Shown here: piece after piece, positions 1-64,000 of the stretch
Layout of the letters: each line of letters begins with the position of its first letter
Position numbering within the stretch: position 1 is the first letter of the stretch
IMG/VR virus record: IMGVR_UViG_3300030447_000318
Reading direction: 5' to 3' (one strand)
Length of the DNA stretch: 64,000 nt
Source: a virus
Made by a program: the position numbers and the translations under genes
Notes under the pieces: generated by a model
Seen by the model: only the letters and a program-made list of their open reading frames with translations
What the model was told of the DNA's origin: nothing
Database searches by the model: none

Positions 1-310
1 TTCAATTTCTCCATATTTTAATGTATTGTCACAAACCATTTTACAACCGTAAATAGATCCTAGATAAAGCATATCTTTTTCATAATCTTCTATACATACA
101 CCCATAACTCCCATAATTACATCTGCATTAATTTTAAAGGTTTTATTATTTAATTCTTTTAATCTTAATCGTTTTAATACGTTTAGGGTGTTTTTATTAG
201 CATATATATAAGGATTGCGGTTTCCATCTTCTCTATATTGTTTAATGGATTTATCCAAATTGTCTGTATTTGTTCCAATATTTATTTTCATATATTTCAC
301 CAATCTTTTA

Positions 311-670
311 CTATTCTTTTAGCCCAATAATATAATATTTTATTTTCCCATTATCATACTTTTTTGTTTCTAATATTCCGCTAACATATCCTCCAATTTT
401 ATCCGAATATTTATTATATGTATCTCTGTCAGAAAAACTATATTCTCTGCCTTTATATTCAACAGTAATCCTATAGGTTTCTGGATATGATTGAGGTAAA
501 ACTGTCTTTAGAATAGGATTGTACACCATTGTAGTAAAAGCTTCTTCATAATACTTATCAGTCACTTTTACTTGTACAGTTGAAGTTTCTGTACTAATAC
601 ATTTTGCACAGCCAGTTAATGTTAAAACAAATACCAATAACATTATTAAGGCGTATAAAAATTTCTTCAT
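311..670 (-). CDS. putative lipoprotein (signal peptide with lipobox LTLTGC)
   Basis: N-terminal hydrophobic segment followed by LTGC lipobox. Fits the minus-strand tiling. Confidence 0.5.
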   Translation of the reverse strand: MKKFLYALIMLLVFVLTLTGCAKCISTETSTVQVKVTDKYYEEAFTTMVYNPILKTVLPQSYPETYRITVEYKGREYSFSDRDTYNKYSDKIGGYVSGILETKKYDNGKIKYYIIGLKE

Positions 671-800
671 AATTCCTTTATTTATTCTCCTTATAACTAA
701 TCTCTTACATGCAATTCATTATGCCTTATTACTAAGTTCAAGAGTTATCTTGTAATTACTATTGCTATAAACCTGAACTCTCATATTGTAGAATTTATTT

Positions 801-1124
801 TTATTTATTCTTAGCAAATTTTGAAAGATTTTTATACACAGTTAAAGAACCATCCATCTTTCCAGAAAGGTATCCTACACTTTCTCTATCTACTTCTAAA
901 GCTGATCCTAAACGACTAAGTGCTTCTAAATATGCATCAGATAAGTCAAAGGAATCGTCAAAGTTATGTTTTCTATATAAGGAATCAACTTCACTTATAA
1001 TTTCAGTCGTTAATTTCATTAACACAATAGACTTATCTGAACTTTCTTCTATCTCATTATAAATATCCGTTAAATTTTTAAATTTGCTTTGGTATAATTT
1101 ATAATCATTTGTTAACTGTTCCAT
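801..1124 (-). CDS. hypothetical protein
   Basis: 107-aa ORF in the co-directional tiling. No recognisable motif. Confidence 0.4.
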   Translation of the reverse strand: MEQLTNDYKLYQSKFKNLTDIYNEIEESSDKSIVLMKLTTEIISEVDSLYRKHNFDDSFDLSDAYLEALSRLGSALEVDRESVGYLSGKMDGSLTVYKNLSKFAKNK

Positions 1125-1143
1125 TTTTTAATTCTCCTTTTGG

Positions 1144-1359
1144 TTATCTGTTTATAACAATTAAAATACCTTCCAAATATAAAGCATAAAAAATAAGATA
1201 TCCCGCACTAGCTAAATACAATGTTTTGAATATGAGTTCACATAGACCATCTGTTGACCATTTTACTCCAACAAATAAATTTAAAATTCCTATAATTATC
1301 AAAATAAAATTAAAAATATTCATAATTTCACCTCCAAAAAAATATAAGAGTACATTCAT
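1144..1359 (-). CDS. small membrane protein
   Basis: 71-aa ORF that is almost entirely hydrophobic, with two predicted TM helices. Confidence 0.4.
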   Translation of the reverse strand: MNVLLYFFGGEIMNIFNFILIIIGILNLFVGVKWSTDGLCELIFKTLYLASAGYLIFYALYLEGILIVINR

Positions 1360-1585
1360 TTTTGTACTCTATGAGAGCATCCTTATTCCTCATCATTACA
1401 TGTTAGGATTGAGGTTTGTTCCAAGGCATTATATTCTCAAATGAGTTTCAGCCTATACGCTCATCGGTTGACTGACTTGTTAATTTCAGCCTTCACCTTT
1501 ACCTTTTCACCATCTCAGGCTTTCAGTTCGTTTTACCTCATTTATATATTCTCTACTAGAACAAAGGAAATCTATGTTTACTGTG

Positions 1586-2371
1586 CTACTCAAACACCTT
1601 TACAAACTTCTCATAGTTACCATCTCTACCATTTGGAACAGCAAATACAACAGTATCGAAGCATTTATGAATAGTAGTTAAATATTCTTTAAATACATTC
1701 GCTACTTCTGTTGCATCTTGACCAAAAACCCCACAACCATAAGCTCCTAAAATAAGAGTGCTCACATTATTATCTTTTGCCATATCAAGAACAAATTTAA
1801 TTCGACTTCTTAATACTTTAGTATTCTCTTCGTCTGACACGTTCTGATATTTCTGCGCAACCGACTTATTTGGAGCAGCACAAGTAATAACGCTACACTC
1901 TATGTGGCTATTCTCTCTAAAGAACCAAACACCAGGAGAAAATAATCCTCTGTTCAAATATAAAGCCTTATTCTTGTGTCGATTATTCCAATCATAAAAC
2001 TCTAATACAAACTGACTCAACACATTGTACAAGAATGATTCGTGACATAAGCACTCTTCCTGTGCCTTACTACCATTTAGAAACATTCCACCTGGATTTT
2101 TATATGAAGAAAAATTAAGAACTGCTGTACTTGGATTGCCGTATTTCATTACAGCGCCTACACTATCAATATTCTCTACAATAATCTTGGTATCTTTGTC
2201 TTCGATATCCTCTTCAAAATCCCTATTAAATGAATCTGTATCATAAATTTTTGTTGCAGAAATAGCAGTCTGAATACAACGACCATATTTATTCTGCATC
2301 TCTTTTGTATGTTTGCGAGCAGTTTCTGCTCTCTGTTCTTTATTCTGCCAATATTCTTTTATATATGCCAT
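1586..2371 (-). CDS. macro-domain / bacterial-type PARG-like protein (TIGR02452/DUF2263-like)
   Basis: C-terminal signature ...TLILGAYGCGVFGQDATEVANVF... matches the LGAWGCGVFGNDP motif of TIGR02452 macro-like proteins. Confidence 0.55.
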   Translation of the reverse strand: MAYIKEYWQNKEQRAETARKHTKEMQNKYGRCIQTAISATKIYDTDSFNRDFEEDIEDKDTKIIVENIDSVGAVMKYGNPSTAVLNFSSYKNPGGMFLNGSKAQEECLCHESFLYNVLSQFVLEFYDWNNRHKNKALYLNRGLFSPGVWFFRENSHIECSVITCAAPNKSVAQKYQNVSDEENTKVLRSRIKFVLDMAKDNNVSTLILGAYGCGVFGQDATEVANVFKEYLTTIHKCFDTVVFAVPNGRDGNYEKFVKVFE

Positions 2372-2492
2372 TTACTTATCATTCCTTTCTATATACAACC
2401 TTAATAGCTCATTGTTTCTATCAATCAAATGATTTACTTCTTCCTTTAATTCTTTATTCTCTTTTTCAAGTGTAGTTATTCTATTTCTCAAC

Positions 2493-2675
2493 TCATCTTC
2501 CGTTGAAAATTTCTGAGTTCCAATCTGCTTCGCCTAAAATTTTCTTTCTTAATGAGTTCCAACCATCATCATAACCATCGCATTCAGAAGTTTCAATGCC
2601 CAAGTAATGTTCATTTGTTAATAGATCTACATATATTTGATTGTCAGGTGAGTTATAATCACAATGGTTACACAT
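2493..2675 (-). CDS. hypothetical small protein
   Basis: 60-aa ORF. A coiled-coil-like reading frame without a start codon continues downstream at 2372-2490 in another frame. Confidence 0.3.
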   Translation of the reverse strand: MCNHCDYNSPDNQIYVDLLTNEHYLGIETSECDGYDDGWNSLRKKILGEADWNSEIFNGR

Positions 2676-2677
2676 AT

Positions 2678-3604
2678 TTATTCTCCAAAAATAATCTTCT
2701 TAGCCCAATTCATAGTTGCAGAACCACACATCTTACCAAAGAATTCACCAGCTTCGATAACTAATTCATTCTCTTCTTTTACACAATCCTCAAAAATTCT
2801 CTTAGGTAGATTCTGTACAACAATTCTCATGTCCTGTGGCTCAATCTTTTGAGGTAAAACACCCTCATCAATCATTTTGTATAATTCTTTTTGAACACGA
2901 TTCTTTGTGACAATCTGCTCTACAATTTCAGAAGTCTTTGCTTTAGCTGCTAATTTCTGAGGATCTTCTACTTTCTGTCTGTGATTATCTTTCTTGATTT
3001 CACTAAGCTGTGAATTTACAATCTTTAATACAAATGGAGTTCTTGAGTTTAGGTTGTTAAGTTCTGTCTGATTCTTAACGACAATTCCTTCAGGTACATC
3101 AACCGCAATATCTGACTTGTGCATAAATGACATACAATGCTCCCAAGAGATAAACTCTCCATCATAAAATGTCTGAACATATCTCAGATTTAATTCATCA
3201 GCAAGTCTCTTAACCTCTGATTGAGGTAAATAACATTCATTCTTTTTGTCATATACATCGTAAAAATATGATTTACCATAAGCTTCTGGAATATATTTAA
3301 TAGTATGTTTTGTAAGCCACTCCATGAAAAATACATAATTTGGATATTTTTGAAATGGTTCAACTGCCAATGTCTGTACCCAATTCCAGAATCCATTTAA
3401 TGTGTTGTTATAATCAAGAGTCTGCCTTCTCGAAAATGCAACTAACTTATTTGTTTCTTTATCATAAGCAATAGCTGAATTGCTTCCATCTACCTTTTCC
3501 TGAATTACAATATGATCTCCTACATGGAAACCACCTGTATTCGCTACTGTTAATTCCGTATCTTCCTTAATACGTGAAATATCCATAAATTTCTTCTGTT
3601 CCAA
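2678..3604 (-). CDS. ATP-dependent RNA ligase (Rnl2-like nucleotidyltransferase)
   Basis: Motif I EKVDGSN (KxDG lysine adenylation site), motif IV-like EGIVVKN and motif V-like VLKIVN. Size 308 aa. Confidence 0.55.
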   Translation of the reverse strand: MEQKKFMDISRIKEDTELTVANTGGFHVGDHIVIQEKVDGSNSAIAYDKETNKLVAFSRRQTLDYNNTLNGFWNWVQTLAVEPFQKYPNYVFFMEWLTKHTIKYIPEAYGKSYFYDVYDKKNECYLPQSEVKRLADELNLRYVQTFYDGEFISWEHCMSFMHKSDIAVDVPEGIVVKNQTELNNLNSRTPFVLKIVNSQLSEIKKDNHRQKVEDPQKLAAKAKTSEIVEQIVTKNRVQKELYKMIDEGVLPQKIEPQDMRIVVQNLPKRIFEDCVKEENELVIEAGEFFGKMCGSATMNWAKKIIFGE

Positions 3605-3644
3605 GTTCAGTACCTCTTTTTCTATTTTTTATGTATATATTCTC

Positions 3645-3920
3645 TTATCTCAACTCAATCTCGCCGAATTTTAATGTATCATCTCTGAACATTTTATTTC
3701 CACGATACATACCAGCGAGACAACCCTTATATGAACTTACAAGTCCAATCCCCCAAGAATTTGCAAACATTTCAGCCTGTTCAATCGGTTTAACCAATGC
3801 TTCAAGCGTCTCTTTATTTGCAAAAATATATGGTCTATGCCCTTTTCTGTATATAAATTCTTCAACTTTCGTATTCAACTTATCAACATTTATCTTATCT
3901 ACTATTGAAAATGTCTCCAT
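3645..3920 (-). CDS. hypothetical protein
   Basis: 91-aa ORF in the tiling. Confidence 0.4.
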   Translation of the reverse strand: METFSIVDKINVDKLNTKVEEFIYRKGHRPYIFANKETLEALVKPIEQAEMFANSWGIGLVSSYKGCLAGMYRGNKMFRDDTLKFGEIELR

Positions 3921-4093
3921 TTATTGTTCTCCTTTCCGAACTTTAAATATAATTTTTTCCCACTATCCGTAAATACAGATATTATCTTCATTTAGGTAAA
4001 TATGAGAAAAACTATTTATTATATCGTCATTCATATCATGAATCAAAATTATTTCTCACCTCACTCCAAGAAATGCTTCTTTCTTATTTCTCA

Positions 4094-4310
4094 TATAAAG
4101 CTTTCTGAAACTGTTTTCTAAATTTTTTACAAGCTGATTCATTTTGGCTATCTGTTAATACTCCATGTATATAACAGTACTGACATGTATATAACAGTAC
4201 TGAATTGAATGTAATAATTCTTGTAACCTCCCAGCATCTTTACCGAGAGTACACCCTTGTTTATTCACATACTTTTCCAAATTATCAAATAACGGATCAA
4301 AATTACTCAT
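4094..4310 (-). pseudogene. small ORF disrupted by a 20-nt tandem duplication
   Basis: ATG at about 4310 opens an ORF that hits a stop straight after a perfect 2 x 20-nt tandem repeat (catgtatataacagtactga, 4163-4202). With one copy removed, the ORF runs on to about 4094 and encodes about 69 aa. Confidence 0.35.
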
Positions 4311-4562
4311 ATCTACAACTTTACCCATACTCTTATTCTCCTATCTGATCTACAATACTCTGTAACTTATCAATATATATCTGAGCGTCTTCCTTGTTGA
4401 AAATCTTAAAATCACATGGGACAATAGTAGCTGCGCAGCTTTACTCACATGTGAACATTTTCCTTTCCTTTGTTTTTGTATTTATATTGTTATATTCTCT
4501 TGTTTGTCCTAAATATTGTATAGTTTTCGTGACAAACCAAGAAACCAAAAATTCATCTTAAT

Positions 4563-4892
4563 TTACTCATATACTGTAATTGTCTTTGCTTCTTTCTGTC
4601 TAAAAGAATACGCACGAATTGGGTGAATCTCATATGGTGCAATATCTTCACATTTATGTATTTCTGGAAATTTTGTTCCATATATAGTAACCCATCTTCC
4701 ATGTTGCATGATCTTTTCCAATGAGATTGTACTTATATTATGCTCTTTGTATTCTTTCATATAAGATTCTTCGCAAAGAAGATATTTTCTATCATAAGAA
4801 CAACTTCCAACATTTTCGTTACTCTCTAAAGCTACAACAACCATTGGAATGTTATTATCTAAAACTACATCACCTATACTTGGTTTATACAT
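4563..4892 (-). CDS. hypothetical protein
   Basis: 109-aa ORF. Confidence 0.45.
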   Translation of the reverse strand: MYKPSIGDVVLDNNIPMVVVALESNENVGSCSYDRKYLLCEESYMKEYKEHNISTISLEKIMQHGRWVTIYGTKFPEIHKCEDIAPYEIHPIRAYSFRQKEAKTITVYE

Positions 4893-4909
4893 ATATATCT
4901 CCTTACATT

Positions 4910-5107
4910 TTATTTGAACTCTATCTTGTTCCTTTTTAATACCTTAACTGCTTTTTCATAATCAGTTTCAGCAACTTTAATATTTTTCATCTTGGACGGT
5001 TTTGGCTTAATCCAATGACGACATTCTGTAATATCTTCGTCAAACCACATTAGACCATCTTCACAATATTTGTGCCATTGGCAGTCACTGTTACCACATT
5101 GACTCAT
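4910..5107 (-). CDS. Cys-rich small protein (putative zinc-binding)
   Basis: 65 aa with the C..C......C...C pattern CGNSDCQWHKYCEDG...TECRHW. Confidence 0.4.
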   Translation of the reverse strand: MSQCGNSDCQWHKYCEDGLMWFDEDITECRHWIKPKPSKMKNIKVAETDYEKAVKVLKRNKIEFK

Positions 5108-5135
5108 TTACGTATTCTCTTATCGTCTTAACAAC

Positions 5136-5426
5136 CTATCTTTCTTCAATAAAACCATCAGGAATTATATCTTTATTTACAGTTATATATGGAACTTCAC
5201 TTCTATCAAAAAAGTTACATGTCAAATATAAATTAACAATATATTTTTCTTCTCCAAGGATTGTTTCAGCGTTATCTACTATATATTGCCCACAATATTT
5301 AATTCTCTGAATAAGTTCATTACGGATAGACTGTTTTTTGTCTTTTACATTTCTGGTTATTCCTTCCATATTCTCTCTCCTTTCGTAAAAAAATTCCGCT
5401 TTCTTTCGGTCTTGATTTTTATACAA
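5136..5426 (-). CDS. hypothetical protein
   Basis: 96-aa ORF. A long inverted repeat lies in its upstream region. Confidence 0.45.
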   Translation of the reverse strand: MYKNQDRKKAEFFYERRENMEGITRNVKDKKQSIRNELIQRIKYCGQYIVDNAETILGEEKYIVNLYLTCNFFDRSEVPYITVNKDIIPDGFIEER

Positions 5427-5817
5427 TATATAGTATATGTCGCAATCGTTTAATACTATATATTGTATATACTATTTTGTTTTCAACTACCTATTATATT
5501 ATTCTCTACTTGTATCTTCAAGAATTTTTAATCCACTTCGCTGACTTCTTAATGTCGGTGCATAACCATTATAAAATCTTATTACGTCAAAACCTTGTGT
5601 GTCATCAATGCAAACATTTGATATTTCAACAAGCTCTCATACCACCAGTAATTCTTCCCCAATACTATATTCCACCATAGTATTGTCTTTGTACTTTTGT
5701 TACCATTCCTCGATTTGTGGTAACAAGTACATTGATCACCTTTTCCCTTCGTATCTTTTATCATCTTCTAGCATTTGTCCTTCGATACATTTAGTCCATT
5801 CCAATTATTCTTTCACC

Positions 5818-6075
5818 TCACTCTATCATTTCAACTTTAATTCTAAATTTTGTTGTTTCTGTATGTTCATTTTCTTGATAAGAACGATTATAATCAAAGT
5901 GCTGATGTTTAACAGTCGCAATCAAGGGAGCATCGTTGCCAGAAACAAATTCCGTATCTGTCTCATAAGTATCTTCTGAACCATCACCAAGTTTAGAGTC
6001 TGTACAATATATCTGATTTGCGTCTAATGCATCTTGAATAATTCTGTAAATGTCTCCTGTATTATACATAGTCAC
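5818..6075 (-). CDS. hypothetical protein
   Basis: 85-aa ORF. Confidence 0.4.
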   Translation of the reverse strand: MTMYNTGDIYRIIQDALDANQIYCTDSKLGDGSEDTYETDTEFVSGNDAPLIATVKHQHFDYNRSYQENEHTETTKFRIKVEMIE

Positions 6076-6083
6076 TCTCCATT

Positions 6084-6299
6084 CTACTGTCCAAAGATTT
6101 CCTCAATAACTTTTGCTTCACATATGCTACAAATACAACCATTTTTCTCATCGTACTTTTCAAGTTCACTAATGAGATTACTACAACACCAACTTGATTC
6201 ATTAAGATGAAATTCAATCATATCGTCATCCCAATCTGAAGGAAAGTCCATAGGTAAATTTATTGCCCATTGTATTGTTTTAGTTTTTCTATCTGTCAT
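6084..6299 (-). CDS. Cys-rich small protein
   Basis: 71 aa with CCSNL...CICSICEAK. Confidence 0.4.
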   Translation of the reverse strand: MTDRKTKTIQWAINLPMDFPSDWDDDMIEFHLNESSWCCSNLISELEKYDEKNGCICSICEAKVIEEIFGQ

Positions 6300-6387
6300 A
6301 TAATCATTCTCCTGTTTTTATTCCTAATACTGCAAATGTTGATAATTCCTACGCTCCAATCTGTTCGGTTGAATCTGTCGATTCAAA

Positions 6388-6624
6388 TTATCTTAAATTC
6401 TTGTAATTCAAATTTATTTTTCTTCCGCATTTTGGACAAAAGTTTATTTCTAAAATATCATCTGAATAATAATCATCCTGACATTCATGCCAGATACTAT
6501 AGGTGTTATTTTCTTCATTGTAAGTAATACAATTTACAATATCTCTATCTGCCCAATAATCAGTTTTTAAAATCAACATCATTATAATCCACTTCCACTT
6601 CTTCATGGCAAAATGGACATTCAA
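6388..6624 (-). CDS. zinc-ribbon small protein
   Basis: 78 aa with a HECQ...CPKCGRKI motif. Confidence 0.4.
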   Translation of the reverse strand: MNVHFAMKKWKWIIMMLILKTDYWADRDIVNCITYNEENNTYSIWHECQDDYYSDDILEINFCPKCGRKINLNYKNLR

Positions 6625-6695
6625 AAGTTATATAAGAAGGCAGCACGCTGACGATTGTATAATTTACACCATTATTCATATTAATCACCTATTTA

Positions 6696-6935
6696 TTAAT
6701 TCTCTTTTCTTCTCATAACTAACTCAAACGCTGTATTAGGATATGTAATTGAGTATTCCTCTTTCTCACCTTCAGAGTCTTCCATGTTACCCATAAACCA
6801 TTCATATACAGCAGCTATCACATCATTTGTCACATCTATCTTATTACCGACCCACATGTGCTTTTCTGTGTCTTGAGTTCCATAATAAATTGTATTTGTA
6901 ATTGGACTTACGCCAAAACCTTTCTTCTTTGTCAA
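6696..6935 (-). CDS. hypothetical protein
   Basis: 79-aa ORF. Confidence 0.4.
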   Translation of the reverse strand: MTKKKGFGVSPITNTIYYGTQDTEKHMWVGNKIDVTNDVIAAVYEWFMGNMEDSEGEKEEYSITYPNTAFELVMRRKEN

Positions 6936-6956
6936 TTAATTATCCCACCTCTATTT

Positions 6957-7472
6957 CTAAATCAAGCCTTTTTCAATTAGTTCGCTTAAATACGAATATT
7001 TATCTAAGTCAAATAAATCAATAGAATCATCTTCACCAAGAACCCATTTATCACAATTCTCGGTGGCTTCCATTTCGTCAATCCAATTATCCCAATTATC
7101 TGCAATAAGCTGACAAAATTTTTCTCCACTTCCACGCAGGAAGCATCTGCCAACCCATTCGGCTTTCATCTTTCGACTAGGATAAACAAGTGTGAAATAA
7201 ATACCATTAGTAATCAAAGCATCTCTGACTTCCTTGTGGCTACTTACAAAAATATAATCAACCTTACCAATATTCTCTTTAATGGGCTGAATATAATTAT
7301 CAGGAAATTCAGGGTTACGATGTTTTTCAATATCCTCTAATTTTGTCGAATCATAACACCAGCTAAATTTACTACTATCACTATCGAGAATTTTATAACC
7401 TTCTTTACTTAATCTTTCAAACGCATATGTTTTCCCACAAGCAGGAAACGCACTAATAATTTTTGTATTCAT
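6957..7472 (-). CDS. P-loop nucleotide/nucleoside kinase-like protein
   Basis: Walker A motif AFPACGKTYA at the N-terminus. Size 171 aa, consistent with a dNMP or polynucleotide kinase. Confidence 0.5.
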   Translation of the reverse strand: MNTKIISAFPACGKTYAFERLSKEGYKILDSDSSKFSWCYDSTKLEDIEKHRNPEFPDNYIQPIKENIGKVDYIFVSSHKEVRDALITNGIYFTLVYPSRKMKAEWVGRCFLRGSGEKFCQLIADNWDNWIDEMEATENCDKWVLGEDDSIDLFDLDKYSYLSELIEKGLI

Positions 7473-7476
7473 TTTA

Positions 7477-7938
7477 TTATTCTCCTATATTAAATACATT
7501 AGCATCACCAATTGCCAAATCTTTTATATTTATAAAAGCCTTATAATTATCTTCCATAGTTGTAATCAATATCTCATCAAACAAATCTTCCATCATACAA
7601 AAAAATCTTACAGACGGATAAAATCCTGGATATTCTTTCGAACGGTATTTATTAACGTTGCCTCTTAATACAGGAAGTCCATGCCTTCTACGCTTGTTGT
7701 TATTCCAATGGATAGGATCGTCATAAAAAGCTTTCTTCTTTCGTCTGTACTCTTCTAATTCTTTTCTTGCAAGTTTATCAAATTCTTTTTCTCGTTCTGT
7801 TTTCGGAGGTTTGCCATGAATGATGTTGTCAAATTGTTTTCTGATATTATCGTTTGCTGTCTGCATTTCTAAATCACTCACCTTATCAAAGTTCTGAGCA
7901 GCATTTAATAGTATGCTCTCCAAATTGTCATTCTCCAT
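7477..7938 (-). CDS. hypothetical protein
   Basis: 153-aa ORF. Confidence 0.45.
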   Translation of the reverse strand: MENDNLESILLNAAQNFDKVSDLEMQTANDNIRKQFDNIIHGKPPKTEREKEFDKLARKELEEYRRKKKAFYDDPIHWNNNKRRRHGLPVLRGNVNKYRSKEYPGFYPSVRFFCMMEDLFDEILITTMEDNYKAFINIKDLAIGDANVFNIGE

Positions 7939-7940
7939 AA

Positions 7941-8363
7941 TTATTTTATAAACTCAACGCTTCCATCAATACATGTTTTTATCTTAAAACCTTTACCAGT
8001 AACTAATATTTTCTTATAACCATATCTCTTTATCCACTTCTTATTTATTCTCTTTCTTTTATGTCTTCTAACCTGAACAATTTTTGTATATTGAATATCA
8101 TAAGCATCTGGCTGCTTTGCCAAATCTAATCCCAATATTTTCATCAGTTCATCGGTATCAATTAACTCATTTGTGTTTAAAGACAATTCATATGTTGGAT
8201 GATGCAAAAATGGTACAATTTTTCTTTCGTTTGTATCATGTATGTAGTCAGTTTTAGAGTTATAATTCAATGAAATATTTATAGCGCCATTTAGGCTACC
8301 AATTTTGCTGTTTGTTTTTGCATCAAACATATCTAATTCACTATCTTTTTCTTCTATTTGCAA
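7941..8363 (-). CDS. hypothetical protein
   Basis: 140-aa ORF with a basic C-terminal patch. Confidence 0.45.
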   Translation of the reverse strand: MQIEEKDSELDMFDAKTNSKIGSLNGAINISLNYNSKTDYIHDTNERKIVPFLHHPTYELSLNTNELIDTDELMKILGLDLAKQPDAYDIQYTKIVQVRRHKRKRINKKWIKRYGYKKILVTGKGFKIKTCIDGSVEFIK

Positions 8364-8428
8364 ATTCTCACCTCAATTTTTATAGAAATATATAAAATTT
8401 TTCTTGAAACGAAAGTTTTATTAAAAAT

Positions 8429-8917
8429 TTATTTCACCGTAAACAACTCTATTATTTTCTCTGGTACATGACTTTCTCTTGCCCTATCAGGCGTCATAAC
8501 AAACACACACCAACCGCCTGACACTACATACTTACCTGGATAATTTTCATGTAAATATTCTTTAACTTTTTCGATGAATTTACCTTGTGCTTTACCAATA
8601 TCATTGTAAGAATATTCATCTTCGTATTCTGATTCATCAATATATTTGCCAAATATCATTGATCCGTCTTTTACATCTTGCAAAAATCGGCTATATTCAT
8701 TCTCTACAATTTCATACATTTCCTTCTCCTCAATTTTCAACAATGACTTCAATATAATTCTTTGATATGGCAGTAATTCAAATCTTATTAGTTCCATAAA
8801 CTTATCAGGATGTTTGTTCCAATAAGCTATTTGTTTATTCCATCTTTCATTGCGAATATTATTTTTTGAGTCACTAATAGATTTAATATACCTGCCATTT
8901 TTAAACTTTATTTTCAT
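8429..8917 (-). CDS. hypothetical protein
   Basis: 162-aa ORF. Confidence 0.45.
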   Translation of the reverse strand: MKIKFKNGRYIKSISDSKNNIRNERWNKQIAYWNKHPDKFMELIRFELLPYQRIILKSLLKIEEKEMYEIVENEYSRFLQDVKDGSMIFGKYIDESEYEDEYSYNDIGKAQGKFIEKVKEYLHENYPGKYVVSGGWCVFVMTPDRARESHVPEKIIELFTVK

Positions 8918-8950
8918 AATTTTATACCTTTATCTGTTCAAATCAATTTT

Positions 8951-9391
8951 TTACATTGACTTTGCAATTTCATTAACTTGATTATTAAGAAGCTTTACAA
9001 TTAAACGCTTCTTAGCAAGGTTCAAACCTTTATCAAAATCAAAAGTATCATCCTTACAACATGTAGCTTCTGCTTTAAATAAATCACATCTAACCTGAAC
9101 CTTTTTACCATTATCTCTTACGTAATATAGGAAACCTCTTTTCTTACCATTAATATCAATAAAATCGTTATTATACATTACATTCCACTTACTCCAAATT
9201 CTTTTTACAGGTGTCTCAACCTTTTCAAAATACTTTTCATACTCGTCATATGACATACAGCCAAGATGACAACCTCCAAACTTAAAACAGATTACTCCAC
9301 CTTCCTGAATATCAGTTACTTCACAAATCTCACCGATGTTGTCAAAAACACCCATCTTCTTAACTAATTTAATTCGATCGCCTTTAATCAT
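8951..9391 (-). CDS. hypothetical protein
   Basis: 146-aa ORF. Confidence 0.45.
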   Translation of the reverse strand: MIKGDRIKLVKKMGVFDNIGEICEVTDIQEGGVICFKFGGCHLGCMSYDEYEKYFEKVETPVKRIWSKWNVMYNNDFIDINGKKRGFLYYVRDNGKKVQVRCDLFKAEATCCKDDTFDFDKGLNLAKKRLIVKLLNNQVNEIAKSM

Positions 9392-10524
9392 GCCACTTTG
9401 TCCTCCTTATTCGTAAACTTTTTGTTAAATGCATCGATAGCCTTCTGATCTTCTGCCGTTACATCATCATTGAATCTTCGTCTAGCTTGTACAATTCTAT
9501 TGTTCCTTACTTCAATCGTTACCAAACTTTCTTCTGGTTTATTTTTCTTTCTCAAGAACAAAATATGACAATCGCCATTAATCACATCATCTATATATGA
9601 ACTGACACAATTTGACATTTGCACAGATTCATCTTTGATATCTTGTGTAGATTTTGGATAGATAAATACATAGTCGCCAAAAGAACACTCATACTGCTTA
9701 TTTATTCTCTTTCTAAATAACTCCTCTGAAAATTCTTTTTTCATTCTGCTATAATTTCTACAAGCAATTTTGTGTGTTGTAAGAAAATTTTTAGGATATT
9801 TATCATATTTAGGACTAAGCTCTCTCATTAAACTAGCATAATCGTATAGTTCACGAATTAAAAAATCCATATCTTCAATGGCTTCAAATGTTTTAATTCT
9901 ATCCAAATACAACCATAAGTCTTTTGCATTATATCCATATTCATTTACCAACTTGTTAAAAAATGAGTACCATTCTATTTCCCCATTATTATTATTCCAA
10001 CGAGAATCTTCTTTGCTCCAAATAACATAAATATCATTAAGGGTTAAGCTAAAATAATCAAGAGTATATGCTATATAATGCGCATCCTGATTTTCTTTAT
10101 AATATTTAACCATCTCATTTGATATTTTAATAGAATATTTTTTGCACAATTTAATTAGAGATTTCGGAATTTCATTTATAGAATATTGAAAATGACAACG
10201 ATCTGTAATGATATCCTCAAGTCCTGCCGAAAAGATCTGCTCAAAATGTGCGTATTTAGATACTCTATCAAGAATTGTTCCTATATTGTCTATTAAATAT
10301 GAATGGCTTTCTGCGTTCCTAATAAATCGTAGAAACTTCGCATATTGTTTATCATCACAACAATCGAATAATTGTTCTAAATAAAACCCTCTTAATTGAC
10401 TACACAAATTTTTTACTGGCTTGCCTTTTATTCCAATTGCAGTGTTTGTTGCAAAATCGTACTTTACAGTACGACCATCTTCATAGTCAAAGATGAGATA
10501 TTGTTTATCTTTATATACTCTCAT
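9388..10524 (-). CDS. hypothetical protein (378 aa)
   Basis: Long ORF that overlaps the next gene by 4 nt, suggesting translational coupling. Confidence 0.5.
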   Translation of the reverse strand: MRVYKDKQYLIFDYEDGRTVKYDFATNTAIGIKGKPVKNLCSQLRGFYLEQLFDCCDDKQYAKFLRFIRNAESHSYLIDNIGTILDRVSKYAHFEQIFSAGLEDIITDRCHFQYSINEIPKSLIKLCKKYSIKISNEMVKYYKENQDAHYIAYTLDYFSLTLNDIYVIWSKEDSRWNNNNGEIEWYSFFNKLVNEYGYNAKDLWLYLDRIKTFEAIEDMDFLIRELYDYASLMRELSPKYDKYPKNFLTTHKIACRNYSRMKKEFSEELFRKRINKQYECSFGDYVFIYPKSTQDIKDESVQMSNCVSSYIDDVINGDCHILFLRKKNKPEESLVTIEVRNNRIVQARRRFNDDVTAEDQKAIDAFNKKFTNKEDKVA

Positions 10525-10568
10525 TTATATCATCCTTATCCAAATTCACCATTTAAAACATTTCAGTC

Positions 10569-11130
10569 TTATAAAACTTCATCTACAATGCCATATTCAA
10601 CTGCTTTATCTGAATGAATATAAAAATCTTTCTTCTTTTCACGAATATCTTTTACTTTATCTCTTGTAAGTTTAGTTCTATCAATTACATATTCTTCATT
10701 CTTTTTATTTAACCAATCCATTTCTTCTCTGTCTTCTACTAAATCCTGATACTTTCCACTTCTCCAACAACTCATCTGATGATACATAAAAGTAGAGTGT
10801 TTATAACAGTATCTTTTGTGACCAGCTAAGAAAATCTTAAATGCTGCACTCATGGCATAACCAGTGCAATATGTATAGATTGGAGTTTTACTATTGAGGA
10901 TAATGTCAATTAATCCCCACATATCATAAACAGAACCACCATAAGAGTTGATATACAATTTAATTGGTTCACGCCTATAATCTTTCTCTTTTTTTATCCT
11001 TTTCATCATCAGATTTAATCAATCGTAAAATATTCCATGTTATACTTCCAACCGATTCATTATCTATGTCGTCAGATAAAAATAATATCCTCTCATCTGT
11101 GTTTGCATATATATTATCTTTTGAATTCAT
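10569..11130 (-). pseudogene. clpP: ClpP-family serine protease (S14), reading frame broken by +1 frameshift in an A7 run
   Basis: Downstream part (10569-11009) carries YINSYGG, the catalytic-Ser context GYAMSAAF, His MYHQM and a C-terminal YGIVDEV. An N-terminal ClpP-like segment (MNSKDNIYANTDERILFLSDDIDNESVGSITWNILRLIKSDDEKDKK) is encoded from ATG at about 11130 in another frame. The two frames meet at ggataaaaaaagagaaag, near 10990. Confidence 0.6.
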
Positions 11131-11145
11131 AAAACCTCCTAATTT

Positions 11146-11397
11146 TTATAAGCATTTATCAATTTCTTTACGCAACTGACATAATACCTCGTATGCTCTA
11201 TTGCCTATCTTAGATACACTATCTTTTGGGTTATTTCTGTATTTAGAATTATTTATTAAATCTTCAATACCATTTGTAAGTATCAGAATAATTTTCTCTT
11301 GATTTTTATATCTTATATCATCAATTTGTGGGGCTCCATATGGTTCGCTATATCCTACCAACATTTGTATAACTTCCAACAATGATTCATTCGCCAT
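11146..11397 (-). CDS. hypothetical protein
   Basis: 83-aa ORF. Confidence 0.4.
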   Translation of the reverse strand: MANESLLEVIQMLVGYSEPYGAPQIDDIRYKNQEKIILILTNGIEDLINNSKYRNNPKDSVSKIGNRAYEVLCQLRKEIDKCL

Positions 11398-11750
11398 TAA
11401 AATTCTCCTTCTGTATATGGCTTATCCCAACACTTTTTACAATCATTTTCGCACGAAACTTTCTTACTCAAATGGCTAACACAAAGAAAAGGGTGTCCTT
11501 TCCACATTGAAGCGTTCGGGAACATTTTTAGAAAATGCTCTTTTCTAGTTTCTACCTGATGTTCGTCGCTCCATTTCTGAACAATTTCTATCGCTTCATC
11601 GGGATATGTTCTTTCAAACACTTCACATGGCAAGTCGGTCTTGTTATTGTCATTACTAATCGGACAATCTTCACAAGCTATTTCGCAATTCTTAATCATT
11701 CTATTCTTTTCTTTAAAATAATTTTCTGTGTATCCGCAATCAACTTTCAT
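11397..11750 (-). CDS. Cys-rich hypothetical protein
   Basis: 117 aa with multiple Cys pairs (CEIACEDCP..., CENDCKKCWD). Confidence 0.45.
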   Translation of the reverse strand: MKVDCGYTENYFKEKNRMIKNCEIACEDCPISNDNNKTDLPCEVFERTYPDEAIEIVQKWSDEHQVETRKEHFLKMFPNASMWKGHPFLCVSHLSKKVSCENDCKKCWDKPYTEGEF

Positions 11751-11871
11751 TTTTCTATTCTCCTTTATTTAATATAATATTTTCTAAATGATTATGTGGG
11801 TAGGGATTTTCACCCTACATGATTCTGCTCACACTACTTACTTTCCTATACCAGATTAGCTAATTAATCAG

Positions 11872-12312
11872 CTAACACAGAATCCTACCCTGTGTGTCTA
11901 CATATTCCACCACCACATATTTTTTTAAAAATACTGCTTCAAATCCAATACAAATGTATTTTTGTAATGCTTTTTTATCGTTATTACTGAATAACTGTCT
12001 CTCATCGACCAAAATAAGAGAACCATGTTTTACTCTTTCTTCCAACTGTATTGGAGTTATAACTATAGGTTGAAACTTTCTATAACACTCGCAAGCCCAT
12101 TTAGCTGACATAATGTTTGATTCAATAAGAGGAATTTTGTATTTTCCACTAATCTTCATTAGATTATATGCTTTTCCAATTCCCCTACTGTTAAAATGAT
12201 ATAGCCTTTTTATATGTGTTTGCTTCTTCTTTACATAATACTTCAGCTCATGATATAATGCTTTTGATCTTAATAAATATGACCATGATTCTAATCGTTC
12301 ATAAAATTTCAT
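11872..12312 (-). CDS. hypothetical protein
   Basis: 146-aa ORF. Its 3' end is embedded in a long imperfect inverted repeat. Confidence 0.45.
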   Translation of the reverse strand: MKFYERLESWSYLLRSKALYHELKYYVKKKQTHIKRLYHFNSRGIGKAYNLMKISGKYKIPLIESNIMSAKWACECYRKFQPIVITPIQLEERVKHGSLILVDERQLFSNNDKKALQKYICIGFEAVFLKKYVVVEYVDTQGRILC

Positions 12313-12480
12313 ATATATGGCATCATCTCCTTTTCTGTATACTATATATAGTAGTTATGTATTTATCTAACCACTACATATTGTGATATAAACCGCATGA
12401 AATCCGTCTTTCATTGGTTTTTTGAGTCTCTGAAACGCCCTATTTATGGGCATTCCAAAAATCCTCTACTGTATTATTCT

Positions 12481-13236
12481 CTACAATTGAGCTAATAAAC
12501 TCTTAATTGGTTCTCTATTCATGTTTTCTTTAGCCCATGAGATATAATCAGGATCAATTTCTTTGATTTGTGGAAGTGTCTTTCCTGAATATTTTCCAAA
12601 TGTAATTACATAAGAATCAAGGTCTGGCAAATCTTCCTTTGGAATATCAACACCACCTAATGCAGAAACTACATCATCAGAATATGTCATATCAAGATTT
12701 GACCTACTTGCTAAATAATCGCACATATGTACAAAGAACTGCTCGTCATTTTCAGGCTTTGGCAATACTGTCTTACTTCTTTTTGTAGAAGTCCATTCAC
12801 CCGAATGACTCTCACATAATCTTGCAATATATACTTTTGTATCATCGTCTACATCATGCTCAACAGATGTATTTCTCACCCACTTACCTGCAAGTATTGG
12901 ATGTTCGTGTACCGTATATTGAGAACCATTTAGCCCACATTTAATTGCATCATGAAAAATTGGTGTGCAGCGCAAACAATCTCGCTGTCGCTCATTGGTC
13001 TTTTCTTTTACATACTCTAATCCAAGAACATAATTCATTACTTCTGCAAACATTAAAACGTGAAAAATCTGACCATGTGGCTGACACTGTGTTTTATTAT
13101 GATACTTAAAAGATGTACTACTTGGAATTGTGAAGATATAATCTGGAATTTCCTTAATCATATCAGCACAATAATCTCTAATCTCATCTGTCTCAAACTT
13201 GTTTAATAGTCCTTCAAAAACTTTTACTTTGTCCAT
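12481..13236 (-). CDS. HD-domain phosphohydrolase with C-terminal KYxGKT (ExoX-C-like) tail
   Basis: H...HD pattern (FHVLMF...IFHDAIKCG) and C-terminal ITFGKYSGKTLPQIKEIDPDYISWA motif. Confidence 0.45.
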   Translation of the reverse strand: MDKVKVFEGLLNKFETDEIRDYCADMIKEIPDYIFTIPSSTSFKYHNKTQCQPHGQIFHVLMFAEVMNYVLGLEYVKEKTNERQRDCLRCTPIFHDAIKCGLNGSQYTVHEHPILAGKWVRNTSVEHDVDDDTKVYIARLCESHSGEWTSTKRSKTVLPKPENDEQFFVHMCDYLASRSNLDMTYSDDVVSALGGVDIPKEDLPDLDSYVITFGKYSGKTLPQIKEIDPDYISWAKENMNREPIKSLLAQL

Positions 13237-13315
13237 ATTTTCTCCTTTACTTTAATATCTTTGAATCTAAACAATTTTTACATAATTCGTATATCATCCT
13301 ACCCATATATTCTCT

Positions 13316-13864
13316 CTATCGAAGATAATTCTTTAAGAAATATTCAAAATATTCTCTGATAAACAGTCCTGAATATTGATTATTTGGCATAAACATAACT
13401 GGAATATTATATTTAAACCAAAAGCTGTGTATTGATGCAATAAATGATTTTCGATTGTACTTCGTATCATAGTTCCCTATTGCTATATCTTCATAAGAAG
13501 CGTTTTCGATTAGCAATACTTTGGTCTTTGGTGCAAGACATAATTCTTTTTCAAATCTATCACGCTCTTTTGTCAGATTACCACTTATCTCTTCAAGACT
13601 TGCTTTTCTCTCAATGACACATGAATTTGTAAAATACAAATCACGAAGTATTCCAAGCTTTTCATTAGCTGGTATCATGAATGAATAATCACCATAGCTT
13701 AAAGCTTTCTTTTTATATTTAATTTCTTTTCTATCAAAATAATCTGTGATGTGGGAATTGACTTTTTCTCTTGTGTCAACAAGGATTACAATGGAAGATA
13801 TTAACTCTTCCATTTCCTTATCTGTGTACTTATATTTGTTAAATATCGTCTTCGTCCTCCTCAA
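13316..13864 (-). CDS. ERCC4/Mus81-type nuclease-like protein
   Basis: The motifs VDTREK...GDY...ERK lie in the order and spacing typical of ERCC4-domain nucleases. Confidence 0.45.
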   Translation of the reverse strand: MRRTKTIFNKYKYTDKEMEELISSIVILVDTREKVNSHITDYFDRKEIKYKKKALSYGDYSFMIPANEKLGILRDLYFTNSCVIERKASLEEISGNLTKERDRFEKELCLAPKTKVLLIENASYEDIAIGNYDTKYNRKSFIASIHSFWFKYNIPVMFMPNNQYSGLFIREYFEYFLKNYLR

Positions 13865-16800
13865 TATCGTTTTTTATTACAAATTTACTCAACCAAAATT
13901 CAAATTTATCGGGTACTTCTTTATAAATTTTCTTACCTGTAACTGGATTTATTTCACCAGTTGGCTCTTTTTTATTCTTCTTTTCAAGGGAAATAATATA
14001 TAAGATTAAACCTTTATTGAACGGGTTACGATTGTATGCACTTGTCCACATTTTGACTGTTCGTGTCTTACCACTATAAATCTCAAATAGAGTAATTGTT
14101 GTAAGATATTTCGTAGAATTAATGTCTGATACATAATATAGTCGTTTGTTAGCTGTTGGCTGAGTATAAGACACATATCCATATAATTCTTGCTGATAAT
14201 TAAAAATATCTAAAATAGAAGTCTCTTTATAATCCACATTCTTTACAATATCTTTTAACAACGATATTGAATCAAAATCCTTCCAGATTTTTTCTGTTTG
14301 TTTTTTACAGTGAGATTTAACAATATCTTTAGGTAATCCCAATTCTTCAAGTTTATCTATCTTGAATTGTTTTTTACCATACACCTTATCAAAATAATCT
14401 GTTTGAGCAAGTAGAGTATTTATTTCACCAAACTCAGAAAAGAAATTCAATTTAATCAATATCTCTAATTGTTTGGAATTAACAGAAGTATTTTTTATAT
14501 CAATAAGCAAATCTATAAAATCGTTGTACTTCTTATCTTTCAAAGTGTACAAATCATCTCCAACATTATCGCCGATATACTTAATAGACGACATTCCTTT
14601 GTATATGGTATTATTCTCTTTATTGTAAGAATATTTTGATGTTGAGTATCTAAATTTAATATCGCTCAATTTGATATTGAAATAATCCAGTTCCTTTTTA
14701 AGCTTATTTGTTCTTACTTGATCATCTGCGTAATTATTGAAACATACACTGTAATATTCAAGTGGATAATTAACCTTTAAATATGCACCATAACACATAT
14801 CAAGAGATGTGGCTGCCGCATGAGCACTACAGAATCCATAACTCATACAGCTCTGAATCATTTTCCAAGTTGTATCAAACCCACCCTCTGAACCAGTATT
14901 GATTATCCATTGTTTTCTGATTCTTTCTTCGAGATTAGCAAAGTCTTCTGGTTTTATTTTCTTTTTAGATATCTTTTTGATTAATCCAATAGACTCAGCA
15001 GGTGTTACACCAAGCCAATCAAAATATTGCATTAAAGACTCTTGGAATAATATATATCCATGTGTATCACTTAAAACTTCGTCCAATTGTTCTGAACCAG
15101 TTGTATAATCTTCTCGATTTAAAAATTGCTCTCTCCATGAGTCAAACGATGGTCTGATAGCTGCCGTTAAGTGAGCACCATCTTCAAATGAGGACACTTT
15201 ATATCTTTTTGCTTGTTGCGATCCATTGTCGCTATCCACCTGATTAAGAGTACAGGTTATTCCATTCTTAAATAAATCCCATATTCTCTTATCATCTTTG
15301 ATAGATTTTAACAACTCATTCGCTGTAATAATCGGTTTTCCAATCTCTTTAAACGTTTCATCAATTAATTTCCAAACCTTGACGATTAGATAGTCGTTTT
15401 TAAGCACTTTGTATTCATCAGCTTCAGATGATGTTATTAATACACAAAGATTTTCTCCTAACCTAGTTACACCATATTCGTATAATAAATTCTTATCGCT
15501 TAGAATGTGGGCGCAGGGATGTACTGAACCAGATACGATTGTTCCTACATATTTATTCGCTTCTTCTATGATTGGTTTCCATTTTTCATCATTTTCATAA
15601 GCTTCAAGATTTTTTGCTACATCATTAAATTCATCAAAATCCATACCTTTTGAACGACATACATTTCTAAATGCCTCTGAAATCTGCATAGTTCCAGGTG
15701 CATACATTGGATAACAACCATGCTCTCCCAATAATTCTCTTGAAGCTTTAACGAATGGCTCTTGACTTTTAACATTAAAATCAATATCTGGGAGGGAACG
15801 ATTTTCTAATAATCGAGCAGTGGAAGCAAATCTATCAGGGAAAAGTGGAAGATTAATTTTAAATCTATCAAGCTGAGTCATTCCCAATATTCTATTTATA
15901 TAAAAAGAACCACAGCTACCTCTTCCACCTCTTGTAAGTACTCCACCATATTTATTTACTGCTAAATCAACATTTTTCTCATTAAATAGGAAATAATCTG
16001 CCGTATGAACTTTATCATTTGTATCCTCTATGATTTTCATTTCATATCGAATACCATCTCGGTATCTTTTAAAATCATCATCAGATATATTTTCTTGTTC
16101 TCTAATGACTTTAAATCGCTTGTTGATTTCTTTTTTGAGGAGTTTTACACGCTGATTTGGCGTAAGATTTGGATAGATGGTTGGCATCTTGATAGAATAG
16201 TCAAGTTTGATTTCTTCACAATTATCAAATATCAGAGTATTATTAATCGCATCATCAATTTGTTTATCTGACAAAACATTTTGTTTTTTGAATCTCTCTA
16301 TCATTGTCTCAGCAGTTGGATAATCTAAAATAAAATCATCCTCACTACCATAATTAATATGTTTACCTTTTAATAATTCAAGACGTTCTTGTTTGCCTTC
16401 TTCGTTAATATAATGGGAATCATTGGCGGCAATCAATGATAACCCGTATTCATCCGAAAAATAAATAGCTTTTTTGTTTATCTCTATCTGAATGGGATCA
16501 AGATGAGTTTGGACTTCAAGCATTACATTATTGCCAAAATGTTTAAATAATGGCTTAAATATTTTTTCAATTGAATCCTCATCTCTCAAAAGACCTGCTA
16601 CGCAGGCAGTTGTAATATACACATCATCCCTATCCAAAGCAAGTAAATCCTTCATAAAAAATCTTGGTTTATAATAAAATCCATTGATATTCGCCATACT
16701 TGAAACATAATTCATCTTTTTTCTTGCTTCATCAGTTTTTGGAATTACAATAATATGGTAATTCCTTTTATCTTTCTCAGAAGCGTCTGGTACAATATAT

Positions 16801-17010
16801 CCTTCAATTCCTGCTATACACTTAATACCGTACTTATTACAAAGAGTCTTTGCCTCAAATATATCGCCAAACGAGCCGTGGTTTGTCGTATAATAACTTG
16901 TATGACCATATTCAAGTGCTTTCAAAATATATTCTTCTTGCTTGGTGTTTGTATCTGGCGAAAAAATATTAGAGACATGATCATGTTTATGATAATTGTT
17001 ATATCGCATA
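13839..17010 (-). CDS. dnaE: DNA polymerase III alpha-type (DnaE-like) replicative polymerase with N-terminal PHP domain
   Basis: N-terminal PHP motif (YHKHDHVSNIFSPDTN...HTSYYTTNHGSF). Pol III alpha palm motif GRGSCGSFYINRILGMT. Size about 1050 aa. Probable start is MRYNNYH (RBS aggagaatcaat), not the longest-ORF start. Acidic C-terminus EEDEDDI. Confidence 0.8.
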
Positions 17011-17673
17011 TTGATTCTCCTCTGATATAAATCCAAACTTCCATCCCTTGTGTGTCTTTTTTGAATGATTAGCAACTTGTCTTACGCAATTACCAAGTAA
17101 ATCATGTTTTTTAGCAAATTGATTAGCATTGTCAAAATTATAGATATTTCCATCTGGATCAATTCCATAATACGTTCCTTTATCAGCTTTTCTATGTTGA
17201 CAAGTTTTATTGGCTTTTGCTGTGTTTTCACTTTTAGTTATCCATTGGCAATTACTAGGTTCATAATTGCCATTCTCATCAATTCTATCTATAGTTAAAC
17301 CATCTTTATATTCATTATTAATTGCCCATAGATAAAAATTTTCATATCCATTTTCCCCAAGCCATTCTTCGCATAATACAACTCCTTTGCCACCGTAATT
17401 ATGGAATTCATGCATATTAGGGTTATAACATCTATATTTCATATTGGCATATACAGAATATAATTTTTCATTTTTATTTTCATATTTTCTTAATTGACAA
17501 ATACAAGATGTATGTTTTCCATGATGTATTTCATAGGCTTTACATGTTTTAATATTTCCACATATAATACATTCTGTCGTTGCCATTTCTACACCATCTT
17601 CATTTTTAAATACTTTAAGGAGTTTTCTGATTCCATATATTTTACCAATCTCATAAGTATATTTTTTATTCAT
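16999..17673 (-). CDS. HNH homing endonuclease
   Basis: Cys cluster CIICGN...HHGKHTSCIC plus the HNH_3-like GLTIDRIDENGNYEPSNCQWITKSEN. Inserted between the polymerase and exonuclease genes and overlaps the polymerase start. Confidence 0.6.
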   Translation of the reverse strand: MNKKYTYEIGKIYGIRKLLKVFKNEDGVEMATTECIICGNIKTCKAYEIHHGKHTSCICQLRKYENKNEKLYSVYANMKYRCYNPNMHEFHNYGGKGVVLCEEWLGENGYENFYLWAINNEYKDGLTIDRIDENGNYEPSNCQWITKSENTAKANKTCQHRKADKGTYYGIDPDGNIYNFDNANQFAKKHDLLGNCVRQVANHSKKTHKGWKFGFISEENQYAI

Positions 17674-17676
17674 ATA

Positions 17677-19293
17677 TCAATCCACCTCCTCAATCTCATC
17701 ACATATAACCTTTAGCGAAAACTTCTTACCAAGCCAGCCACTATTTAGCGTTCCAACAACCTGTAACTCATCATTCATTAAACTATGTTCATCCATCTCA
17801 TCAAACGAGCCATTAAAATTCCACTTGATAATTTGTAGATAATCATTTGGTTTTATTACAAGATGTTTATAGTCACTCATTTGACTGATTTCATATTCAT
17901 CAATACCATCAATAAATACTTTTACAGGCTTAAAATTTGTACCAGATATTTTATCTATCTTCTTTATATTCTCCACAAGCTTGCGAGTAACATCCGAAAT
18001 ATTAATCTGGATATCTACATCTATAGAGGTGTCAGATTCCAATTCTGGAAGAATTTCTTCTATATATAATACAAACTTATCAATGTCAGATTTTTTTATA
18101 GTAATACCACTTGCTAATTCATGCCCATCTGCTTTTGCAAAACCACTGTCGTTACAAATCTGGCGAAAATCATCTACCCCAATTGCTCGCATTGAACCAG
18201 AAAATGTATCCTTAGTGTCTTTTAGAACAAGAATAGGTTTTTGATACCTTTCCAATAACTTATTTCCAAGTAATCCACTAACCCCATAAGGTGTATCTAT
18301 ATATGTAATAATCATCTTCTTATCTGACTGAGCATTACATTGTTGTAATATATCTGGTAATAGTCTATCTACTTCCTTGTTTTGATCTTCCTTACATTTC
18401 TTTAGTTCTTTTACATAGGCTAAAACTTGTTTATTTTCATCTTCTAAAAATGCTTTCATAGCAATTTCATTTTTACCCATGCGATTACTTGCATTGACAA
18501 TTGGTGCAATGCTGAATGAAATAGCGGTACTATTAAACTCAAAGCCACCAACAATTTTCTTAACTGCTGGATTATATATCTTCTCTAATCCCTTAGATAC
18601 AATATATCTATTCTCCATAACAGTCATATCCATCATATCTCCAACAAGACCACATGCGGCTAAATCAACAAGTTCATCTGCATAATCTGTAAGATATTGT
18701 TCATCAAGATATTTACAAAACTTCCACACAACACCTGCACCTGATAGTTGAGTATTTTCATAATTCCTCTGGGAAGATACAAGAATTACATAATCATCAT
18801 ATGATTCTTTCTCTTTAATTGCATGATGATCGAGTACAATTACATCTACTCCCATTTCTTTTAATAACTTATATTGAGATATATCTTTATCCAAACTATC
18901 TACAATAATAAGTAAATCAATGTCTTCAAACTGAGATAAATTTTGCCCAATCAAACCATGCATTTTACCCTCGTCAATATAAGTTTTAATGTTATCAGTA
19001 GAATGTCTGAAATACCTAGTCATTATTGTTCCTGATGTAATTCCATCTAAATCTGTATCAAATAAAATTCCAATACACTCATTATTTACAATCGCTCTAT
19101 CTACTCTTTGATATGCTTCGTCAATACGAAGTAATGAATCTAGGGGAAGCAAATCATCTTCTGTAGGAGTCAAAAAATGTTCAACGTCATTAATTCCTCT
19201 TTGACTTAAAATCGTATCAAATACTTCATCCTCATACATCCCACGACAATCATTTAGTATTCTATAATTCGTCTTCGTCATCTTCATCTCCAA
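17677..19293 (-). CDS. RecJ-like DHH-family single-strand exonuclease
   Basis: DHH-family motifs DTDLDGITSG, VIVLDHH and GLVGDMMDM. Size 538 aa. Confidence 0.65.
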   Translation of the reverse strand: MEMKMTKTNYRILNDCRGMYEDEVFDTILSQRGINDVEHFLTPTEDDLLPLDSLLRIDEAYQRVDRAIVNNECIGILFDTDLDGITSGTIMTRYFRHSTDNIKTYIDEGKMHGLIGQNLSQFEDIDLLIIVDSLDKDISQYKLLKEMGVDVIVLDHHAIKEKESYDDYVILVSSQRNYENTQLSGAGVVWKFCKYLDEQYLTDYADELVDLAACGLVGDMMDMTVMENRYIVSKGLEKIYNPAVKKIVGGFEFNSTAISFSIAPIVNASNRMGKNEIAMKAFLEDENKQVLAYVKELKKCKEDQNKEVDRLLPDILQQCNAQSDKKMIITYIDTPYGVSGLLGNKLLERYQKPILVLKDTKDTFSGSMRAIGVDDFRQICNDSGFAKADGHELASGITIKKSDIDKFVLYIEEILPELESDTSIDVDIQINISDVTRKLVENIKKIDKISGTNFKPVKVFIDGIDEYEISQMSDYKHLVIKPNDYLQIIKWNFNGSFDEMDEHSLMNDELQVVGTLNSGWLGKKFSLKVICDEIEEVD

Positions 19294-20290
19294 TCATTGT
19301 TATTTCATTCATTAATATATTCTCTAAACATTCTTTCCCTAAATCAGACGGCGAAACTTTATCTTTATATCCTCGACCAAAATAACTCCAATAGCCAAGT
19401 TCTATCTCTGTAAACCTAGAATAATTCTTTACCATACCAATATTTCTCATAATATTTTCTAAGCCATATCCGACATCATGTAAGAAAATTATCTTTTTGG
19501 GATTTAATTCGAGTAACATTTTAACCTGTTGAATAGAAATAGATCCACTTCCAAGAGATACACAATTTCTTATTCCGTATGAATAACATTGCATACAACT
19601 CTTTTCAGCTTCAAAGATATAGATTGTATTATCTACTAAGAATTCATAATTTTGAGAATAACCAAATAATGTTTGACTCATACTGCAAGGTACAGCATAA
19701 AAATATTTCATCTCACCATCAGCAACATCATAATTAAATCGTTCTTTTACACCCATAAGCTGTCCAAACTGATTTCTTATAGGGATAACAATGCCTTGTG
19801 ATTTTACATCATATCTTATGCCAAAAAATTTTTGTGAAAGAAGTGATATATTATCAGCAAGAAACTTTGTATTCCCACAATGAACATAGCAATTTAAGAT
19901 GGAATCATCATATGTATTGACTTTATTCGTTCTTCGTTTTCTAATCTTCTCATAAAATCCTCCAAAAATTCCTCTATTATCAAAGAAATCATAGTAATCT
20001 GTAATACCTAGTACGTGTTTTACTTCATTAAGTACGTCTATAAATTCAACTTTTCTTTGGTCAATAATATACGAAAAAATATCTTTTCTTATATTTCTCG
20101 CATAATCTATAATGTACAGATATTCATTATTTTCAAGATTAATTACTATACTTTTCTTTGAAGATTTCTCATCTCGCCCAAATGAAATATATTTGGGACG
20201 AATTACTATGTTACAATAGCCAAAATGTTCAAGAACATCTTTTAGCTTATCTGGGTGATTTATCAGTTCTTTTTTAATATCAGCTAACAT
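19262..20290 (-). CDS. putative DNA primase (Toprim-domain protein)
   Basis: Toprim-like acidic motifs (IYIFEAEKS ... IIFLHDVGYG). Sits between the helicase and exonuclease genes. Acidic C-terminal tail GDEDDEDEL. Confidence 0.45.
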   Translation of the reverse strand: MLADIKKELINHPDKLKDVLEHFGYCNIVIRPKYISFGRDEKSSKKSIVINLENNEYLYIIDYARNIRKDIFSYIIDQRKVEFIDVLNEVKHVLGITDYYDFFDNRGIFGGFYEKIRKRRTNKVNTYDDSILNCYVHCGNTKFLADNISLLSQKFFGIRYDVKSQGIVIPIRNQFGQLMGVKERFNYDVADGEMKYFYAVPCSMSQTLFGYSQNYEFLVDNTIYIFEAEKSCMQCYSYGIRNCVSLGSGSISIQQVKMLLELNPKKIIFLHDVGYGLENIMRNIGMVKNYSRFTEIELGYWSYFGRGYKDKVSPSDLGKECLENILMNEITMIGDEDDEDEL

Positions 20291-20317
20291 ATATCACTCC
20301 ATCCATAATTTGTTATT

Positions 20318-21064
20318 TTATTTCACACCATATTGTTCATATAAATGTTTCTGCGGTGCAAACTCTCCATAATATTTATTCTCCGCTTTAAGCCTAGCAA
20401 CCACAGCTTCTTCAAACGAATTGCCTCTATATACGGTATATTGATGCTTGTCAATATTAATTCTAGCTTTCCAAACTCCTGATTGATTGTCGAAACTTAC
20501 ACCAATTACTCCGCTGGTATTGTTAGATTGCTTTGTCCTATTTTGTGAATTTTGAGAGTAGTTGGCGACACGCAAATTATTTCTTCTGTTATCAAATGTG
20601 TTTCTATTTATGTGATCCATACAACTTTTACCAGTCAATATCTTATGCATAGGAATCATTTTCCCGTCAGTTGTTGTTACTATTCTTCGATATGCTCTAT
20701 TACCATTTTGTATAACCCAATAATATCTTGAAACTAAATCAAAATCTTCTAAATCAAAAATAAATGTTTCGCCATTTTCAAAATATCCAACACCATATTC
20801 GTCTGATAAATCATATTTATTTTCTTTACGTTTTTTACATCGAATAGCTTTTCCCATATTTTGATTATGAACTATTGTTAGTTCCCTTCTTAAACAACCA
20901 CAAGAATTAGTTGTTCCTGCGCATAAATTTGCACTAGATACTATCGTCTCATTTCCACAATCACACTTGCACAGCCAATGAGGACGCTTATATTCTTTAT
21001 CTGTTGCCCTCTTAATAACTGTTAATCTGCCATATCTATTGCCCGTTAAATCAAGTAATTTCAT
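20318..21064 (-). CDS. HNH homing endonuclease with AP2-like DNA-binding domain
   Basis: Zn-knuckle CKCDCGN, HNH motif MDHINRNTFDNRRNNLRVA and an AP2-like segment GVSFDNQSGVWKARI...YRGNSFEEA. Confidence 0.6.
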   Translation of the reverse strand: MKLLDLTGNRYGRLTVIKRATDKEYKRPHWLCKCDCGNETIVSSANLCAGTTNSCGCLRRELTIVHNQNMGKAIRCKKRKENKYDLSDEYGVGYFENGETFIFDLEDFDLVSRYYWVIQNGNRAYRRIVTTTDGKMIPMHKILTGKSCMDHINRNTFDNRRNNLRVANYSQNSQNRTKQSNNTSGVIGVSFDNQSGVWKARINIDKHQYTVYRGNSFEEAVVARLKAENKYYGEFAPQKHLYEQYGVK

Positions 21065-21066
21065 AA

Positions 21067-22626
21067 TTATTTTATCTCTCCATGCTTAAATCTCGCTTGC
21101 GCAACTTCCCTAAAGATACAATGGTCGCCGTCGTAACGTAATAGATATCCAATTCCATTATCGCTTGAATTAGCACCACTACGACATTTCTCTATAAATA
21201 TTGCTCTCCAAACCGCATTCGGATCTGGTTTATATTCCTCTTCTATCCATTTATCATTAACCCTTTTAAGTCTAAATGGACGACAATAATATTTACTCTT
21301 CTCATCTAATTCTTCTGCATATACAGTCCTCATTAAGAATAAATTCTCTAATATCTCTTTGATCTGCTTAGAATTGCTCAATGCTGAAGCGTCTAAGAAT
21401 AACTTACCCTTCATGTATTCAGCTAACTGAACGGAGGCAAGCATTATAAGATTATATTTTTTTGCAAGTTTATCTAACTCACGACTATCTCTTACAAGTG
21501 CCATATCTTGTCTTGTTGTTGAAAAGTCACCTTCTTGGATTTTAAATGTGTCATATAATACCGTGTCATATCCATATCTTAAAACATTCTCACGAATTTT
21601 TTTCTTAATAACTCTCATATCAGCATCATTAATAGAAATAAATTTGACTCTTCCTTTATAATTATCTCTCCAAAATTTCTGAACATCAGATAATTGTTCT
21701 CTACTCTCAGTATTGATATCACCAGCAGCCATTTTTTTCTTAGTAAGTTTAAAATATCTATTACGCTTACCCAATAACCAAACCATGAATTTAATCTTAA
21801 ATTTCTTTATGCTCTCTTCATTGGATATAATAAGAATCTTTCTGTCATAATGCAGAAGTGCCATAAGAACTGTAATCCACCATGTAGATTTACCCGCACT
21901 AGAGAAACCACCCATCATAGTAAGTGTCCCTTCAAGTAACCCCATTATCTGTCGTGATAGAAAAGGAAAACAATTCATTTCCTCCCCATTTTTATCATAT
22001 CCTGCTATATCAAATGGAACACCATTCTCTTCACCATCTTTACAAGATTCAATAAATTCATCATCAAAATCTATTTCTTCCTCTTCAAGAATCTTGCTAC
22101 TATATCCTGTACCATAACTGGATATACGAGCTTCATACCAATCTGTGACTTCTTCAGCAGTCATTTTTCTAAATAGTTTTAATGGGATTACCTTTTTATC
22201 TCCTACAGTTATTTCTTGCAGAAGATTAAAACCATCTTTATACATGTTCATCATAATATTCTCTCTGTAAAGAATATCTATGTATGTGTCAAAATTCTGA
22301 GTATTGATAATATCAATTTGGTGCTGAATTGCTTCCCAACCACCTTTATCCTCAAATTTTTCAATAACTTCTTGATTCGTATTAGACAGAATGGTAATTT
22401 CATCAAGAGAGTAAAAGCCTTTCTTTCGTAAATTTTTCAATAACGAAAAATAAAAAAGACCATCTGCTGTAACAAAATCTTTCTGCTCAAATGTTGTATC
22501 ATCAAGTAGAAGCATATCTTTGAAAAAACAACTAATGACATTACCCTCTATTTCAATCCTACCTTTTAATAATTGAGCAGGATACTTTTCTTTCACGCCT
22601 GTAATAAATTCACTTATGTCAATCAC
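21067..22626 (-). CDS. dnaB: DnaB-family replicative DNA helicase
   Basis: Walker A GGFSSAGKSTW, a Walker B region and an N-terminal helical DnaB-like domain. Size 519 aa. Confidence 0.7.
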   Translation of the reverse strand: MIDISEFITGVKEKYPAQLLKGRIEIEGNVISCFFKDMLLLDDTTFEQKDFVTADGLFYFSLLKNLRKKGFYSLDEITILSNTNQEVIEKFEDKGGWEAIQHQIDIINTQNFDTYIDILYRENIMMNMYKDGFNLLQEITVGDKKVIPLKLFRKMTAEEVTDWYEARISSYGTGYSSKILEEEEIDFDDEFIESCKDGEENGVPFDIAGYDKNGEEMNCFPFLSRQIMGLLEGTLTMMGGFSSAGKSTWWITVLMALLHYDRKILIISNEESIKKFKIKFMVWLLGKRNRYFKLTKKKMAAGDINTESREQLSDVQKFWRDNYKGRVKFISINDADMRVIKKKIRENVLRYGYDTVLYDTFKIQEGDFSTTRQDMALVRDSRELDKLAKKYNLIMLASVQLAEYMKGKLFLDASALSNSKQIKEILENLFLMRTVYAEELDEKSKYYCRPFRLKRVNDKWIEEEYKPDPNAVWRAIFIEKCRSGANSSDNGIGYLLRYDGDHCIFREVAQARFKHGEIK

Positions 22627-23098
22627 CTACACTTTCTTCAATTTCAGATAAACTTCTACGTTTATTTCTTCTCTTATAATTCATAGTTGACATATCTACA
22701 CCCACCTCTTTAGGCTTTTTAGGTTCTTTCATTTTAAAATCAGCAATATTATTTTTTAGTATTGCACCGAAGTATCGAATCTTTGCATATTCACTTACAA
22801 AATCTTTTTCAAGAACCTTTGCTATATACTCTTTATTCTCTGTTAGATATGCCAAAATATGTTCATAAGAATACACATCTAATAAAAGATTTATCTCTTT
22901 GAACAAAGCGGAATTCAAAACTTTATATCCAAATATCTGATTAATGCACTCATATGTATTATCTTTTACTTCTCTCTCGTGCAATACTTTTTGATATTCA
23001 GCTTCGTTGCAATAGTAGGTGTTTTTACCACCTACTACTACCTTGAATGCTTCATTTCTATCTACCTTAGTACCGCACAGCCTGCATTTTACTAGCAT
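22619..23098 (-). CDS. zinc-finger hypothetical protein
   Basis: N-terminal CRLCGT...YYCNEAEY motif. Overlaps the helicase gene by 8 nt. Confidence 0.45.
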   Translation of the reverse strand: MLVKCRLCGTKVDRNEAFKVVVGGKNTYYCNEAEYQKVLHEREVKDNTYECINQIFGYKVLNSALFKEINLLLDVYSYEHILAYLTENKEYIAKVLEKDFVSEYAKIRYFGAILKNNIADFKMKEPKKPKEVGVDMSTMNYKRRNKRRSLSEIEESVGD

Positions 23099-23111
23099 GT
23101 GCTATACCTCA

Positions 23112-24257
23112 CTAATTCATCATATCGTAGATTCTTTTTAATCCATCCTCATCAACATCATTGAGTTTACCATACTCAGCAATTACATTCTTGACTGATG
23201 CCTTGAGTTCTGCATCATTGCATTCCTTATACATCTTACGAATAACAGCATCTAAATCGTCTGGATATGTAGGTATTTCAACCACTTCCTCTGTTGTCTC
23301 TTCGATTGGTGTATCAATGTCGTCAATATCATCCTCAATTAGATCTGGCTCTACTGGCTTTTCTTTCTTAATTGGGACTGTCTTCTTAGGAGTATTCCCA
23401 GCCTTCTTCTTAGAATTCTTAATAGCATCCTTTAATGCTCTAAGAAGTTCATCAGCATCAAGTGGAATCTCTGGCTCGATTGCTGCTAAACGAGACTTAC
23501 TATCAATGCTGTAGTTATCATCTCTAAATACAATTTTTCTTTTCTCTTCCTTAACCTTACTAACAGTAACATCTTTCTTTGTAACAATATTCTTTCTACC
23601 AGTTGACTCAATATCAATAGTTCTGTCGATACAAGCAATACCGATTACATGGAATTTTGTCTTAAATCCCTCGAAAATTCTCTGAGAAATATCTGTTGAG
23701 AGAACTGAATACTCTTCCTGTGTAAGTGGATCTACTTTATTTCTCATCTTAACATGTCCAGTAAACCATGTATTTACACCAACCTTCTTGAGCTCCCATA
23801 CTCTATTAAGTGCTAACTCAACAAGCTTATCATCAGCCTTACCAAAACCAGACCACGCAGCATTCATGGTTTTGGCTGGCTCAAAATTCTTTTTACCCAT
23901 ATTCTCTGTATTCCAAAGCTTAATGACATATGGTGTCATAATCTCTACAAACTGATCGAGAGTATCAATAACAATAACTTTTAAATCTGGATAATCAGCG
24001 TCTTTGTTTTTAATAATATCCTTAGTTACGTCATCAAATTTCTTCCAATCTTCGCAAGTCTCATATGAATAACCTTCAAGAGCTTCCATACCTTGTTCTT
24101 TACCCATATCAAGAATCATGTAACCGTCAGCACCAAACTCTTTTTCACAAGCCTCGGCAATTGTTGATGTTTTACCAATACCTGCCTCTCCAAGTAAACA
24201 AATTGTAAAATCATTTAACTTCTCACTAATCGAACTTCTTTTTCCGTATTTTGCCAT
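23112..24257 (-). CDS. phage AAA_24/Sak4-like ATPase
   Basis: Walker A GEAGIGKTS near the N-terminus and Walker B IVIDTLD. Long acidic C-terminal extension. Confidence 0.6.
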   Translation of the reverse strand: MAKYGKRSSISEKLNDFTICLLGEAGIGKTSTIAEACEKEFGADGYMILDMGKEQGMEALEGYSYETCEDWKKFDDVTKDIIKNKDADYPDLKVIVIDTLDQFVEIMTPYVIKLWNTENMGKKNFEPAKTMNAAWSGFGKADDKLVELALNRVWELKKVGVNTWFTGHVKMRNKVDPLTQEEYSVLSTDISQRIFEGFKTKFHVIGIACIDRTIDIESTGRKNIVTKKDVTVSKVKEEKRKIVFRDDNYSIDSKSRLAAIEPEIPLDADELLRALKDAIKNSKKKAGNTPKKTVPIKKEKPVEPDLIEDDIDDIDTPIEETTEEVVEIPTYPDDLDAVIRKMYKECNDAELKASVKNVIAEYGKLNDVDEDGLKRIYDMMN

Positions 24258-24315
24258 TTATAATTCCTCCATATTATTATTTAATTTTGAGAGAGGGCAA
24301 ATGCCCTCATCTCTT

Positions 24316-25527
24316 TTAAAGCTCGTCATCATCATCTTCAAATAAATCTTCTGTACCATCTGGAAGTTCCTCTTCGAGTGGGTTGATAATCATGTCATCT
24401 GCTGAATACACCGTATCAACACGCCCACGAGTAAATCCTCTTGCTGGTTTCAAGAACTGATACTCTCTAATTCTTTCACCATATACACTTTCACCAAGCT
24501 CTGCACGAATATCATCCATAGTAATTAATCCGCACTCTAAATCATCTCTCTGTTCGTCAGTGAGCATGTCCTCTGTAATCTCTGTTTTCTGTGCCCCATT
24601 CAACATATTAACAACAGCCCCATATTCCTTGAATGTGTCATCATCAACCATAAATTTATGCTTAATTGATTCTACTCTCTTCTTGGCTTTTTCATCTGTA
24701 TCATCTGAAGGAATTGGAATTGTAATTGTAACTGGTACAGGAATATTCTCCTTACGATTATTGTCATACTCCATCATGTAACCATTTACATAATTTTTCC
24801 CCTTCTCCTCAACACTCATATCATCTAAGCTCTCAGAATTAAATAAAATATTGATTGTTGCTGTAGATGACTCTTCTGAATCATCTGCCGCAAGATAAAT
24901 ACGATTAGGTACATAAGACTCATATACTCTCTCATTTTTATCTGAATACTGATATTCTCCATTTCCACGAATAAAGAATTTCTTATCCTTGTACTTGTCG
25001 CTATTGATAACCTTCTTGATCATATCAATAAAATCCCACTCAGAAATAAACTCGTGTCTTCTCTTATTACTCTTATCAAGTTCTGAATTTACATCAGCTT
25101 CATTCTCAACACCAATCTCTTTTAACTCTTCATCTGTAAGACTTGTACCTTCCTTAACCTTTTCAGCAGCTTTCTCAAGCTTATATCTACGACCAGGTTT
25201 CTCAAGGTCAACAATAAACTTCTTAAATTCTGCAATCTCTGCTAACTTTGGTGAAGTAAGTCTCTCCTTGAACGGAATCTTAATTGATTCACCCTTAACC
25301 TTGTTGCCATTTTCGTCTACACTACCCTTAGTGAAGCTGTAGATGTCACCATGACAATCCTTAAAAGCACCTGCTGTTACCGTGAGTATATGTCTGTTAT
25401 CACCACAAGCAACATTAAACATTAACTGCTTGCGAGTCCAACCTGAGTCATAAGTTTTCTCAGTATCAGGATGAAACTTCTCTGTCTCCTTTGGAATACT
25501 TAACTTTCCTGTCATTTCAAAATTCAT
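24316..25527 (-). CDS. putative single-strand DNA-binding / annealing protein with acidic C-terminal tail
   Basis: Position next to the AAA_24 ATPase and an acidic tail ending EDDDDEL (gp2.5-like arrangement). No strong motif. Confidence 0.35.
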   Translation of the reverse strand: MNFEMTGKLSIPKETEKFHPDTEKTYDSGWTRKQLMFNVACGDNRHILTVTAGAFKDCHGDIYSFTKGSVDENGNKVKGESIKIPFKERLTSPKLAEIAEFKKFIVDLEKPGRRYKLEKAAEKVKEGTSLTDEELKEIGVENEADVNSELDKSNKRRHEFISEWDFIDMIKKVINSDKYKDKKFFIRGNGEYQYSDKNERVYESYVPNRIYLAADDSEESSTATINILFNSESLDDMSVEEKGKNYVNGYMMEYDNNRKENIPVPVTITIPIPSDDTDEKAKKRVESIKHKFMVDDDTFKEYGAVVNMLNGAQKTEITEDMLTDEQRDDLECGLITMDDIRAELGESVYGERIREYQFLKPARGFTRGRVDTVYSADDMIINPLEEELPDGTEDLFEDDDDEL

Positions 25528-25742
25528 TAAATGAATCCTCCTTATATGTAATAATATTTTTTATAACTTATATATAAACGCCCAACTTGGACGGAACACA
25601 GAAAATAAATTTATATAAAACATCTATCTTCAACAGTGATTTTTGGGTATACAAACCCAAGGGTATGCTGTTCTTCCACCCATATTTATATTCTCTATTC
25701 AGCTTTGATTTCATTGGAATTTTCGACTCGAACAAGTCAAGA

Positions 25743-26081
25743 TTAATTGTTTAAGAAATTTCTAATATCATTCATCATCTGTTCTGATTCATTGATTAGA
25801 TATCTATAAGTATCTTCACCATCATAATATTCAAAATATGGTATTGGTTGTTCATTCTTATCATACATCCAACCTAATTCTGAATATGCATCAAAATATA
25901 CAGATACATATTTTCCATTATAGCTAATTACAAAACGGATAATTGCGCCCGCAAATGGTGGAACAATCAGTACATCCCATTCTTTATCAAAGTGAAAAGC
26001 AGGAAGTTTTCTCGCCCAACCTCTGTAATCACATATCTGCTCTATTTGAGCCAACATTAGCGACTTATTTACTTGTTTCAT
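25743..26081 (-). CDS. hypothetical protein
   Basis: 112-aa ORF. Confidence 0.45.
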   Translation of the reverse strand: MKQVNKSLMLAQIEQICDYRGWARKLPAFHFDKEWDVLIVPPFAGAIIRFVISYNGKYVSVYFDAYSELGWMYDKNEQPIPYFEYYDGEDTYRYLINESEQMMNDIRNFLNN

Positions 26082-26103
26082 AATGTCATTTTCCCCTCCA
26101 GTT

Positions 26104-26529
26104 TTATATTCTCTTTACTTTAACAAACCTGTATGGTTGATGAGTATTTGGATACGTCTTTTTATTTACTTTACTAGCAAACATATCATATGGTCTAATC
26201 CACACTTCTCGATCTTTTAAACTCTTATATACAACCATGTCCTCTTCTGTTTCTGTATTAGTTCCAATAGCAACAATCGTATACAAACCACCTTTAAAAT
26301 GCTTAACTACATCTCCTGGCTGAAAATTTCTATCATATGCGAAGAAATCATTAACTCCGTTTAATTCTACATGTCCTAAAAGTTCAACTTTCATGTTTTC
26401 ATCGGACTTACAATTTGGATTTCCAGTTATACTTTCTATACCTTCTTCATTGTCATAAATATCGCTTAATCTAATACTCTCTTTGTTTCGCAACCTACTT
26501 ATTAACTCTTTATCTTTTGACATTATCAT
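26104..26529 (-). CDS. DUF1653-like protein
   Basis: Motif VKHFKGGLYTIV...VVYKS, characteristic of DUF1653. Confidence 0.45.
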   Translation of the reverse strand: MIMSKDKELISRLRNKESIRLSDIYDNEEGIESITGNPNCKSDENMKVELLGHVELNGVNDFFAYDRNFQPGDVVKHFKGGLYTIVAIGTNTETEEDMVVYKSLKDREVWIRPYDMFASKVNKKTYPNTHQPYRFVKVKRI

Positions 26530-26571
26530 TTTTCCTCCTGTGTTTATTTAACATAAATAAACTTTTATAAA

Positions 26572-27000
26572 TTATTTGTCAAAGTCTTTAATATCATTAC
26601 TTTTAATTTCTACTATATGTATTCTCTGTTTAATATTGTCGTTATTATTAATTCCCAGTCCATCACAATTAAGTATAGGTTGAACATATCGTAATATAGA
26701 TTCATTAATTATTTTTCTATCAATTTCACTTTCAATTATTACACCGTTAAACCTAAGTCCTCTTATAGGAATAAAATCATTCGCACACCAAACCTGAATC
26801 ATACTTCCATTGTTCCAGCAAATATCTGCATAATATTGATATTGTCTAACTTGTATATCATTTAGAATATATGATAAATTTGCAATACACTGCATGACGA
26901 TACGTCCTTGTTTTGGACTTTTTACAAATATACCACACCTATATATATTTAATTCTTTGCACAAATGTATTTGTTCTTTAAGAGCCTGTACTAAATTCAT
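26572..27000 (-). CDS. hypothetical protein
   Basis: 142-aa ORF. Confidence 0.45.
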   Translation of the reverse strand: MNLVQALKEQIHLCKELNIYRCGIFVKSPKQGRIVMQCIANLSYILNDIQVRQYQYYADICWNNGSMIQVWCANDFIPIRGLRFNGVIIESEIDRKIINESILRYVQPILNCDGLGINNNDNIKQRIHIVEIKSNDIKDFDK

Positions 27001-27193
27001 TAACTTACTCCTATTCCTTTATATAATAAGACATTCTGATACTCCAACGGCTAAAGCACGTTGGGTTCTTATATACATTCACTTCCAAATATACTCGAAA
27101 GCATATAAGACTAATGAATTTCTATAAGACTTTCACTACCAATCATTCCTTTGAATGAATTAACGATAGTATAAGGCTCGTGTCAAAACCTAT

Positions 27194-27559
27194 TTATATA
27201 TTCTCTGTTTCAGATTCTTCTAAAACTGCAATACTTAAAGTTCCTGTATCGCAATTTCTACCCATTCTTGTCTTAAATCCAAGTTCATTCAATTCTTTAT
27301 CTAATTCATATAAGTCGTTTTCATCCGCACTGTAAATCTTACTACCTTTACAAATCTCGACAGCTCTTACATATTTTTTATCTTGTTGAGTTGAACTAAC
27401 ATATAACCATTGGTCTGTACCTACTTTAGATATTTTATTTCGTGGAACTACTGTGAATGGTTTAAGAACTTCTTCGATTTCATCTTTATGTTCTATGTAA
27501 TTATCTACTGGATCTCGTATCAAATTAAGACACACTCTACGACCTCTTTTATATTCCAT
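27194..27559 (-). CDS. hypothetical protein (probable start MEYKRGRR)
   Basis: The longest-ORF start would overlap the upstream membrane gene. The internal ATG avoids that. Confidence 0.4.
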   Translation of the reverse strand: MEYKRGRRVCLNLIRDPVDNYIEHKDEIEEVLKPFTVVPRNKISKVGTDQWLYVSSTQQDKKYVRAVEICKGSKIYSADENDLYELDKELNELGFKTRMGRNCDTGTLSIAVLEESETENI

Positions 27560-27606
27560 AATAATATTCTCCAATCTGCACCAAGAAATGTCAGTCTCCT
27601 TCGACT

Positions 27607-27828
27607 CTATTTCTTCACTGTTACATTGAAAACTGACCTTAAAATACAGATAATCAACCAAATACCAGTTGCAATAGACCACTTAAATGTTAATCCAAAA
27701 CACATTGTAATAAGCTTAATAATTCCACATGTAACAATCCAACTAAGTCCATAACAACATGCTAGAATAAAGATAGCTACAATTGCTATTACCCCTCCTC
27801 TTGTTAAATTTTCTTTTAAATTATTCAT
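27607..27828 (-). CDS. small membrane protein (2 TM)
   Basis: 73 aa and highly hydrophobic. Confidence 0.45.
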   Translation of the reverse strand: MNNLKENLTRGGVIAIVAIFILACCYGLSWIVTCGIIKLITMCFGLTFKWSIATGIWLIICILRSVFNVTVKK

Positions 27829-28230
27829 TTAATTATTCTCCTGTTCAATTTTAATTTTTTGTATATCAACAATGTTATAAGCATGTGGAGTTTCACCAAT
27901 TTCTTTTATGTAATCTTCTACAAGTTGCAAAAACTTTTCATTGTATTTTTTATAAATTGGTATTCTATAAGCATAATTGCCAAAAGTAGAAGAAATATCC
28001 CTTCCAGCTAACATTACAGCATCTTCTTCATCTATATATTGTTCCATCTTCATAAGAACATTTCTAAAATCAAAACCACAAAAACCCACATCTTGGCATT
28101 TCCCAATATAAATTACATCTTCAGAAACTACTTCATACATCGCTTTTGCATCTTCTATGCATTCTTCGATAGTATCTCTTGTCTCATTATTCCATCCTTT
28201 TTCCCTTACATCTGTCGTCCATGTATACAT
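27829..28230 (-). CDS. hypothetical protein
   Basis: 133-aa ORF. Confidence 0.45.
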   Translation of the reverse strand: MYTWTTDVREKGWNNETRDTIEECIEDAKAMYEVVSEDVIYIGKCQDVGFCGFDFRNVLMKMEQYIDEEDAVMLAGRDISSTFGNYAYRIPIYKKYNEKFLQLVEDYIKEIGETPHAYNIVDIQKIKIEQENN

Positions 28231-28278
28231 CTAATCTCTCCTTTAAATTCCAAATGAAAACCAAGTTTCATCGTCTTG

Positions 28279-28665
28279 CTACATACTTCTATATCTCTTT
28301 AACATCTTGGCATAAACTTCGTCCTTAGAAGCATAATATTCGTCATCCAATATCTTCTGAATTTCCTGTTTACGCTTGTTCATTTCTTTCTTTAACTTTT
28401 CTTTTTCTTTGCGTTGTTCAATTCGTTTTTCGAATGCTGAAATATCAATTTTACCTATAACTTCTGCTGTGATATTCTTTTTGCATCTTTCGGCTGCTTC
28501 TTCTACCCTAATAATCTCAGAAATCTTTTCTGGAATAGAACTACCACTCAATATAACATAATCTCCAACATTATAGTCATTACCATCTTCATAGATCGCA
28601 AAATGATATGAATTGCAACCATACTTAATAACAGCTACCTTTTTAAAACCTTCTAATTTTGCCAT
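28279..28665 (-). CDS. hypothetical protein (coiled-coil C-terminus)
   Basis: 128 aa with a K/E-rich helical C-terminus. Confidence 0.45.
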   Translation of the reverse strand: MAKLEGFKKVAVIKYGCNSYHFAIYEDGNDYNVGDYVILSGSSIPEKISEIIRVEEAAERCKKNITAEVIGKIDISAFEKRIEQRKEKEKLKKEMNKRKQEIQKILDDEYYASKDEVYAKMLKRYRSM

Positions 28666-28676
28666 AATAATCCTCC

Positions 28677-29126
28677 TTATTCTGCATCAACAACTAAATT
28701 TCCATCACCGTCTACAAAAATATTTGCTTTTGACAACTTCGTAGACACTGAACCATTATTTGTTTCAATAATAATTTCTCTATCTGGATATATATTTCCA
28801 ATTTCTGTCAACATATTTTCCACCATATCCATTGAAGACATTTTACCTTTGCTAACAACCCAATTTGTAAACTCCTTAAAATCTTTTTCGGTCATAACAA
28901 TATCAGAGTAATAAAAATCTTTATTTGCAATAATCGCCCAAATTTTCTGAAGCTTTTTAATAAATGAGCTACCTTGTTCTCTATAGAAGTTGCCATTAGT
29001 AAAAGTGATAAAAGCACGATCTGTTTCGTCTTCTTCTTTATTAATTTTTATATGTATACCATCATTACAACCACACTTGCAACTTACAATTAATTCATCG
29101 TTTTTAAAATTTTTTAATACTGCCAT
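28677..29126 (-). CDS. hypothetical protein
   Basis: 149-aa ORF. Confidence 0.45.
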   Translation of the reverse strand: MAVLKNFKNDELIVSCKCGCNDGIHIKINKEEDETDRAFITFTNGNFYREQGSSFIKKLQKIWAIIANKDFYYSDIVMTEKDFKEFTNWVVSKGKMSSMDMVENMLTEIGNIYPDREIIIETNNGSVSTKLSKANIFVDGDGNLVVDAE

Positions 29127-29152
29127 TTTAATTTCTCCTTTATATACATTAT

Positions 29153-29386
29153 TTATTGCATTACTTTAAATAACGTTTTAGCGCTTTCAACAATTATTCC
29201 AACAAATGTAACACTTAATCCAATAAGCATTCCATATATAATGGAACTGCCGATAATATGCTTTATATCAAATAATTTTAGACACATATTTCTCAATTCT
29301 TTAAATCCAAAAAGAACCAACAAATATCCTACTACGCCGACTACAAAACCAATCAAACCAGCTTTACATGCCATAATTCCAAACAT
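29153..29386 (-). CDS. small membrane protein
   Basis: 77 aa with two hydrophobic helices. Confidence 0.45.
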   Translation of the reverse strand: MFGIMACKAGLIGFVVGVVGYLLVLFGFKELRNMCLKLFDIKHIIGSSIIYGMLIGLSVTFVGIIVESAKTLFKVMQ

Positions 29387-30057
29387 TAGTTTTCACCGCC
29401 TAATAGTTCCAAAGCTACTTTATAATATTTGGTTCTCCCTTTATATTCAGAAGAACTAACTTTGCTTAACTCAAGTTTTATCTTACCAATGGTATATTGA
29501 TGAGTGATAGCATCTTCCATAACCTGAATGAATCTTATACACTGCTTTAATTTCTTATGCTTGTCTCTTATGTCATCGAGCAGGTAGCCGACTTTTGCCA
29601 TTCTATGAGCTTGTGGCTTTTTACCACCTCTATTTTCTCTGTAAGTTTGTAATGCGTGCTCAATGTCAGATTCAGCACTATCACATCTACTTAGTTCTGC
29701 TATAAGCAGATTCTTATATGTATTAAGCTGTTCCATATCCCAGCCTGCTAATCCTAGAAGATTATTTGTTTCGTTTATTATCTTATCAAGCATTGAATAA
29801 TCAAAATTACTTTCATCCATATAAACTCCATCATTACCCTTATAGTAAAGAGATAATTCTGATTCTTCGTTTTTATCTACATCAACAAGCTGATAGTTTC
29901 TTAGCCATGACAACCTTTTACCGCCTCTCTGGACTAATGACCTTGCTTGTTTATATGTAAATTGTTTTGCTTTTAATGGCGAAGTGGTTGCTAAATACTC
30001 ACCTATCTTCATAGGATTTTCCATTACATAATTTTTACCATTAGTTAAAATAAACAC
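29386..30057 (-). CDS. hypothetical protein
   Basis: 223-aa ORF. Confidence 0.45.
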   Translation of the reverse strand: MFILTNGKNYVMENPMKIGEYLATTSPLKAKQFTYKQARSLVQRGGKRLSWLRNYQLVDVDKNEESELSLYYKGNDGVYMDESNFDYSMLDKIINETNNLLGLAGWDMEQLNTYKNLLIAELSRCDSAESDIEHALQTYRENRGGKKPQAHRMAKVGYLLDDIRDKHKKLKQCIRFIQVMEDAITHQYTIGKIKLELSKVSSSEYKGRTKYYKVALELLGGEN

Positions 30058-30087
30058 TTTCTTATTCTCCTTTCTTACTGTAAATAA

Positions 30088-30160
30088 CAGGGCTAATCGG
30101 ATTCGAACCGATGAATGCAGAGATCAAAACCCTGTGCCTTACCACTTGGCGATAGCCCTA
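30088..30160 (-). tRNA. tRNA-Gln (anticodon UUG)
   Basis: Minus-strand sequence AGGGCTATCGCCAAGTGGTAAGGCACAGGGTTTTGATCTCTGCATTCATCGGTTCGAATCCGATTAGCCCTG folds as a cloverleaf. It has a 7-bp acceptor stem, U8, A14, GG in the D-loop, anticodon loop TTTTGAT (anticodon TTG) and a GGTTCGAATCC T-arm. No encoded CCA. Confidence 0.8.
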
Positions 30161-30195
30161 TATTTTGTGACAAGATTAACTCATCACAATTATTT

Positions 30196-30513
30196 TCACT
30201 TTTTGTTGCCTAATTTAATAAATCTTTCGACTAAATTAAAAGATATTGTTGCTAGAGCTGCTATAATAATACCTGGAATAGAACTAAAAAAATGAACTAA
30301 CTTTAGACAAATTCCAAATATATTCTTTTCAGTAAAATCAAGATATCTCTCAAAGATATTTCCAAAAATAACATATAAACAAAATTCGATTATTGTTGAT
30401 TCGCTATATCTATTATATGATTCACTCATCATCATCCCTAAAACTAAGAATTCCATCAAATTTACAAACATTAAATATATAACTAAAACAATTTCTAAAA
30501 AACCTATCAACAT
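30196..30513 (-). CDS. membrane protein (3 TM)
   Basis: 105 aa and hydrophobic. Confidence 0.4.
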   Translation of the reverse strand: MLIGFLEIVLVIYLMFVNLMEFLVLGMMMSESYNRYSESTIIEFCLYVIFGNIFERYLDFTEKNIFGICLKLVHFFSSIPGIIIAALATISFNLVERFIKLGNKK

Positions 30514-30531
30514 TCATATCACATCCAATCT

Positions 30532-30840
30532 TCAAAACATCAAATCTTCAAAGTCAACTATCTTTTTGAAACTTCGATTATTATATAGTTCACTCTTTTT
30601 TCTTCGTACTATTCTGTTTGCATGCTTCTTAGCATATTTAAATAAACTCCAATTAGAGCGAACATAAGATTTAGAGATTATATCAACTGGAGGTGGATAA
30701 TGACCAAAGCTATGTATTTTTTGCAAATGCTTCTTATATTTATATTCGCTTTTTCTTCTCTTGCGATGTTGTTTCTTTTTATAATCTGTTGCCGTAAGAG
30801 TAACATCATATTCTTTCACATTATCCACTCCCTTTAACAT
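30532..30840 (-). CDS. highly basic hypothetical protein
   Basis: 102 aa with K/R-rich tracts (KKQHRKRRKSEYKYKKH). Confidence 0.4.
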   Translation of the reverse strand: MLKGVDNVKEYDVTLTATDYKKKQHRKRRKSEYKYKKHLQKIHSFGHYPPPVDIISKSYVRSNWSLFKYAKKHANRIVRRKKSELYNNRSFKKIVDFEDLMF

Positions 30841-30843
30841 TAT

Positions 30844-31353
30844 TTATACAGTTTCATCATATACTCTAATAGACTTTACTGCTCCTTTTAGACCACCAGA
30901 CGAAACATAAGACATGTCTCCCATTTTCTTACAAGTCTTATCTAACGATTTAGTATCAACAATGAATTCTACGATACAACCATTTTTACCAAGTCTGTTA
31001 CTTGAATCGGTATGTTTATTATCTTTACCGTCTGCAAGAACACATTTAACTATTGTTCCATTCTCCATAATAATATCTAGTTTTGTACCAATTGTTGTAC
31101 AGTAATAGCTACCTACAGCAATACAGTATCTGCCATCAATAGTTCGAATACCATACTTGCCAGTAGTTGCTCTTTTCTGTAGTTTATATTGGTAAGAAGT
31201 TCTGTCCGTTATAGATTTATAACTCATATAAGTCTTCTTACTTGCTCCTACAGGAACTGCCTTTGTTGTATAACTAGCTCCATATGTATTTAAGCAACTA
31301 ACGACTATTGCCGTTATAGCTATCATGCTCTTAATAAATTTCTTTATACTCAT
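30844..31353 (-). CDS. secreted protein (signal peptide; possible 3D/DPBB-like cell-wall-binding fold)
   Basis: N-terminal signal peptide. C-terminal G..L.I....G....VLADGKD...NGCIVEFIVD pattern. Confidence 0.35.
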   Translation of the reverse strand: MSIKKFIKSMIAITAIVVSCLNTYGASYTTKAVPVGASKKTYMSYKSITDRTSYQYKLQKRATTGKYGIRTIDGRYCIAVGSYYCTTIGTKLDIIMENGTIVKCVLADGKDNKHTDSSNRLGKNGCIVEFIVDTKSLDKTCKKMGDMSYVSSGGLKGAVKSIRVYDETV

Positions 31354-31541
31354 ATATTCATCCTTTCGTACTCACTATCCAACCACGTTATACAGGCATT
31401 GATAGCATCTTCTTTTCTGATGAATGTTTCGCCATTGGGAATAGAAAATTTAAACCCGTCTAAATCGACTCTTGTCATACTAACTAACAATGGCGCAATC
31501 TCTTCCAATGACATATTCCTTAATCTATCAATCTGTCTCAT
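31350..31541 (-). CDS. hypothetical small protein
   Basis: 63-aa ORF that overlaps its neighbour by 4 nt. Confidence 0.4.
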   Translation of the reverse strand: MRQIDRLRNMSLEEIAPLLVSMTRVDLDGFKFSIPNGETFIRKEDAINACITWLDSEYERMNI

Positions 31542-31562
31542 ATGTATATTCCCTTTTTAATA

Positions 31563-32432
31563 TCACTTCTTATCTGTTACTACAGTTGATGTACCATTAA
31601 TTGTTACCCAACCATGCTTAACTCTAGCTTCAGCTTCTTTCATTCTGATAAGTTCATCGGTAATAGAAGAACTTAACTGTTTATTTGCTTCTGCTTGAGC
31701 CTTTGCTTCGATTAATTCGGCGTCTGCTTTAGCCTGTGCTTCTGTTCTTGTCTTTTCAGCATCGGCTTTTGCTTTTTTAATAGCAGTCTGATTATTAATT
31801 TCCTGTGTTTCTGCTGCCTGCTGTGCCGTAATCTTTGCGTTAATGGCTTCCTGAGTCTTTTCGTCAACAGTAATATTAATAAGTGAAACATTACTTATTG
31901 TTATGCCGTAAGGTTCAAACTTCTTATTAAGATAATTTGTGAGTGCAGTATTAACATTTGCTCTTTCTGAGCCAAGAATATCTGATACCTTATAATTTGC
32001 TACTACCTCTTTAGTCCAAGAGATAATGTTTGGCTTAATGAAACTATCTCTTACTTCTTTACCAGCCTGACCACGAAATCTTGTGAATAAGTCAGAAACC
32101 TTGTCAGCATTATATTGATATGTAAATGTAAGGTCTATCTGCAAAGCCTTGCCTTCTGATGAACTAGCCGAAAAACTATCATTCTCACTAGAATCACCAT
32201 TCTTACCAGCTGTCAAATAAGACTGCTCGAGACTTGTTGAATATAAAGTAGTCTTTACCATAGGTGATTTGAAATGCCAACCTTGAGTTAAAACCTTGTC
32301 TTTAATGCCACCATTCATGCTATACTGTATTGCCACATAACCAGCAGGTACTCTTACTGTTGATTTTACTAATAAAATTACTACTATAAGCAATACTATA
32401 CCTGATATAATTCCACCAATTGTCTTTTTCAT
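31563..32432 (-). CDS. SPFH/band-7 (prohibitin/HflK-like) membrane protein
   Basis: N-terminal TM, SPFH core (GYVAIQYSMNGG...QGWHFK) and an Ala/Glu/Lys-rich coiled-coil C-terminus. Confidence 0.65.
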   Translation of the reverse strand: MKKTIGGIISGIVLLIVVILLVKSTVRVPAGYVAIQYSMNGGIKDKVLTQGWHFKSPMVKTTLYSTSLEQSYLTAGKNGDSSENDSFSASSSEGKALQIDLTFTYQYNADKVSDLFTRFRGQAGKEVRDSFIKPNIISWTKEVVANYKVSDILGSERANVNTALTNYLNKKFEPYGITISNVSLINITVDEKTQEAINAKITAQQAAETQEINNQTAIKKAKADAEKTRTEAQAKADAELIEAKAQAEANKQLSSSITDELIRMKEAEARVKHGWVTINGTSTVVTDKK

Positions 32433-32435
32433 TTT

Positions 32436-32577
32436 TTAATTCTCCTTTTCTTCGTCTTCATTTATAAAACTATTCACCATATCCATTACCCACGAACCAA
32501 TCTTTGTGAACAATGGTGACATCAAAAGCCATAGGACTATTAATACAATGCATAATAGAATTGAAAATACCGACATA
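32436..32577 (-). CDS. small membrane protein upstream of SPFH gene (NfeD-like partner candidate)
   Basis: 46-aa hydrophobic ORF (MSVFSILLCIVLIVLWLL...) with strong RBS aaggaggg. Sits immediately 5' of the SPFH gene. Not in the supplied track because it is shorter than 60 aa. Confidence 0.4.
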
Positions 32578-32594
32578 TATAACTTCCCTCCTTT

Positions 32595-33098
32595 CTAACA
32601 AAATTCTCCTTCTATAAACACATAACCATCTTCATCCCTATAATAATTAGAAATATCATCAAAGGGATTTAATTTGACATATTCAATATGGTCATAAGGA
32701 ATGGTAATATCATAATCATCCTTCGTTCCTTCAATAAAATACTTAGTTCCACCAAACAATTCATCAGGAACGCCTTTTGGAACATATTTCATATATCTAA
32801 TTTCCTGATGTTCTTTCCAATCAATAAGTTCCTCTTGTAATTCCTTAATTGAAATCTCAGTACCATATTCATCATAAATACCTATAACATCGTGATATCT
32901 GGATAAAAATTCTATCATTTCTTTCACCGACTTATATGCTTTGTTATGTCTTTCAAATATAGGACACCAACCATAGCTTCTTTTACCTATATGTATTTCA
33001 TATCCCCAATATGGTTTATCCACAATTCGATATTCATCTGGAAAATACTTTTCTACAAGATTTTTATCTGTTATTATCATGTAATAATTTGTACTCAT
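32595..33098 (-). CDS. hypothetical protein
   Basis: 167-aa ORF. Confidence 0.45.
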   Translation of the reverse strand: MSTNYYMIITDKNLVEKYFPDEYRIVDKPYWGYEIHIGKRSYGWCPIFERHNKAYKSVKEMIEFLSRYHDVIGIYDEYGTEISIKELQEELIDWKEHQEIRYMKYVPKGVPDELFGGTKYFIEGTKDDYDITIPYDHIEYVKLNPFDDISNYYRDEDGYVFIEGEFC

Positions 33099-33100
33099 CT

Positions 33101-33358
33101 TTATTCTCCGTCATATAATTTAACTGTTCCGTCTGAATTATAGATAGGTGTGATACCATTTTGGCATTCATAATACATTACTTTGGTATTTTTATCATAT
33201 CTTATTGTCGCTCCAATATCACTTGAAGGTATTGCAACCAAATCCATATATTTAGGTCTTAAATCTGATGCTCCTATTGAAAAGACAGCTGCGTCTTTAC
33301 CTCCCACCACACAAAAAAACAACATTAAACCCAATATAATTAATAAAAATTTTCTCAT
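33101..33358 (-). CDS. small secreted protein
   Basis: 85 aa with an N-terminal signal peptide. Confidence 0.4.
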   Translation of the reverse strand: MRKFLLIILGLMLFFCVVGGKDAAVFSIGASDLRPKYMDLVAIPSSDIGATIRYDKNTKVMYYECQNGITPIYNSDGTVKLYDGE

Positions 33359-33362
33359 TGTT

Positions 33363-33701
33363 TTATTCTCCTACTAAAATCCATATTTTTCTCTTCTTGC
33401 TGATCTTCAATTCGTTGATGAAGTCTACTTTATCCAAATTGACAACAAGATTTGGCTTATTTCTTCGGATTTCGCTTATTGACGGATAAATACCTAACTC
33501 AACAAGAATTTTTGGCAAGTATCTTTCTTCTGTATAATAGGTTTTTTCCTGCTCAAAGTTTTTCCAGTCAGTTTCATCTAAAGCAAAAATATCTTTAGGA
33601 GAAACTAAAGGCTTTCCTATTACTATATTCTCTATGTATTTCAACCTAATCACCTGCTTTAAAATACCGATTTCATTAATTATCAGATTGCTCATCTTCA
33701 T
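33363..33701 (-). CDS. hypothetical protein
   Basis: 112-aa ORF. Confidence 0.4.
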   Translation of the reverse strand: MKMSNLIINEIGILKQVIRLKYIENIVIGKPLVSPKDIFALDETDWKNFEQEKTYYTEERYLPKILVELGIYPSISEIRRNKPNLVVNLDKVDFINELKISKKRKIWILVGE

Positions 33702-33918
33702 CGTTTACAAAGAGTTCATGTCCTCTACGCCAATAAGTACAACAACCCAAAACACAACTATTTGCTACTTGACGTGCTATCCTTGATGCCATTTTTAACG
33801 ACTCTCTAATAACTGTTCCACTCCTGCCGTTTCCTTTACCATTCTCAACCTTTTGTGCTTCGGCTTTTGCTATCTCAAGAGATTTAATAGCATAATCTAT
33901 CTTCTCTAATTGTGTCAT
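33676..33918 (-). CDS. hypothetical protein
   Basis: 80-aa ORF. Confidence 0.4.
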   Translation of the reverse strand: MTQLEKIDYAIKSLEIAKAEAQKVENGKGNGRSGTVIRESLKMASRIARQVANSCVLGCCTYWRRGHELFVNDEDEQSDN

Positions 33919-34463
33919 TTTATTTCCTCCAAGTCTCTGAGTTCACAAGAGATATAATTGTAACTATTCAATATATCTCTAAGCCTTTTAATCTGACTAT
34001 TTATATATTCTCTATTTGCCTTTTTATTTTTCCACGCATTCTGTTTCTGGCGCTCTAGTTTTCTAAGCTTGTCTAAAAGTCTTTCGTATTTAAAAGTGAT
34101 GTCTACTTCTTTAACAACTTCTACTTCTATTTTCTCTCCACAATAAGGGCAATAATGAATAGTAGAGTTATAATTTACTTTCTGTAAACTATCCCAATTC
34201 TGTAATAACTCTTGTTTACACAGTTTAAACTTAGGAAAATTATTGCTGTAATCAATCTTATCTAAACACTTACACTTCTTACACTCATCATCTGGGTAAG
34301 TATCTCTATTGTCACAGCCAGAGCAAAATAATTCAGGTGTTTCAATGTTATTTGTCAACTGAATCATAGGGTTGCGTTCTAATTTCTGACAGCAATAGTG
34401 AAACTGTCTATATTTATATGTAGTTCTATCACCAATAATATATTTAATTAACTCTACTTTCAC
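33915..34463 (-). CDS. Cys-rich (multi zinc-ribbon) protein
   Basis: 182 aa with several CxxC pairs. Confidence 0.45.
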   Translation of the reverse strand: MKVELIKYIIGDRTTYKYRQFHYCCQKLERNPMIQLTNNIETPELFCSGCDNRDTYPDDECKKCKCLDKIDYSNNFPKFKLCKQELLQNWDSLQKVNYNSTIHYCPYCGEKIEVEVVKEVDITFKYERLLDKLRKLERQKQNAWKNKKANREYINSQIKRLRDILNSYNYISCELRDLEEIK

Positions 34464-34801
34464 GCTGACACCCCATTAAGTTGATTTTTAATTCTAATAA
34501 CTTCATCTAAAGCACTTGTTAGAGAAGCTTCGTGCTTTTCTCTATACAACTCAACTGCTTTAACATAATTACCAACTCTGATACATTCTTCTACTGTTGG
34601 TTCAAGAATTTCTCTCTTTATACCTCTACAAGAAGCTGCGTATTGTCTTAGCGCAGCTAAATCATCACATGGAATACCCTTTTTATGGTTTACATTTGAA
34701 ATCAAACTTAACTCATAATTGGTAATAATGCCTCCATTTACCAGTTCAAAATACAAAATCTTATTCATAACTCTCATCCTTTCTATATATTTACATTGCA
34801 A
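34460..34801 (-). CDS. hypothetical protein
   Basis: 113-aa ORF. Confidence 0.4.
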   Translation of the reverse strand: MQCKYIERMRVMNKILYFELVNGGIITNYELSLISNVNHKKGIPCDDLAALRQYAASCRGIKREILEPTVEECIRVGNYVKAVELYREKHEASLTSALDEVIRIKNQLNGVSA

Positions 34802-36170
34802 TAAAGTTATCTACATCATTCTTCATCACTAAGTAATTCTCTTTTTGGTCTTTGATGTATGTATTGTTTTTATTAAAGTAATCGACGAACCAATCTTTTA
34901 ACTCAATTTCTTTTTCAAAACTGTAAGCTACAAGAGATAATAAAGATAGTCTATTTTCTTTTTCTAATAGTTTTGAGCTGTTGTCTACTTCGACAGTATA
35001 ATCGTCTAGCATTGAACTAAACAATTCCATTCTATCTTCATCTACTTCGACAGAAGTAACGTCTGTTACAAACTGTTCTATTTCTTCATTTGTATATTCT
35101 CTACTTGGTTTTGGAATTTCCTCTTGAAAGTATTCTTTCATTAACTTTTCAAGCATATCTAATTTTGCAAAGACAACCTTTTTATCTTTGCTATTCTTAT
35201 CCTTATCGTATGTATTAAAAGTTTTATCCTCATATTCTGAGAATGTTTTGTTATGTAAGTTATTCTTAAATTCTAAAAGGAAGTCATTAAATCTCGCAGC
35301 TTCTATTTTATAATCCAAGAATTTATGGAACAAACTAAAGAAAAGGAAACTATTCTTTACATTGAATAATTTACCTGTTTCTTCATCAACAATATTTGCC
35401 AACATGTCTAATTCGTTGTTCAATGTATCAAACTCTTCTTTACTTGCATTTTCATTTAAGTGTTTGAATAAAGATTTCCCTCTTGTATATTCTTCAGCAT
35501 GAAACATTATTGTTATAGCTTCATAGACAACTCTATTAAGCTTTCCGTTTTTCAATGCTGCTTCTCCATAATCTCCACAGTTTTTAAAGAAATTATTATT
35601 AATTGTATCTTTTATATATGTAGCAATATTTGACATTGGAAGAATACTCTTTTCTTCTGCGTTCATACTTGTTTGTCTATTGTATCTTGCCATATGATAT
35701 GCTATTTCTTCGTCTGTACAATCTAAATGTTTAACTACATTGATTGGATAACTGTCGAAAGCATCCTGCAATTCTTCGGGTAAATCTTTAAACCATTTAC
35801 CTCTTAAATCGTATTCAACTACTTTCATTTCTCCGTTTATACACTGTTGATAATACACAAATGGCATTTCTAAGCTCTTACTTATTCTAAAAGCACCATT
35901 TCTGTACTCTTCAAGTGCAGTCAATCTCTGCAGTCCATCAATTAGCCACAAAATAAAATCTGTTTTATTTAAGATTTGCTCACAAATTTTAAGTGAATCT
36001 AAATCTTCTCCCTTTATAATAGTAGAGACTAGACCACTTTTTGCAGTATTTTGCCAACGGTCAGCATGTCTCTGTAAAGGATGATTTTTATTTAACTGTC
36101 CTCTCTTAAACATTTTTAATAAAACTTTAACCATGTACGTATCTGTTTTTGTCTTGTCTCTACCAAGCAT
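34791..36170 (-). CDS. DUF262 (ParB/Srx-fold, GmrS-like N-terminal domain) protein
   Basis: Hallmark DGQQR-type motif present as IDGLQRLTAL. Size 459 aa. Confidence 0.5.
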   Translation of the reverse strand: MLGRDKTKTDTYMVKVLLKMFKRGQLNKNHPLQRHADRWQNTAKSGLVSTIIKGEDLDSLKICEQILNKTDFILWLIDGLQRLTALEEYRNGAFRISKSLEMPFVYYQQCINGEMKVVEYDLRGKWFKDLPEELQDAFDSYPINVVKHLDCTDEEIAYHMARYNRQTSMNAEEKSILPMSNIATYIKDTINNNFFKNCGDYGEAALKNGKLNRVVYEAITIMFHAEEYTRGKSLFKHLNENASKEEFDTLNNELDMLANIVDEETGKLFNVKNSFLFFSLFHKFLDYKIEAARFNDFLLEFKNNLHNKTFSEYEDKTFNTYDKDKNSKDKKVVFAKLDMLEKLMKEYFQEEIPKPSREYTNEEIEQFVTDVTSVEVDEDRMELFSSMLDDYTVEVDNSSKLLEKENRLSLLSLVAYSFEKEIELKDWFVDYFNKNNTYIKDQKENYLVMKNDVDNFIAM

Positions 36171-36224
36171 TTTTCATTTCTCCTTTTATCTTTATTTAAT
36201 ATTTTAACTTTAACAAAATTTTGT

Positions 36225-36884
36225 TTATGTAAATAAAATAGAAATATTTCTATAAGCTTTTAATCCTTCAATTGAATCTAAAAGTTCTTTTCTATCTATC
36301 TTTAATATTCTCTCAATTTCACTGTATGTATAACCTCGTAACAGCAATACTGCCACCTTCTTTTGTTTGTCAGACAAATGTTCTAAATATTCATCCAGCT
36401 TTTCGCTTGCTTTTCCAAAGCACTGTTTGTGGACATCGAAGTCAGATTTAAGTCCACTGAGATAATTCTGAACCTTCTTAGTAGGATTCTCCAAAGATAT
36501 GTTCTTAACAAAAACATCATTGCCTTCATCATCTTTCATAACTACACTTCTCTTTTTTCTGTTTCTATCTCTTATGTATGTAGAATATAATCTCTTCTTT
36601 AATGAAGAAACTAGGAATGGATGAAACTGACATATCTTTTCGTTATAATTTAAAAGACTATCTAAGAATACAACTTGTGCCAAGCTATACAAGTCATCAT
36701 AATCCTTTTGGCTTATTCCACCAATCTTAATGATGATTGGATAACAAGTTTGTTTTAGCTTCTGCATATTATTGTCACAATACTGGTGCACAATTTTCAT
36801 TTGCTCACCAGTTAAGTTAGAATATTTTTTACTTTCCATTAAATCAAAACCTCCTTTACTTATCACTATTCGCTTTTTGTTCAC
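36225..36884 (-). CDS. sigma-factor-like transcription regulator (region-4 HTH)
   Basis: C-terminal LLLRGYTYSEIERILKIDRKELLDSIEGLK resembles sigma-70 region 4 or LuxR-type HTH. Confidence 0.45.
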   Translation of the reverse strand: MNKKRIVISKGGFDLMESKKYSNLTGEQMKIVHQYCDNNMQKLKQTCYPIIIKIGGISQKDYDDLYSLAQVVFLDSLLNYNEKICQFHPFLVSSLKKRLYSTYIRDRNRKKRSVVMKDDEGNDVFVKNISLENPTKKVQNYLSGLKSDFDVHKQCFGKASEKLDEYLEHLSDKQKKVAVLLLRGYTYSEIERILKIDRKELLDSIEGLKAYRNISILFT

Positions 36885-37128
36885 TCAACATTATTGTTCT
36901 TTATCCATTCCCAAAGAATTTGAGAGACTAAAGCATTTCGTGTATTTTTCATCTACAACTTAACCATATTTTAATAAAATATCCTCTTTTATGAACAATA
37001 TATCCTCAATACTCTATATAATATATCATTTTCTATATTATATGTCAATATGTTTTATATATATTTCTATATATTTTGTGTTGACTAATATATTTTATAT
37101 GTTACAATATAAATATGGAGGTGACATT

Positions 37129-37326
37129 ATGTTTTCATACAAACCATTGTTAAAATTACTCATAGAAAGGGATATGACCAAAACTCAACTTCGTGAAGCC
37201 ACTGGAATGAGTATGAATACCCTTGCTAAAATAAGCAAAAACGAATATATTTCAATGGCTACCCTTGATAACATCTGTTCTTATTTACATTGTAATATTG
37301 AAGATGTAATTGAATTTATTGAATAA
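37129..37326 (+). CDS. XRE-family HTH transcriptional regulator
   Basis: HTH TKTQLREATGMSMNTLAKISKNE. The RBS ggaggtgacatt overlaps a GTGACAT operator half-site. Confidence 0.55.
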   Translation: MFSYKPLLKLLIERDMTKTQLREATGMSMNTLAKISKNEYISMATLDNICSYLHCNIEDVIEFIE

Positions 37327-37334
37327 TTTGTATC

Positions 37335-37352
37335 ATGTCACATAAGTGACAT
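37335..37352. promoter_or_regulatory. perfect palindromic operator ATGTCAC-ATAA-GTGACAT
   Basis: A 7-4-7 inverted repeat. The half-site GTGACAT recurs at 37121 and 37368, overlapping both RBSs. Confidence 0.5.
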
Positions 37353-37375
37353 TCACTATCAAAAGAGGTGACATT

Positions 37376-37561
37376 ATGGCAACAAATAAACGAGCTTTTA
37401 CAATGAGAATGCAAGCAGAGAACTTTGAAAAAATAAAAATCATCGCCGAATGTAACAAGTGCTCAATTGCAATGCAAATAGAATATTTAATTGAGAATTG
37501 CATTGAGCAATATGAAAAAGAGCATGGTGAAATTAAATTTTTCCAAGACCTTTCTGAGTAA
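37376..37561 (+). CDS. ribbon-helix-helix (CopG/Arc-like) regulator
   Basis: N-terminal beta-strand then helix pattern (KRAFTMRMQAENFEKIKIIAE). Preceded by a perfect palindrome. Confidence 0.45.
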   Translation: MATNKRAFTMRMQAENFEKIKIIAECNKCSIAMQIEYLIENCIEQYEKEHGEIKFFQDLSE

Positions 37562-37602
37562 CCCATATTAACATTGCGTTAAAACTAATTCCACTTTTAT
37601 CT

Positions 37603-37648
37603 GCCTACCTGTTGTATCTGATTCTTTAATTCAACAGGTAGGCGAATT
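37603..37648. terminator. bidirectional rho-independent terminator
   Basis: 12-bp perfect stem gcctacctgttg / caacaggtaggc between convergent genes. Confidence 0.55.
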
Positions 37649-37672
37649 GTTAATTGTTGTTTCTCCATTTAA

Positions 37673-37858
37673 TCACATCCTTGCCCAATCTTGTTTGTCA
37701 TTTACATTCTGAAAATGTGCAGCAGAAATACATCTCTGTTTCCAGTCCAAATAACCAGCACATCCATCATGACAACCAACATATCTGATAAGACATTTAT
37801 AACATGGTGAAATTTCTTTTAAAGGATTAATTTTAATACTCTTTCCTTTATTGTTCAT
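37673..37858 (-). CDS. Cys-rich small protein
   Basis: 61 aa with CYKCLIRYVGCHDGCAGY. Confidence 0.4.
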   Translation of the reverse strand: MNNKGKSIKINPLKEISPCYKCLIRYVGCHDGCAGYLDWKQRCISAAHFQNVNDKQDWARM

Positions 37859-37965
37859 AATATATTCTCCTTTTTACCTAACAAAATGACATTTCTTTTA
37901 TATATTCTCCAAAATTTGTGTATTATATAAGGAATACCCCATACAGGCATTCCTTATACAGTGAA

Positions 37966-38283
37966 TTATTCTATTTTCTCTTCTTCATTGTTCCGTGGTA
38001 CAAGTAGAAAAGTGCTAACCTTCCCTTCTCTTTGTATCTTTTTAATATTTTGTTTAGTAGAGTAAGCATCGATTGTTTGAACCAATTCGTCACATCGTCT
38101 TGCCACTGTCTCTGCCTGTTTAATCATATCTATACAAGTCTCTTTGAATATGGGTAAGAAACTTTCTACACAGTTTTCTTCTAAGTTGCAAATAGAAACA
38201 GGAATTTTATTACCCTTAGATTCTTTTATTAACTTTGTAGCTTCTTCTTCTGTTATTTCGATTATTGCAGCTTTAAAGCACAT
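37966..38283 (-). CDS. hypothetical protein translationally coupled to MazF-like toxin
   Basis: 105-aa ORF. Its ATG overlaps the mazF-like stop. Confidence 0.45.
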   Translation of the reverse strand: MCFKAAIIEITEEEATKLIKESKGNKIPVSICNLEENCVESFLPIFKETCIDMIKQAETVARRCDELVQTIDAYSTKQNIKKIQREGKVSTFLLVPRNNEEEKIE

Positions 38284-38682
38284 TTATTCACTCACTCCTT
38301 CTATGTTGCATATATAAGCATTATAAATTTGTTGCTTATATTTTTTATCTGTTATTTTTCCTCTATAATCTAAAATTCTACTCTTATCTACTTGACGAAC
38401 AGCTTCGCCTAAAACAATACTATCTTCTGTTAAAGCAGATATAAATTCGCTTTTAAGGAGGACATGTGTTGGTTGTTTTAAACTTTTCTTTTGAGAAGTC
38501 AATGGCAATACGATTGTTGTCGGACTATAATAATTTCCAATATTATTCTGAATAACCACAGCAGGTCGAATGCCTCCTTGTTCACTTCCAATTGGGACAT
38601 CGCCAAAATCAACAGTAACAATATCATATGCCTTAATTTTTATTTCTCGTTTACATTTATGTTCTTTTTTACTCTCAACCAT
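38284..38682 (-). CDS. mazF: MazF/PemK-family endoribonuclease toxin
   Basis: VDFGDVPIGSEQGGIRPAVVIQNNIGNYYSPTTIVLPLTSQ...QPTHV aligns closely with MazF/EndoA. Confidence 0.75.
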   Translation of the reverse strand: MVESKKEHKCKREIKIKAYDIVTVDFGDVPIGSEQGGIRPAVVIQNNIGNYYSPTTIVLPLTSQKKSLKQPTHVLLKSEFISALTEDSIVLGEAVRQVDKSRILDYRGKITDKKYKQQIYNAYICNIEGVSE

Positions 38683-38700
38683 TTATTATTCGTCCTCCTT

Positions 38701-38811
38701 TCTTTAGTTTTTTATGTACTATTTTGTGTCTTTCTTACTCTCTAACAATATATTAATAATATTACCAACAACTTCTCTTTGAGAATAAGACAATAGGTAT
38801 AACTTATGAGT
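38701..38811 (-). CDS. candidate micro-antitoxin ORF upstream of mazF-like gene
   Basis: 36-aa ORF (MTEEEITHKLYLLSYSQREVVGNIINILLESKKDTK) with SD-like gaaggtga. Its stop lies about 15 nt before the mazF RBS. Confidence 0.25.
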
Positions 38812-39029
38812 AATTTCTTCTTCCGTCATAGCGTCACCTTCTTCTATATTTTTATTAAATGTATTTTTAACTACATTCATTTGTATTTGTAGCTACATAA
38901 TAACACATAATTGTTGTAGTGTCAAGTACATTTTTAGCAAAAAATGACTATATTTTGTATTTTTAACTACATTGGTTTGACATCAATAATAAACGATGAT
39001 ATAATCAAAAAACATAAGGAGGCGAATTT

Positions 39030-39815
39030 ATGCTGATTAGCGAAAAATTTGAGCTTATTAGAAAAGCGAACAATTTAACAAAAATGAAGTTCTGTGACAA
39101 AGTAGGAATGTCTCGATCTCATTACGACAGTTTACTTGCTGAAAAAAACAGCGATAAAATTATCAATAAGACTACCAATATATCTATAATCAATAGCATA
39201 TGTTATTTATTTAATGTGGATAAACAATGGTTGACTAATGATGAAAGCAATATTGATTTTTTTGATAAAAAATTTAATCAACAAATTGTTGATAATTATA
39301 TGTTGCTGTCAGAAGCAAGCAAAAATATTGTTGATAATCTTATTGATGGTTTATTGGAATTAAATAACAATCAACCGTCAACTACTCAACAGCCAGTAAT
39401 CAGATTAGCTGTATATGACCAACCAGTATGTGCTGGTAATGGTAACTTCATTACGGACGCAACAAAAACATTTAAGGATTTCCCTAATGCCCCGTCTGAT
39501 GCTGATTTCGCAGTTAGAGTTCAAGGCGATTCCATGACACCTGCTTACAACGATGGTGATTTAGTGTTTGTTAAATCTACCGACACATTGAATAACGGAG
39601 ATGACGGTATTTTTATCGTAGATGGCGATATAACGCTAAAAAGATTTATGGGTAATGAATTAATCCCATTAAATCCAAAATACTCTAAAATAAGCCAAAA
39701 AGCTATAATTCAAGGCAAAGTGGTTGGCATCGCAGAACATCACTCTGATTTAGAGGCTGAAGTTTTAGATATTGTAAACCAAGACAAGCCGCAAAACTTA
39801 AAAAAATCTATTTAA
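39030..39815 (+). CDS. cI/LexA-like repressor (N-terminal HTH plus C-terminal S24 peptidase)
   Basis: N-terminal HTH. C-terminal VRVQGDSMTPAYNDGDLVFV...LKRF (Ser/Lys dyad). Confidence 0.7.
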   Translation: MLISEKFELIRKANNLTKMKFCDKVGMSRSHYDSLLAEKNSDKIINKTTNISIINSICYLFNVDKQWLTNDESNIDFFDKKFNQQIVDNYMLLSEASKNIVDNLIDGLLELNNNQPSTTQQPVIRLAVYDQPVCAGNGNFITDATKTFKDFPNAPSDADFAVRVQGDSMTPAYNDGDLVFVKSTDTLNNGDDGIFIVDGDITLKRFMGNELIPLNPKYSKISQKAIIQGKVVGIAEHHSDLEAEVLDIVNQDKPQNLKKSI

Positions 39816-39820
39816 CAAAA

Positions 39821-39858
39821 AAGGCAAGAAAAGAACTTTAAGCTCTCTCTTGCCTTTT
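39821..39858 (+). terminator. rho-independent terminator after repressor gene
   Basis: Hairpin ggcaaga...tcttgcc followed by a T-run. Confidence 0.45.
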
Positions 39859-40187
39859 CTCTTACTTAACCGAAGTATAAGTAATAAATATTGCTTGATC
39901 TATCAGCTTGTAAGTTTATCAATAACAATTGTTCTTTGCACTTGTAAACTCCCTTAATATGCTTTCCAATCAAGCTTTTAACATAATGTACCTGCATACC
40001 GCTTGCCTCCCTTTCCATCATATTCCCTAAGACAATGGACTGTTTAGCACCAGAAAAGAGGTACGGAAAAATATTAACATAAAATGACATAGTTCAACAA
40101 GAAGCAACATTTTCCATTTTTTGTCCTATACATGTTATAGGATTTATGTTATAATACAAACAAAAATATTAAATTAGGAGCGATAAG

Positions 40188-40286
40188 ATGACACAGATGC
40201 AAAAAGATATTATTAGGTTATATTTACAGCTAGATGCCAAAGACGAGAAAGAGTTTCTCATGTGGCTATTTAGTTTAAGTAAATAA
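40188..40286 (+). CDS. 32-aa small peptide gene with own promoter and terminator
   Basis: Promoter-like ttgtcc..N17..gttataat. RBS ttaggagcgataag. ATG ORF MTQMQKDIIRLYLQLDAKDEKEFLMWLFSLSK. Downstream hairpin atagcctt/aaggctat plus T-run. Confidence 0.35.
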   Translation: MTQMQKDIIRLYLQLDAKDEKEFLMWLFSLSK

Positions 40287-40336
40287 TAACCAATATTCTG
40301 TATATAATAGCCTTATGTATTTTACAAAGGCTATTT

Positions 40337-40600
40337 TTATTTTATTGATTCTCTTAACTCATTCGCTTTCTCTTTGTCAATAACACTATAGTTCAACAAA
40401 GTGTTTATTGCCAAATTCGCTTGTCTAGTGATTTTCGCTTTTATGTCATATTTTGCTCCAGTAAGCAATGTGTCCTGAATAATTTCCACATCAGTTGGCT
40501 TTTCTTCTCTGAGAGCTTCTGTATATACTCGCTTTATAATCTCTAATTCTTTTTCAAGTTCTTTTTCACCAACCAAATATTCAACTGTAACTTTAATCAT
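40337..40600 (-). CDS. hypothetical protein
   Basis: 87-aa ORF. Confidence 0.45.
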   Translation of the reverse strand: MIKVTVEYLVGEKELEKELEIIKRVYTEALREEKPTDVEIIQDTLLTGAKYDIKAKITRQANLAINTLLNYSVIDKEKANELRESIK

Positions 40601-40624
40601 ATAATCATCCTTTCCTTGTCTTTA

Positions 40625-41737
40625 TTACTTTCGCCCATACATATCTGCATTTACTTCAGCTTGCCAATAGTTATGGCTAGTAGTATAAGAATTAAACAAC
40701 ATAGCAATCAAATAGGCTTTAATGTTTTGAATTCTAGTTGGATTTTCCTTTAACGCCACTATCACATACTCTATATGGTCGTATTTCAACTTCCAGAATC
40801 TTTGTTGCACAATTGTACTTGGATATTTCACTCCAGAAATCATATAAGTTGTGCTATCAACAGTTACAACTTCTGTCATGAGTTCAACTATCTCATCAAT
40901 GATTTCTTTGTCGTTAGGGTAAGAGATTATTAAATCGCTATAACCTATATTTTGTTTTATGATTTGACATAAACGAATATAATCTTGTGCCGCATACTTT
41001 GGTTGTCTTTCTCTATCTATCAATCCACCTCTTATGTTATTAATATTATTATAGTTAGGTTGATAGATTGATTGTTTAATACTTAATTGTTTAGTATTTA
41101 ATTCTTTAGTATTTAATTGTATGCGGTTTTCCATATCAGGAAATCCCCTATCTTGGTTATCCATATCTGGGAAATCAGGATATGGATGAGATACCAGTAA
41201 ATCTGCACCTTTCAAAGGACAACTTTCTTTTTCGCTTATGTAATCTTCAATCGAAATATTGTCAGCCACATTTAAATTTTTAGTATCATCATAATGTATA
41301 TCATTTGTATTAAAATCACCATCTTTTTCTTCGATTTGTTTAACATTAGTATTATTATTTTTAACACTATTATTAACATTATCTTCATTAGTATTTTCGG
41401 AATTAGTCTTATTATCATTACAATTAGTAGCCTTTTGAGGTTCGTCATAAAGTGTATAATCCACATCTAAAATTTTGCCTTTATCATCTCTAATTGTAGT
41501 TCTAATTAAATAACCCAATTCTTCTAATTTTTTTAATCCACTTGTAATGGTTGTTCTACCATCTGGTAAAATTTGATTTAATCCATTAATAGAAAAATCC
41601 CACTCAGATGGCAAACTTAACATTGTTATAAGCAAACCTCTTGATTTAATATCTAAATTCATATCTCTTAATATTGAGTTGTTAACAATTGTGAAATTAT
41701 TTTTTAGTTCTTTCTTTAGTATGCCCATAACAAACAT
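40625..41737 (-). CDS. RepA_N-like replication initiator / replisome organiser with low-complexity N-rich linker
   Basis: N-terminal winged-helix pattern (NNSILRDMNLDIKSRGLLITMLSLPSEWDF...LKKLEELGYLIRT). Asn-rich linker. C-terminal helical domain. Confidence 0.45.
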   Translation of the reverse strand: MFVMGILKKELKNNFTIVNNSILRDMNLDIKSRGLLITMLSLPSEWDFSINGLNQILPDGRTTITSGLKKLEELGYLIRTTIRDDKGKILDVDYTLYDEPQKATNCNDNKTNSENTNEDNVNNSVKNNNTNVKQIEEKDGDFNTNDIHYDDTKNLNVADNISIEDYISEKESCPLKGADLLVSHPYPDFPDMDNQDRGFPDMENRIQLNTKELNTKQLSIKQSIYQPNYNNINNIRGGLIDRERQPKYAAQDYIRLCQIIKQNIGYSDLIISYPNDKEIIDEIVELMTEVVTVDSTTYMISGVKYPSTIVQQRFWKLKYDHIEYVIVALKENPTRIQNIKAYLIAMLFNSYTTSHNYWQAEVNADMYGRK

Positions 41738-41759
41738 TTCCTTTCATATTTTATAATTT

Positions 41760-42719
41760 TTATACTATCCTGAGTTTATTCGCCATATTTATAGCTGTTT
41801 GATACTTATCTACATCATCAGTAAGATACCTAATAATTTTTCCTAAATCATCAGATTTTAAGGAGATAACAGGCATATTCTTGACTATTTCATCACCTTT
41901 ACCAGCCAATACATTGTGGATAAACTCACCATGGTCATCAATCAACTGTCTATTTTTCTCTTCTGTTAAACCGATGTAATTCATAGTGATTTGCAAATCT
42001 GTATGATTAAACAGTTTCTGCAATGATAACAAACAATCGGGGTCAAATGGATGTGTCTTATGAATCCAGTAACCAAAACTCTTACGAAGAGAGTGAGTGC
42101 TTACAGCGTATTGTATATTCGCTGCTTTAACTGCTTTGTTTAACTTCTTTCTGTAAACCTCTGTCTGCTGTTTTACAACATCGTTATATTCGACTACATA
42201 ATAAAGATAATCTCCAAGAGATAAGTATCTTTGCTGTTTATTAAAGTCTTTGATTATTTTCTCTTTTCTATCTTCTGATATAGTCTTATTTAACGCTTTA
42301 CACCAAAGTTCTATATCGTTTTTACTGTATATATCCAAGCCTTTTCTCTTTATCCAGTTCGTTTTAGGAATATACTCGAAGATATATTCGTTGTAATGTT
42401 TCTTTATATCAACATCTACATTCTCCAAGTATTTATCTAAGGCTTCAAATACAGTATTACTTATAGGGAGATTAGTAACTTTTCCTGTTTTTTGTTCTTC
42501 AATTGTATTTATTTCTCTTTTTCTGCTTCCGTTTTCGTAGTATATATCAGACCATTTCATCATTACTGTATCTCCAATTCTTCTACCAAGCAGGAGTTCT
42601 AACATTGTAATGAGATAACCATCCCATTCATGGTTATTTTCAAACCATTCAACTACATTTCTAATGTCTTCCATTTTCCAAAACGGATATACTTCAGTTT
42701 TCTCTTTTCTTTTTGTCAT
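41760..42719 (-). CDS. int: tyrosine site-specific integrase
   Basis: Catalytic-region motifs HSLRKSFG and ...ITMNYI (Tyr). Size 319 aa. Confidence 0.7.
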   Translation of the reverse strand: MTKRKEKTEVYPFWKMEDIRNVVEWFENNHEWDGYLITMLELLLGRRIGDTVMMKWSDIYYENGSRKREINTIEEQKTGKVTNLPISNTVFEALDKYLENVDVDIKKHYNEYIFEYIPKTNWIKRKGLDIYSKNDIELWCKALNKTISEDRKEKIIKDFNKQQRYLSLGDYLYYVVEYNDVVKQQTEVYRKKLNKAVKAANIQYAVSTHSLRKSFGYWIHKTHPFDPDCLLSLQKLFNHTDLQITMNYIGLTEEKNRQLIDDHGEFIHNVLAGKGDEIVKNMPVISLKSDDLGKIIRYLTDDVDKYQTAINMANKLRIV

Positions 42720-42817
42720 ATTTATTAACCTTCTTTCGAAATTTTTTGCAATAAAAAAGAAGTAGAAATTAATCTACTTCTTTTACAATTCTCTCTTTTA
42801 ATATTAAATTAACACAA

Positions 42818-43438
42818 TTATCTTTCCCATAATTTATCTAAAACATCAAAATCACTAGGTAAATTAGAATAAGTTGCACCCACAATATCCAATTTTTTAT
42901 ATTCTTCTTCGGTTATAATAATTCCTTCATCTCCTGTTGCAGTTTTATTATAATCCAAACTACTTGGATTTGGATTATTAAAATAAAATTTTCTATACTC
43001 TGTTGTTCCATCGTTTAATATAGTTTTAAACAAACAAGCTATAACTTTTCCCGTACTTATTTCTGTTGTTACAAGGTTGTCAAATCTTGGGTCATATTTG
43101 TTATAAGCAAGTTTCCCACGTTTTAATGCCGTCTCTCTATTTCCTCCTTCAAGTTTACGCATTTCTGCAACTCTTCTGTCAAATGAATCTACATAAATCT
43201 TTTTACTATTTACTCCTATAGTATATGTATGTCTATTTCCATATCTATCATATCTTGTATGCTGATAAGTTTTTTCACCATCATAAAGTTCATTTCCAAC
43301 TCTATCATAGCAAACTCTATTACCATTCTCGTCTATTCTCATAGTTTCATTTTTTGACTGTTCATTCTCAATCGCACACTTTGTACCACTAATACCTAAA
43401 GCTCCTAAAAAACCTAAAAAACCTAATAATCCTAACAT
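42818..43438 (-). CDS. lipoprotein
   Basis: Signal peptide with lipobox ISGTKC. The N-terminal LGFLGF repeats are encoded by a 9-nt tandem repeat. Confidence 0.5.
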   Translation of the reverse strand: MLGLLGFLGFLGALGISGTKCAIENEQSKNETMRIDENGNRVCYDRVGNELYDGEKTYQHTRYDRYGNRHTYTIGVNSKKIYVDSFDRRVAEMRKLEGGNRETALKRGKLAYNKYDPRFDNLVTTEISTGKVIACLFKTILNDGTTEYRKFYFNNPNPSSLDYNKTATGDEGIIITEEEYKKLDIVGATYSNLPSDFDVLDKLWER

Positions 43439-43500
43439 AATATTACATCCTTTCTTAAATATATTCTCTGATTATATTTTATTGTAAATTCATTATTTTT

Positions 43501-43779
43501 TCAATATAAATTTTCTATTCTCACATTATCATCATACAATTCATTATGTTTCTCTACTGCCATTTCCATAATATCAGGAAAATAATCATTTTCTCGAACT
43601 TCCATTGTCTTTACATCACCGCACTTTATACAAACAGAATCTTTAATATGACCATATTCTCTTTGGGAAGAACCTCTTTGAATTCCATTTATTGCTACCG
43701 TATCTGTATGTAAGCAACTCAAGCAAATAAATCTACTTAACTGCATATAGTTATTTTTTCTATTTCTATGTCTACACAT
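43501..43779 (-). CDS. zinc-finger protein
   Basis: CLSC...CIKCGD pattern. Size 92 aa. Confidence 0.4.
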   Translation of the reverse strand: MCRHRNRKNNYMQLSRFICLSCLHTDTVAINGIQRGSSQREYGHIKDSVCIKCGDVKTMEVRENDYFPDIMEMAVEKHNELYDDNVRIENLY

Positions 43780-43886
43780 TTTACCACCTCGTTTTTTGTA
43801 TTAAAAAAGAAGCAGGAATTCCCGCTTCTCACATTAGTTTATTTCCGTTGAAATGATTATTTCTTTGTCTTAAAAATAACCTCTTA

Positions 43887-44069
43887 TTAATCCACAACTT
43901 TACTTAATTCTTCCCAGTCTTCTCGATTTCCTGTTCTGCTCAAATGGTAATGCCCACCGTCAATTGCTACAGCTCCACATTTACAAATTACAAATTGATG
44001 TTGAGTCTTACTTTCGATAACATCTCCGCATCTCTTACATCTAATCTTATTTACTAAAATCTTTTTCAA
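43887..44069 (-). CDS. zinc-ribbon small protein
   Basis: CKRCGD...CKCGAV. Size 60 aa. Confidence 0.4.
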   Translation of the reverse strand: MKKILVNKIRCKRCGDVIESKTQHQFVICKCGAVAIDGGHYHLSRTGNREDWEELSKVVD

Positions 44070-44154
44070 TACTAATCACCTCCATTTGTCAAACACCCAT
44101 ATAATCACTTTATAAACTCAGATTGTATCTTGTAGTTTTCCTTTCGTTTAATAC

Positions 44155-44460
44155 TTAATAATTATTGAGCAAATAATCTCTTGCATACTCATCGCCAAAC
44201 TTTCTATACATCCATTTCCTATAATCTAATGTACAATACCCCGAATGTTGATAAACTTTTACATTATAATCCGTAATTGTATAATCATCAGAAACAGTAA
44301 GAGTTTCATTTGAGTCTTCTTCAAGAATTTCTATGTAGCCTTCAAGGTCGATAGAATGTTCATTTCTTATGATATTTAATTCATTAACTTTATCCGAATC
44401 GGCAAGTAAACTATAAATTTCTCTTAATTCTTCATCTGTTAATCTATTTGCATATTTCAC
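44155..44460 (-). CDS. hypothetical early protein
   Basis: 101-aa ORF in the tiling. Confidence 0.4.
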   Translation of the reverse strand: MKYANRLTDEELREIYSLLADSDKVNELNIIRNEHSIDLEGYIEILEEDSNETLTVSDDYTITDYNVKVYQHSGYCTLDYRKWMYRKFGDEYARDYLLNNY

Positions 44461-44472
44461 AGTATCACCTCT

Positions 44473-44739
44473 TTAATAAATTGAATAACACATTGCCATC
44501 TTGTCACCCATTGGGGTAATCACAACATAAAAAATATTTCTATTATTCCACGTGTATTTAAAAACATCCTTCGTGTTTGATGGTTGACCTACTGTACATA
44601 CTGTGTCACCAATATTAACCTTCTTAGTTTCAGGAATGCCTAAAGCTTCTCTTATATCTTTCCCAAGTCTACTACCTTTTGCAATTTTATTGTATTGATC
44701 ATCACTTAATGTTGTCACTTTATCCATTATTATTTCCAT
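44473..44739 (-). CDS. hypothetical early protein
   Basis: 88-aa ORF. Confidence 0.4.
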   Translation of the reverse strand: MEIIMDKVTTLSDDQYNKIAKGSRLGKDIREALGIPETKKVNIGDTVCTVGQPSNTKDVFKYTWNNRNIFYVVITPMGDKMAMCYSIY

Positions 44740-44782
44740 AATTATATTCTCCTTTCGCTTCCGTTTGAAAACTTGGTTTCAT

Positions 44783-45001
44783 TTATTTATATTTAGTCTC
44801 TTTTGTTCTTACATCTATTCCTATGACTTCTTTCTCTCTCTCGTTAAATATAAATTTTAAAACAGGTGTGCCGAATTCCGGATCAATAGTAGCCCATCCT
44901 CTAGCTCTTTCATCATCAACTAATTCTACAGACTTGTATCCCTCTTTCTTTTTCTCTTTAAGAAAGGTTATTACACTATCAATATCTGAACTAATTCGCA
45001 A
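44783..45001 (-). CDS. hypothetical early protein
   Basis: 72-aa ORF. Confidence 0.4.
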   Translation of the reverse strand: MRISSDIDSVITFLKEKKKEGYKSVELVDDERARGWATIDPEFGTPVLKFIFNEREKEVIGIDVRTKETKYK

Positions 45002-45003
45002 TA

Positions 45004-45534
45004 TTATACACCTCTTTCAATAAATTCTTTGTCAAATTCTCTATCAGTATCAACAAATTCACCTACTGAACCAATAATAGCCGATTCAATATCATCATCT
45101 TCTTCAATGTATTCGTCTTCTTCATCATCCCAATTTTCTTCAAATTTAAAAAAACCATCGCATTCATAAATACTACCAGCCTTTTTAATTTCGTTCTGCT
45201 GTAATAAATATTCTTCATCAAGAAGGGTATCTGCAATTTCTTTTAATAAATCTTCATAATCACTACCACATTCGCAATTTGAAATTCTATGTAAAATTTC
45301 ACTTCCTTTATCTGTATTTTGATCTAACCAATTTGCATAACTTGATATATCATTACGCCAACCGTCAACATAATGTTTGTTGTCAAATACATCACCATCG
45401 TTGTACCATTTATATATTAACTTACAAACTGCTGTTACAATCTGTGTTGCTTTTGTATTCCCTTCTCCCCAAACGGTTAAATATAAATCGTTTACATTTT
45501 TAAATTTTTTAAAATAAATTCCTTTTACTGACAT
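45004..45534 (-). CDS. acidic hypothetical protein
   Basis: 176 aa with a strongly acidic C-terminal half (DDEEDEYIEEDDDIES). Confidence 0.45.
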   Translation of the reverse strand: MSVKGIYFKKFKNVNDLYLTVWGEGNTKATQIVTAVCKLIYKWYNDGDVFDNKHYVDGWRNDISSYANWLDQNTDKGSEILHRISNCECGSDYEDLLKEIADTLLDEEYLLQQNEIKKAGSIYECDGFFKFEENWDDEEDEYIEEDDDIESAIIGSVGEFVDTDREFDKEFIERGV

Positions 45535-45718
45535 AAAAATTACCTCGCTTTTTTCATATTTTATATTATCTTATTATAACACAACATCATTTTTTGATAC
45601 AGTATGCCAATCATCAAAATAGTATACATATACCAACAGTATATCTGGATGTATAGCATATTCAACATACTTATTTACTTTTAGCATACCAAATCTTTTA
45701 AGCAAGTATTTAGTCATA

Positions 45719-46309
45719 TCAACTCTTTTCTTCAATACCTAAAACTCGATTGATTTGAGTAATTCTAGCAAGTAGCTTTTCTTTTTCTGCTATTAATTCT
45801 GATATTTCTTCCATATCTTCTCTAATTTCTAAAATCTCAATTTTATATGGAAGATTATCTTTCTCTTTTTCAAATATATTTTTATTAACTTTTGATAAAT
45901 AAAAAACAGACCCAGCAGATACTTCTGAACGCCAATATTTTGCACTGCCTCCACTTTTAATCTTACCAGAAATAAGGACTACGTCCCTACCGACTCTTGC
46001 ACCACTATCTCTATTATAAGCACTAGAAATATCTTTTCCAAACACTCTTATAGACTCTTTGCAAGCAAAAGAATCTTCTAAAAATTTTATTTTAACATCA
46101 ATTGTTTCATTTCTATCTATGTCAGAATAACCAAAAACATCTACCATAATATTTCTTACATTATCAATATATTCTTTTGGAACTGTCCAACATTTATTTG
46201 ATGAATTCCATCTTGCAGAACCTATGTTTTTAATTTTAATAACAAATTCCTTATTGTACGGTGTATAAATATTTATTGAACTACTTCCTAGTACGATCTT
46301 AATGTCCAT
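45719..46309 (-). CDS. hypothetical protein
   Basis: 196-aa ORF. Confidence 0.45.
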   Translation of the reverse strand: MDIKIVLGSSSINIYTPYNKEFVIKIKNIGSARWNSSNKCWTVPKEYIDNVRNIMVDVFGYSDIDRNETIDVKIKFLEDSFACKESIRVFGKDISSAYNRDSGARVGRDVVLISGKIKSGGSAKYWRSEVSAGSVFYLSKVNKNIFEKEKDNLPYKIEILEIREDMEEISELIAEKEKLLARITQINRVLGIEEKS

Positions 46310-46356
46310 ATCTTTATCCTCCTTGTATAATTTCTCTAATTTGTTTATATAAATAT

Positions 46357-46381
46357 AACCTCAAAAATAATTTTTGAGGTT
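46357..46381. terminator. rho-independent terminator hairpin
   Basis: Perfect palindrome aacctcaaaaat-aat-ttttgaggtt. Confidence 0.5.
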
Positions 46382-46388
46382 ATATTTC

Positions 46389-46859
46389 TTACATTAATGC
46401 CATTGTAAATGTTTGTAGAACACAGTAAAAAGTCCCATTTTTAGGATAATCTTTATCTTTTTCATCCCAATCAAGAAGTAAAATATCAAGGAACTCTGAA
46501 CTAATATCTGTCAATAAGTTTAATTGAAGAATGGTATTAAAACAGCCATCTCTATCATGATATTCCATGTAATATACTAATTGTGTCCTTAGTCCTTTTA
46601 GTTTATCACCAGCCACTTTTTTCATTTCTTTTCCAGAATTATATGCTTTTTGTACATAGTTATCTCTAACTATATGATTAAGTTTTTCAGTTATTAACTG
46701 TTCTGCATAATCAGTTGGTTTCTTATCTGCACTTATCCAATTTTCTAATGTTTCAATTTTAACTTTTAATGCTTCTGCTAATTCAGGAACTGTCTTAACT
46801 CCTAAATAATCCTTATATTTTTCCCAATTTTTAATAGTTATTTCTAACATAACATTCAC
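46389..46859 (-). CDS. hypothetical protein
   Basis: 156-aa ORF. Upstream TTGACA-17-TAAACT promoter on the minus strand near 46930. Confidence 0.45.
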   Translation of the reverse strand: MNVMLEITIKNWEKYKDYLGVKTVPELAEALKVKIETLENWISADKKPTDYAEQLITEKLNHIVRDNYVQKAYNSGKEMKKVAGDKLKGLRTQLVYYMEYHDRDGCFNTILQLNLLTDISSEFLDILLLDWDEKDKDYPKNGTFYCVLQTFTMALM

Positions 46860-47021
46860 TCCTTTTTTAATTATGTTTTATTTTTTTAATTTAGCTCTTG
46901 ACATATAATTAGTTTATTACACATTGTGTAGTATGTCAAGTGCTTAGTATGCTTTATCTAATTCTCCTAAGATTTCCAATACATCTCTTTCGTCAACCTT
47001 CATATGCTTATTGTCTCGAGT

Positions 47022-47498
47022 CTAAAAAGGAACATAATCTTCATATTTTTCATACAACTTCTCTAAGTAAGTATCACAGTCTTCTACTATTTTATCTATT
47101 ACATCACAAAATTCAGAAAACGATTCTTCTTCATATTCCCACATATCTCTACCTGTACATCTAAATACGTAATGTTTCCCTAGTTCATCGTCATTTTTAT
47201 TTTCTTCTTCTGCTTTTCTTTCCCACTCTTCTTTTTCCTCGTCTGGTAAATAATCATAATCAATCGCTAAAGGAATCCAACGACTCTCAATCAAGAACTC
47301 TGGAACTGGAAGATTTTCTTTTCCGCAGAAATCTCTGAAATTATAGTCTGAATCGCTCAAGAAAAAATCTAACGATTCAGCATGGCTACTATCGGGGAAA
47401 TATATATCATGACGATATTTAGACAGTATTCTTTTGTGACGTTTTAAAGTATCAATTAAACTTGTTTGACTTTCTGTTAACATTGTTTTGTTTTCCAT
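47022..47498 (-). CDS. acidic hypothetical protein
   Basis: 158-aa ORF, Glu/Asp-rich. Confidence 0.45.
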   Translation of the reverse strand: MENKTMLTESQTSLIDTLKRHKRILSKYRHDIYFPDSSHAESLDFFLSDSDYNFRDFCGKENLPVPEFLIESRWIPLAIDYDYLPDEEKEEWERKAEEENKNDDELGKHYVFRCTGRDMWEYEEESFSEFCDVIDKIVEDCDTYLEKLYEKYEDYVPF

Positions 47499-47549
47499 AT
47501 TTATTACCTCCTTAAAACAAACAATTTTATTAATTTTTTAAAAATGCCC

Positions 47550-47645
47550 TTGACAAAATGAAAAGTGATTTCTACTATCGTAGATGAAGAGTAGGAAAAT
47601 CCTACAATATTGCAAGACGAGGTTTATACCTCGTCTTTTTTTATT
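47550..47645 (+). CRISPR. solitary Cas12a-type repeat unit 1 (promoter -35, repeat hairpin, 28-nt segment with second hairpin, terminator)
   Basis: CTTGACAAA at 47549-47557 (ttgaca core 47550-47555). Repeat ATTTCTACTATCGTAGAT at 47568-47585 (stem TCTAC/GTAGA). Terminator gacgagg-tttata-cctcgtc followed by T7 at 47615-47643. The -10 position is ambiguous for this copy. Confidence 0.5.
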
Positions 47646-47691
47646 CATAATCATAACAAAATTTTGTCAGGGTGTGAACCACACCCTATTA

Positions 47692-48033
47692 TCAAGCTAA
47701 GCAATTAACTATTGAATAATATTCTTTTCTTTCTACCATCATTATTACAACTTTTGCATTTTTATCATCATACCATTCCTCAAAATCGGCAAACCCATCA
47801 TTAGCCATTATAGAGAAGGAATAATCTTTTTCATCCATAATTTGATAATTTGCGACTTCTAAATTATTAAATAATTGTTTTGGGATGTCATCTTCGGTTA
47901 TTTCTTTAATTTTGTCTTGATGTATGTCATACACAGAATAATGTTCATCTTTTGGTATATATATCTTAAAATCAACAATGGTTTCATTTTTATTTTTCTC
48001 TAATATTTTATTATAAAGTTCTAAAATTTTCAT
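47692..48033 (-). CDS. hypothetical protein
   Basis: 113-aa ORF. Confidence 0.45.
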   Translation of the reverse strand: MKILELYNKILEKNKNETIVDFKIYIPKDEHYSVYDIHQDKIKEITEDDIPKQLFNNLEVANYQIMDEKDYSFSIMANDGFADFEEWYDDKNAKVVIMMVERKEYYSIVNCLA

Positions 48034-48070
48034 ATTTCTACCTCCGCCCTCATTAACAAAAATAATATTC

Positions 48071-48493
48071 CTAAAAACTTAAATAAACTTCTGAGTCATC
48101 TTCATCGTATTGGTTCATAGCGTCTACAGCATCAGCCATATTATCGTAAGTTCCTAAAGTCTTATAAGACGGTGTTTCTATAAGACTAATATAAATCTTT
48201 GAATAATCAGAGATTTCTCCTCCAGAAACCCACTCACCATCTTCATCATATTCATTTTCTTCCAGATAATATTCATCTACGAGATAATATGTTCCTTTTG
48301 CACCAGATAATTCAGATATACTCGTTTTGTGTTCATTTAATCTTTTTTTAGCTCTATCTTCCTCATTTTCATTGAAACTTTCAATTAATTCTGAAACTTG
48401 ATCATCATTTAAAAGAGTGACACCCTCTTTTATTTCTTTTCTATCTCTATATGGGATTTCTATACTTGCTTTTCTAAGTTCTATTTTTTTCAT
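48071..48493 (-). CDS. acidic hypothetical protein (start MKKIELRK with RBS gaggagg)
   Basis: The longest-ORF start is a TTG. The ATG at about 48493 has a perfect SD. Confidence 0.45.
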   Translation of the reverse strand: MKKIELRKASIEIPYRDRKEIKEGVTLLNDDQVSELIESFNENEEDRAKKRLNEHKTSISELSGAKGTYYLVDEYYLEENEYDEDGEWVSGGEISDYSKIYISLIETPSYKTLGTYDNMADAVDAMNQYDEDDSEVYLSF

Positions 48494-48525
48494 ATCACTT
48501 ACCTCCTCAAAAATAAAAAACTTTC

Positions 48526-48643
48526 TTGACAAATTAAATATTATGTAATATAATATGCAATGTAATTTCTACTATAGTAGATAAAAAACATATTACAACA
48601 GGTTAGAGAGACGGGATTTTGCATCCGTCTCTCTTTTATTTGC
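48526..48643 (+). CRISPR. solitary Cas12a-type repeat unit 2 (TTGACA-17-TATAAT promoter, repeat TAATTTCTACTATAGTAGAT, 23-nt spacer-like segment, terminator)
   Basis: -35 at 48526-48531. -10 at 48549-48554. Repeat at 48563-48582. 23-nt segment aaaaaacatattacaacaggtta at 48583-48605. Terminator gagagacgg...ccgtctctc plus T-run at 48606-48640. Confidence 0.6.
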
Positions 48644-48650
48644 TCTAATT

Positions 48651-48923
48651 TTAAGCCCAAACATCAGTTACTTTATACCCAATTAAAAATCCATTGTTGT
48701 TATATAATTTTTCGACCTGTACAGATATTACTGTAGCATCCTTACTATTTACATAGCATTGCCACACCTGTCCATCTTCACCAATAATTACTTCTCCGTT
48801 AGAGGATGAGTCGGTTTCGAAGTCTTCAAAACCACAAATAATCTCCTCTGCAAGCTCTTGTTCCTCGTATTCCTTACCTACTAACTTTCTCAAATTTTCC
48901 ATAACTTGTTCTAAAGTAGTCAT
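48651..48923 (-). CDS. hypothetical protein
   Basis: 90-aa ORF. Confidence 0.45.
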   Translation of the reverse strand: MTTLEQVMENLRKLVGKEYEEQELAEEIICGFEDFETDSSSNGEVIIGEDGQVWQCYVNSKDATVISVQVEKLYNNNGFLIGYKVTDVWA

Positions 48924-48989
48924 ATTACTTGCCTCCTCAAATCTAATAATTTTTCTCTCTTTCTAAGTATATTTTGAAAAATTTTATAC

Positions 48990-49145
48990 TTGACAAACTA
49001 AATATATTATGTATAATAAATATTGTAACACAACTTGTGTTGCTGATTTCTACTTAGCGTAGATGAAATGCCCACATAGTGTATTGGTAGTAAATGTTGG
49101 GCGACAGAGGGCGTAGTATCCAGATTGGCTACGCCCATTTTTATT
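48990..49145 (+). CRISPR. solitary Cas12a-type repeat unit 3 (TTGACA-16-TATAAT promoter, repeat ATTTCTACTTAGCGTAGAT with Lb-like 5-nt loop, ~44-nt segment, terminator)
   Basis: -35 at 48990-48995. -10 at 49012-49017. Repeat at 49046-49064. Terminator gggcgtag...ctacgccc plus ATTTTTATT at 49109-49145. Confidence 0.55.
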
Positions 49146-49148
49146 GTT

Positions 49149-49568
49149 TTACTCTATTGCGTCTCTAAGAATTTGAATAAAATTCTCGATGTTTTTTACA
49201 TTTTCTTTATCCATTTTTTTACCCCATTCTTCGACCTTTGGAAGACGTATCCAGTCTTCATAATCATAGTCATCAGGAGAAACTGGGCAATCGAAAATTT
49301 CGCATAAATATTTTCCATCATACCCAAGGTTGTGTTCCATATTAGAATATATATGAGGATAAATGTCTATAACGTCTACTGAGTTTGGAACTATAAAATC
49401 ATAGTCTCCTACACAATATTCATCTAAGATACTGCCTATTTCTTCATATATCTCATTCTCATAATGTGTTGACAAAAAATCTATATAGCTAACAGATGAA
49501 CTTAATTCTATAATGTCTTTTTCGATTTTATCAATTTGTGTTAAACTTAAATTATATTTATTTTTCAT
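49149..49568 (-). CDS. hypothetical protein
   Basis: 139-aa ORF. Confidence 0.45.
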   Translation of the reverse strand: MKNKYNLSLTQIDKIEKDIIELSSSVSYIDFLSTHYENEIYEEIGSILDEYCVGDYDFIVPNSVDVIDIYPHIYSNMEHNLGYDGKYLCEIFDCPVSPDDYDYEDWIRLPKVEEWGKKMDKENVKNIENFIQILRDAIE

Positions 49569-49587
49569 AATTTTACCTCCGATTAAT

Positions 49588-50052
49588 CTATAATTTTATT
49601 TGTGATAACTTCATAAAACTCATTACCCTTCGCCATAGTAATCCAATTACCTTTTTTAGCCCTGACAATGCTTTTTCACCGTAGCAAGAAATCATTGAAC
49701 CAACACCATAACATTCTATAGCAGCAACCTCTCCTTGAGAACATACTCTTGTGTTATTAGCATATATATTCACTTTTATATTACGACAGTTTCCACTACT
49801 ATTAATGTTTACTTTACTGTTATTTCCGAATATATTAATTGTCGCACCATCTGAGTCTATGTTCACTACAGTGTTACCGTAAATATTAATTGTGTCATTA
49901 AGACCGTTAAATATAATTAATAATTTTCTCTTTTCCTGAATTCTTCTTCTAAATCCCTACTTCTTTGTTCAGATGCTTTTCTATCTAACAATGATGGAAT
50001 ACCAAATACTACAAACAAAGCGATAGCACAACTAATTAAATCTACGAACATA
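49588..50052 (-). CDS. membrane-anchored beta-repeat protein, apparently split by a -1 frame change (44-aa TM ORF plus NI..G.N..V repeat ORF)
   Basis: TM ORF MFVDLISCAIALFVVFGIPSLL... ends at about 49919. An overlapping frame continues KLLIIFNGLNDTINIYGNTVVNIDSDGATINIFGNNSKVNINSSGN... with no ATG. The junction is at caggaaaagagaaaatt. Confidence 0.3.
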
Positions 50053-50109
50053 ATAATCTCTCCTTTTTATTTTTATAATAACATAATTAACGATTAAAAA
50101 CAATACTCT

Positions 50110-50259
50110 TAGTAAAAACATTTTTTAAACAATTCATCTTCTAATAATTTCTTTGCGTAATCATTAGTCGATAAATGTTCACATTTGTCTTTTTCTTTAT
50201 ACCTCAATAATCTATCTGCGTCCACAGAAGACAAAGTGAAATTTAAGTTTATTACCATA
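50110..50259 (-). CDS. small hypothetical protein (49 aa)
   Basis: ATG ORF shorter than 60 aa, so not in the supplied track. Confidence 0.3.
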
Positions 50260-50368
50260 TATCTCTTCCTTTCTTGTATAATATCATTTGTGTAGTACCA
50301 TAATTGGTACTAAAAAAGAGATTAGAAAATTTTCTAATCTCTTTATGAAATATGAGTTTCATTAAACA

Positions 50369-50539
50369 TATTATCCCTCTAAATATTTATCAATTTTCTC
50401 ATATAACTGGTCACACAAATTCAAAATACCACCAGTTCCGTTTTCTTTGCTGTCATCGTAAATTTCTTCAGAAGATTGATAACATAAGTCTGAAATTCTT
50501 TTTAATAAATCCTTTTCTTTATTATCCATAACCATCACC
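50369..50539 (-). CDS. small hypothetical protein (56 aa)
   Basis: ATG ORF MVMDNKEKDLLKRISDLCYQSSEEIYDD... followed by a minus-strand terminator hairpin at 50318-50345. Confidence 0.35.
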
Positions 50540-50580
50540 ATTTTAACCTTTCGTTTTAGATTTTTATATACAACTCTGTT

Positions 50581-50814
50581 TTATTCAAACTCCTTATTAA
50601 CCCAATGACCAAATCCTGAAGAACCGATTGTATATTCTTCAACTAAATTTACCTTTTCTAACCATGCACACTCACCATTTTCACACTTGATTGGCAACCA
50701 TGCAAATACAGTAGAACGCCTTAACTCTCCGTAATAAGGCTCAATTTTTATTTGCTTTTTCCATCTCATAATTTCCCTCTTTTTCAAAATAAAATTATTC
50801 AAGTTTTCTTGCAA
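50581..50814 (-). CDS. hypothetical protein
   Basis: 77-aa ORF. Confidence 0.4.
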   Translation of the reverse strand: MQENLNNFILKKREIMRWKKQIKIEPYYGELRRSTVFAWLPIKCENGECAWLEKVNLVEEYTIGSSGFGHWVNKEFE

Positions 50815-51173
50815 TCGCTTTTATTCCTTTGATTATTACTTCATATTTCCCTTCCTCATTAAATGACACTATATAAGGAAACGGAAATGTTTTACAATAA
50901 CCACGTACAGATTCACGTTTTGTGTGTCCATTCCCTAATTCGCAATCAATCCTAATATTTTTATTATTATCTTCAAAAGAAGTATCTTTTTCTCTTTTAA
51001 TATAAGCTAATATCCCTGATTGTCCAGGGAATTCTTCTATACACCATATTACTTTATCAACTATATAACTCTTTCCTTTAACATGAATTGTATCTCCAAT
51101 TGTAGGCTTTACGCCTACTTCTAAATTAACAACCAAATTATCTTCTTCACATTTGAGCTGTACTAACAACATA
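50795..51173 (-). CDS. hypothetical protein (start MLLVQLK with RBS aaggagg)
   Basis: A strong RBS precedes the internal ATG. The upstream part of the longest ORF is low complexity. Confidence 0.45.
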
Positions 51174-51445
51174 TTTATTCCTCCTTTGTATACATTATTT
51201 CTTATTGCATTTATGATCCAAATGTGGTTTATAAAATAATCCACATTTATCACATTTACATACTGTGGTCTGAGAATTAATATTATTTCTAAACCACTTT
51301 TTTGTATTTTTATCATATATGTTTGACACGACTACTCCTCTTTTCTAAAACAGATAAAACTTTAATTGTTTTTAAATTTAATTTCCCTATCTTCTAACCA
51401 ATCAATTAATGGAGCAAAATATGCTTGTGGCATTTTTATTTTTAA

Positions 51446-51703
51446 TTAATAAAAAATTTTTCCAATATCTTCAATTAAATTCCCTGTATCTTTTGCCAAC
51501 TTGTATAAATATAAACCATCTTCTTCGGGAACATATTCTTCTAAGAAATTTTCAATATTATCTTCCTTACTATAATTAGGACATTCTTTCCAATGTAATA
51601 ATAAGAATTCTTCAGTAATAACAAAGTTTGTTTCTCCAACATTTTCTCCAATATCATCTGTAACCCACTTTCTATTGAGTTCATATTCTTTTCGTATAGT
51701 CAT
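51446..51703 (-). CDS. hypothetical protein
   Basis: 85-aa ORF. Confidence 0.4.
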   Translation of the reverse strand: MTIRKEYELNRKWVTDDIGENVGETNFVITEEFLLLHWKECPNYSKEDNIENFLEEYVPEEDGLYLYKLAKDTGNLIEDIGKIFY

Positions 51704-51733
51704 ATAATCAACCTTTCTATTTAAAACACTAAT

Positions 51734-52156
51734 TTATTCTGTTATTTCAACCTTAATTTCTGTATTTCTCCAATTTCCTTGTAAATATTTTTTAGATACG
51801 GACGTTCCAGATTTGTAACTATCAATAAATTCTGTTAAGGACTCCATAACTTTATAAAATATTTCAAGCAACCAATAATGAGTATATGATATATGTATAC
51901 CATCGCATAAAAACTCCCACAGAAAATCTTTTGCATCATCTTTACAAATCCAGTCTTCTTTGTCTATAAATTCTACTGAACCGATATAATCATAATAACT
52001 ACGGCTAGGTATTGCTATTCCCTTATCAAAATCAATAAAATCATAATATTCATCATCATCTATTATTACTTCTTTATCCGTACAGCCAAATTTATCAGCA
52101 TTTCGCAACCAGTAATCGCCATCAGTATATAATTTATAAGTAATAGTTATTTTCAT
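51734..52156 (-). CDS. hypothetical protein
   Basis: 140-aa ORF. Confidence 0.45.
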   Translation of the reverse strand: MKITITYKLYTDGDYWLRNADKFGCTDKEVIIDDDEYYDFIDFDKGIAIPSRSYYDYIGSVEFIDKEDWICKDDAKDFLWEFLCDGIHISYTHYWLLEIFYKVMESLTEFIDSYKSGTSVSKKYLQGNWRNTEIKVEITE

Positions 52157-52206
52157 TTACTTCACCTCTTTAAATAAAAAGTTATCTAAATCATCGTTTC
52201 ATCGGA

Positions 52207-52428
52207 TTATACACACCAATATTCTTCTCCATCCATTGCTCTTTTAACTTCATCAATAGACAAATCATATAAATCAGCAACAAAATCTATTGCACTATCA
52301 ATAGATTGCAACGAAGCAAATTTTCTTCTGTCTCTAAGACAACTAATAGCTTGCCGCAAATTTCTCTCCTTGTGTAATAATTCCTGCTGTTTAACTACTG
52401 CGTATTTTTCATAATTGCTTTGACTCAT
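52207..52428 (-). CDS. hypothetical protein
   Basis: 73-aa ORF. Confidence 0.4.
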   Translation of the reverse strand: MSQSNYEKYAVVKQQELLHKERNLRQAISCLRDRRKFASLQSIDSAIDFVADLYDLSIDEVKRAMDGEEYWCV

Positions 52429-52457
52429 AATTTCACCTTCCTTTTGAAATCCTCATT

Positions 52458-52703
52458 TCAAAGTAATTTATTTAACTTTTCCATAATTTCATTTTTGAAA
52501 CCAATCACATTAAGAGCTTGAATAATACCCTCTGCGTATCCTCTGTGATTCTGTGCCTTTGTTTCCAAAATATGTCGTTCTGTTGTATCATAACATCGTG
52601 CCGCTTCTTCAAATTCTTTTTTAGAATTATTTGCATTTTGTATAGCTTCTTCCGCTAATTTTTCACACTTAATAATTTCTAATCGTGTCATAAAACCCTC
52701 CAT
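52458..52703 (-). CDS. hypothetical protein
   Basis: 81-aa ORF. Confidence 0.4.
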   Translation of the reverse strand: MEGFMTRLEIIKCEKLAEEAIQNANNSKKEFEEAARCYDTTERHILETKAQNHRGYAEGIIQALNVIGFKNEIMEKLNKLL

Positions 52704-52729
52704 TCTTCCAAAGAAACTCTTGATTCAAT

Positions 52730-52957
52730 CTAATAATCCAATACTTCCAACACATCTGGATGATCTTCAAACCATGAATTTTCATCCAATTTCCATATTT
52801 CAATCCAATCTGTTTTAGCATTAAATTCATTAGAATGTGCATTGTATGCAGTTTTTACTTTTTCTCTTGCTTCTTCCACACTATCAGCAATAACAATTCC
52901 TGTTGCTAAATCCTTTACGGAATAACCATATAATCTTTTAACATTCATAATTACCAC
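52730..52957 (-). CDS. hypothetical protein
   Basis: 75-aa ORF. Confidence 0.4.
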   Translation of the reverse strand: MVIMNVKRLYGYSVKDLATGIVIADSVEEAREKVKTAYNAHSNEFNAKTDWIEIWKLDENSWFEDHPDVLEVLDY

Positions 52958-53355
52958 TCCCTTAACTCTTCATTTGCCTTATCAATCAAACTAACTGGAA
53001 TTGCTTTAAAGTCTGTCACATAATCTTCCATTGCATTGATATGTTCTTCAATATATTCTTCCAGTTCCTTTTTGAAATCATCATCAGATACATTTGTTAA
53101 GTCGTCATTCCATGAAAAACTTGCGACATCACAATAATCATACGGATATTTATCAGCCCCATATCCATATCCTGTATCAACACCACCAACGTACAAGTCA
53201 AACCATAAGTGATTTCCCCAATCAATAATATCAAAGCAAAGATTCCCAACTCTTACGTTCCCAATATACTCTCCACTTCCTTCTTCATTTATATATACAT
53301 GTTGTTCTGCCTTATATCTCTGAAACTCTGGCTGCAAATTCCATTTAAACTTCAT
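52951..53355 (-). CDS. hypothetical protein
   Basis: 134-aa ORF. Confidence 0.45.
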   Translation of the reverse strand: MKFKWNLQPEFQRYKAEQHVYINEEGSGEYIGNVRVGNLCFDIIDWGNHLWFDLYVGGVDTGYGYGADKYPYDYCDVASFSWNDDLTNVSDDDFKKELEEYIEEHINAMEDYVTDFKAIPVSLIDKANEELREW

Positions 53356-53361
53356 ATCTCA

Positions 53362-54195
53362 TCACTCCTTCCACAATTCTTTATATGCTTTTTTAGCAGC
53401 TTCTTTTAGTTTGACTGTCCAATATTCATCCGAAAAGTCTATCTCATATGGGTAACAATCTTTCAATTTATCGTGTTCCCAAAGACCTTTTTCGTTTTTA
53501 AATATTCGATAGAAAGCACTATTGTACTCTGTGTTTTCTGCACTATTGTCAATGCAGAGATTGTAGTCAACAGCTTTCTCTTCATTTCCATACTCAGCGT
53601 CTCCCCAACTATCATAGTTTTCGTGTTTTTCAATACAGTTTAAAATTTCAAACTTACATATGCGAAGAGAAAATATATTCGGCGAAGCTATTTCTTCTAT
53701 TTTATCGAAGAATAAAAGAATTTCGTCTGCCCTATCCTCACCAAAACGATTCTCAGCATCTTCAGAAGGTACTTTATAGTATTTTTTATCAGATTTATCA
53801 GATGTAACTATAATTACAAAATTATCCTCATAGTCAGCAATTTCTGCATCAAATAATTCAAGAAATTCATACAAATCTTCGTCATCATAAACAATGTTAT
53901 CCTCGCATTCTACAGGGATTTCAAATTGATATAAGTCATTGTATTTATTTACAACATCTTGAAATGTCATTGTTTTAAGGTCGTTTAAAATTTGTTCAAA
54001 ATTTCCCTTTTCTAACTCAAACCCCTCATGACAAAATCCAACTTTATCAGACAACCAATCTGAAATTTCTTCTTGATATGGGTCATCTGGGTTGTAATTA
54101 ACTTCTAAATCGTAAGGGATTACCATTTCCTTTGGTAAATCCTGTAATGTTTCCTTATTATCTGTGTCCCATTTAATATTTATTGCTTTTAACAT
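53362..54195 (-). CDS. acidic hypothetical protein (277 aa)
   Basis: Long acidic ORF. Confidence 0.45.
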   Translation of the reverse strand: MLKAINIKWDTDNKETLQDLPKEMVIPYDLEVNYNPDDPYQEEISDWLSDKVGFCHEGFELEKGNFEQILNDLKTMTFQDVVNKYNDLYQFEIPVECEDNIVYDDEDLYEFLELFDAEIADYEDNFVIIVTSDKSDKKYYKVPSEDAENRFGEDRADEILLFFDKIEEIASPNIFSLRICKFEILNCIEKHENYDSWGDAEYGNEEKAVDYNLCIDNSAENTEYNSAFYRIFKNEKGLWEHDKLKDCYPYEIDFSDEYWTVKLKEAAKKAYKELWKE

Positions 54196-54201
54196 AATTC
54201 A

Positions 54202-54423
54202 TCACTCCATTTCTGTAAATCCATTTCTCTTTAAATACTCTATGTAATCTTCAATATCCGATTTCTTTTTAACCTCAATATCTTCTGGATGATAATATCC
54301 ATAAAAAGCATTCGTATATACCTTATATGTTTTATTTTCCATATCAACAATGAGATGATAATTATTTGCACAATCACCACGTTTCTTCCAATTCTTATCA
54401 AGCCAAAATAGATGCAATCTCAT
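54202..54423 (-). CDS. hypothetical protein
   Basis: 73-aa ORF. Confidence 0.4.
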   Translation of the reverse strand: MRLHLFWLDKNWKKRGDCANNYHLIVDMENKTYKVYTNAFYGYYHPEDIEVKKKSDIEDYIEYLKRNGFTEME

Positions 54424-54440
54424 ATAATCAACTATCCTTT

Positions 54441-54743
54441 CTATAATTCAAATTCCACGATTCTTCCAGAACTTAACACTACATATTCATCTCCGTTTTC
54501 TGCAATATGATTTCCAAGTTCTGTATAATCAAGAACCGCTTCAATATGATGATCTAATTCTCCAATCACGTTATCAATATAATTACTTGCCAAGTCATAA
54601 GCGGAATCGAATATTGCTATAATATGTAAATCATCTTCTGTTACATTGTCGTTAAAATTTCCAAGAAGTTCATCAATTTCCCTTTCCCATATATCCTGAT
54701 CTAATAAGTATGCTCTTAATTCTTCCATTGTTTTATCCTCCAA
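54441..54743 (-). CDS. acidic hypothetical protein
   Basis: 100-aa ORF. Confidence 0.4.
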   Translation of the reverse strand: MEDKTMEELRAYLLDQDIWEREIDELLGNFNDNVTEDDLHIIAIFDSAYDLASNYIDNVIGELDHHIEAVLDYTELGNHIAENGDEYVVLSSGRIVEFEL

Positions 54744-54773
54744 TCTTAAAATGAAATTGCTATTTCTTATGTT

Positions 54774-55070
54774 TTAAGGTTCTTCGTCATTTGCGTTTAA
54801 CCAGTCCATATATAATGCGGTTGCATCATATTCGTCCTCTGTTAAATAACTGTAACTTTCCAAAAATTCTTCTTTTGTAAGGATTTTAAAATCTGCCATT
54901 TTAGGAATATCTGTTATAAATGTCTTGTTCATATCAAAATCAATGTCAAAACTAGCTCGACATTCAGAATGATATGTATAAAATCCTTCGAGGTTATTTT
55001 CATCATGTTTTAATGTATATAAATCAAATTCTTTTCCGCAATTAGGACACTTTATTTTCATTCCAATCAC
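54774..55070 (-). CDS. zinc-ribbon hypothetical protein
   Basis: CPNCGKEF near the N-terminus. Confidence 0.4.
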   Translation of the reverse strand: MIGMKIKCPNCGKEFDLYTLKHDENNLEGFYTYHSECRASFDIDFDMNKTFITDIPKMADFKILTKEEFLESYSYLTEDEYDATALYMDWLNANDEEP

Positions 55071-55076
55071 TCCAAT

Positions 55077-55382
55077 CTATATTTCATAATCAAATTCGCT
55101 TAATCCACCACTTGCAAATATATATTCTGCTACATCTGGAACAAATATCATAAGATTATCAGGATATTTTTCATCCTTAATTGTAAAATATCCTCTTTCT
55201 CTTACATCATCATCTTCAAAGTAATAACCAAAAATCATTTCTATTAAATTTCTTATTGATGTTTTTGGCTCGTATTTCTGTTCTCTGATCCATACAGCCA
55301 TGTAGTCGTAATCACACCATTTTTCCCTTGGGTATTTACTATAATCTTTTTCCTCTGTCCATTGATTTACCATATTAATCAC
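55077..55382 (-). CDS. hypothetical protein
   Basis: 101-aa ORF. Confidence 0.4.
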   Translation of the reverse strand: MINMVNQWTEEKDYSKYPREKWCDYDYMAVWIREQKYEPKTSIRNLIEMIFGYYFEDDDVRERGYFTIKDEKYPDNLMIFVPDVAEYIFASGGLSEFDYEI

Positions 55383-55674
55383 TCCAATCTTCTAATAACT
55401 CATACACTTCATCTCTATGGTCATATACATATTGAGCAAATGCTTCATAATCTCCATCCTTTTCAGGAAAATCTTCAATAAAGCTTGCATACATTGCATC
55501 AGAGACAATATGTTCATTGAATATTTTTCCGTTGTATTCGAGGTCTGAATCAGCCCACGAATTATAATAAATAAATCCAATATCTGGTATTCCACACCAG
55601 TTAGGATATTCTTTCATAGGGAAAGTTGCTAAACCATTTTTTACTATAAAATCTCTTTCTATTGTGCTTGTCAT
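55375..55674 (-). CDS. hypothetical protein (start MTSTIERD)
   Basis: The longest-ORF start is a GTG. The ATG with SD gggagagtga is preferred. Confidence 0.4.
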   Translation of the reverse strand: MTSTIERDFIVKNGLATFPMKEYPNWCGIPDIGFIYYNSWADSDLEYNGKIFNEHIVSDAMYASFIEDFPEKDGDYEAFAQYVYDHRDEVYELLEDWSD

Positions 55675-55679
55675 CTTAA

Positions 55680-55853
55680 TCACTCTCCCTTCAAATTAGG
55701 ACACAAGCCAAGACCACCATCAATCTCAGGTAATCTTCTATATGCTCCTCTGTGTGGACATTCTTCTTTTTTACATTTAGTACAATCGCATTTTTGATAT
55801 TCCTCATAACTCATTTTCCAGTTTGTCTCTGAAAATCTTTCTCTTGTCATCAT
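55680..55853 (-). CDS. Cys-rich small protein (57 aa)
   Basis: ATG ORF MMTRERFSETNWKMSYEEYQKCDCTKCKKEECPHRGAYRRLPEIDGGLGLCPNLKGE with RBS gaggt. Shorter than 60 aa, so absent from the supplied track. Confidence 0.35.
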   Translation of the reverse strand: MMTRERFSETNWKMSYEEYQKCDCTKCKKEECPHRGAYRRLPEIDGGLGLCPNLKGE

Positions 55854-55906
55854 AATTTTTTACCTCGCTTTCTTTCCAAGAAACAGTTCTTTCAACTGGT
55901 TTTATT

Positions 55907-56287
55907 TTATAAAAATATACATTCAATCACTTCTGTTCCATTTTCTTTAGCCTGATCGTATAATCTTTCTTGTTCTTCTGCCTTTTGCTTTTCAAAATCT
56001 GTAATGTATCCATATTTTTCATTAAATAATTTTGATTTAATATTTCGAAAAATATACATTGTGCCATCTGAAACAATACAATCTCTTATACTAATTTTTC
56101 CGTGTAATCCCATATCACGGATTTTTCTATAATAATCCATTTGTTTATTTGCCTGTAAATCATAAAGGCTCACAATGTTTCGTACTACTCCACAAGTTTT
56201 TCCTTCATCGTTTTTGATTGTAATACTTCCTTTACTTATTTTTACCTTTTTGTTTATGCAATCTTTAATTTCTGCCATATTAACCAA
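55907..56287 (-). CDS. hypothetical protein
   Basis: 126-aa ORF. Confidence 0.45.
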   Translation of the reverse strand: MVNMAEIKDCINKKVKISKGSITIKNDEGKTCGVVRNIVSLYDLQANKQMDYYRKIRDMGLHGKISIRDCIVSDGTMYIFRNIKSKLFNEKYGYITDFEKQKAEEQERLYDQAKENGTEVIECIFL

Positions 56288-56295
56288 CCTCTCTT

Positions 56296-56781
56296 TTATA
56301 AGCCATAAGCACTAATGTCAATTCTATTCAACTTAAAATTCAAATTCCTACTCCAATTTAACTCTCCTGATTTTACTGGCAAATCATTATCGTCATAATA
56401 TCCGTAGATATTTGCCTTATATACATTCCATCTTGCACCATCTACATGCAATACTGAATAAATCAATTTGTCGTTTTTGTAGAAGTCATAGCAGCTACAA
56501 TCAATATCAAGATAATATTTATATCCGTTTTCATCCTCTGCATTGATTATAAAATCTTCTCTGTTCATTCTTGATATTCTTGATTTACCTATTAGTTCTG
56601 CTTTGATTGTGTTTGGAATATCTTCAATATTGTCTAACAAGCTTGAATCAATGAACACAGGTTTCTTTTCTTTCCGTTCATACAAATTCGAAAACTTCTT
56701 TCTAAACTGTGCTGCTGTTCCACAAATATATTCATATTTGTTCATTTCACATTCTCCTTCCAATAAATAAGACAGATACAT
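56296..56781 (-). CDS. hypothetical protein
   Basis: 161-aa ORF. Confidence 0.45.
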   Translation of the reverse strand: MYLSYLLEGECEMNKYEYICGTAAQFRKKFSNLYERKEKKPVFIDSSLLDNIEDIPNTIKAELIGKSRISRMNREDFIINAEDENGYKYYLDIDCSCYDFYKNDKLIYSVLHVDGARWNVYKANIYGYYDDNDLPVKSGELNWSRNLNFKLNRIDISAYGL

Positions 56782-56957
56782 TCCTGCATCTGCCTTATTA
56801 TTCTCTGTATTAAACTTCCTTAACTTCTAACATTTCATACTCAACATCACCATTATCAAGTCCGTAAATTCGCTTACATTCTTCAATAGATGATACTATA
56901 CAGCTTTGTGTTCTCCATTCCCAATTACTCATTACATCTTTATATTTGAATGTTATA

Positions 56958-57479
56958 TTAAGCATCTGCATTTTCCTCCTTTGGTGTAATAAGCTTTGTG
57001 ATATTCTCTCTGAAAAATTCACAATATCCGTTAATACTTCCGTCATTGTAAACCCAGAACCAATCCTCGTCATAATTCCAAAAAATCATTACTTCATGAC
57101 CTGCTGTAACACCGTCAAATACGTACTTGTCTCTCTTTCCATCTTTTGAAGTAAAACATTCCTTTACACTATCTTCACTTGCTCCATTTTTACTCATTTT
57201 TAGATATAAATATCTTCTAAGATTTTCTAAATCCCTTTCTGTCTGTACATCAAAGATTTCAACCATATCATCATATGACAAATCATCGTTAATATCGTTC
57301 TGAGAAACACAATCTTTTTCTGTTAATCTCTTTAGCTCTTTACTAATTGCAAACAGTGCTGATTCTTCATATTTTTTACATTCTTCTTCGTTACTAAATA
57401 CAGTTCCATCCTCTGCAATATACTCTGTTCTTACAAGTTTCTCAATTGTTTCTGTTTTTCTTACTTCATTTACTTTCAT
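56958..57479 (-). CDS. hypothetical protein
   Basis: 173-aa ORF. Confidence 0.45.
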   Translation of the reverse strand: MKVNEVRKTETIEKLVRTEYIAEDGTVFSNEEECKKYEESALFAISKELKRLTEKDCVSQNDINDDLSYDDMVEIFDVQTERDLENLRRYLYLKMSKNGASEDSVKECFTSKDGKRDKYVFDGVTAGHEVMIFWNYDEDWFWVYNDGSINGYCEFFRENITKLITPKEENADA

Positions 57480-57564
57480 ATTTTTAATCTCCTTTTTCTT
57501 ATACTATATATTGTAGTTATTCGTTTTATGTACCACTATATCTTGTAATTATTTTACCAAGAAT

Positions 57565-57849
57565 TTACAAATATATTACTACTTCTTCATTTATCCAACT
57601 AACTTCATACCCATCTGCTTCTAATTGTTTTTGTGCAGCGTTTAGGCATCCATTACTATCCCATTCACTTTCATTTTCATTTTTATAATTGTTAATTGCA
57701 TTTTTTACTCTACTAACAATTCCAGCTGTAATAGTATAACCATAAACTTTTGCAGTAATGTTTATGTCAGTTCCACAACCTGACATATCTTTATCAATAA
57801 ATGTAATAAATTGTTCTTTCATATAGCCACCTCTTTTACATTTCTTCAT
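57565..57849 (-). CDS. hypothetical protein
   Basis: 94-aa ORF. Confidence 0.4.
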   Translation of the reverse strand: MKKCKRGGYMKEQFITFIDKDMSGCGTDINITAKVYGYTITAGIVSRVKNAINNYKNENESEWDSNGCLNAAQKQLEADGYEVSWINEEVVIYL

Positions 57850-58033
57850 TATTAGGTGTAAAATAATATCCTTTATGTCCTTCTTCTGGCGAATCTTCTG
57901 TAGTGTCTTTCCATTTTGTGATAATCACCATCTCATATTTCTTATTTCCATCATATTTTACACCAACTAATTCTGCTGTGTATAATTTGTATTTGCTCAT
58001 AGTATTTATTCCTCCGTTTCTGTTTCGTGCCAC
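57836..58033 (-). CDS. hypothetical protein
   Basis: 65-aa ORF. Confidence 0.35.
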   Translation of the reverse strand: MARNRNGGINTMSKYKLYTAELVGVKYDGNKKYEMVIITKWKDTTEDSPEEGHKGYYFTPNNEEM

Positions 58034-58527
58034 TCTAAACCTCTTGCCTTATACAATGGAATCCAATGTTCAGCATAGAAATCATAACCAGCTCCATCAA
58101 TTCCGAAGAAGTAACCAAACTCTTCGTTTTCATAAATTCTGAATCCGCACTGAGACATCAATTCAATTCCGTTATCTTCTTCTAACCACCAATCATCACA
58201 ACTATCTCCGAAACTCCACATTGTTCCCCACATTGGAAGATAATCATCGTAATCAACTTCAAAATCGCCATTTTCACATTTGATTTCTTCTCCATTGTCA
58301 AGTGAGATAATATATTCTTCCGTTTCTTCGTCAATGTCTGTGATTTCTCCATAGTCTCCATTATCGAATACATATACTCTGCCATATTTACTTGGCTTTG
58401 TAACTTCTGTCCAATCATCTGGATGATCCTGAAATAACTGTGAAATCATTCCCTGTGGAATTGCATTCATTTCATGTACCCATGCTTCAGTTGCTTCTTT
58501 AATTGTTTTAAATCTACTCATAATCAT
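58006..58527 (-). CDS. acidic hypothetical protein
   Basis: 173 aa, Asp/Glu/Trp-rich. Confidence 0.45.
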   Translation of the reverse strand: MIMSRFKTIKEATEAWVHEMNAIPQGMISQLFQDHPDDWTEVTKPSKYGRVYVFDNGDYGEITDIDEETEEYIISLDNGEEIKCENGDFEVDYDDYLPMWGTMWSFGDSCDDWWLEEDNGIELMSQCGFRIYENEEFGYFFGIDGAGYDFYAEHWIPLYKARGLEWHETETEE

Positions 58528-58638
58528 TTCCTCGCTTTCTTGTAATAAAATAGGCAGCTAGATATTTATTCTCCTAACTGCCTTTGGGTTTTACATTATT
58601 TTGTTTAGTTACTAAGCTTTGAAATCTTAGTTTCTTTG

Positions 58639-59397
58639 TTAAAATAAATCATTCTTTTTTATTTCTTTAAGAACAACATCTCTGTTCTTCAAAGTAATTG
58701 TATATGGTATGCCTCCTCTATATCCAAATATTTTACCAGATTCACGCATTTTTCTGTTGTCTTCTGCTGTAAACCTCCTTCCACTACTAACAACAGATCC
58801 AATTTTGAATAATTCAGAATTAAGTTTCTCCTTTGCATTTGCTTCATTATCAGCTTCTATATTCCTTGTATATGTTTTAATCTCTTCTTCCTTAGTTGAG
58901 CTATCAACATAAGTTTCTGAAATTTCAAATACATATACATTATCATAGGCAGGAATACCTAGTTCCCAACATACAATTTCTTTTGCTTCTGCTTCTGAAA
59001 TTCCTTGTAGGGCTACTCGAAAAGAAATTCTTTCATCCTTTGAAAGCTGTTCATACTTTTCCATTCTTTCTATTTCAAATGGAAATTCATAATCAACCAC
59101 TCTGCCACTATCATAAAGAGCATCAACAGTTGCGTCATCACAAGTAAAAAATGAACCATCAGAGCAAACAAACCAATTTATCTTTCCCTTTCCCTCTACA
59201 TCTTTTACAGTTGCGAAATCTTGATACATTTCTGTTGGACAATCAATCTCTCCAATGTATCTATACTGCAAATCTTCTTTCAGATTTGCAACCCGTCTCT
59301 GTGAATCTTCCTCTATAGCAGAAAATAAATTCTGCCAATCTTTATTACTTAACGCCTCTAACTGTGCCATAATATTTGCCATAATATCATCCTCCAT
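58639..59397 (-). CDS. hypothetical protein
   Basis: 252-aa ORF. A conserved double-hairpin element lies in its upstream region. Confidence 0.45.
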   Translation of the reverse strand: MEDDIMANIMAQLEALSNKDWQNLFSAIEEDSQRRVANLKEDLQYRYIGEIDCPTEMYQDFATVKDVEGKGKINWFVCSDGSFFTCDDATVDALYDSGRVVDYEFPFEIERMEKYEQLSKDERISFRVALQGISEAEAKEIVCWELGIPAYDNVYVFEISETYVDSSTKEEEIKTYTRNIEADNEANAKEKLNSELFKIGSVVSSGRRFTAEDNRKMRESGKIFGYRGGIPYTITLKNRDVVLKEIKKNDLF

Positions 59398-59505
59398 TCA
59401 AATTTAGTTTGTCATCATCAGTATGCAAGTTACTATCTTGCATAGACCGCCTGTAATAAGGCGGTTTCGACTTAATTCTTTGTAATGAAATGCGAATTTA
59501 GTCTG

Positions 59506-59793
59506 CTATAAATATTCAACCAAATCTCTTGCAAGTTCCATATCATTTTTACCTTGTGTGATTCCGACACATGCAGCTTTAAACATATTTAAACTTGCCT
59601 GTTCACTTTCTCTATATCTGTCTATAATAGATTGATGATACTCCTTTTCAACCTCCCTCAATCTGGTATTCTCCTGCCTTAAATATCTATTTTCCATCAC
59701 AATATCAGCAAGTCCCAACACCAATTCTTCTATATCATATCTTTCCATATTTGCCTTCCTTTCTTCTAAATGAAACACGTATTTAATCTGCAT
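59506..59793 (-). CDS. hypothetical protein
   Basis: 95-aa ORF. Confidence 0.4.
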   Translation of the reverse strand: MQIKYVFHLEERKANMERYDIEELVLGLADIVMENRYLRQENTRLREVEKEYHQSIIDRYRESEQASLNMFKAACVGITQGKNDMELARDLVEYL

Positions 59794-60058
59794 AATACAA
59801 CCCCCATTTTACTTCGACAACTTCCCAAGTCCATTCATATTCTCCATCGTAGGATGAAAGATATGCTGTACCGTCATCACTAATTGTTAAATCAATTAAA
59901 TCTTTATCTCCGTCATCTGCATTATTCACTTCTTCTTCATAAGTGTTTTGTGCATCCTTTTCGAGAAATGCATAAGCATCATCCTCATTATCGAATATAT
60001 CATGGCTTGCAATTTCCTTTTCGTGAACCGCATAACAGATTACTAAATATTTTTTCAT
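59783..60058 (-). CDS. acidic hypothetical protein
   Basis: 91-aa ORF. Confidence 0.4.
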   Translation of the reverse strand: MKKYLVICYAVHEKEIASHDIFDNEDDAYAFLEKDAQNTYEEEVNNADDGDKDLIDLTISDDGTAYLSSYDGEYEWTWEVVEVKWGLYYAD

Positions 60059-60096
60059 ATTATCACCTTTGCCTTTCTAAATACTCATACAATTCT

Positions 60097-60381
60097 TTAT
60101 TGTTCGGGTAAACATTCAAATTTAACAACTTCTTCAACAGGTTCTCCCAATCTAAGAAGTTCATTAATACAAGATACAATTTCTCCTGCTTGTACCTGTA
60201 TTGTTCTACAATCTGAGAACATTATTTCCCAAGTTGATGGTGCTGTTACATACGATGTGTCTTTAATTACATCTAATGCAAAATTTAAACCATTTAAATA
60301 TGCCTTATATTCAGCATCGGTTTTATATAATTTTATTTCTTTCTGCATTTCCTGTTTAATTTTGTTTATTATTATTTCCAT
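60097..60381 (-). CDS. hypothetical protein (start MEIIINKIKQ)
   Basis: An internal ATG with RBS aaggaag avoids overlap with the upstream gene. Confidence 0.4.
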   Translation of the reverse strand: MEIIINKIKQEMQKEIKLYKTDAEYKAYLNGLNFALDVIKDTSYVTAPSTWEIMFSDCRTIQVQAGEIVSCINELLRLGEPVEEVVKFECLPEQ

Positions 60382-60415
60382 ATTCAAACTTCCTTTCTTT
60401 GAAATGTTGTTTTCA

Positions 60416-60688
60416 TCAGGCTGTAACATCTTCAAACATATGAAAAATGTAACCAGCTCCAATTCCAATCTCACCATTTTGTTCATCTACAATTTCACTT
60501 AACAAGTCAATCATTTCATTTTGACTTTTAGTTGCATACAAGATATTTTTTACAACTACCCACACAATGAAATATTTACAGTCCCAATAACTATCGTCAC
60601 CATTGTCAAATACAGGTGGGTCTGTAGTAAAATATACTTCATCGTTTAGATTGTTAATTAGTTGCTTTAATTCTCTTTTTATTTTCAT
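60416..60688 (-). CDS. hypothetical protein
   Basis: 90-aa ORF. Confidence 0.4.
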   Translation of the reverse strand: MKIKRELKQLINNLNDEVYFTTDPPVFDNGDDSYWDCKYFIVWVVVKNILYATKSQNEMIDLLSEIVDEQNGEIGIGAGYIFHMFEDVTA

Positions 60689-60711
60689 ATTATTACCTCC
60701 AGATTTTATTT

Positions 60712-60978
60712 TTATAAGTTATTGTATATGTAATTACACATTTCAATAATCTTTTCTCTGTTTGCAGCTTCTCTTTTGCGTTGCATCGCTTCAAAGTGTT
60801 TTTGACTGTGTACAATAGATTTATATACATCTATTGCAATCTTTACAGCACTTAATATTAATAGTGCTATTATCATAAATGTTATTCTTGTGCCAACGCC
60901 ATAAGGCAATAAAAAAGCAACCATAAAAATGATTGCTAAAATTAATTTCTCTTTTTTATTTATGTATAAATGTTTCAT
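60712..60978 (-). CDS. membrane protein (2 TM)
   Basis: 88 aa and hydrophobic. Confidence 0.45.
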   Translation of the reverse strand: MKHLYINKKEKLILAIIFMVAFLLPYGVGTRITFMIIALLILSAVKIAIDVYKSIVHSQKHFEAMQRKREAANREKIIEMCNYIYNNL

Positions 60979-60992
60979 TGTCGTTACCTCCT

Positions 60993-61274
60993 CTATTCTT
61001 CTACACCAAATTCGTTGTTATAAGCATCTACTTCGTCCATTTCTGCTAAAAGTTCCTTTACCTGCTGTACTTCTAATGGAATAATTTTTTCTTCCCAAGT
61101 ATAACCACAAGCATAAACAAAACCATATTCATACAAGAAGTATTCGCCAGTTCTCTTTTTGTATACTTCTTTACAATAATAGCCAAAGTCTGAATGGTTT
61201 GTTGTTGTTTCATTTTTAGCTATTAATTTAGCTGTTTCTGTATTATACATTTTTCCATTAATTATTCTTTTCAT
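60993..61274 (-). CDS. hypothetical protein (start MKRIINGK)
   Basis: RBS taaggagg before the internal ATG. Confidence 0.4.
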   Translation of the reverse strand: MKRIINGKMYNTETAKLIAKNETTTNHSDFGYYCKEVYKKRTGEYFLYEYGFVYACGYTWEEKIIPLEVQQVKELLAEMDEVDAYNNEFGVEE

Positions 61275-61306
61275 AGTATTTTCCTCCTTAATTTTAATTT
61301 CGTTTT

Positions 61307-61612
61307 TTAGTTCCAATAGTACCAATCAATAATATTATTGTTATTGTCTAATACAAGTTCTACAATTACTTCATCCCAGTTATCAGCTGTAAGGTAGAAT
61401 GAGTCGTTGTAAATATACTCATTTCCCTTGCTATCTACAAAATGAATAGCTGGTTTATTGTTTATACACGCAATTGATTTAATTTTTGCGTGTTCGTAAT
61501 GAATAGCTGTTTCCGTTGTAATTGTAGGCGTTGCGTCTGTAGGTGTTAATGATACACCTAGTACAGTTGTTAATGTTAAAATTGCAGTTGTTAAAAGTTT
61601 TTTCGCTTTCAT
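61307..61612 (-). CDS. secreted small protein
   Basis: Signal peptide MKAKKLLTTAILTLTTVLGVSLTPTDA. Confidence 0.45.
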   Translation of the reverse strand: MKAKKLLTTAILTLTTVLGVSLTPTDATPTITTETAIHYEHAKIKSIACINNKPAIHFVDSKGNEYIYNDSFYLTADNWDEVIVELVLDNNNNIIDWYYWN

Positions 61613-61690
61613 AAAGCATACCTCCGTTTCGCTTTTTTTGCATAAAAATAACAGCCACCGTTTGATGACTGTTATTAGTTACTGTTTCTC

Positions 61691-62170
61691 TTATTTATGA
61701 TAAGCTTTATAAATTTCTTCAGCTGTAGCCTTATTTTCCAATAGCTTTTTAATATTTTCCATTTGTTCTGGATTGTTCCAATTCAGGTATATTATTTCCA
61801 CAACATCAGATAAATCATAACCAGTACCTATCCATTCGCATTCAGAATGGCAGGCGTAATTTGGGTGATATTCTTTCGCCCATACATAAGAGCAATATTT
61901 GTAAATGAAATTTAATTCTTCTATGGATATCATTCTATCAAATTTGCTTTCATCTTCATCTAATATCCAATCGGATATAAAAGTCCCGATTGCCATTTTC
62001 TGAGACAAATTTAACGATGAATTGCCTATTGATAATAATATATTATCTGGAATAATGTTAATTGTTTCATCTTCCTCCATATAAAAATAAAGATCAAATA
62101 AAAAACAATAAAGTCCAGGATTATCATCCTTATATTTAGCTATTAATTCTTTTGGGGTTGTAGATAACAT
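61691..62170 (-). CDS. hypothetical protein (start MLSTTPKE)
   Basis: RBS ataggaggagg before the internal ATG. The longest-ORF start would overlap the upstream gene. Confidence 0.4.
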   Translation of the reverse strand: MLSTTPKELIAKYKDDNPGLYCFLFDLYFYMEEDETINIIPDNILLSIGNSSLNLSQKMAIGTFISDWILDEDESKFDRMISIEELNFIYKYCSYVWAKEYHPNYACHSECEWIGTGYDLSDVVEIIYLNWNNPEQMENIKKLLENKATAEEIYKAYHK

Positions 62171-62186
62171 ATAATCCCTCCTCCTA

Positions 62187-62585
62187 TTATTTTTGTAAGT
62201 ATTTTTGAACAAACTTTGGAAGTTCATAATAATAGTAATCATATTCATCCTCAATCTGTTCAGCCTGAATTTCTCCATAGCTAGACCATTCATCTATGGT
62301 AATTCCATATTCTTCGTCTAACCATTCAGCAAATGATAGTTTGCCTTCCTTATTAGGAGTTGGAATGTTTTCAATATCAAAGTTCGTCTCTTCAATATTG
62401 TACCAATCCATTTCCCATTTTCCGTCTTGAAGTTCATAGATACTGACGCATCCATTGCACTCCCAAGTGCTTGTGGCGATGGGATTACCTGTTTCAGTAT
62501 TGACACCGTACCAAAAGCCCTCTTTGAGGGTAAAACCGTAATATTTGGCAGTTTCAAAGTCTGTCATTTCCTTTAATTTAAGCAT
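62187..62585 (-). CDS. hypothetical protein
   Basis: 132-aa ORF with RBS aaggagg. A conserved 5'-UTR hairpin lies upstream. Confidence 0.45.
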   Translation of the reverse strand: MLKLKEMTDFETAKYYGFTLKEGFWYGVNTETGNPIATSTWECNGCVSIYELQDGKWEMDWYNIEETNFDIENIPTPNKEGKLSFAEWLDEEYGITIDEWSSYGEIQAEQIEDEYDYYYYELPKFVQKYLQK

Positions 62586-62738
62586 AATTGCCTCCTTATG
62601 TGAGAGTCCTCACCCCAAATATTTTTATACGCATTTGGGTTGCGTTTATTATGTATGGATATTAGTTTCCCTTTATGTAAAGGTACTTACGGCGAGAACC
62701 ACGAGAAGGTTTCCAACACTCCCACCATAAGGCAAAAA

Positions 62739-62951
62739 TTAATTTGCCTTTTCATCATCTTCATCTTCTGTGTGACGGCGTAATGATACGCCTTTTTTGT
62801 TGATGATTACATCGTATTCACCATCACAAAAGTCCTTCATTAGACCTTCTGTAATGATAGATAGAGGTAAACCATAACTGTTTTTACAACAGTCTTTGAA
62901 TTCTTCAAAAAGCGTTTCTTCTAGGCTTATGTTTACATTTTTTGTTGCCAA
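62739..62951 (-). CDS. hypothetical protein
   Basis: 70-aa ORF. Confidence 0.4.
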   Translation of the reverse strand: MATKNVNISLEETLFEEFKDCCKNSYGLPLSIITEGLMKDFCDGEYDVIINKKGVSLRRHTEDEDDEKAN

Positions 62952-63021
62952 TTAGACCACATCCTTTCAATATGTTTTTCTATTATTTTAACACAGTTTT
63001 AAAATAGTGTCAAAATGTAAA

Positions 63022-63366
63022 TTAAAAGTCTGTAATCCAATCTCCTGTTTCCCAGGCTTCCCAAACTTTCAACAGTTCTTTTCTGTTCGACTCTTTTATT
63101 TGTTGAATAAAGTTGTTAAAATATTCTATTGGTAGTCTAGGAATAATTGGGTGTTTTTCGTGTTCTGTTGGAATCCATTCTTCATCATCTACAGAACGCA
63201 AAGCTATATCTATCCTCCCTTCGCCCACTATTAACTGGTCGGCAAAAATAGATACAGTGCAATTTTTGCATTGATATTTTAAATTTATACCATCACCTTT
63301 AGAAGCTCTCTGAAGTATTATTGTTATTCCTTCAGCATTTAAATCGTTTAAAGATATTTTATTCAT
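63022..63366 (-). CDS. hypothetical protein (start MNKISLND)
   Basis: RBS ctaggagg before the internal ATG. Confidence 0.4.
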   Translation of the reverse strand: MNKISLNDLNAEGITIILQRASKGDGINLKYQCKNCTVSIFADQLIVGEGRIDIALRSVDDEEWIPTEHEKHPIIPRLPIEYFNNFIQQIKESNRKELLKVWEAWETGDWITDF

Positions 63367-63408
63367 TGGTATCCTCCTAGTATTCGTTTTTTTATGACGC
63401 AAACCCTC

Positions 63409-63609
63409 TTACATTATTACACCTTTTTCTTCTAAGCATAACAATAAAAAAGAAAGTGTATTCAAGTTATGGTTTTTCATAGTTGTATACACTTCATAAA
63501 TGGCATCATAATCAGCCTTAAAAGCTTTTTTGATACCATTTAAAAGCATTTCATCTATATTGTTGTTATCAATGTCACAATAAATTATGACAAATTTTTT
63601 AATTGACAT
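63409..63609 (-). CDS. hypothetical protein
   Basis: 66-aa ORF with RBS aaggagg. Preceded by conserved hairpin elements. Confidence 0.4.
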   Translation of the reverse strand: MSIKKFVIIYCDIDNNNIDEMLLNGIKKAFKADYDAIYEVYTTMKNHNLNTLSFLLLCLEEKGVIM

Positions 63610-63741
63610 AATAGCCTCCTTATAGGTAATTCTACCCCTTGCATATTTTTATACGCTTGCAAGTAGCGTTATTTTTTGGCTTGTCATCATCAGTAAACAA
63701 GTAGCCAACTTGTATAGACTAGGCTTTATGCCTAGTTTCGA

Positions 63742-63960
63742 CTATTCGTCATCTTCTAACGGTGTTTCTTTATCAGGTACAATCATACCATCACTATTGA
63801 TTTTTGCTGTACCTACTTCTAGCACAAGATTATTTTTCGCGTATTCAAGTGCTAGTTCGTGCGTTTCAAAAATAATGATGTGCTTTTCAGCTGGCATCAT
63901 ATCTAATACGCACTTTTCAATCTTTATATAGCCGTACACTTCTAGCCCACCTCCTTTCAT
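63742..63960 (-). CDS. hypothetical protein
   Basis: 72-aa ORF. Confidence 0.35.
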   Translation of the reverse strand: MKGGGLEVYGYIKIEKCVLDMMPAEKHIIIFETHELALEYAKNNLVLEVGTAKINSDGMIVPDKETPLEDDE

Positions 63961-64000
63961 TGGACTTTATATAAAAATGTGCACTATAGTTGTATAAATA

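Follow-up and report, generated by a model that had tools for sequence, protein, structure and literature searches.

A solitary Cas12a handle unit in a human-gut phage as a candidate RNA anti-CRISPR against type V-A systems

A phage transcription unit resembling an almost mature Cas12a crRNA

A short transcription unit, here termed U2, was identified on the + strand at 48526-48643 of the window, by which is meant the whole stretch of 64,000 nucleotides that was analysed (IMG/VR virus record IMGVR_UViG_3300030447_000318). We propose that with U2 the phage encodes an RNA anti-CRISPR directed against type V-A systems, belonging to the solitary-repeat-unit class and acting by competition or sequestration (the Racr mode), a reading to which we give about an even chance of being right. 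The transcription of U2, the loading of its RNA into Cas12a and the inhibition of immunity are all predictions. The reading is supported by the non-random anatomy of the unit, its location in a phage with neither cas12a nor a CRISPR array, the identity of its handle, the occurrence of such handles in at least 118 IMG/VR contigs and published precedent.

In the proposed mechanism, a maximal-strength sigma-70 promoter would start the RNA 1-3 nt ahead of a 20-nt Cas12a handle, and the RNA would then run through 22-23 unstructured nucleotides to an intrinsic terminator. As transcription would begin at the handle and end after a segment of 22-23 nt, the primary transcript would already be almost a mature crRNA. 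The host Cas12a would bind the U2 handle as it binds those of its own crRNAs, the resulting complex would recognise no invader, and an excess of U2 RNA would displace phage-targeting crRNAs from Cas12a, protecting the phage. Two sister units with structured tails, U1 and U3, would act as further decoys.

Anatomy of U2

U2 fills a 157-nt gap between two ORFs on the - strand and is composed of the following elements.

48526-48554, + strand: promoter, with -35 TTGACA (48526-48531), a 17-nt spacer and -10 TATAAT (48549-48554), 12/12 to the sigma-70 consensus
48563-48582, + strand: psi-repeat, the 20-nt Cas12a 5' handle TAATTTCTAC-TATA-GTAGAT, with its stem at 48568-48572 / 48577-48581
48583-48605, + strand: guide-like segment aaaaaacatattacaacaggtta, 22-23 nt, A/T-rich, with a low-complexity seed and no predicted structure
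48605-48643, + strand: intrinsic terminator, a stem-loop at 48605-48634 (10-11 pairs) followed by TTTTATTTG

The promoter, the handle (TAATTTCTACTATAGTAGAT at 48563-48582) and the terminator hairpin with its T-run (48605/6-48643) all lie where the first-pass annotation had located them. That annotation had also placed the transcription start 4-8 nt upstream of the handle; the predicted start lies closer to it, at a distance of 1-3 nt. From the end of the -10 at 48554 and the usual 7-nt rule, we infer a start site at 48560-48562, just ahead of T48563. The segment between handle and terminator had been given as exactly 23 nt, and 48583-48605 does have the canonical length of a guide; the G+C-rich terminator hairpin begins at 48605/6, and since A48605 can open its stem with an A-U pair, the single-stranded part is 22-23 nt. 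The predicted fold of the whole RNA consists of the handle hairpin, an unstructured guide and the terminator (z = -4.3). The earlier description of a ready-made crRNA-like layout, requiring little or no 5' processing, was borne out, and this anatomy matches the architecture of the phage unit CracrVA1 (10.1101/2024.10.29.618823).

The 3'-terminal 19-20 nt of the U2 handle fit the form of a Cas12a crRNA handle, (U)AAUUUCUACU-loop-GUAGAU with a 5-bp stem. The handle was compared with the repeat of a real cas12a-cas4-cas1-cas2 array (L295). In the U2 haplotype with a TATT loop the handle is identical at 20/20 positions to the 3' end of this cas12a-linked repeat, the last 20 repeat nucleotides being that very handle, and the window copy, with a TATA loop, agrees at 19/20. 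U2 shows CRISPR-repeat mimicry in both sequence and structure with a promoter less than 250 bp upstream, the features of a solitary repeat unit or Racr. It also carries a psi-repeat, a psi-spacer and a rho-independent terminator on a mobile element, the features of a type V-A Cracr.

Sister units and departure from chance

Three handle units were found in the window, U1 at 47566, U2 at 48563 and U3 at 49044. All are on the + strand, opposite to the genes, and all are intergenic. The elements of U1 and U3 are as follows.

47550-47644, + strand: U1, with -35 TTGACA at 47550 and handle TGATTTCTACTATCGTAGAT at 47566-47585, the -10 being deleted in this haplotype
47586-47613, + strand: U1 tail, a 28-nt spacer-like segment with its own hairpin at 47591-47605
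47614-47637, + strand: U1 terminator, followed by a T-run
48990-49143, + strand: U3, with a perfect promoter at 48990-49017, a 5' hairpin at 49025-49043 and handle TGATTTCTACTTAGCGTAGAT at 49044-49064
49065-49108, + strand: U3 tail, a structured 44-nt spacer-like segment with a hairpin at 49070-49102
49109-49136, + strand: U3 terminator, followed by a T-run

The motif TCTAC-N3-6-GTAGA occurred three times in the window against 0.12 expected, and none of 100 shuffles reached three; a terminator was found downstream of every copy (3/3, all on the + strand and in intergenic gaps). Perfect promoters of the form TTGACA-N16-18-TATAAT also numbered three in the 64 kb, against 0.24 expected, and two of the three belong to U2 and U3. 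The three isolated handles are spaced 480-1000 nt apart, each with a terminator of its own, and the units have little in common besides the 19-20-nt handle and the promoter core. The third perfect promoter, in the stretch 38977-39030, drives the gene for an S24 (LexA/CI-like) repressor, the only long ORF on the + strand.

In the window copy of U1, approximately 20 nt have been lost between the -35 and the handle, taking the -10 away. The sole remaining hexamer at the correct spacing, TACTAT, lies within the handle, so transcription from it would start past the handle, and U1 of this haplotype may be a decaying copy. Among the relatives, U1 has the promoter TTGACA-17-TATACT, 7 nt ahead of TAATTTCTAC, in L296 (about 4440-4520, - strand), the same streamlined promoter-at-handle design as in U2; in L030 (about 520-600, - strand) it has TTGACA-17-TATAAT together with a 5' hairpin.

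U2 is the only one of the three window units with an unstructured tail of guide length. In the U3 tail hairpin, relatives exhibited CA to TG and C to T changes with pairing kept through G.U, while in the U1 tail the stem GTAGG/CCTAC was kept, the loop varied and the 5' seed differed in the L030 type. To judge from these substitutions, structure and not sequence seems to be conserved in the tails of U1 and U3, which look like structured decoys and not like guides.

The three units lie antisense to a long co-directional gene block, between ORFs, and each has a strong promoter and a terminator of its own. Such a disposition would also suit small RNAs acting independently of Cas proteins, as antisense, convergent-transcription or insulator elements that regulate the - strand operon, with the likeness to the handle being incidental. 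We regard this as highly improbable, because the element common to U1-U3 is precisely the 19-20-nt Cas12a handle and the same solitary handle recurs in at least 118 unrelated viral contigs. Furthermore, the U1-U3 RNAs overlap no adjacent ribosome-binding site or start codon, and Rfam returned no family for the units at gathering thresholds, with noise only at E up to 10.

The phage and its neighbouring genes

The window has a G+C content of 30% and nearly all of its genes lie on the same strand. Its products include proteins of phage replication (a DNA polymerase III alpha homologue, RecJ, DnaB and a primase), a tyrosine recombinase, a DUF6017 replication protein, the S24 repressor, a PemK toxin, a PARG and an RNA ligase, and a YonV_C (SPbeta-type) protein is encoded just outside it. 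The closest annotated phages are Clostridium phage c-st and Clostridioides phage phiCD211, with a polymerase identity of 42-43%. The element belongs to the SPbeta/phiCD211-like gut phages. The window contains no CRISPR array, no cas12a and no ORF of Cas12a size, the largest ORF (1078 aa) being the DNA polymerase III alpha homologue, and its handles stand apart from any array beside cas12a-cas4-cas1-cas2.

Identical proteins have been deposited as 'Siphoviridae sp. ctXZx16' and 'Caudoviricetes sp.' and were found in hundreds of human-gut assemblies; for some of these copies the contigs are as long as 0.3-1 Mb, pointing to an integrated prophage. A nucleotide search against annotated phages and plasmids gave no match useful for host assignment, and walking outward with the window proteins reached phage genes only and no host genes. 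Protein searches led to phage-plasmids from Clostridia and DUF6017 plasmids from Bacillota. A gut bacterium belonging to Bacillota is the probable host.

The units are interleaved with five small acidic ORFs in a variable, cassette-like region (47022-49568).

47022-47498, 47692-48033, 48071-48493, 48651-48923 and 49149-49568, - strand: five small acidic ORFs, pI 4.0-4.6

None of the five gave a Pfam, PHROG or PDB sequence match, and no known Acr was detected near the units by Pfam, PHROGs, PDB sequence or PDB fold search. The 140-aa protein encoded beside U2 (48071-48493, - strand, pI 4.3) was modelled by AlphaFold with a pLDDT of 93 as mostly beta; the model had no PDB fold match (best TM below 0.3), and homologues with 51-55% identity are present in Lachnospiraceae and Acetatifactor MAGs. 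The five unannotated acidic ORFs possibly encode anti-defence proteins. A microbial PARG, an RNA ligase, a tRNA-Gln(UUG) and a protein listed by a database source as DUF262 are likewise phage-encoded (1586-3604, 30087-30160, 34791-36170), and relatives have, in addition, a PemK toxin and a Fic protein nearby; all of these are candidates for further defence or counter-defence functions.

Variation and recombination among relatives

Fifteen copies of U2 were recovered, representing six haplotypes. U1-type units were present in all relatives, U2 was missing from the L030/L057 type and U3 was missing from several, and cassettes have been gained and lost among the relatives across the 47022-49568 region. 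The Racr mode draws further support from this setting, a cassette-like region in which relatives differ by gain and loss of the units and in which units have recombined at the handle.

Approximately 12 variable sites were identified in U2 from the -35 to the T-run, located in the -10, the leader, the handle loop (TATA or TATT) and the terminator apex; the apex differs by haplotype with the pairing of the stem kept (A-U to G.U). Across the six haplotypes there were no variable sites in the handle stems and none in the 23-nt guide. Under uniform mutation the probability that a guide of 23 nt in 115 escapes all of ∼12 sites is P about 0.07, and the invariance is thus a weak, suggestive sign of guide function.

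One relative, L018 (IMGVR_UViG_3300029215_000002, 2944-3100), carries a single chimeric unit in which the upstream part of U1 is joined at the handle to the guide and terminator of U2, and ∼1 kb with two ORFs has been deleted between the joined units. The chimera is a deletion by recombination between two handles, as occurs between CRISPR repeats. Handle-handle recombination of this kind, and the existence of viral contigs with true V-A arrays (L087), would fit a reading of the handles as relics of a captured CRISPR array or as homology patches for integration into a host array. We give this reading hardly any credence. Every handle is served by its own consensus promoter, positioned at the processing site, and by a terminator one guide length away. 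The repeat lacks its 5' half, haplotypes from many samples have kept the units, and 20 nt is short for homologous integration.

Solitary handles in other viral contigs

IMG/VR was scanned for ATTTCTACTATNGTAGAT, which yielded at least 118 viral contigs, almost all with a single copy. Among the matches listed, a terminator was present within 130 nt in 52 of 85 distinct solitary units, and in 35 of these 52 it started 20-29 nt past the handle. The guide-length tails among the matches listed were mostly hairpins, unstructured tails like that of U2 being a minority, and the spacing from handle to terminator was conserved even where the tail cannot serve as a guide. In several solitary units the -10 ends exactly 7 nt ahead of ATTTCTAC, and a start at the 5' end of the crRNA therefore appears to be a recurrent viral design. 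Large ORFs near two of the viral units (L107 and L043) had been suspected of encoding Cas12a and gave no Pfam match.

Comparison with known Cas12a-binding RNAs

Viral solitary repeat units (SRUs), first noted by Faure et al. 2019 (as cited in PMC10651486), have been described as RNA anti-CRISPRs (Racrs) which sequester Cas proteins (Camara-Wilpert et al., Nature 2023, PMC10651486). They are often located directly downstream of promoters, and RacrVA1-3 inhibit MbCas12a, the Cas12a of Moraxella bovoculi (PMC10651486). U2 resembles these units in being a solitary repeat mimic in a phage, just 3' of a promoter, unlinked to cas genes and situated in a variable region of small ORFs, and the action proposed for it, sequestration of a Cas protein, is the same. 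However, Racrs are defined by function and require no guide-like sequence downstream, whereas U2 has an unstructured, conserved guide of canonical length, followed at guide distance by a terminator; the structured tails of U1 and U3 bring these two closer to plain decoys. The RacrVA units were tested on the Moraxella bovoculi enzyme, whereas the host of U2 is probably a gut member of Bacillota.

CracrVA1 (Liu et al., bioRxiv 10.1101/2024.10.29.618823) is a phage unit in which a single psi-repeat is followed by a single psi-spacer and a rho-independent terminator. Processing leaves a handle of 19 nt joined to a guide of 21 nt. CracrVA1 competes with crRNAs and, by mimicry of the host RNA CreR, directs Cas12a to repress its own promoter via a 10-nt match; with its spacer mutated it still competes with crRNA for Cas12a (10.1101/2024.10.29.618823). 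The same preprint expects V-A systems under CreR control to be buffered against pure sequestration (10.1101/2024.10.29.618823). U2 and CracrVA1 have in common that they are phage-encoded, with their own promoter, a psi-repeat that keeps a handle of ∼20 nt, a spacer-like segment of ∼21-23 nt and a rho-independent terminator. They differ in that a Ruminococcus cas12a promoter contains, beside a TTTA PAM, a 10-nt match to the CracrVA1 spacer, while neither a CreR counterpart nor a promoter target was found for U2 in the searches of GTDB representatives and of four sampled cas12a loci. The CracrVA1 preprint describes arrays only for types I-C, I-E and I-F, whereas U2 is one of three V-A units with separate predicted transcripts.

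CreR itself is an RNA of the host that regulates Cas in type V-A loci (Liu et al., bioRxiv 10.1101/2023.03.10.532045). It shares with U2 the form of a degenerate mini-CRISPR, in which one good psi-repeat gives a normal 5' handle, and the CreR spacer binds without cleavage. CreR lies upstream of the host cas12a and targets the adjacent promoter, whereas U2 is in a phage, far from cas genes. Compared with a canonical Cas12a crRNA or an engineered single-crRNA cassette, U2 has the same 19-20-nt handle (AAUUUCUACU-loop-GUAGAU), a guide of ∼23 nt and no tracrRNA. Natural crRNAs are cut by Cas12a from multi-repeat arrays; U2 differs in its predicted start 1-3 nt before the handle and in being closed by a terminator.

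Searches for targets of the guide

A role as a targeting guide, to be recognised by protospacers beside a suitable PAM, had been implied in the first-pass annotation. It was not upheld: protospacer searches with a PAM check in the phage, IMG/VR and metagenome contigs gave matches at the level of chance only, the unit is located in a phage, and the window has no cas12a or array.

With up to three mismatches allowed, the guide of each unit matched only the units themselves within the window, and in ∼130 kb of related phage DNA the search for seeds produced only the units themselves and chance seeds, and no target. One site in the window, 39007-39016 (AAAAAACATA, right after the -10 of the S24 repressor promoter), is identical to the first 10 nt of the U2 guide, with AATC in the PAM position. 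This identity is probably a coincidence, since a seed of such low complexity is expected about once per window (estimate). In IMG/VR the exact 19-mer of the U2 guide occurred only in the relative L018, a search with GTAGAT plus the 10-nt seed revealed no other solitary-repeat family with the U2 seed, and the U3 handle plus seed had no match. In metagenome contigs, TTN plus 17 nt of the U2 guide gave 47 matches, a number consistent with chance, none of them in a gut mobile element; the best were in two homologous freshwater contigs, at 22/23 with the poor PAMs ATTT and TTTT. A site with a TTTA PAM upstream of a 1072-aa ORF (L145) was considered as a target and rejected, the ORF being a SusC/TonB receptor.

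A canonical-length unstructured spacer after a perfect handle is what would be expected if U2 were a true crRNA, with which host Cas12a would cleave a competitor phage or plasmid or the host chromosome. Conflict between mobile elements is the role proposed for viral mini-CRISPR arrays. These are marked by two flanking repeats and a full-length match to a mobile element, and the units described here have one repeat each. Such hijacking of Cas12a is very unlikely, given that the exact 19-mer is confined in IMG/VR to L018, that the 47 metagenome matches are consistent with chance and include no gut mobile element, that the ∼130 kb of the phage itself holds no match, and that U2 has a single repeat and no acquisition genes.

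Searches for a CreR counterpart

Among 185,579 GTDB species representatives, a search for the handle plus AAAAAACATA detected no CreR-like element and a single chance match inside a gene, and hence neither a CreR twin nor a prophage copy in the representative genomes. Host cas12a loci were sought with LbCas12a; low-GC candidates were picked by amino-acid composition and four distinct loci were fetched. These four low-GC loci, a sample far too small to be decisive, had no CreR-like unit, no PAM-flanked seed of at least 7 nt upstream and no spacer against this phage. The U2 seed, AAAAAACAUA, is so simple that chance matches of 7-10 nt are frequent in AT-rich DNA, and partial matches are therefore uninformative without the true host genome.

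These results bear on an action like that of CracrVA1, in which the PAM-proximal ∼9-15 nt of the U2 guide would pair with a TTTV-flanked site in a host promoter, such that Cas12a would silence the gene without cutting while the RNA also competed with crRNAs. The U2 sequence for pairing would be AAAAAACAUAUUACAACAGGUUA, and the genes silenced might, tentatively, be cas12a, as for CracrVA1, or another defence gene. We consider this Cracr mode a possible reading, less likely than the Racr mode. The architecture of U2 is that of CracrVA1, its unstructured guide of 22-23 nt is unchanged in six haplotypes and was retained in L018, which recombination has reduced to a single unit, and the absence of full-length targets is a prediction for a regulator that works through partial matches. 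However, no CreR-like element was found in the GTDB representatives and no other viral solitary-repeat family of IMG/VR has the U2 seed, while none of the four sampled low-GC cas12a loci (0/4) has a CreR-like unit or a PAM-flanked seed of at least 7 nt upstream. In addition, the abundance of 7-10-nt chance matches to so simple a seed in AT-rich DNA makes its specificity doubtful, and the conservation statistic for the guide is weak (P about 0.07).

The Racr mode is favoured because of the negative target and CreR searches, the low complexity of the seed and the structured sister units. Some points count against it. The U2 guide is unstructured, of canonical length and invariant, which is better predicted by guide function than by a pure decoy; no known Acr protein is encoded nearby and the four sampled cas12a loci are without spacers against the phage; and the Cracr preprint expects pure sequestration to be buffered (10.1101/2024.10.29.618823).

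Discussion

The units might also divide the labour between them, with U1 and U3 as pure Cas12a sponges and U2 as a programmable guide that makes Cas12a a repressor of a host gene. We think this unlikely. The gene under U2-guided repression could then be another defence locus or lie behind a promoter relevant to the choice between lysis and lysogeny; it would not be a CreR-controlled cas12a promoter, because no CreR counterpart was found. If this division of labour were true, the use of crRNA mimics by phages would extend beyond anti-CRISPR to the reprogramming of host genes in general.

The principle of the favoured Racr mode is already published, RNAs of this kind having been described in 2023-2026, and U2 is a clear new example. 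Noteworthy are the presence in a single, highly prevalent gut prophage of three V-A units with separate predicted transcripts, the handle-to-handle recombination, the predicted start at the handle, and the occurrence of guide-like and structured tails side by side. If active, U2 would provide, in ∼115 bp of promoter, handle, guide and terminator, a minimal natural cassette that yields a near-mature Cas12a RNA without array processing. Given that hundreds of human-gut assemblies contain the prophage, suppression of Cas12a by RNA could, if true, be common in the gut, and would be relevant to the efficacy of phage therapy and to Cas12a-based CRISPR antimicrobials. The guide-like tail of U2 and the structured tails of U1 and U3, borne on the same handle, offer a natural comparison that could separate the Racr and Cracr modes.

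Two further types of viral unit were observed during the IMG/VR scan. In a large family of gut-virome units (among them L005, L017, L026, L067, L077, L099, L111, L009, L010, L015 and L058) a hairpin followed by GTGGATT(N)AAAC is situated ∼15 nt upstream of the V-A handle, and the handle is followed on its 3' side by a conserved hairpin (TCGAG...CTCG) and then a terminator. We take GTGGATT(N)AAAC to resemble the type I-C CRISPR repeat, and the units of this family may be composite mimics of I-C and V-A repeats in one transcript. In the other case, L087 (1295-1800), a true multi-spacer array of V-A type was found, with at least eight copies of the repeat GTTTAATAACCCTATATAATTTCTACTATTGTAGAT, and this array adjoins phage structural genes (MuF).

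What the first reader, a model, noticed from the sequence alone, without database searches (positions are those of the whole stretch)
48990..49145. Unit 3: Lb-type repeat variant with a longer spacer-like segment and an extra 5' leader
The repeat ATTTCTACTTAGCGTAGAT has a 5-nt loop (UUAGC), like the LbCas12a repeat loop UAAGU. The promoter is TTGACA-16-TATAAT. A 28-nt leader that contains a small palindrome lies between the -10 box and the repeat. This would require Cas12a-type 5' processing. The following 44 nt, starting gaaatgcccacatagtgtattggt, end in the terminator gggcgtag/ctacgccc. Units 2 and 3 differ in loop type and promoter detail. This suggests the units were acquired or evolved separately, perhaps against different Cas12a orthologues.
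Basis: seen in the sequence. Interest (0 to 1): 0.8.

Follow-up and report, generated by a model that had tools for sequence, protein, structure and literature searches.

The report
Prophage RNA mimicking a Cas12a guide
A gut-bacterium prophage carries a small, separately transcribed RNA gene whose core copies the hairpin that the CRISPR enzyme Cas12a grips on its guide RNAs, so it most likely hijacks or jams the host's Cas12a; this kind of phage trick was described in 2023-2026, and this is a new example rather than a new principle.

Summary
It comprises a consensus promoter (48990-49017), a 28-nt leader with an 8-bp hairpin, a perfect Cas12a 5'-handle ATTTCTACTTAGCGTAGAT (49046-49064), 44 nt of spacer-like sequence, and an intrinsic terminator (49109-49143).

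It is one of three such units, all on the + strand among minus-strand genes. The full handle pattern occurs 3 times against 0.00 expected.

The window is a large temperate prophage of a human-gut Clostridia host. The host lead is Butyribacter intestini. The units share the strand and the consensus promoter type of the CI-like repressor gene.

The units lie in a 2.2-kb island of small acidic ORFs. This island is absent from a 99%-identical relative, and its modules are gained, lost and recombined among relatives.

Unit 3 fits the known class of viral solitary type V-A repeat RNAs (Racr/Cracr). I found no target, no host CreR twin and no CRISPR array with its TTAGC loop. Its seed region is polymorphic and may be hairpin-occluded. 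I therefore favour a Cas12a-sequestering decoy over a regulatory guide. Unit 2 has an invariant 21-nt spacer and looks guide-like.

Verdict: a new member of a known kind, of moderate interest. Neither the host's Cas12a nor expression of the unit was verified.

The parts
48990..49017 (+). Unit 3 promoter: TTGACA (48990-95), 16 nt, TATAAT (49012-17)
   Evidence: 12/12 consensus match. One of only 3 perfect sites in 64 kb against 0.24 expected. Activity was not measured.
49018..49045 (+). Unit 3 leader. The predicted transcription start is near 49024. An 8-bp hairpin (49025-49043, loop CTT) sits at the 5' end. Cas12a processing would be expected to remove the leader.
   Evidence: Fold. Invariant in all alleles. 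A similar leader hairpin precedes the handle in L003. Processing is inferred.
49046..49064 (+). Unit 3 Cas12a-type 5' handle ATTTCTACTTAGCGTAGAT (stem TCTAC/GTAGA, loop TTAGC)
   Evidence: The stem and flanks are identical to V-A array repeats in L057, L058, L070 and L072. Invariant in all relatives.
49065..49108 (+). Unit 3 spacer-like segment (44 nt). A possible hairpin pairs 49070-49077 with 49094-49102. Positions 7, 11 and 12 (49071, 49075, 49076) are polymorphic.
   Evidence: Folds (the hairpin is not better than shuffles for the 64-nt piece). Alleles. Pair counts. No target found.
49109..49143 (+). Unit 3 intrinsic terminator (9-bp G+C-rich stem, 10-nt loop, T-run)
   Evidence: Fold. The simple scanner missed it because its loop limit is 8. 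Invariant apart from one G>T at the stem base in L031.
49149..49568 (-). 139-aa acidic ORF (pI 4.3) that always travels with Unit 3. Candidate protein partner; function unknown.
   Evidence: Co-occurrence across loci. No Pfam, PHROG or PDB match. AlphaFold model pLDDT 56.
48526..48640 (+). Unit 2: consensus promoter (48526-48554), handle ATTTCTACTATAGTAGAT (48565-48582), 21-nt spacer AAAAAACATATTACAACAGGT (48583-48603), terminator (48605-48640)
   Evidence: The spacer is 21/21 identical in relatives whose promoter region is 54-58% identical and whose loop and terminator differ.
47550..47645 (+). Unit 1: TTGACA (47550-55), handle ATTTCTACTATCGTAGAT (47568-47585), 28-nt tail with hairpin GTAGGA-AAA-TCCTAC (47591-47605), terminator (47614-47645). 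In this window the -10 box and leader are missing.
   Evidence: Relatives L003 and L044 have a full promoter plus leader. The hairpin is kept while the 5-8 nt next to the handle differ.
47097..49262 (.). Variable island holding all three units and the small acidic ORFs 47692-48033, 48071-48532 and 48651-48923 (pI 4.0-4.6). Absent from a 99%-identical relative.
   Evidence: L001 joins window 49263 to 47096 and fuses two ORFs. Mosaic and presence/absence patterns. Acidity.

Best explanation
Unit 3 is a prophage gene for a small non-coding RNA of the viral 'solitary type V-A repeat' class (Racr-like RNA anti-CRISPR).

Shown by the sequence:
- A consensus sigma-70 promoter on the strand opposite the lytic genes. 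This is the strand and promoter type used by the CI-like repressor gene.
- A predicted transcript of about 120 nt made of a 5' hairpin leader, a perfect Cas12a 5'-handle pseudoknot/hairpin sequence, a 44-nt tail and an intrinsic terminator.

Inferred:
- The RNA is made constitutively in lysogens and early in infection.
- Host Cas12a binds the handle and cuts off the leader just upstream of AUUUCUAC.
- Cas12a is thereby loaded with a non-immune RNA.
- Abundant expression from this and the two sister units titrates Cas12a away from host crRNAs. This protects the prophage and its progeny from type V-A interference.

For Unit 3 in particular, I think the tail is not a conserved guide. Its PAM-proximal positions 7, 11 and 12 differ among near-identical phages. 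All three changes preserve a possible hairpin that starts 6 nt after the handle, as in Unit 1. Such a hairpin would block R-loop extension and make the complex inert.
For: - Handle: identical in stem and flanks to genuine V-A repeats, and far beyond chance. Only the loop varies among the units and their relatives.
- Solitary: there is no second repeat.
- Own signals: consensus promoter and terminator.
- Mobile-element context: Pol III alpha, RecJ, DnaB, primase, integrase and an S24 CI-like repressor. The nearest isolates are Clostridium/Clostridioides phage-plasmids. SPbeta-like genes and a Butyribacter intestini genome copy are seen in relatives.
- Accessory island: present or absent in relatives and filled with small acidic ORFs, as is typical around anti-CRISPR genes.
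- Published precedent: three V-A solitary-repeat RNAs inhibit MbCas12a (PMC10651486). CracrVA1 has the same repeat-spacer-terminator layout and is processed by Cas12a (bioRxiv 10.1101/2024.10.29.618823).
- Decoy rather than guide: the seed is polymorphic. All three changes keep the hairpin as G.U pairs. Unit 1 relatives keep the hairpin but not the seed. No target or CreR twin was found.
Against: - No expression, processing or inhibition data exist.
- The host's Cas12a was not found or examined.
- The TTAGC-loop handle matches no known array.
- The tail hairpin is weak: the fold is no better than shuffles for the 64-nt piece, and there are only one-sided changes.
- All Unit 3 copies come from one closely related phage lineage. 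Its conservation equals that of the neighbouring ORF (97-99%), so there is no independent sign of purifying selection.
- Liu et al. argue that V-A systems with CreR autoregulation resist pure sequestration. That favours a guide function.
- Seed polymorphism could instead track variation in a target.
Confidence: 0.5

Rival explanations
1. Cracr-type regulatory guide. After Cas12a processing, the first 10-20 nt or so of the tail guide Cas12a by partial complementarity next to a TTTV PAM. The target would be the host cas12a promoter or another defence promoter, which is repressed without cleavage. This would act on top of competition with crRNAs.
For: - The architecture is the same as CracrVA1: single repeat, spacer-like part, rho-independent terminator, own promoter.
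- The sister Unit 2 has a 21-nt spacer that is invariant across three loops, three promoter contexts and two terminator versions. The island therefore does contain sequence-specific guides.
- In three of the four Unit 3 alleles the first 10 nt are unchanged.
- Published arrays carry several Cracrs against variants of one CRISPR type, which fits three different units.
Against: - No repeat+seed twin (CreR) of Unit 2 or Unit 3 exists in 185,579 species representatives. The only hits were chance hits in coding genes and one unrelated array.
- No PAM+seed match of 10 nt or more near cas12a in the five Cas12a loci sampled.
- Seed position 7 differs in L044-46.
- The tail is 44 nt, against 21 nt in CracrVA1.
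- The true host locus was not available, so these negatives are weak.
Confidence: 0.27
2. Orphan crRNA (one-spacer mini-array). The lysogen expresses a true guide that uses host Cas12a to cleave a competing phage or plasmid. This would be superinfection exclusion that benefits both prophage and host.
For: - For Cas12a, a single 5' repeat plus spacer is a complete crRNA (established knowledge; reprogrammed CracrVA1 cleaves efficiently).
- The lysogeny-strand orientation and constitutive promoter fit a lysogenic-conversion gene.
- Polymorphism at guide positions could follow escape variants.
Against: - No protospacer in INPHARED phages or PLSDB plasmids by BLAST; only chance-level hits.
- In IMG/VR, TTTV plus the first 15 nt gave one 16-nt hit, in a 46% G+C contig, where about 2 are expected by chance.
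- No match in the window or in related loci.
- There is no second repeat.
Confidence: 0.12
3. Not related to Cas12a. The hairpins would be ordinary sRNA, antisense or terminator elements of the phage that resemble the repeat by chance.
For: - No experimental link to Cas12a.
- The stem TCTAC/GTAGA is a palindrome that would also form on the antisense transcript.
- The exact loop variant is unknown in arrays.
Against: - There are three copies of the 15 invariant handle bases in 1.5 kb against 0.00 expected.
- Variation is confined to the loop, the position Cas12a tolerates.
- Promoters and T-run terminators are all oriented on the + strand.
- There is no Rfam family match.
- The minus-strand 43-aa ORF has no ribosome-binding site, and the allele changes in it are non-synonymous.
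Confidence: 0.04

Closest known systems
RacrVA1-3, viral solitary repeat units of type V-A (Camara-Wilpert, Mayo-Munoz et al., Nature 2023; PMC10651486)
   Same: - A single CRISPR-repeat mimic on a phage or prophage, outside any array.
- A strong promoter of its own.
- Located among candidate anti-defence genes.
- Proposed to compete with host crRNAs for the Cas protein.
- V-A solitary repeats in human-gut viruses (e.g. CAATAATTTCTACTATTGTAGAT) are already in that paper's catalogue.
   Different: - The sequence is not in the part of the catalogue I could search, and Unit 3 is absent from IMG/VR.
- The loop TTAGC matches no known array.
- There is a 21-nt hairpin leader and a long, possibly structured 44-nt tail.
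- It is one of three separately transcribed units.
- Activity is untested here.
CracrVA1, viral Cas-repressing crRNA-like RNA (Liu et al., bioRxiv 10.1101/2024.10.29.618823)
   Same: - Layout: native promoter, single repeat-like sequence, spacer-like sequence, rho-independent terminator.
- Source: an uncultured gut phage of a Clostridia host.
- The precursor needs Cas12a processing.
   Different: - CracrVA1 has a 21-nt spacer with a 10-nt PAM-flanked match to P_cas12a and a host CreR twin. No such match or twin was found for Unit 3.
- The reported Cracr arrays are I-C, I-E and I-F only, and each is a single transcription unit.
- Here three V-A units each have their own promoter and terminator, and are interleaved with ORFs on the other strand.
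Host CreR RNAs of type V-A loci (Liu et al., bioRxiv 10.1101/2023.03.10.532045)
   Same: A degenerate one-repeat element with the Cas12a handle plus a short guide.
   Different: CreR sits upstream of cas12a in the host and targets its promoter. Unit 3 is on a prophage, far from any cas gene, and has no identified target.
Viral CRISPR mini-arrays used in inter-virus competition (reviewed in PMC11656645)
   Same: A minimal CRISPR component on a virus that relies on host Cas proteins.
   Different: Mini-arrays have two or more repeats, and their spacers match related viruses. Unit 3 has one repeat and no match.

Membership tests
Cas12a (type V-A) crRNA 5' handle | Sequence (A)AUUUCUACU-[3-5 nt]-GUAGAU with a 5-bp stem UCUAC/GUAGA, directly followed by the guide | tested here: met
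   49046-49064 ATTTCTACTTAGCGTAGAT. The same invariant bases occur in arrays next to cas12a in L057, L058, L070 and L072. The hairpin is kept in the full-transcript fold.
Cas12a (type V-A) crRNA 5' handle | Identity to the repeat of a CRISPR array in a (host) genome | tested here: not met
   The exact 19-mer gave 0 hits in GTDB species representatives. In metagenome contigs there was 1 hit, not in an array. Only the loop differs from real repeats.
Cas12a (type V-A) crRNA 5' handle | Bound and 5'-processed by Cas12a | not testable with these tools
   Needs RNA-seq or 5' RACE with and without Cas12a, or in-vitro processing.
Racr (RNA anti-CRISPR, solitary repeat unit) | Single repeat in an intergenic region of a virus or plasmid, with no other full or partial repeat within about 100 bp | tested here: met
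   Handles are 480-1000 nt apart and separated by ORFs, with no degenerate copies. Phage context is shown.
Racr (RNA anti-CRISPR, solitary repeat unit) | Host carries the cognate CRISPR-Cas subtype | tested here: inconclusive
   The host lead is Butyribacter intestini (Lachnospiraceae), from a 90% protein cluster and an NCBI contig. Cas12a is common in gut Clostridia-like metagenome contigs. No cas12a locus of this host could be fetched, and the five loci sampled show no link to the phage.
Racr (RNA anti-CRISPR, solitary repeat unit) | Highly expressed and inhibits CRISPR interference | not testable with these tools
   Only a 12/12 consensus promoter is seen.
Racr (RNA anti-CRISPR, solitary repeat unit) | Neighbourhood of anti-CRISPR protein genes | tested here: inconclusive
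   Neighbours are small acidic ORFs (pI 4.0-4.6). They have no match in Pfam, PHROGs or PDB, and their structure models have low confidence.
Cracr (Cas/CreT-repressing RNA anti-CRISPR) | Repeat-like sequence plus spacer-like sequence plus terminator on a mobile element | tested here: met
Cracr (Cas/CreT-repressing RNA anti-CRISPR) | At least 9 PAM-proximal nt shared with a host CreR/CreA spacer, or matching a cas promoter next to a PAM | tested here: inconclusive
   No handle plus 10-nt-seed twin in 185,579 genomes. No PAM+seed match of 10 nt or more in five cas12a loci. The real host locus was not examined.
Viral CRISPR mini-array | Spacer flanked by two repeats | tested here: not met
   There is one handle per unit. 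The tail runs straight into a terminator with no degenerate second repeat.
Viral CRISPR mini-array | Spacer matches related viruses or other mobile elements | tested here: not met
   INPHARED, PLSDB, IMG/VR, the window and the related loci gave chance-level hits only. Genome and metagenome collections were not scanned for protospacers.

The most novel reading that the evidence does not exclude
The island may be a lysogeny-expressed toolkit with a division of labour. In this reading, Units 1 and 3 are 'seed-caged' handles. A hairpin starting 6 nt after the handle would make Cas12a complexes inert; this design has not been described for Racrs. Unit 2 would be a strictly conserved guide that redirects the same Cas12a to a conserved host or rival-element site. 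Together they would both disarm and repurpose the host nuclease from the prophage state. Each unit may be paired with an acidic protein partner, as Unit 3 always travels with ORF 49149-49568.
Probability: 0.15. Interest if true: 0.7.

Novelty: new member of a known kind. Interest (0 to 1): 0.42.

Why it matters
If active, this is a natural RNA inhibitor or hijacker of Cas12a from a prophage that is widespread in human-gut metagenomes. Its neighbouring proteins are listed in 220-350 index blocks of public assemblies.

- Decoy-like and guide-like V-A units sit side by side under separate promoters. That offers a compact system to compare sequestration (Racr) with reprogramming (Cracr), and to find the protein partners.
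- It may explain how large temperate phages persist in Cas12a-bearing Lachnospiraceae.
- The handle variants and the leader and tail designs could be useful as Cas12a off-switches or crRNA scaffolds.

It does not reveal a new principle.

Tried and rejected
**Relatives of Unit 3**
- IMG/VR gave 0 hits with handle+seed, with the exact handle, and with 27 nt of the tail.
- Only near-identical copies were found through neighbouring proteins.

**Host array with the TTAGC loop**
- None in GTDB representatives or in metagenomes.

**CreR twin**
- A degenerate handle + 10-nt seed scan of genomes returned Emticicia coding sequences and one unrelated array. I rejected these as chance.

**Protospacers**
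- BLAST against phages and plasmids, and PAM+seed scans of IMG/VR, gave only chance-level hits.
- There is no self-target in the window.

**Rfam**
- No family matched at the gathering or permissive thresholds.

**Neighbouring ORFs**
- No Pfam, PHROG or PDB similarity.
- Single-sequence AlphaFold models had pLDDT 56 and 49, so I did not run fold searches.

**Host Cas12a**
- I fetched five loci. They showed no seed matches, and none of about 190 spacers hits the phage.
- Two of the loci belong to rare unnamed organisms.

**Rejected alternatives**
- A minus-strand 43-aa ORF across Unit 3: no ribosome-binding site, not called in any contig, and the allele changes are non-synonymous.
- A handle-like site with a compensated stem at 29693-29711: it lies inside a coding region with no promoter or terminator, so I judged it chance.

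**Covariation**
- Testing the tail hairpin showed only one-sided changes, so the result is inconclusive.

Full report
**What is there**

- Promoter: TTGACA (48990-48995), 16 nt, TATAAT (49012-49017).
- 28 nt (49018-49045).
- ATTTCTACTTAGCGTAGAT (49046-49064).
- 44 nt (49065-49108).
- A G+C-rich hairpin with a T-run (49109-49143).

The promoter is a 12/12 consensus match. With a start near 49024, the predicted transcript of about 120 nt folds into four elements:
- an 8-bp hairpin at the very 5' end (49025-49043);
- the 5-bp handle hairpin;
- a weak hairpin inside the 44 nt (49070-49077 with 49094-49102);
- the terminator.

The 15 invariant handle bases ATTTCTACT...GTAGAT occur three times in the window, all on the + strand at 47568, 48565 and 49046. 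In 100 dinucleotide-preserving shuffles the expected count is 0.00. Relaxing to three mismatches adds only background. Perfect TTGACA-N16-18-TATAAT sites number three in 64 kb against 0.24 expected, and two of them drive Units 2 and 3.

**Context**

The window has 31% G+C, and almost every ORF is on the minus strand.
- It encodes a Pol III alpha-type polymerase, RecJ, a DnaB-like helicase, a primase, a replication initiator and a tyrosine recombinase.
- The polymerase is closest (about 43% identity) to the large Clostridioides difficile phiCD211/phiCDIF1296T and Clostridium botulinum c-st phage-plasmids.
- Relatives carry SPbeta-type genes (YomU, YomW, YopX) and lie inside contigs of 0.2-0.65 Mb. 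The element is therefore a large temperate prophage.
- The window's helicase falls in a 90% cluster with a RefSeq protein named for Butyribacter intestini (Lachnospiraceae). That cluster includes a 336-kb NCBI contig that carries the replication module. This is the host lead, not a proof.
- The third perfect promoter in the window (38977, + strand) drives a 261-aa protein with a LexA/CI-type S24 peptidase domain. Another + strand ORF is a Cro/C1 HTH protein.

The three RNA units thus share strand and promoter type with the lysogeny-maintenance gene and oppose the lytic genes. I infer that they are expressed from the prophage. This was not measured.

**The island**

Each unit sits in a gap between small minus-strand ORFs.
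- These ORFs have no Pfam, PHROG or PDB match.
- All are acidic, with pI 4.0-4.6.
- An IMG/VR relative that is 99% identical on both sides lacks window 47097-49262 altogether, and two flanking ORFs are fused there.
- Other close relatives carry none of the units, U1+U2, U2+U3 or all three.
- Unit 3 is always accompanied by the ORF 49149-49568 family.
- Parts are recombined. L002 joins a Unit-1-type upstream region to the Unit-2 spacer. L040 and L044 give Units 2 and 1 different, complete promoters. The window's Unit 1 has lost its -10 box and leader relative to L003 and L044.

This is the behaviour of an accessory, probably counter-defence, island.

**What the three tails say**

*Unit 2.* The 21-nt tail AAAAAACATATTACAACAGGT is identical in every relative. 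It stays identical where the promoter region is only 54-58% identical, the loop differs (TATA, TATT, TATC), the terminator has 4-5 changes, and the adjacent ORF is 77-82% identical. That is purifying selection on the sequence itself, as expected of a guide.

*Unit 1.* Relatives keep a hairpin (GTAGG(A)...(T)CCTAC) that starts 6-9 nt after the handle, but not the nucleotides next to the handle (GAAGA against GACTAAAA). That is not how a guide evolves.

*Unit 3.* All copies come from one lineage. The unit is 97-100% identical, no better than the neighbouring ORF (97-99%). Conservation alone therefore says little.
- The few differences are concentrated at tail positions 7, 11 and 12 (C>T, C>T, A>G).
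- The handle, leader, remaining tail and terminator never change across the five haplotypes, apart from one G>T at the base of the terminator stem in L031.
- All three changes turn Watson-Crick pairs of the predicted tail hairpin into G.U pairs.
- They are one-sided transitions, and the hairpin is not better than shuffled controls. This is suggestive only.

**Targets and host system**

I found no target.
- Handle+seed searches gave 0 hits in IMG/VR.
- In 185,579 species-representative genomes there were only chance hits. No host CreR-like twin exists there for Unit 2 or 3.
- PAM+seed scans of IMG/VR gave one 16-nt match, in a 46% G+C contig, for Unit 3 (about 2 expected by chance) and none for Unit 2.
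- BLAST against INPHARED and PLSDB gave chance-level hits.
- The window has no PAM-flanked seed of 9 nt or more.
- The exact Unit-3 handle is in no CRISPR array in the genome or metagenome collections.

Five cas12a loci retrieved through an LbCas12a search show that real arrays share the stem and flanks.
- Their repeats end in AATTTCTACTATTGTAGAT, ...CTGTTGTAGAT and ...CTACTATGTAGAT.
- The TATT form is identical to the phage units in L002 and L003.
- None has a promoter match to the tails or a spacer against this phage.
- None could be tied to the host.

**Comparison with what is known**

- Solitary repeat units on phages were shown to be RNA anti-CRISPRs (Racrs). Three V-A candidates inhibited MbCas12a. 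V-A solitary repeats from gut viruses are in that catalogue (PMC10651486).
- CracrVA1 comes from an uncultured gut phage and has the same layout as Unit 3. It is processed by Cas12a to a 19-nt handle plus 21-nt guide. It represses P_cas12a through a 10-nt PAM-flanked match that mimics the host CreR (bioRxiv 10.1101/2024.10.29.618823).
- The multi-unit Cracr arrays reported there are I-C, I-E and I-F, and each is one transcription unit.

Unit 3 meets the sequence-level criteria of a V-A solitary repeat unit. It meets the architectural criterion of a Cracr but not, so far, the target criterion. It fails the criteria of a mini-array (one repeat, no viral match).

**Mechanism**

Shown: the handle, the signals, the prophage context and the modular island.

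Inferred:
- constitutive transcription;
- Cas12a binding and removal of the leader;
- occupation of Cas12a by a non-immune RNA, and hence protection from V-A interference.

For Unit 3 I favour an inert decoy (0.5) over a regulatory guide (0.27) or a true crRNA (0.12). The reasons are the polymorphic seed, the possible seed-occluding hairpin shared in design with Unit 1, the long tail, and the absence of any twin or target. The main caveats are that the host locus was not seen and that published work suggests CreR-regulated V-A systems resist pure sequestration.

**Verdict**

- The reading as a Cas12a-directed RNA is supported.
- The idea that loop types mark different Cas12a orthologues is not supported, because the loop drifts on an otherwise fixed unit and matches no array.
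- This is a new member of a known kind, of moderate interest. It gains some value from the three-unit, separately promoted, lysogeny-strand arrangement in a common human-gut prophage.

Noticed in passing
window 48583-48603 (Unit 2 spacer); L002, L040, L041, L044, L060, L064, L068: The 21-nt Unit 2 tail AAAAAACATATTACAACAGGT is identical behind three different loops, three promoter/leader contexts and two terminator versions. This is a strong sign of a sequence-specific guide whose target is unknown.
   Followed up: partly
window 47550-47585 vs L003:5494-5560 and L044: Unit 1 in this window lacks the -10 box and leader that relatives have (about 33 nt shorter). The only -10-like hexamer, TACTAT, lies inside the handle, so transcription from it would start after the handle. 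This copy may be decaying or differently expressed.
   Followed up: partly
window 38977-39815 (+) and 36991-37326 (+): A third perfect consensus promoter drives a 261-aa LexA/CI-type (Peptidase_S24) protein, and a Cro/C1 HTH protein is also on the + strand. This is the probable lysogeny switch, on the same strand as the three RNA units.
   Followed up: partly
window 1586-2371 (-) and 2678-3604 (-): A microbial-type poly(ADP-ribose) glycohydrolase domain protein lies next to an RNA ligase. Both are plausible counter-defence genes (reversal of ADP-ribosylation; repair of cleaved tRNA).
   Followed up: no
window 47096/49263 junction; L001:4303-4305: In the 99%-identical relative, the deletion of the island fuses the first 102 codons of ORF 49149-49568 to the last ~25 codons of ORF 47022-47498 at a 2-3 nt microhomology.
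   Followed up: yes
L049:3185-4483, L052:4525-5823, L062:8679-9854, L064:8830-9849: IS605-family OrfB/TnpB (Cas12f1-like TNB domain) genes are inserted at different places in related prophages. They are absent from the window.
   Followed up: no
window 29693-29711 (+): AGTTCTGCTATAAGCAGAT resembles the handle, with a compensated stem (TCTGC/GCAGA). It lies inside a minus-strand ORF and has no promoter or terminator, so I judged it chance.
   Followed up: yes
L038:10674-10692 (IMGVR_UViG_3300025921_000111): TTTG followed by 16 nt identical to the start of the Unit 3 tail, in an unrelated 46% G+C viral contig. The count is as expected by chance, but it is the only PAM-flanked match found.
   Followed up: partly
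window 30087-30160 (-): A phage-encoded tRNA-Gln (anticodon TTG).
   Followed up: no
window 43500-64000: A run of about 20 kb of small minus-strand ORFs with almost no family matches surrounds the island. It may hold further anti-defence genes.
   Followed up: no
L057:10751-13140 and L058:10655-13690: Two low-G+C gut cas12a loci carry large arrays (38 and 49 or more repeats). Their repeat ends are exactly the handle of the phage units in L002 and L003 (AATTTCTACTATTGTAGAT). The organisms are unnamed singletons.
   Followed up: partly

Follow-up and report, generated by a model that had tools for sequence, protein, structure and literature searches.

What is the function of a short element that occurs twice in the viral DNA record IMGVR_UViG_3300030447_000318, and on which strand and in which molecule does it act? 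The stretch that was analysed, in the following called the window, comprises 64,000 nucleotides of this record. An earlier note had described at positions 59398-59505 two hairpins separated by TAGAC and enclosed by identical flanks, and had reported a second copy. The gapped pattern TTGTCATCATCAGTA-N-TAGAC-N-TTTCGACT has exactly two matches in the 64-kb window, at 59409-59472 (copy A) and at 63681-63743 (copy B) of the + strand. None of 100 dinucleotide-preserving shuffles contained a match (0 expected by chance), which confirms the claim of a two-copy motif. All stems quoted for copy A (tgcaag/cttgca and ccgcct/aggcgg) and for copy B (acaagt/acttgt and ctaggc/gcctag) were found; as stated, they differ between the copies and keep their pairing. 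The span given for copy A was too wide: the functional unit is 59472-59405 on the minus strand, and the corresponding unit of copy B is 63744-63677, also on the minus strand.

Read on the minus strand, each copy has the order GUC-GAAA-(hairpin)-GUC-(hairpin)-CUGAUGA-U-GAC-A-(tail), with the predicted cut directly after the second GUC; this is the order of a complete hammerhead core. Both elements are very probably type II hammerhead self-cleaving ribozymes of the minus (coding) strand, for which cleavage is predicted. In both copies helix III is the hairpin 2 and helix I the hairpin 1 of the earlier note. The hairpins as such were thus correctly seen, but the identity assigned to them was incomplete, as the arrangement is that of a three-helix type II hammerhead with a pseudoknot and not that of a generic double hairpin or small RNA. 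Three features had been overlooked: the conserved "flanks" are complementary and constitute helix II (GUC/GAC); the loop of hairpin 1 is paired to a tail on the 3' side of the element; and the conserved single-stranded letters are those of the hammerhead catalytic core. Helix II, in which GUC pairs with GAC, consists of 3 bp and is open, whereas a loop closes helix I and likewise helix III, and this defines the type II permutation. Direct reading of both copies gives G12 A13 A14, the pair A15.1-U16.1, a GUC triplet, CUGAUGA (C3-A9), and the pair G10.1-C11.1. The GUC conforms to the NUH form of a cleavage triplet, and the pairs A15.1-U16.1 and 10.1-11.1 adjoin the core of a three-helix junction in both cases.

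Hammerhead A (59405-59472, minus strand as for all features in this paragraph) extends from the A before helix II at 59472 to the end of the pseudoknot tail at 59405. Together with its neighbouring letters it reads UAA-GUC-GAA-ACCGCC(UUAUUACA)GGCGGU-C-UAUGCAAG(AUAGUAA)CUUGCAUA-CUGAUGA-U-GAC-AA-ACUA. The 5' strand of helix II (G11.3 U11.2 C11.1, 59469-59471) pairs with 59411-59413 and is followed by the core residues G12 A13 A14 (59466-59468), which were read directly, and by the helix III hairpin (59446-59465; ACCGCC, loop UUAUUACA, GGCGGU), which includes A15.1-U16.1. In hammerhead numbering, the predicted cleavage site GUC-U (59444-59445) lies between C17 at 59445 and U1.1 at 59444. Direct reading also gave the helix I hairpin (59422-59444; UAUGCAAG, loop AUAGUAA, CUUGCAUA), the core C3 U4 G5 A6 U7 G8 A9 at 59421-59415, which is followed by an extra U at 59414, and the 3' strand of helix II (G10.1 A10.2 C10.3, 59411-59413). 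The pseudoknot 3' strand ACUA (59405-59408) pairs with UAGU of loop I (59432-59435).

Hammerhead B (63677-63744, minus strand throughout) is built in the same way. The GUC of helix II (63740-63742) pairs with GAC at 63683-63685. The core GAA (63739-63737) and helix III (ACUAGGC, loop AUAAA, GCCUAGU) occupy 63718-63739, again by direct reading. The predicted cleavage site (63716-63717) has C17 at 63717 and U1.1 at 63716, in the same numbering. The helix I hairpin (63694-63716; UAUACAAGU, loop UGGCU, ACUUGUUUA) contains one U·U mismatch of 63714 with 63696, and is followed in 63683-63693 by the core CUGAUGA (63693-63687), the extra U (63686), and the helix II 3' strand GAC (63685-63683). The pseudoknot 3' strand AGCCA (63677-63681) pairs with UGGCU of loop I (63703-63707). 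Since the pseudoknot is AGCCA/UGGCU in copy B and ACUA/UAGU in copy A, it covaries between the copies, too. In both, at least 4 bp connect loop I to nucleotides 3' of helix II; this contact of 4-5 bp to the tail just 3' of helix II would hold helices I and II side by side. The three-way junction is the minimum-free-energy fold of the minus strand of copy A. For copy B, a predictor restricted to nested pairs trades helix I for the pseudoknot pairing.

The assignment was compared with Rfam. In a local scan of 300 nt, copy A matched RF02276 (Hammerhead_II) on the minus strand with 38.0 bits (E 1.8e-6), the gathering score being 37; copy B had no Rfam match even at E up to 10. A scan of the whole window at gathering thresholds reported only a tRNA, and hammerhead A (59403-59472) was absent from it because the speed filters lose A+U-rich hammerheads. 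(The tRNA gene is located at 30088-30159 on the minus strand and scores 61.8 bits versus Rfam.) In order to search for homologues, IMG/VR was scanned with a pattern consisting of the conserved letters only, which gave 61 loci, and a covariance model (R1) was built from 26 of these sequences, excluding close relatives of the window. With filters off and for the full 64 kb, R1 found copy A at 59400-59473(-) with 68.6 bits (E 5e-16) and copy B at 63672-63744(-) with 63.9 bits (E 9e-15). These are the only strong sites in the window. The next match, with 15.3 bits at 44270-44336, was considered as a third copy and rejected as a chance match, since it lies within an ORF (44155-44460) and has no proper helix III. 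Similarly, inspection by eye had suggested a decayed hammerhead at 62740-62800 (minus), where the hairpin GGCGUAUCAUUACGCC and a GUC are followed further on by GAUGAUGA / GAUGAAGAUGAUGA; with filters off, R1 finds nothing there at E up to 10, and this candidate was dropped as well.

Applied to all loci, as a covariance-model search of related phages had been suggested, R1 gave 95 matches, of which 83 are distinct. The gathering score of RF02276 is passed by 19 homologues in 12 related loci, with up to 60.9 bits, which identifies the family of the window copies as Rfam Hammerhead_II. The low Rfam scores of copies A and B are those of A+U-rich members of this family; the G+C content of the window is 30.8%. 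Note that for the 54 homologues derived from the pattern, conservation of the core is mostly by construction, as the search pattern demanded those letters; additional R1 copies in the same loci are free of this constraint.

Across the 83 distinct homologues and 16 modelled pairs, 98.6% of the cells contain a standard pair, compared with 73.9% for shuffled and 26-50% for slid partners. Double-sided changes occur in 13 of the 16 pairs: all seven model pairs of helix I covary, five of the six pairs of helix III show double-sided changes, and pair 11.2-10.2 of helix II is U-A in 75, C-G in 5, and G-C in 1 of the homologues. The covariation that had been proposed on the basis of two copies is therefore strongly upheld by a larger alignment. 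The homologues also determine the sense of the RNA. In the minus sense, G·U or U·G pairs were counted 51 times and A·C or C·A pairs 8 times, and this excess of G·U indicates that the RNA has the sense GUCGAAA...CUGAUGA, i. e. that of the window minus strand.

This count bears directly on the cruciform that had been offered beside a selected RNA structure, and more generally on a signal acting at the level of DNA (a cruciform or a protein-binding site) or on a structured RNA or terminator of the + strand. It is true that the + strand folds into two hairpins as well, with a similar z-score, and that TTTCGACTT follows hairpin 2 on this strand. On the + strand, though, the 51 G·U pairs would turn into 51 mismatches, the hammerhead core is spelled only on the minus strand, and the pseudoknot as well as helix II are sensible only as RNA. 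ORFs of 150 aa or more are almost all encoded by the minus strand. For an intrinsic terminator the T-run is too poor, and as the terminator scan lists neither element, the terminator reading was rejected. We regard a DNA-level or + strand signal as highly improbable; of the original claim, the selected RNA structure is supported by the covariation of the 83 distinct homologues, and the cruciform DNA is not.

The letters of the core and the departures from the family have to be weighed as well. G12 and A13 are invariant (83/83), and A14 is A in 82 sequences and absent in one aligned row. The pairs A15.1-U16.1 and C11.1-G10.1 are each kept in 83 of 83. Within C3-A9 and G12-A14, the sole freely varying position is N7 (U 78, C 3, A 2); at H17, 79 sequences have C, four have A, and none has G. 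Elsewhere the core departs seldom: C replaces U4 in two sequences, and one aligned row lacks A9. Variation of the core is thus, apart from these few cases, confined to N7 and H17, which are positions where the hammerhead family permits it.

There are three peculiarities of the window copies. Firstly, both carry a core insertion, the extra U between A9 and G10.1. At this place, 76 of the 83 homologues have U, three have C, and four have nothing; as these four share contigs with copies possessing the additional nucleotide, the extra U is an insertion. Secondly, helix II has 3 bp in copies A and B versus 2 bp in the Rfam consensus. Thirdly, helix I of copy B contains the U·U mismatch, and relatives have U·G or U-A at the same pair. 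The insertion in both copies, the mismatch, and the missing Rfam match of copy B are what one would cite for hammerhead-derived elements which are dead or very slow, and which are kept as stabilising hairpins or as protein-binding structures of the mRNA. A relic, however, would not hold a single-stranded core invariant while its stems drift, and the core, A15.1-U16.1, G10.1-C11.1, GUC, and the pseudoknot are kept in A, in B, and in their relatives. Moreover, an extra nucleotide is tolerated in a viroid hammerhead, with U as the most active variant (PMC3705267). The latter is the (+) hammerhead of Chrysanthemum chlorotic mottle viroid (CChMVd), which likewise has one extra nucleotide between A9 and G10.1: according to the review PMC3705267, which refers to De la Pena and Flores 2001, its extra A10 is tolerated, and trans-cleavage is faster with a U in this place but impaired by C or G. 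The viroid ribozyme differs from the window copies in being of type III, in belonging to a circular RNA replicon, and in relying on loop-loop contacts instead of a pseudoknot. Taken together, we consider a dead or very slow derivative unlikely and retain the reading of a self-cleaving ribozyme.

The pseudoknot was evaluated for each sequence individually; counting by columns was dropped, since loop I is aligned in different registers. Loop I comprises 5 or more nt in 65 sequences; 60 of these can form a pseudoknot of at least 4 bp that begins at most 2 nt from helix II, and 24 distinct pairings are used. In the controls, shuffled loops gave a mean of 18 (maximum 31) and swapped tails a mean of 28 (maximum 37). 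A subclass with loops of 3 nt and GACC after the core is without pseudoknot.

Two copies of a two-hairpin RNA with conserved single-stranded letters in an early operon also call to mind other cis-acting RNAs. In outline, put, nut, and RNase III sites resemble such an RNA, and the elements might accordingly be double hairpins like HK022 put, lambda nut-like sites, or RNase III sites of the T7 early type. What decides against this is the presence of a full hammerhead core in correct order and spacing, the covariation of helix II and of the pseudoknot, and the Hammerhead_II assignment by Rfam. In addition, a single contig may contain as many as 15 homologues, each in an intergenic spacer of its own, which suits processing sites but not antitermination with one or two sites per operon. 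We therefore give an antitermination or RNase III element very little credence.

In agreement with the earlier note, which had placed both copies in the 5' regions of minus-strand genes, both occupy intergenic gaps of the minus strand: copy A is flanked by the minus-strand ORFs 59506-59793 and 58639-59382, and copy B by 63742-63960 and 63409-63609. The window has 41 ORFs of 150 aa or more, and the minus strand encodes all of them except one. Downstream of hammerhead A, the Shine-Dalgarno sequence UGGAGG (59396-59391) and the AUG (59382-59380) of a 247-aa gene follow on the minus strand (59380-59396), beginning 8 nt past the pseudoknot. In copy B, the UAG stop codon of ORF 63742-63960 overlaps helix II, G63742 being G11.3; the hammerhead is followed by a 56-nt leader and by a 66-aa gene. 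Most of the 95 homologues have an upstream stop codon 2-8 nt before helix II and a Shine-Dalgarno sequence plus start codon 17-35 nt after helix II. Among the relatives of the window's phage, type A keeps the 247-aa downstream gene and type B the 66-aa gene; the upstream ORF differs among the related contigs (L004, L006, L020, L038, L039, L045, L047, L049, and L050).

As in most homologues, a UAA abuts helix II of hammerhead A. The upstream ORF 59506-59793 stops 37 nt before this UAA, at which a 32-aa ORF in another frame (59472-59570) ends; this may be the vestige of an older gene end or a frameshifted gene. This ORF and two short frames seen by eye, MMTN* and MMTSQKITLLASV*, which begin at the core AUGAUG, are points that would speak for a part of an unannotated coding sequence, the possibility against which the earlier note had weighed its own proposal. 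The element turned out to be non-coding: both copies lie between ORFs, and they differ by indels and by stem swaps that preserve pairing, not by codons. Frame 1 of copy B stops within 12 nt, and the AUGAUG lacks a ribosome-binding site. A leader peptide starting at this AUGAUG was rejected for the same lack of a ribosome-binding site and because its frames are not conserved, and a coding role of any kind has, in our estimation, a nearly vanishing probability. Sigma-70-like promoters (TTGCAT-16-TAAATT on the minus or TTGTCA-16-TACTAT on the + strand) were rejected, too, as they fit copy A only and are not shared by copy B.

If the elements are type II hammerheads, their reaction would be that of the family: the 2'-OH of C17 would attack its own 3' phosphate, and the RNA would be cut after GUC, between 59445 and 59444 in copy A and between 63717 and 63716 in copy B. 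By the chemistry of the family, the upstream piece would end in a 2',3'-cyclic phosphate, and the downstream piece would begin with a 5'-OH. In both cases the ribozyme takes up the spacer from the stop codon to the ribosome-binding site of the next gene. From this position, the most likely role is the splitting of a polycistronic phage (early) transcript into separate mRNAs. The upstream mRNA would retain an intact stop codon and have its 3' end in the helix III hairpin with the cyclic phosphate, and the downstream mRNA would begin with the 5'-OH helix I hairpin, a few nt before the Shine-Dalgarno sequence. Such structured and defined ends would uncouple stability and translation of neighbouring genes. 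Note that predictive scans show a strong promoter-like site at 63013-62985 (minus) and terminator-like sites between the copies; consequently ribozymes A and B need not share one transcript.

Synthetic insulators of the RiboJ type work on a related principle: a hammerhead placed just upstream of the ribosome-binding site, engineered from the type III hammerhead of a satellite RNA, removes the upstream RNA and leaves a defined, hairpin-capped 5' UTR. The elements of the window differ from RiboJ in being natural and of type II, and they would leave a hairpin on the upstream fragment, too. The tight module consisting of stop codon, hammerhead, Shine-Dalgarno sequence, and start codon, which is present in the window and in almost every homologue (up to 15 per contig), may be a natural ribozyme insulator, and type II may have been selected because both new ends receive a hairpin. 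A gating of the cut by upstream translation is conceivable, too. Since the stop codon is 2-8 nt from helix II (and overlaps it in B), a terminating ribosome would keep the ribozyme unfolded, and cutting at each intergenic junction would then be tied to translation of the upstream gene. More remotely, the co-oriented ribozymes may cut out an RNA of 4.27 kb, and an RtcB-type ligase may then connect its 5'-OH and cyclic-phosphate ends. For the joint reading, a natural insulator module that is perhaps gated by translation and, remotely, yields a ligated RNA, we see only a small chance.

The nearest known systems include the type II family RF02276 as described by Perreault et al. 2011 (PMC3088659). 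The window copies share with it the catalytic core, the GUC triplet, loop-capped helices I and III, a short open helix II, and the pseudoknot; like it, they sit between genes of phages or prophages, frequently as multiple copies. According to the same study, loop I forms a pseudoknot of 4 or more bp with the tail on the 3' side of stem II in the majority of type II hammerheads. A point against the present reading is that changes in the area of stem II and the pseudoknot reduced activity in one tested construct (PMC3088659). Several hammerheads flank prophage genes, comparable examples cleave in vitro and in vivo, and the authors proposed that long phage transcripts are processed to gene-length mRNAs (PMC3088659). 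Copies A and B differ from RF02276 by the extra U, the 3-bp GUC/GAC helix II, and the A+U-rich sequence, which is why copy A is only just above the Rfam cut-off and copy B is missing from the Rfam results. A pseudoknot hammerhead with a crystal structure from 2024 (PDB 8YDC, PMC11300833) resembles the window copies in its core, in using a pseudoknot as tertiary contact, and in G10.1-C11.1. In that ribozyme, the pseudoknot replaces helix II and uses an extra stem-loop (helix IV); in contrast, the window copies retain helix II, and their pseudoknot connects loop I with the 3' tail.

The type II hammerhead family is already known, and copies A and B are further members of it, from a lineage with the extra U; as the family was described in 2011, their existence will not surprise a specialist. 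What is gained is that an unexplained conserved repeat becomes an annotated element with predicted cleavage sites at single-nucleotide precision. In addition, standard Rfam annotation under-calls type II hammerheads in A+U-rich phage genomes, A being lost by filtering and B remaining below detection. A 2019 review still lists the function of bacterial and phage hammerheads as unproven (PMC6765202), and the set of 83 sequences, in which stop codon, ribozyme, and ribosome-binding site follow each other with great regularity, could serve to test the purpose which that review leaves open.

The lineage with the extra U is found mostly in uncultivated phage contigs and also in a few MAGs, mostly of Clostridia; six of the seven MAG genome loci were confirmed by R1. 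The host of the window's phage probably belongs to the Clostridia. The contig IMGVR_UViG_3300050821_005831 (loci L028 and L056) contains 15 type II hammerheads within about 12 kb, approximately one per intergenic spacer. Other contigs (L032 and L007 were also noted) contain six and four, all co-oriented with the genes. In L036 and some 30 further IMG/VR contigs, each about 13 kb long, one hammerhead is present per contig; it is G+C-rich and lies 0.5-1.1 kb from an end of the contig, with a small early gene on either side. Judged by a phi29-type DNA polymerase, a packaging ATPase, a major head protein, and an upper collar connector, these contigs are small phi29-like phages.

By database comparison, the proteins encoded next to the elements are orphans. 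At the DNA level, the region 58600-64000 had no match in the GenBank phage collection, neither in near nor in distant mode. For ten neighbour proteins, Pfam and PHROGs gave only one weak PHROG of unknown function, and NCBIfam gave sub-threshold noise only; in the PDB, no relative of the 247-aa downstream protein was found. Elsewhere in the window, a replication module comprises a DNA polymerase, a RecJ-like exonuclease, a DnaB-like helicase, a primase, and a Sak4-like protein. ORF 41760-42719 (minus), which adjoins a replication-initiation gene, has matches to integrase families (phrog_216, E 7e-30), which suggests that the phage may be temperate or that a recombinase may take part in its replication.

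Two further repeats were noticed in the window. A second conserved leader occurs at 62583-62646 and 63607-63670 (minus), directly upstream of two ribosome-binding sites, and one of its copies follows hammerhead B. It reads AACGC-N9-GCGUAUAAAAAU...GGGG-hairpin-AAGGAGG-AUG and contains three hairpins, whose arms differ and yet pair, e. g. CUUGCA/UGCAAG versus CCCAAAU/AUUUGGG. In the scan of viral contigs, this leader was found only in five relatives of the window's phage, with two copies in each. Finally, a 63-nt repeat (76% identical; 12325-12387 and 57487-57549), which ends at the ribosome-binding site of minus-strand genes and has the minus-strand core ...ACUAUAUAUAGUAUA..., looks like a shared promoter or operator.

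Follow-up and report, generated by a model that had tools for sequence, protein, structure and literature searches.

A covarying pseudoknot and hairpin precede the ribosome binding site of small orphan genes in predicted SPbeta-like phages of gut Clostridia

Background

The autogenous translational operator of gene 32 in phages T4, T2 and RB69 (see also PMC535899) is an H-type pseudoknot in a phage mRNA leader that lies 5' of the ribosome binding site, has coaxial helices and a first loop (L1) of a single nucleotide, and gives way on its 3' side to an extended A/U tract without structure, along which gp32 polymerises. The aprE, ermC and SP82 leaders of Bacillus subtilis are stabilised by 5' structure together with ribosome binding, the features involved being simple hairpins or Shine-Dalgarno-like (polypurine) tracts without a pseudoknot. 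The put sites of HK022 and the nut sites of lambda are cis-acting RNAs with covarying stems that occur as two related copies near the starts of early units and have neither a pseudoknot nor a fixed relation to a ribosome binding site. The preQ1-I riboswitch of Firmicutes (RF00522), finally, is a small H-type pseudoknot 5' of the Shine-Dalgarno (SD) sequence with a 5-bp first helix, a second helix of 3-4 bp, an A-rich third loop (L3), a 3' tail that extends to the SD sequence and, in its second loop (L2), a cytidine that pairs with the ligand. The type III preQ1-I aptamer regulates without sequestering the SD sequence, and a compact preQ1-I pseudoknot up to 10 nt from the SD sequence represses translation sterically (PMC10018353).

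Here we describe an element from a 64-kb stretch of viral DNA (IMG/VR record IMGVR_UViG_3300030447_000318; 64,000 nucleotides, referred to as the window) that resembles each of these systems in part. It shares with preQ1-I the small H-type pseudoknot, the 5 bp of the first helix, the A-rich L3 and the position 5' of the SD sequence in Firmicutes. However, it has no match to the preQ1-I covariance model, it lacks L2 and hence the ligand-pairing C, its second helix is 6-7 bp long, an extra hairpin (P3) stands between the pseudoknot and an SD sequence that lies outside the fold, and it serves orphan phage genes, not genes of queuosine or preQ1 synthesis or transport. With the gene 32 operator it shares the pseudoknot in a phage leader, the 1-nt L1, the coaxial helices and the position 5' of the ribosome binding site, but here P3 and then the SD sequence take the place of the unstructured A/U tract. 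Moreover, gene 32 is one autoregulated SSB gene, whereas the element serves at least five unrelated genes, and the commonest product among them is strongly acidic and an unlikely RNA binder. As in the aprE, ermC and SP82 stabilisers, a 5'-proximal structure is combined with a strong SD sequence, the predicted transcription start being 0-20 nt away in some members; different from them, the element contains a pseudoknot and is not always 5'-terminal. Finally, its two related, covarying copies near the start of an early unit are reminiscent of put and nut, yet many genomes contain it in single copy and its relation to the ribosome binding site is fixed. By these comparisons it would act most like the small leader pseudoknots, preQ1-I and the gene 32 operator, and form a family of its own beside them.

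Results

A sequence-only reading of the window had noted a hairpin with an invariant loop upstream of two minus-strand genes. Inspection of the 64-kb window confirms both copies, on the minus strand and as described, copy A ahead of 62187..62585 and copy B ahead of 63409..63609 (Table 1). Copy A has the order AACGC-A-A-CCCAAAT-GCGTATAAAAAT-ATTTGGG-GTGAGGACTCTCAC-ATAAGGAGGCAATT-ATG (minus strand, element at 62645->62583) and copy B the order AACGC-T-A-CTTGCA-A-GCGTATAAAAAT-A-TGCAAG-GGGTAGAATTACCT-ATAAGGAGGCTATT-ATG (minus strand, element at 63669->63607). In the whole window the exact 13-mer GCGTATAAAAATA occurs in copies A and B only. Likewise, a covariance model run over the 64 kb with filters off returned two matches only (76.9 bits for copy B and 72.2 bits for copy A), while the best non-member match reached 18.6 bits and lay within an ORF; further covariance-model scores were 74.9 bits for copy A and 81.7 bits for copy B.

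Table 1. Positions of the two copies of the element, their parts, and genes of the window
Feature	Position	Strand	Basis or remark
Copy A, whole element, S1 first base to start codon	62583..62645	-	sequence and covariance model
Copy A S1 5' strand, ACGCA	62641..62645	-	partner 62629-62633; covariation; RNAalifold
Copy A L1, one A	62640..62640	-	A in 19/22 distinct sequences
Copy A S2 5' strand, CCCAAA	62634..62639	-	partner 62614-62619; covariation
Copy A S1 3' strand, UGCGU	62629..62633	-	start of the previously noted 'invariant loop'; covariation
Copy A L3, AUAAAAAUA	62620..62628	-	A/U-rich, holds -10-like TATAAA; alignment
Copy A S2 3' strand, UUUGGG	62614..62619	-	covariation
Copy A P3 hairpin, GUGAG-GACU-CUCAC	62600..62613	-	P3 pairs 5/5 covarying
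Copy A Shine-Dalgarno tract, AUAAGGAGGCAAUU	62586..62599	-	sequence; AUG = 62583-62585
Copy B, whole element, S1 first base to start codon	63607..63669	-	sequence and covariance model
Copy B S1 5' strand, ACGCU	63665-63669		covariation
Copy B L1, A	63664		alignment
Copy B S2 5' strand, CUUGCA	63658-63663		covariation
Copy B S1 3' strand, AGCGU	63653-63657		covariation
Copy B L3, AUAAAAAUA	63644-63652		alignment
Copy B S2 3' strand, UGCAAG	63638-63643		covariation
Copy B P3 hairpin, GGGUA-GAAU-UACCU	63624..63637	-	terminal G·U pair; covariation
Copy B Shine-Dalgarno tract, AUAAGGAGGCUAUU	63610..63623	-	sequence; AUG = 63607-63609
Gene after copy A, 132 aa	62187..62585	-	acidic, no assigned function; commonest element-preceded family
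Gene after copy B, 66 aa	63409..63609	-	no assigned function
Tyrosine integrase	41760-42719		
DUF6017/HTH replication-type protein	40625-41737		
LexA/CI-like S24 protein	39030-39815	+	
AAA_24	23112-24257		
DnaB	21067-22626		
DHH/RecJ-like	17677-19293		
Pol III alpha	13839-17075		
RNA ligase	2678-3604		
PARG	1586-2371		

In IMG/VR an exact-pattern scan brought up five contigs of close phage relatives (78-139 kb) that all carry the same two copies and in which the element is essentially unchanged and the downstream protein is 79-83% identical; further IMG/VR pattern scans gave the same lineages only. Homologues of the 132-aa protein with about 50% identity and above were traced to their contigs for the element search, whereas at homologues with about 45% identity the element is absent, and one relative (L092) contains its 3' half only. 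A pattern scan of GTDB genome DNA contributed two MAG contigs, one of an uncultured Eubacteriales from mouse gut (L064), with three copies within 3.5 kb ahead of three different genes, and one of a rumen Lachnospiraceae (L067). The search for further copies that the sequence-only reading had proposed has thus brought the number of distinct versions to 22, on contigs of related phages, prophages and metagenomes, at 1-3 copies per genome. Its caveat that there might be just two copies, born of a recent duplication, does not apply, as the 22 sequences are spread over many contigs and carry independent compensatory changes. The family is phylogenetically narrow, so that shared recent ancestry may account for part of its conserved sequence. 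The window and each close relative carry two copies, a regulon-like use, and many relatives have one copy ahead of one small gene.

The covariance models R1 and R2 separate true members (45-83 bits) from a background below 19 bits, and they were used instead of loose structural descriptors, whose matches, about twice as frequent as in shuffles, were mostly noise. Searches with Rfam 15 gave no match overlapping either copy in region 62400-63900 of the window at E values up to 10, none at the elements of seven divergent loci at E values up to 1, and only a tRNA-Gln at gathering score in the whole window. No earlier description was found in the literature text searched and in part of the supplement of PMC8040213; the element may be listed, unnamed, in PMC10690425, where more than 10,000 candidate RNAs of phages are catalogued.

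The helices follow one another along the RNA in the order S1a-S2a-S1b-S2b-P3. In the 22 distinct sequences S1 is a 5-bp helix (ACGCW/WGCGU), L1 is always 1 nt long and is A in 19, and L2 has 0 nt in all but one, S2 abutting S1. S2 comprises 6-7 bp across the family (6 bp in the window copies) and is free in sequence, and L3 is A/U-rich and 9-11 nt long, 9 nt in the version of the window (AUAAAAAUA). P3, a hairpin of 4-5 bp with a GNNN loop whose first base, G, is conserved, follows 3' of the pseudoknot. The SD sequence begins 1-5 nt past P3, and the distance from the end of P3 to the AUG is 12-17 nt in every type.

The pairing that had been noted in the window is therefore real, but the fold is not a hairpin: the GCGT of the supposed loop is the 3' strand of S1 and pairs with the upstream ACGC, and the loop of S1 in turn holds the 5' strand of S2, which makes the structure an H-type pseudoknot. 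This pairing and its covariation led us to drop the simple hairpin with an invariant promoter loop. The loop is invariant among close relatives, but it consists in part of the S1 3' strand, and the family-wide L3 consensus is AUA(U)nAARUA, of which the AUAAAAAUA of the window is a minority variant. The spacer recorded as GG-N13, although present in both copies, is actually a second covarying hairpin, P3. A simple terminator scan likewise flags ACGCW...WGCGT as an inverted repeat.

Each helix is predicted to be favourable on its own (S1 about -4.6 to -7.9, S2 about -3.1 to -5.9 and P3 about -4.4 to -6.5 kcal/mol). Nested-only MFE prediction did not reliably recover the fold, and RNAalifold, given a plain MAFFT alignment with flanks, predicted S1 and P3 unaided. 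RNAalifold found no conserved helix that involves the SD sequence, the start codon or coding start, or the flanks, and no conserved alternative pairing in the family alignment. Pairing of L3 (UAAGU/CAAGU) with an ACUUR motif was considered and rejected, being present in L020 and L026 but not general.

Covariation was counted over the 22 distinct sequences (351 pair cells) on covariance-model alignments; MAFFT alignments put P3 out of register. Canonical pairs fill 98.3% of the cells as compared to 72.1 ± 1.5% with partners shuffled, and compensatory double changes occur at 13 of the 17 pairs (91 cells versus 24 expected), in full agreement with the previous observation that stem pairing is kept while sequence differs. 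Sliding the 3' partners by 1-3 columns reduces pairing to 23-54%. Double changes affect six of the seven S2 pairs and all five P3 pairs. S1, which was never included in the structure of the covariance model, is 100% paired and covaries at two of its five pairs; its C-G/G-C/C-G core is invariant and the outer pairs vary (A-U to U-A; U-A, A-U, C-G and U-G). Among the non-canonical cells, 11 are G·U, three are U·C, and A·C, U·U and A·A occur once each. The large excess of G·U over A·C indicates that folding takes place in the sense strand and hence in the mRNA. Covariation thus shows the element to be a conserved structured RNA of about 50 nt on the sense strand of the mRNA, with its fold predicted by comparison. 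The suggestion that the locus is a covarying 5'-UTR structure or translational operator is the one that these data uphold, with three covarying helices, sense-strand G·U pairs and a distance of 12-17 nt to the AUG.

The window has a GC content of about 30%, and nearly all of its genes are on the minus strand in a unidirectional arm of more than 60 kb. The element is located at the head, in the first kilobases, of this long early/replication arm. In a 144-kb relative, genes for an RdRP-family YonO-like RNA polymerase, YonV_C and ParB_N lie across a divergent 1.8-kb region, and these neighbours point to SPbeta-like temperate phages. Close relatives are also found within contigs of 247-634 kb, which together with the integrase and the S24 repressor suggests integrated prophages. 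Judged by gene content and contigs, the element is thus hosted by large, SPbeta-like temperate phages and prophages of gut Clostridia.

At least five small orphan genes, unrelated to one another, are served by the element. Besides those of the window they include a different gene in L026 (134 aa) and, in L064, genes for a Cys-rich poly-Glu protein of about 53 aa and a protein of about 89 aa. None of the downstream proteins matches Pfam, PHROG or NCBIfam, and a metabolic or transport signature was not found among them in these databases. The AF2 model of the 132-aa protein (pLDDT 68.6) gave no fold match, and protein searches found no homologues of its family in isolated phages or in GTDB representative genomes.

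In a uniform promoter scan of all types a start is predicted 0-52 nt upstream of S1 in eight types. The sigma-A-like starts lie at 0 to -3 nt from S1 in L020, L036 and L037, at -17 nt in L093 and at -40 to -52 nt in L026, L064b, L067 and L094. The same scan found no promoter within 160 nt upstream of either copy of the window, and the window copies are therefore probably internal to a polycistronic RNA; a sigma-A promoter, TTGACA-17-TAAAAT with TG, lies between them (63013-62985). In L032 about 10 nt separate the stop codon of the upstream ORF from the start of the element. On these predictions the element is a 5' leader or an intercistronic leader, with the SD sequence as its sole constant neighbour. 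Rfam also identifies self-cleaving ribozymes in the operon leaders of relatives, a pistol (L064:526-599) and a twister (L020:6587-6657). Separately, a hairpin without a U tract precedes each of the copies by about 70 nt (62729-62750 and 63718-63736).

Discussion

The element most likely controls the translation or the survival of the messages that carry it and is not a promoter. We tentatively favour the reading that it is a cis-acting mRNA leader which serves as a translational operator or as a steric gate on translation initiation. How, then, would it act on a ribosome binding site that it leaves unpaired? Since the SD sequence is never sequestered, any control would have to be steric or factor-mediated. 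Coaxial stacking of S1 on S2, with L3 running along the minor groove of S1 and P3 following, would give a compact structure that borders the 30S footprint on its 5' side, and this structure would set or gate the access of the ribosome. Such an operator would work by steric block and not by SD sequestration. The invariant single-stranded and S1 nucleotides are most likely the recognition surface for a putative trans-acting factor, presumably a phage or host RNA-binding protein and less likely a small ligand, which would bring a few early genes under joint control as a regulon. A covarying scaffold that carries near-invariant nucleotides in its unpaired parts and in the S1 core, and that recurs before unrelated genes at the head of one operon, fits a shared operator for a trans-acting factor of this kind. 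Then again, the tertiary structure of the pseudoknot alone, by way of minor-groove triples, could suffice to account for the conserved G-C core of S1 and the conserved adenines of L3 without any trans factor.

As a translational operator the element would place a few orphan early genes under shared post-transcriptional control. Hardly any work exists on large temperate SPbeta-like phages from gut Clostridia, and the control of their early genes is undescribed. With about 50 nt, a pseudoknot and 13 covarying pairs, the element is a candidate for a new Rfam family, and it may be of use as a portable translation-control part for Firmicutes. Should factor binding or RNase resistance be confirmed, phage early-gene regulation would gain a new mechanism.

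Survival of the message provides a different explanation, which we consider unlikely. If the element stabilised the 5' end of the mRNA or stood in the way of processing, its pseudoknot and hairpin would, along with the strong SD sequence, protect the cistron behind them from 5'-end-dependent decay of the RNase J1/RNase Y type or fix a stable processed 5' end inside the polycistronic early RNA. A predicted start 0-20 nt from S1 would make it 5'-terminal in L020, L036, L037 and L093, a strong SD sequence always accompanies it, and the pistol and twister ribozymes in the operon leaders of relatives render RNA processing plausible. The known stabilisers, however, are simple hairpins without conserved sequence, whereas S1, L1 and L3 are near-invariant here. 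Moreover, the element is not always 5'-terminal, following a stop codon by about 10 nt in L032 and lying about 50 nt from the start in L064b and L067, and a decay barrier needs no fixed distance of 12-17 nt to the AUG.

It is distinctly unlikely that the element belongs to an undescribed functional class of phage RNA and goes beyond a passive operator, be it as a gated switch, as the bacterial equivalent of an exonuclease-resistant RNA, blocking RNase J, or as a small self-processing RNA. A gated switch, operated by a factor or a ligand, may time a host-takeover regulon between lysogeny and lytic growth. In relatives the element shares operon leaders with pistol and twister ribozymes, and earlier ribozyme classes were discovered by such 'guilt by neighbourhood'. 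A self-cleaving ribozyme of the pistol, twister, hatchet or HDV-like type was rejected, as no covariance model matches at the element and the P3/P1.1 core of HDV is absent.

We regard it as improbable that the element is a small riboswitch with an H-type pseudoknot, in which a bound ligand would steady the fold beside the SD sequence and lower translation. In size and topology the element does resemble preQ1-I, with a 5-bp P1, an A-rich L3 and a position directly 5' of the SD sequence in Firmicutes, and the conserved unpaired A of L1 and the AUA at the start of L3 meet at the S1/S2 junction. Regulation by such an RNA is possible without SD sequestration (PMC10018353). Yet no Rfam model matches at E values of 10 or less, and since L2 has 0 nt in all but one of the 22 sequences, S1 runs directly into S2 with no evident pocket between them. 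In addition, the downstream genes are unrelated orphans without a metabolic or transport signature, and a conserved alternative pairing was not found.

Processive antitermination of the HK022 put type, by a cis-acting RNA that modifies the polymerase at the head of the early operon, appears very improbable. It would agree with two copies near the start of a unidirectional arm of more than 60 kb, with the two structural modules of the element and with the hairpins upstream of the copies at 62729-62750 and 63718-63736. It would not lead one to expect a fixed distance to the start codon and constant adjacency to the SD sequence, nor a single copy before one small gene as in many relatives.

The least probable of the readings, which we give hardly any weight, acts at the level of DNA: the element would be a promoter or would bind a regulator or sigma factor of the phage, a -10 element being presented within or between inverted repeats. 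ECF promoters have AAC at -35 and CGT at -10 with a spacer of about 16-17 nt, as in the sigma-W promoter of B. subtilis, TGAAAC-N16-CGTATA. They have AAC and CGTATA in common with the element, and one ORF of the window codes for a weakly sigma-70/ECF-like protein (36225..36884; TIGR02937 with an E value of 1.5e-8, below cut-off, and PDB 3mzy with an E value of 9e-4). AAC and CGT motifs are present in 21 of the 22 sequences. Their spacer, however, is 12-14 nt long and is longer where S2 is longer, and the two motifs change together so as to keep pairing: L020, the sole member that alters AAC (to ATC), also alters CGT (to CGA) and preserves the S1 pairing. What is otherwise conserved in the element is structural. 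A sigma-factor site is therefore not borne out by a spacer that varies with stem length.

A structured promoter fares no better. A sigma-70 (sigma-A) promoter should have a -10 hexamer in which A at -11 and T at -7 are conserved, together with a -35 element at 16-18 nt. The -10-like TATAAA is indeed present in the loop of the window copies, but the hexamer is not conserved, other members having TATATT, TATATC, AATATT or TTTATG, and no -35 element is found at 16-18 nt. Promoter scans of the window and of all types predicted no sigma-70-like promoter with its -10 inside the element. Moreover, an RNA starting from a -10 in the loop would miss the 5' strands of S1 and S2, the pairing of which is conserved. 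A wider class of hairpins with 12-nt loops and -10 boxes was dropped as well (14 versus 6.7 expected, against a general 1.5-fold excess of hairpins). YonO drives one late operon (PMC5467207), and no link between YonO and the element was found.

The palindrome ACGC-N9-GCGT could bind a dimeric regulator. A palindromic operator could mimic 'covariation' in S1, but would not account for the U·G pairs of S1, which break the palindrome in five sequences, nor for S2 and P3. The latter vary freely in sequence while their pairing is kept, for which DNA recognition offers no explanation, and the predominance of G·U over A·C shows that the fold is strand-specific. The same ratio (11:1) speaks against a DNA hairpin promoter as in phage N4. 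Such promoters, used by the virion RNAP, have a stem of 5-7 bp with a 3-nt loop that is extruded from supercoiled DNA, whereas the 'loop' of S2 is 14-16 nt long and interleaved helices cannot share a cruciform. On the plus strand, finally, a terminator scan flags ACGC...GCGT with a T-rich tail at 62629-62645 and 63653-63669. The stem has only 5 bp (4 where S1 has a U·G pair), there is no converging plus-strand gene, and the covariation of S2 and P3 would go unexplained; wobble asymmetry and stem length speak against a plus-strand terminator and against an antisense RNA.

Extent and variation of the element

The degenerate copy in L092, a related locus, has lost the 5' strands of both pseudoknot helices S1 and S2, and the half of the element that has been replaced overlaps a 15-codon ORF that has a GGAGG of its own. 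In L064, a mouse-gut Eubacteriales MAG contig with three element copies, two of the three have in common a conserved upstream block of about 50 nt (L064:280-330 and L064:3470-3520), which contains the hairpin GCCCATAAG…TTGTGGGC; the unit duplicated in L064 is thus larger than the element. In the rumen Lachnospiraceae MAG contig L067 (3735-3760), a tRNA T-arm-like GGGATCGAATCC, with CTTGT and ACAAG on either side, precedes the element by about 10 nt.

On the downstream side, the codons directly following the AUG are alike (rich in AAATTA/AAAATA) in element-preceded genes that are otherwise unrelated and whose proteins start with MLKLK, MSIKK, MRKLD and MRKIE. The conserved module may include the first few codons of the ORF; alternatively, the similarity may reflect a plain A-rich start bias.

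Genomic surroundings

The sigma-A promoter precedes a 70-aa ORF (62739..62951), and no other strong promoter lies between the window's two copies of the element. Each of the two copies has a stable hairpin upstream; a U tract is absent from both hairpins, and in the one at 63718-63736 the stem is kept among relatives while the loop varies. Against a 1.5-fold excess of hairpins as a whole, those with 12-nt loops show a mild excess in the window (14 versus 6.7 expected).

Features of the window and of related loci
Feature	Location	Strand	Details
Near-consensus sigma-A promoter	window 62985-63013	-	TTGACA-17-TAAAAT, TG upstream
Stable hairpin	window 62729-62750	-	AAGGCAAA…TTTGCCTT; after stop codon of ORF upstream of element copy
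Stable hairpin	window 63718-63736	-	ACTAGGC…GCCTAGT; after stop codon of ORF upstream of element copy
Perfect 8-9 bp inverted repeats	window 38312-38341; 40306-40335; 51220-51248	+; -; both	A/T-rich loops of 12-13 nt
Similar first codons	window 62574-62582, 63598-63606; L064:391-402, 3202-3213		
Degenerate element copy	L092:3905-3993		AAGCGTATATCAAATA and P3 hairpin retained
Pistol ribozyme	L064:526-599	+	61.1 bits (gathering score 34.5)
Twister-P5 ribozyme	L020:6587-6657	+	37.7 bits (gathering score 37.6)
YonO-like (RdRP-family) single-chain RNA polymerase, YonV_C, ParB_N and DUF3825 proteins	L024:1-543 and neighbours	-	144-kb relative
tRNA-Gln(UUG) gene	window 30087-30160	-	
tRNA-like genes (up to four) and int-alpA RNA	L093:3683-4812		
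219-aa ORF	window 36225-36884	-	weak sigma-70/ECF-type similarity

The early-operon leaders that bear the element in relatives also hold self-cleaving ribozymes, namely a pistol ribozyme about 150 nt downstream of one copy in L064 and a twister-P5 ribozyme about 1.3 kb upstream of a copy in the related contig L020; no self-cleaving ribozyme was found in the window. Three of the tRNA-like genes of L093, a further related locus, score above the Rfam gathering score and one just below it.

The polymerase, YonV_C, ParB_N and DUF3825 proteins encoded in L024 mark the group as SPbeta-like. Their genes and the operon that carries the element are divergently oriented, with a 1.8-kb intergenic region between them. 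As for the 219-aa ORF of the window, a Pfam search gave no match, its similarity to TIGR02937 (E 1.5e-8) is below the cut-off and that to sigma-H (PDB 3mzy) has an E value of 9e-4; it may encode a phage sigma factor that serves middle or late genes.
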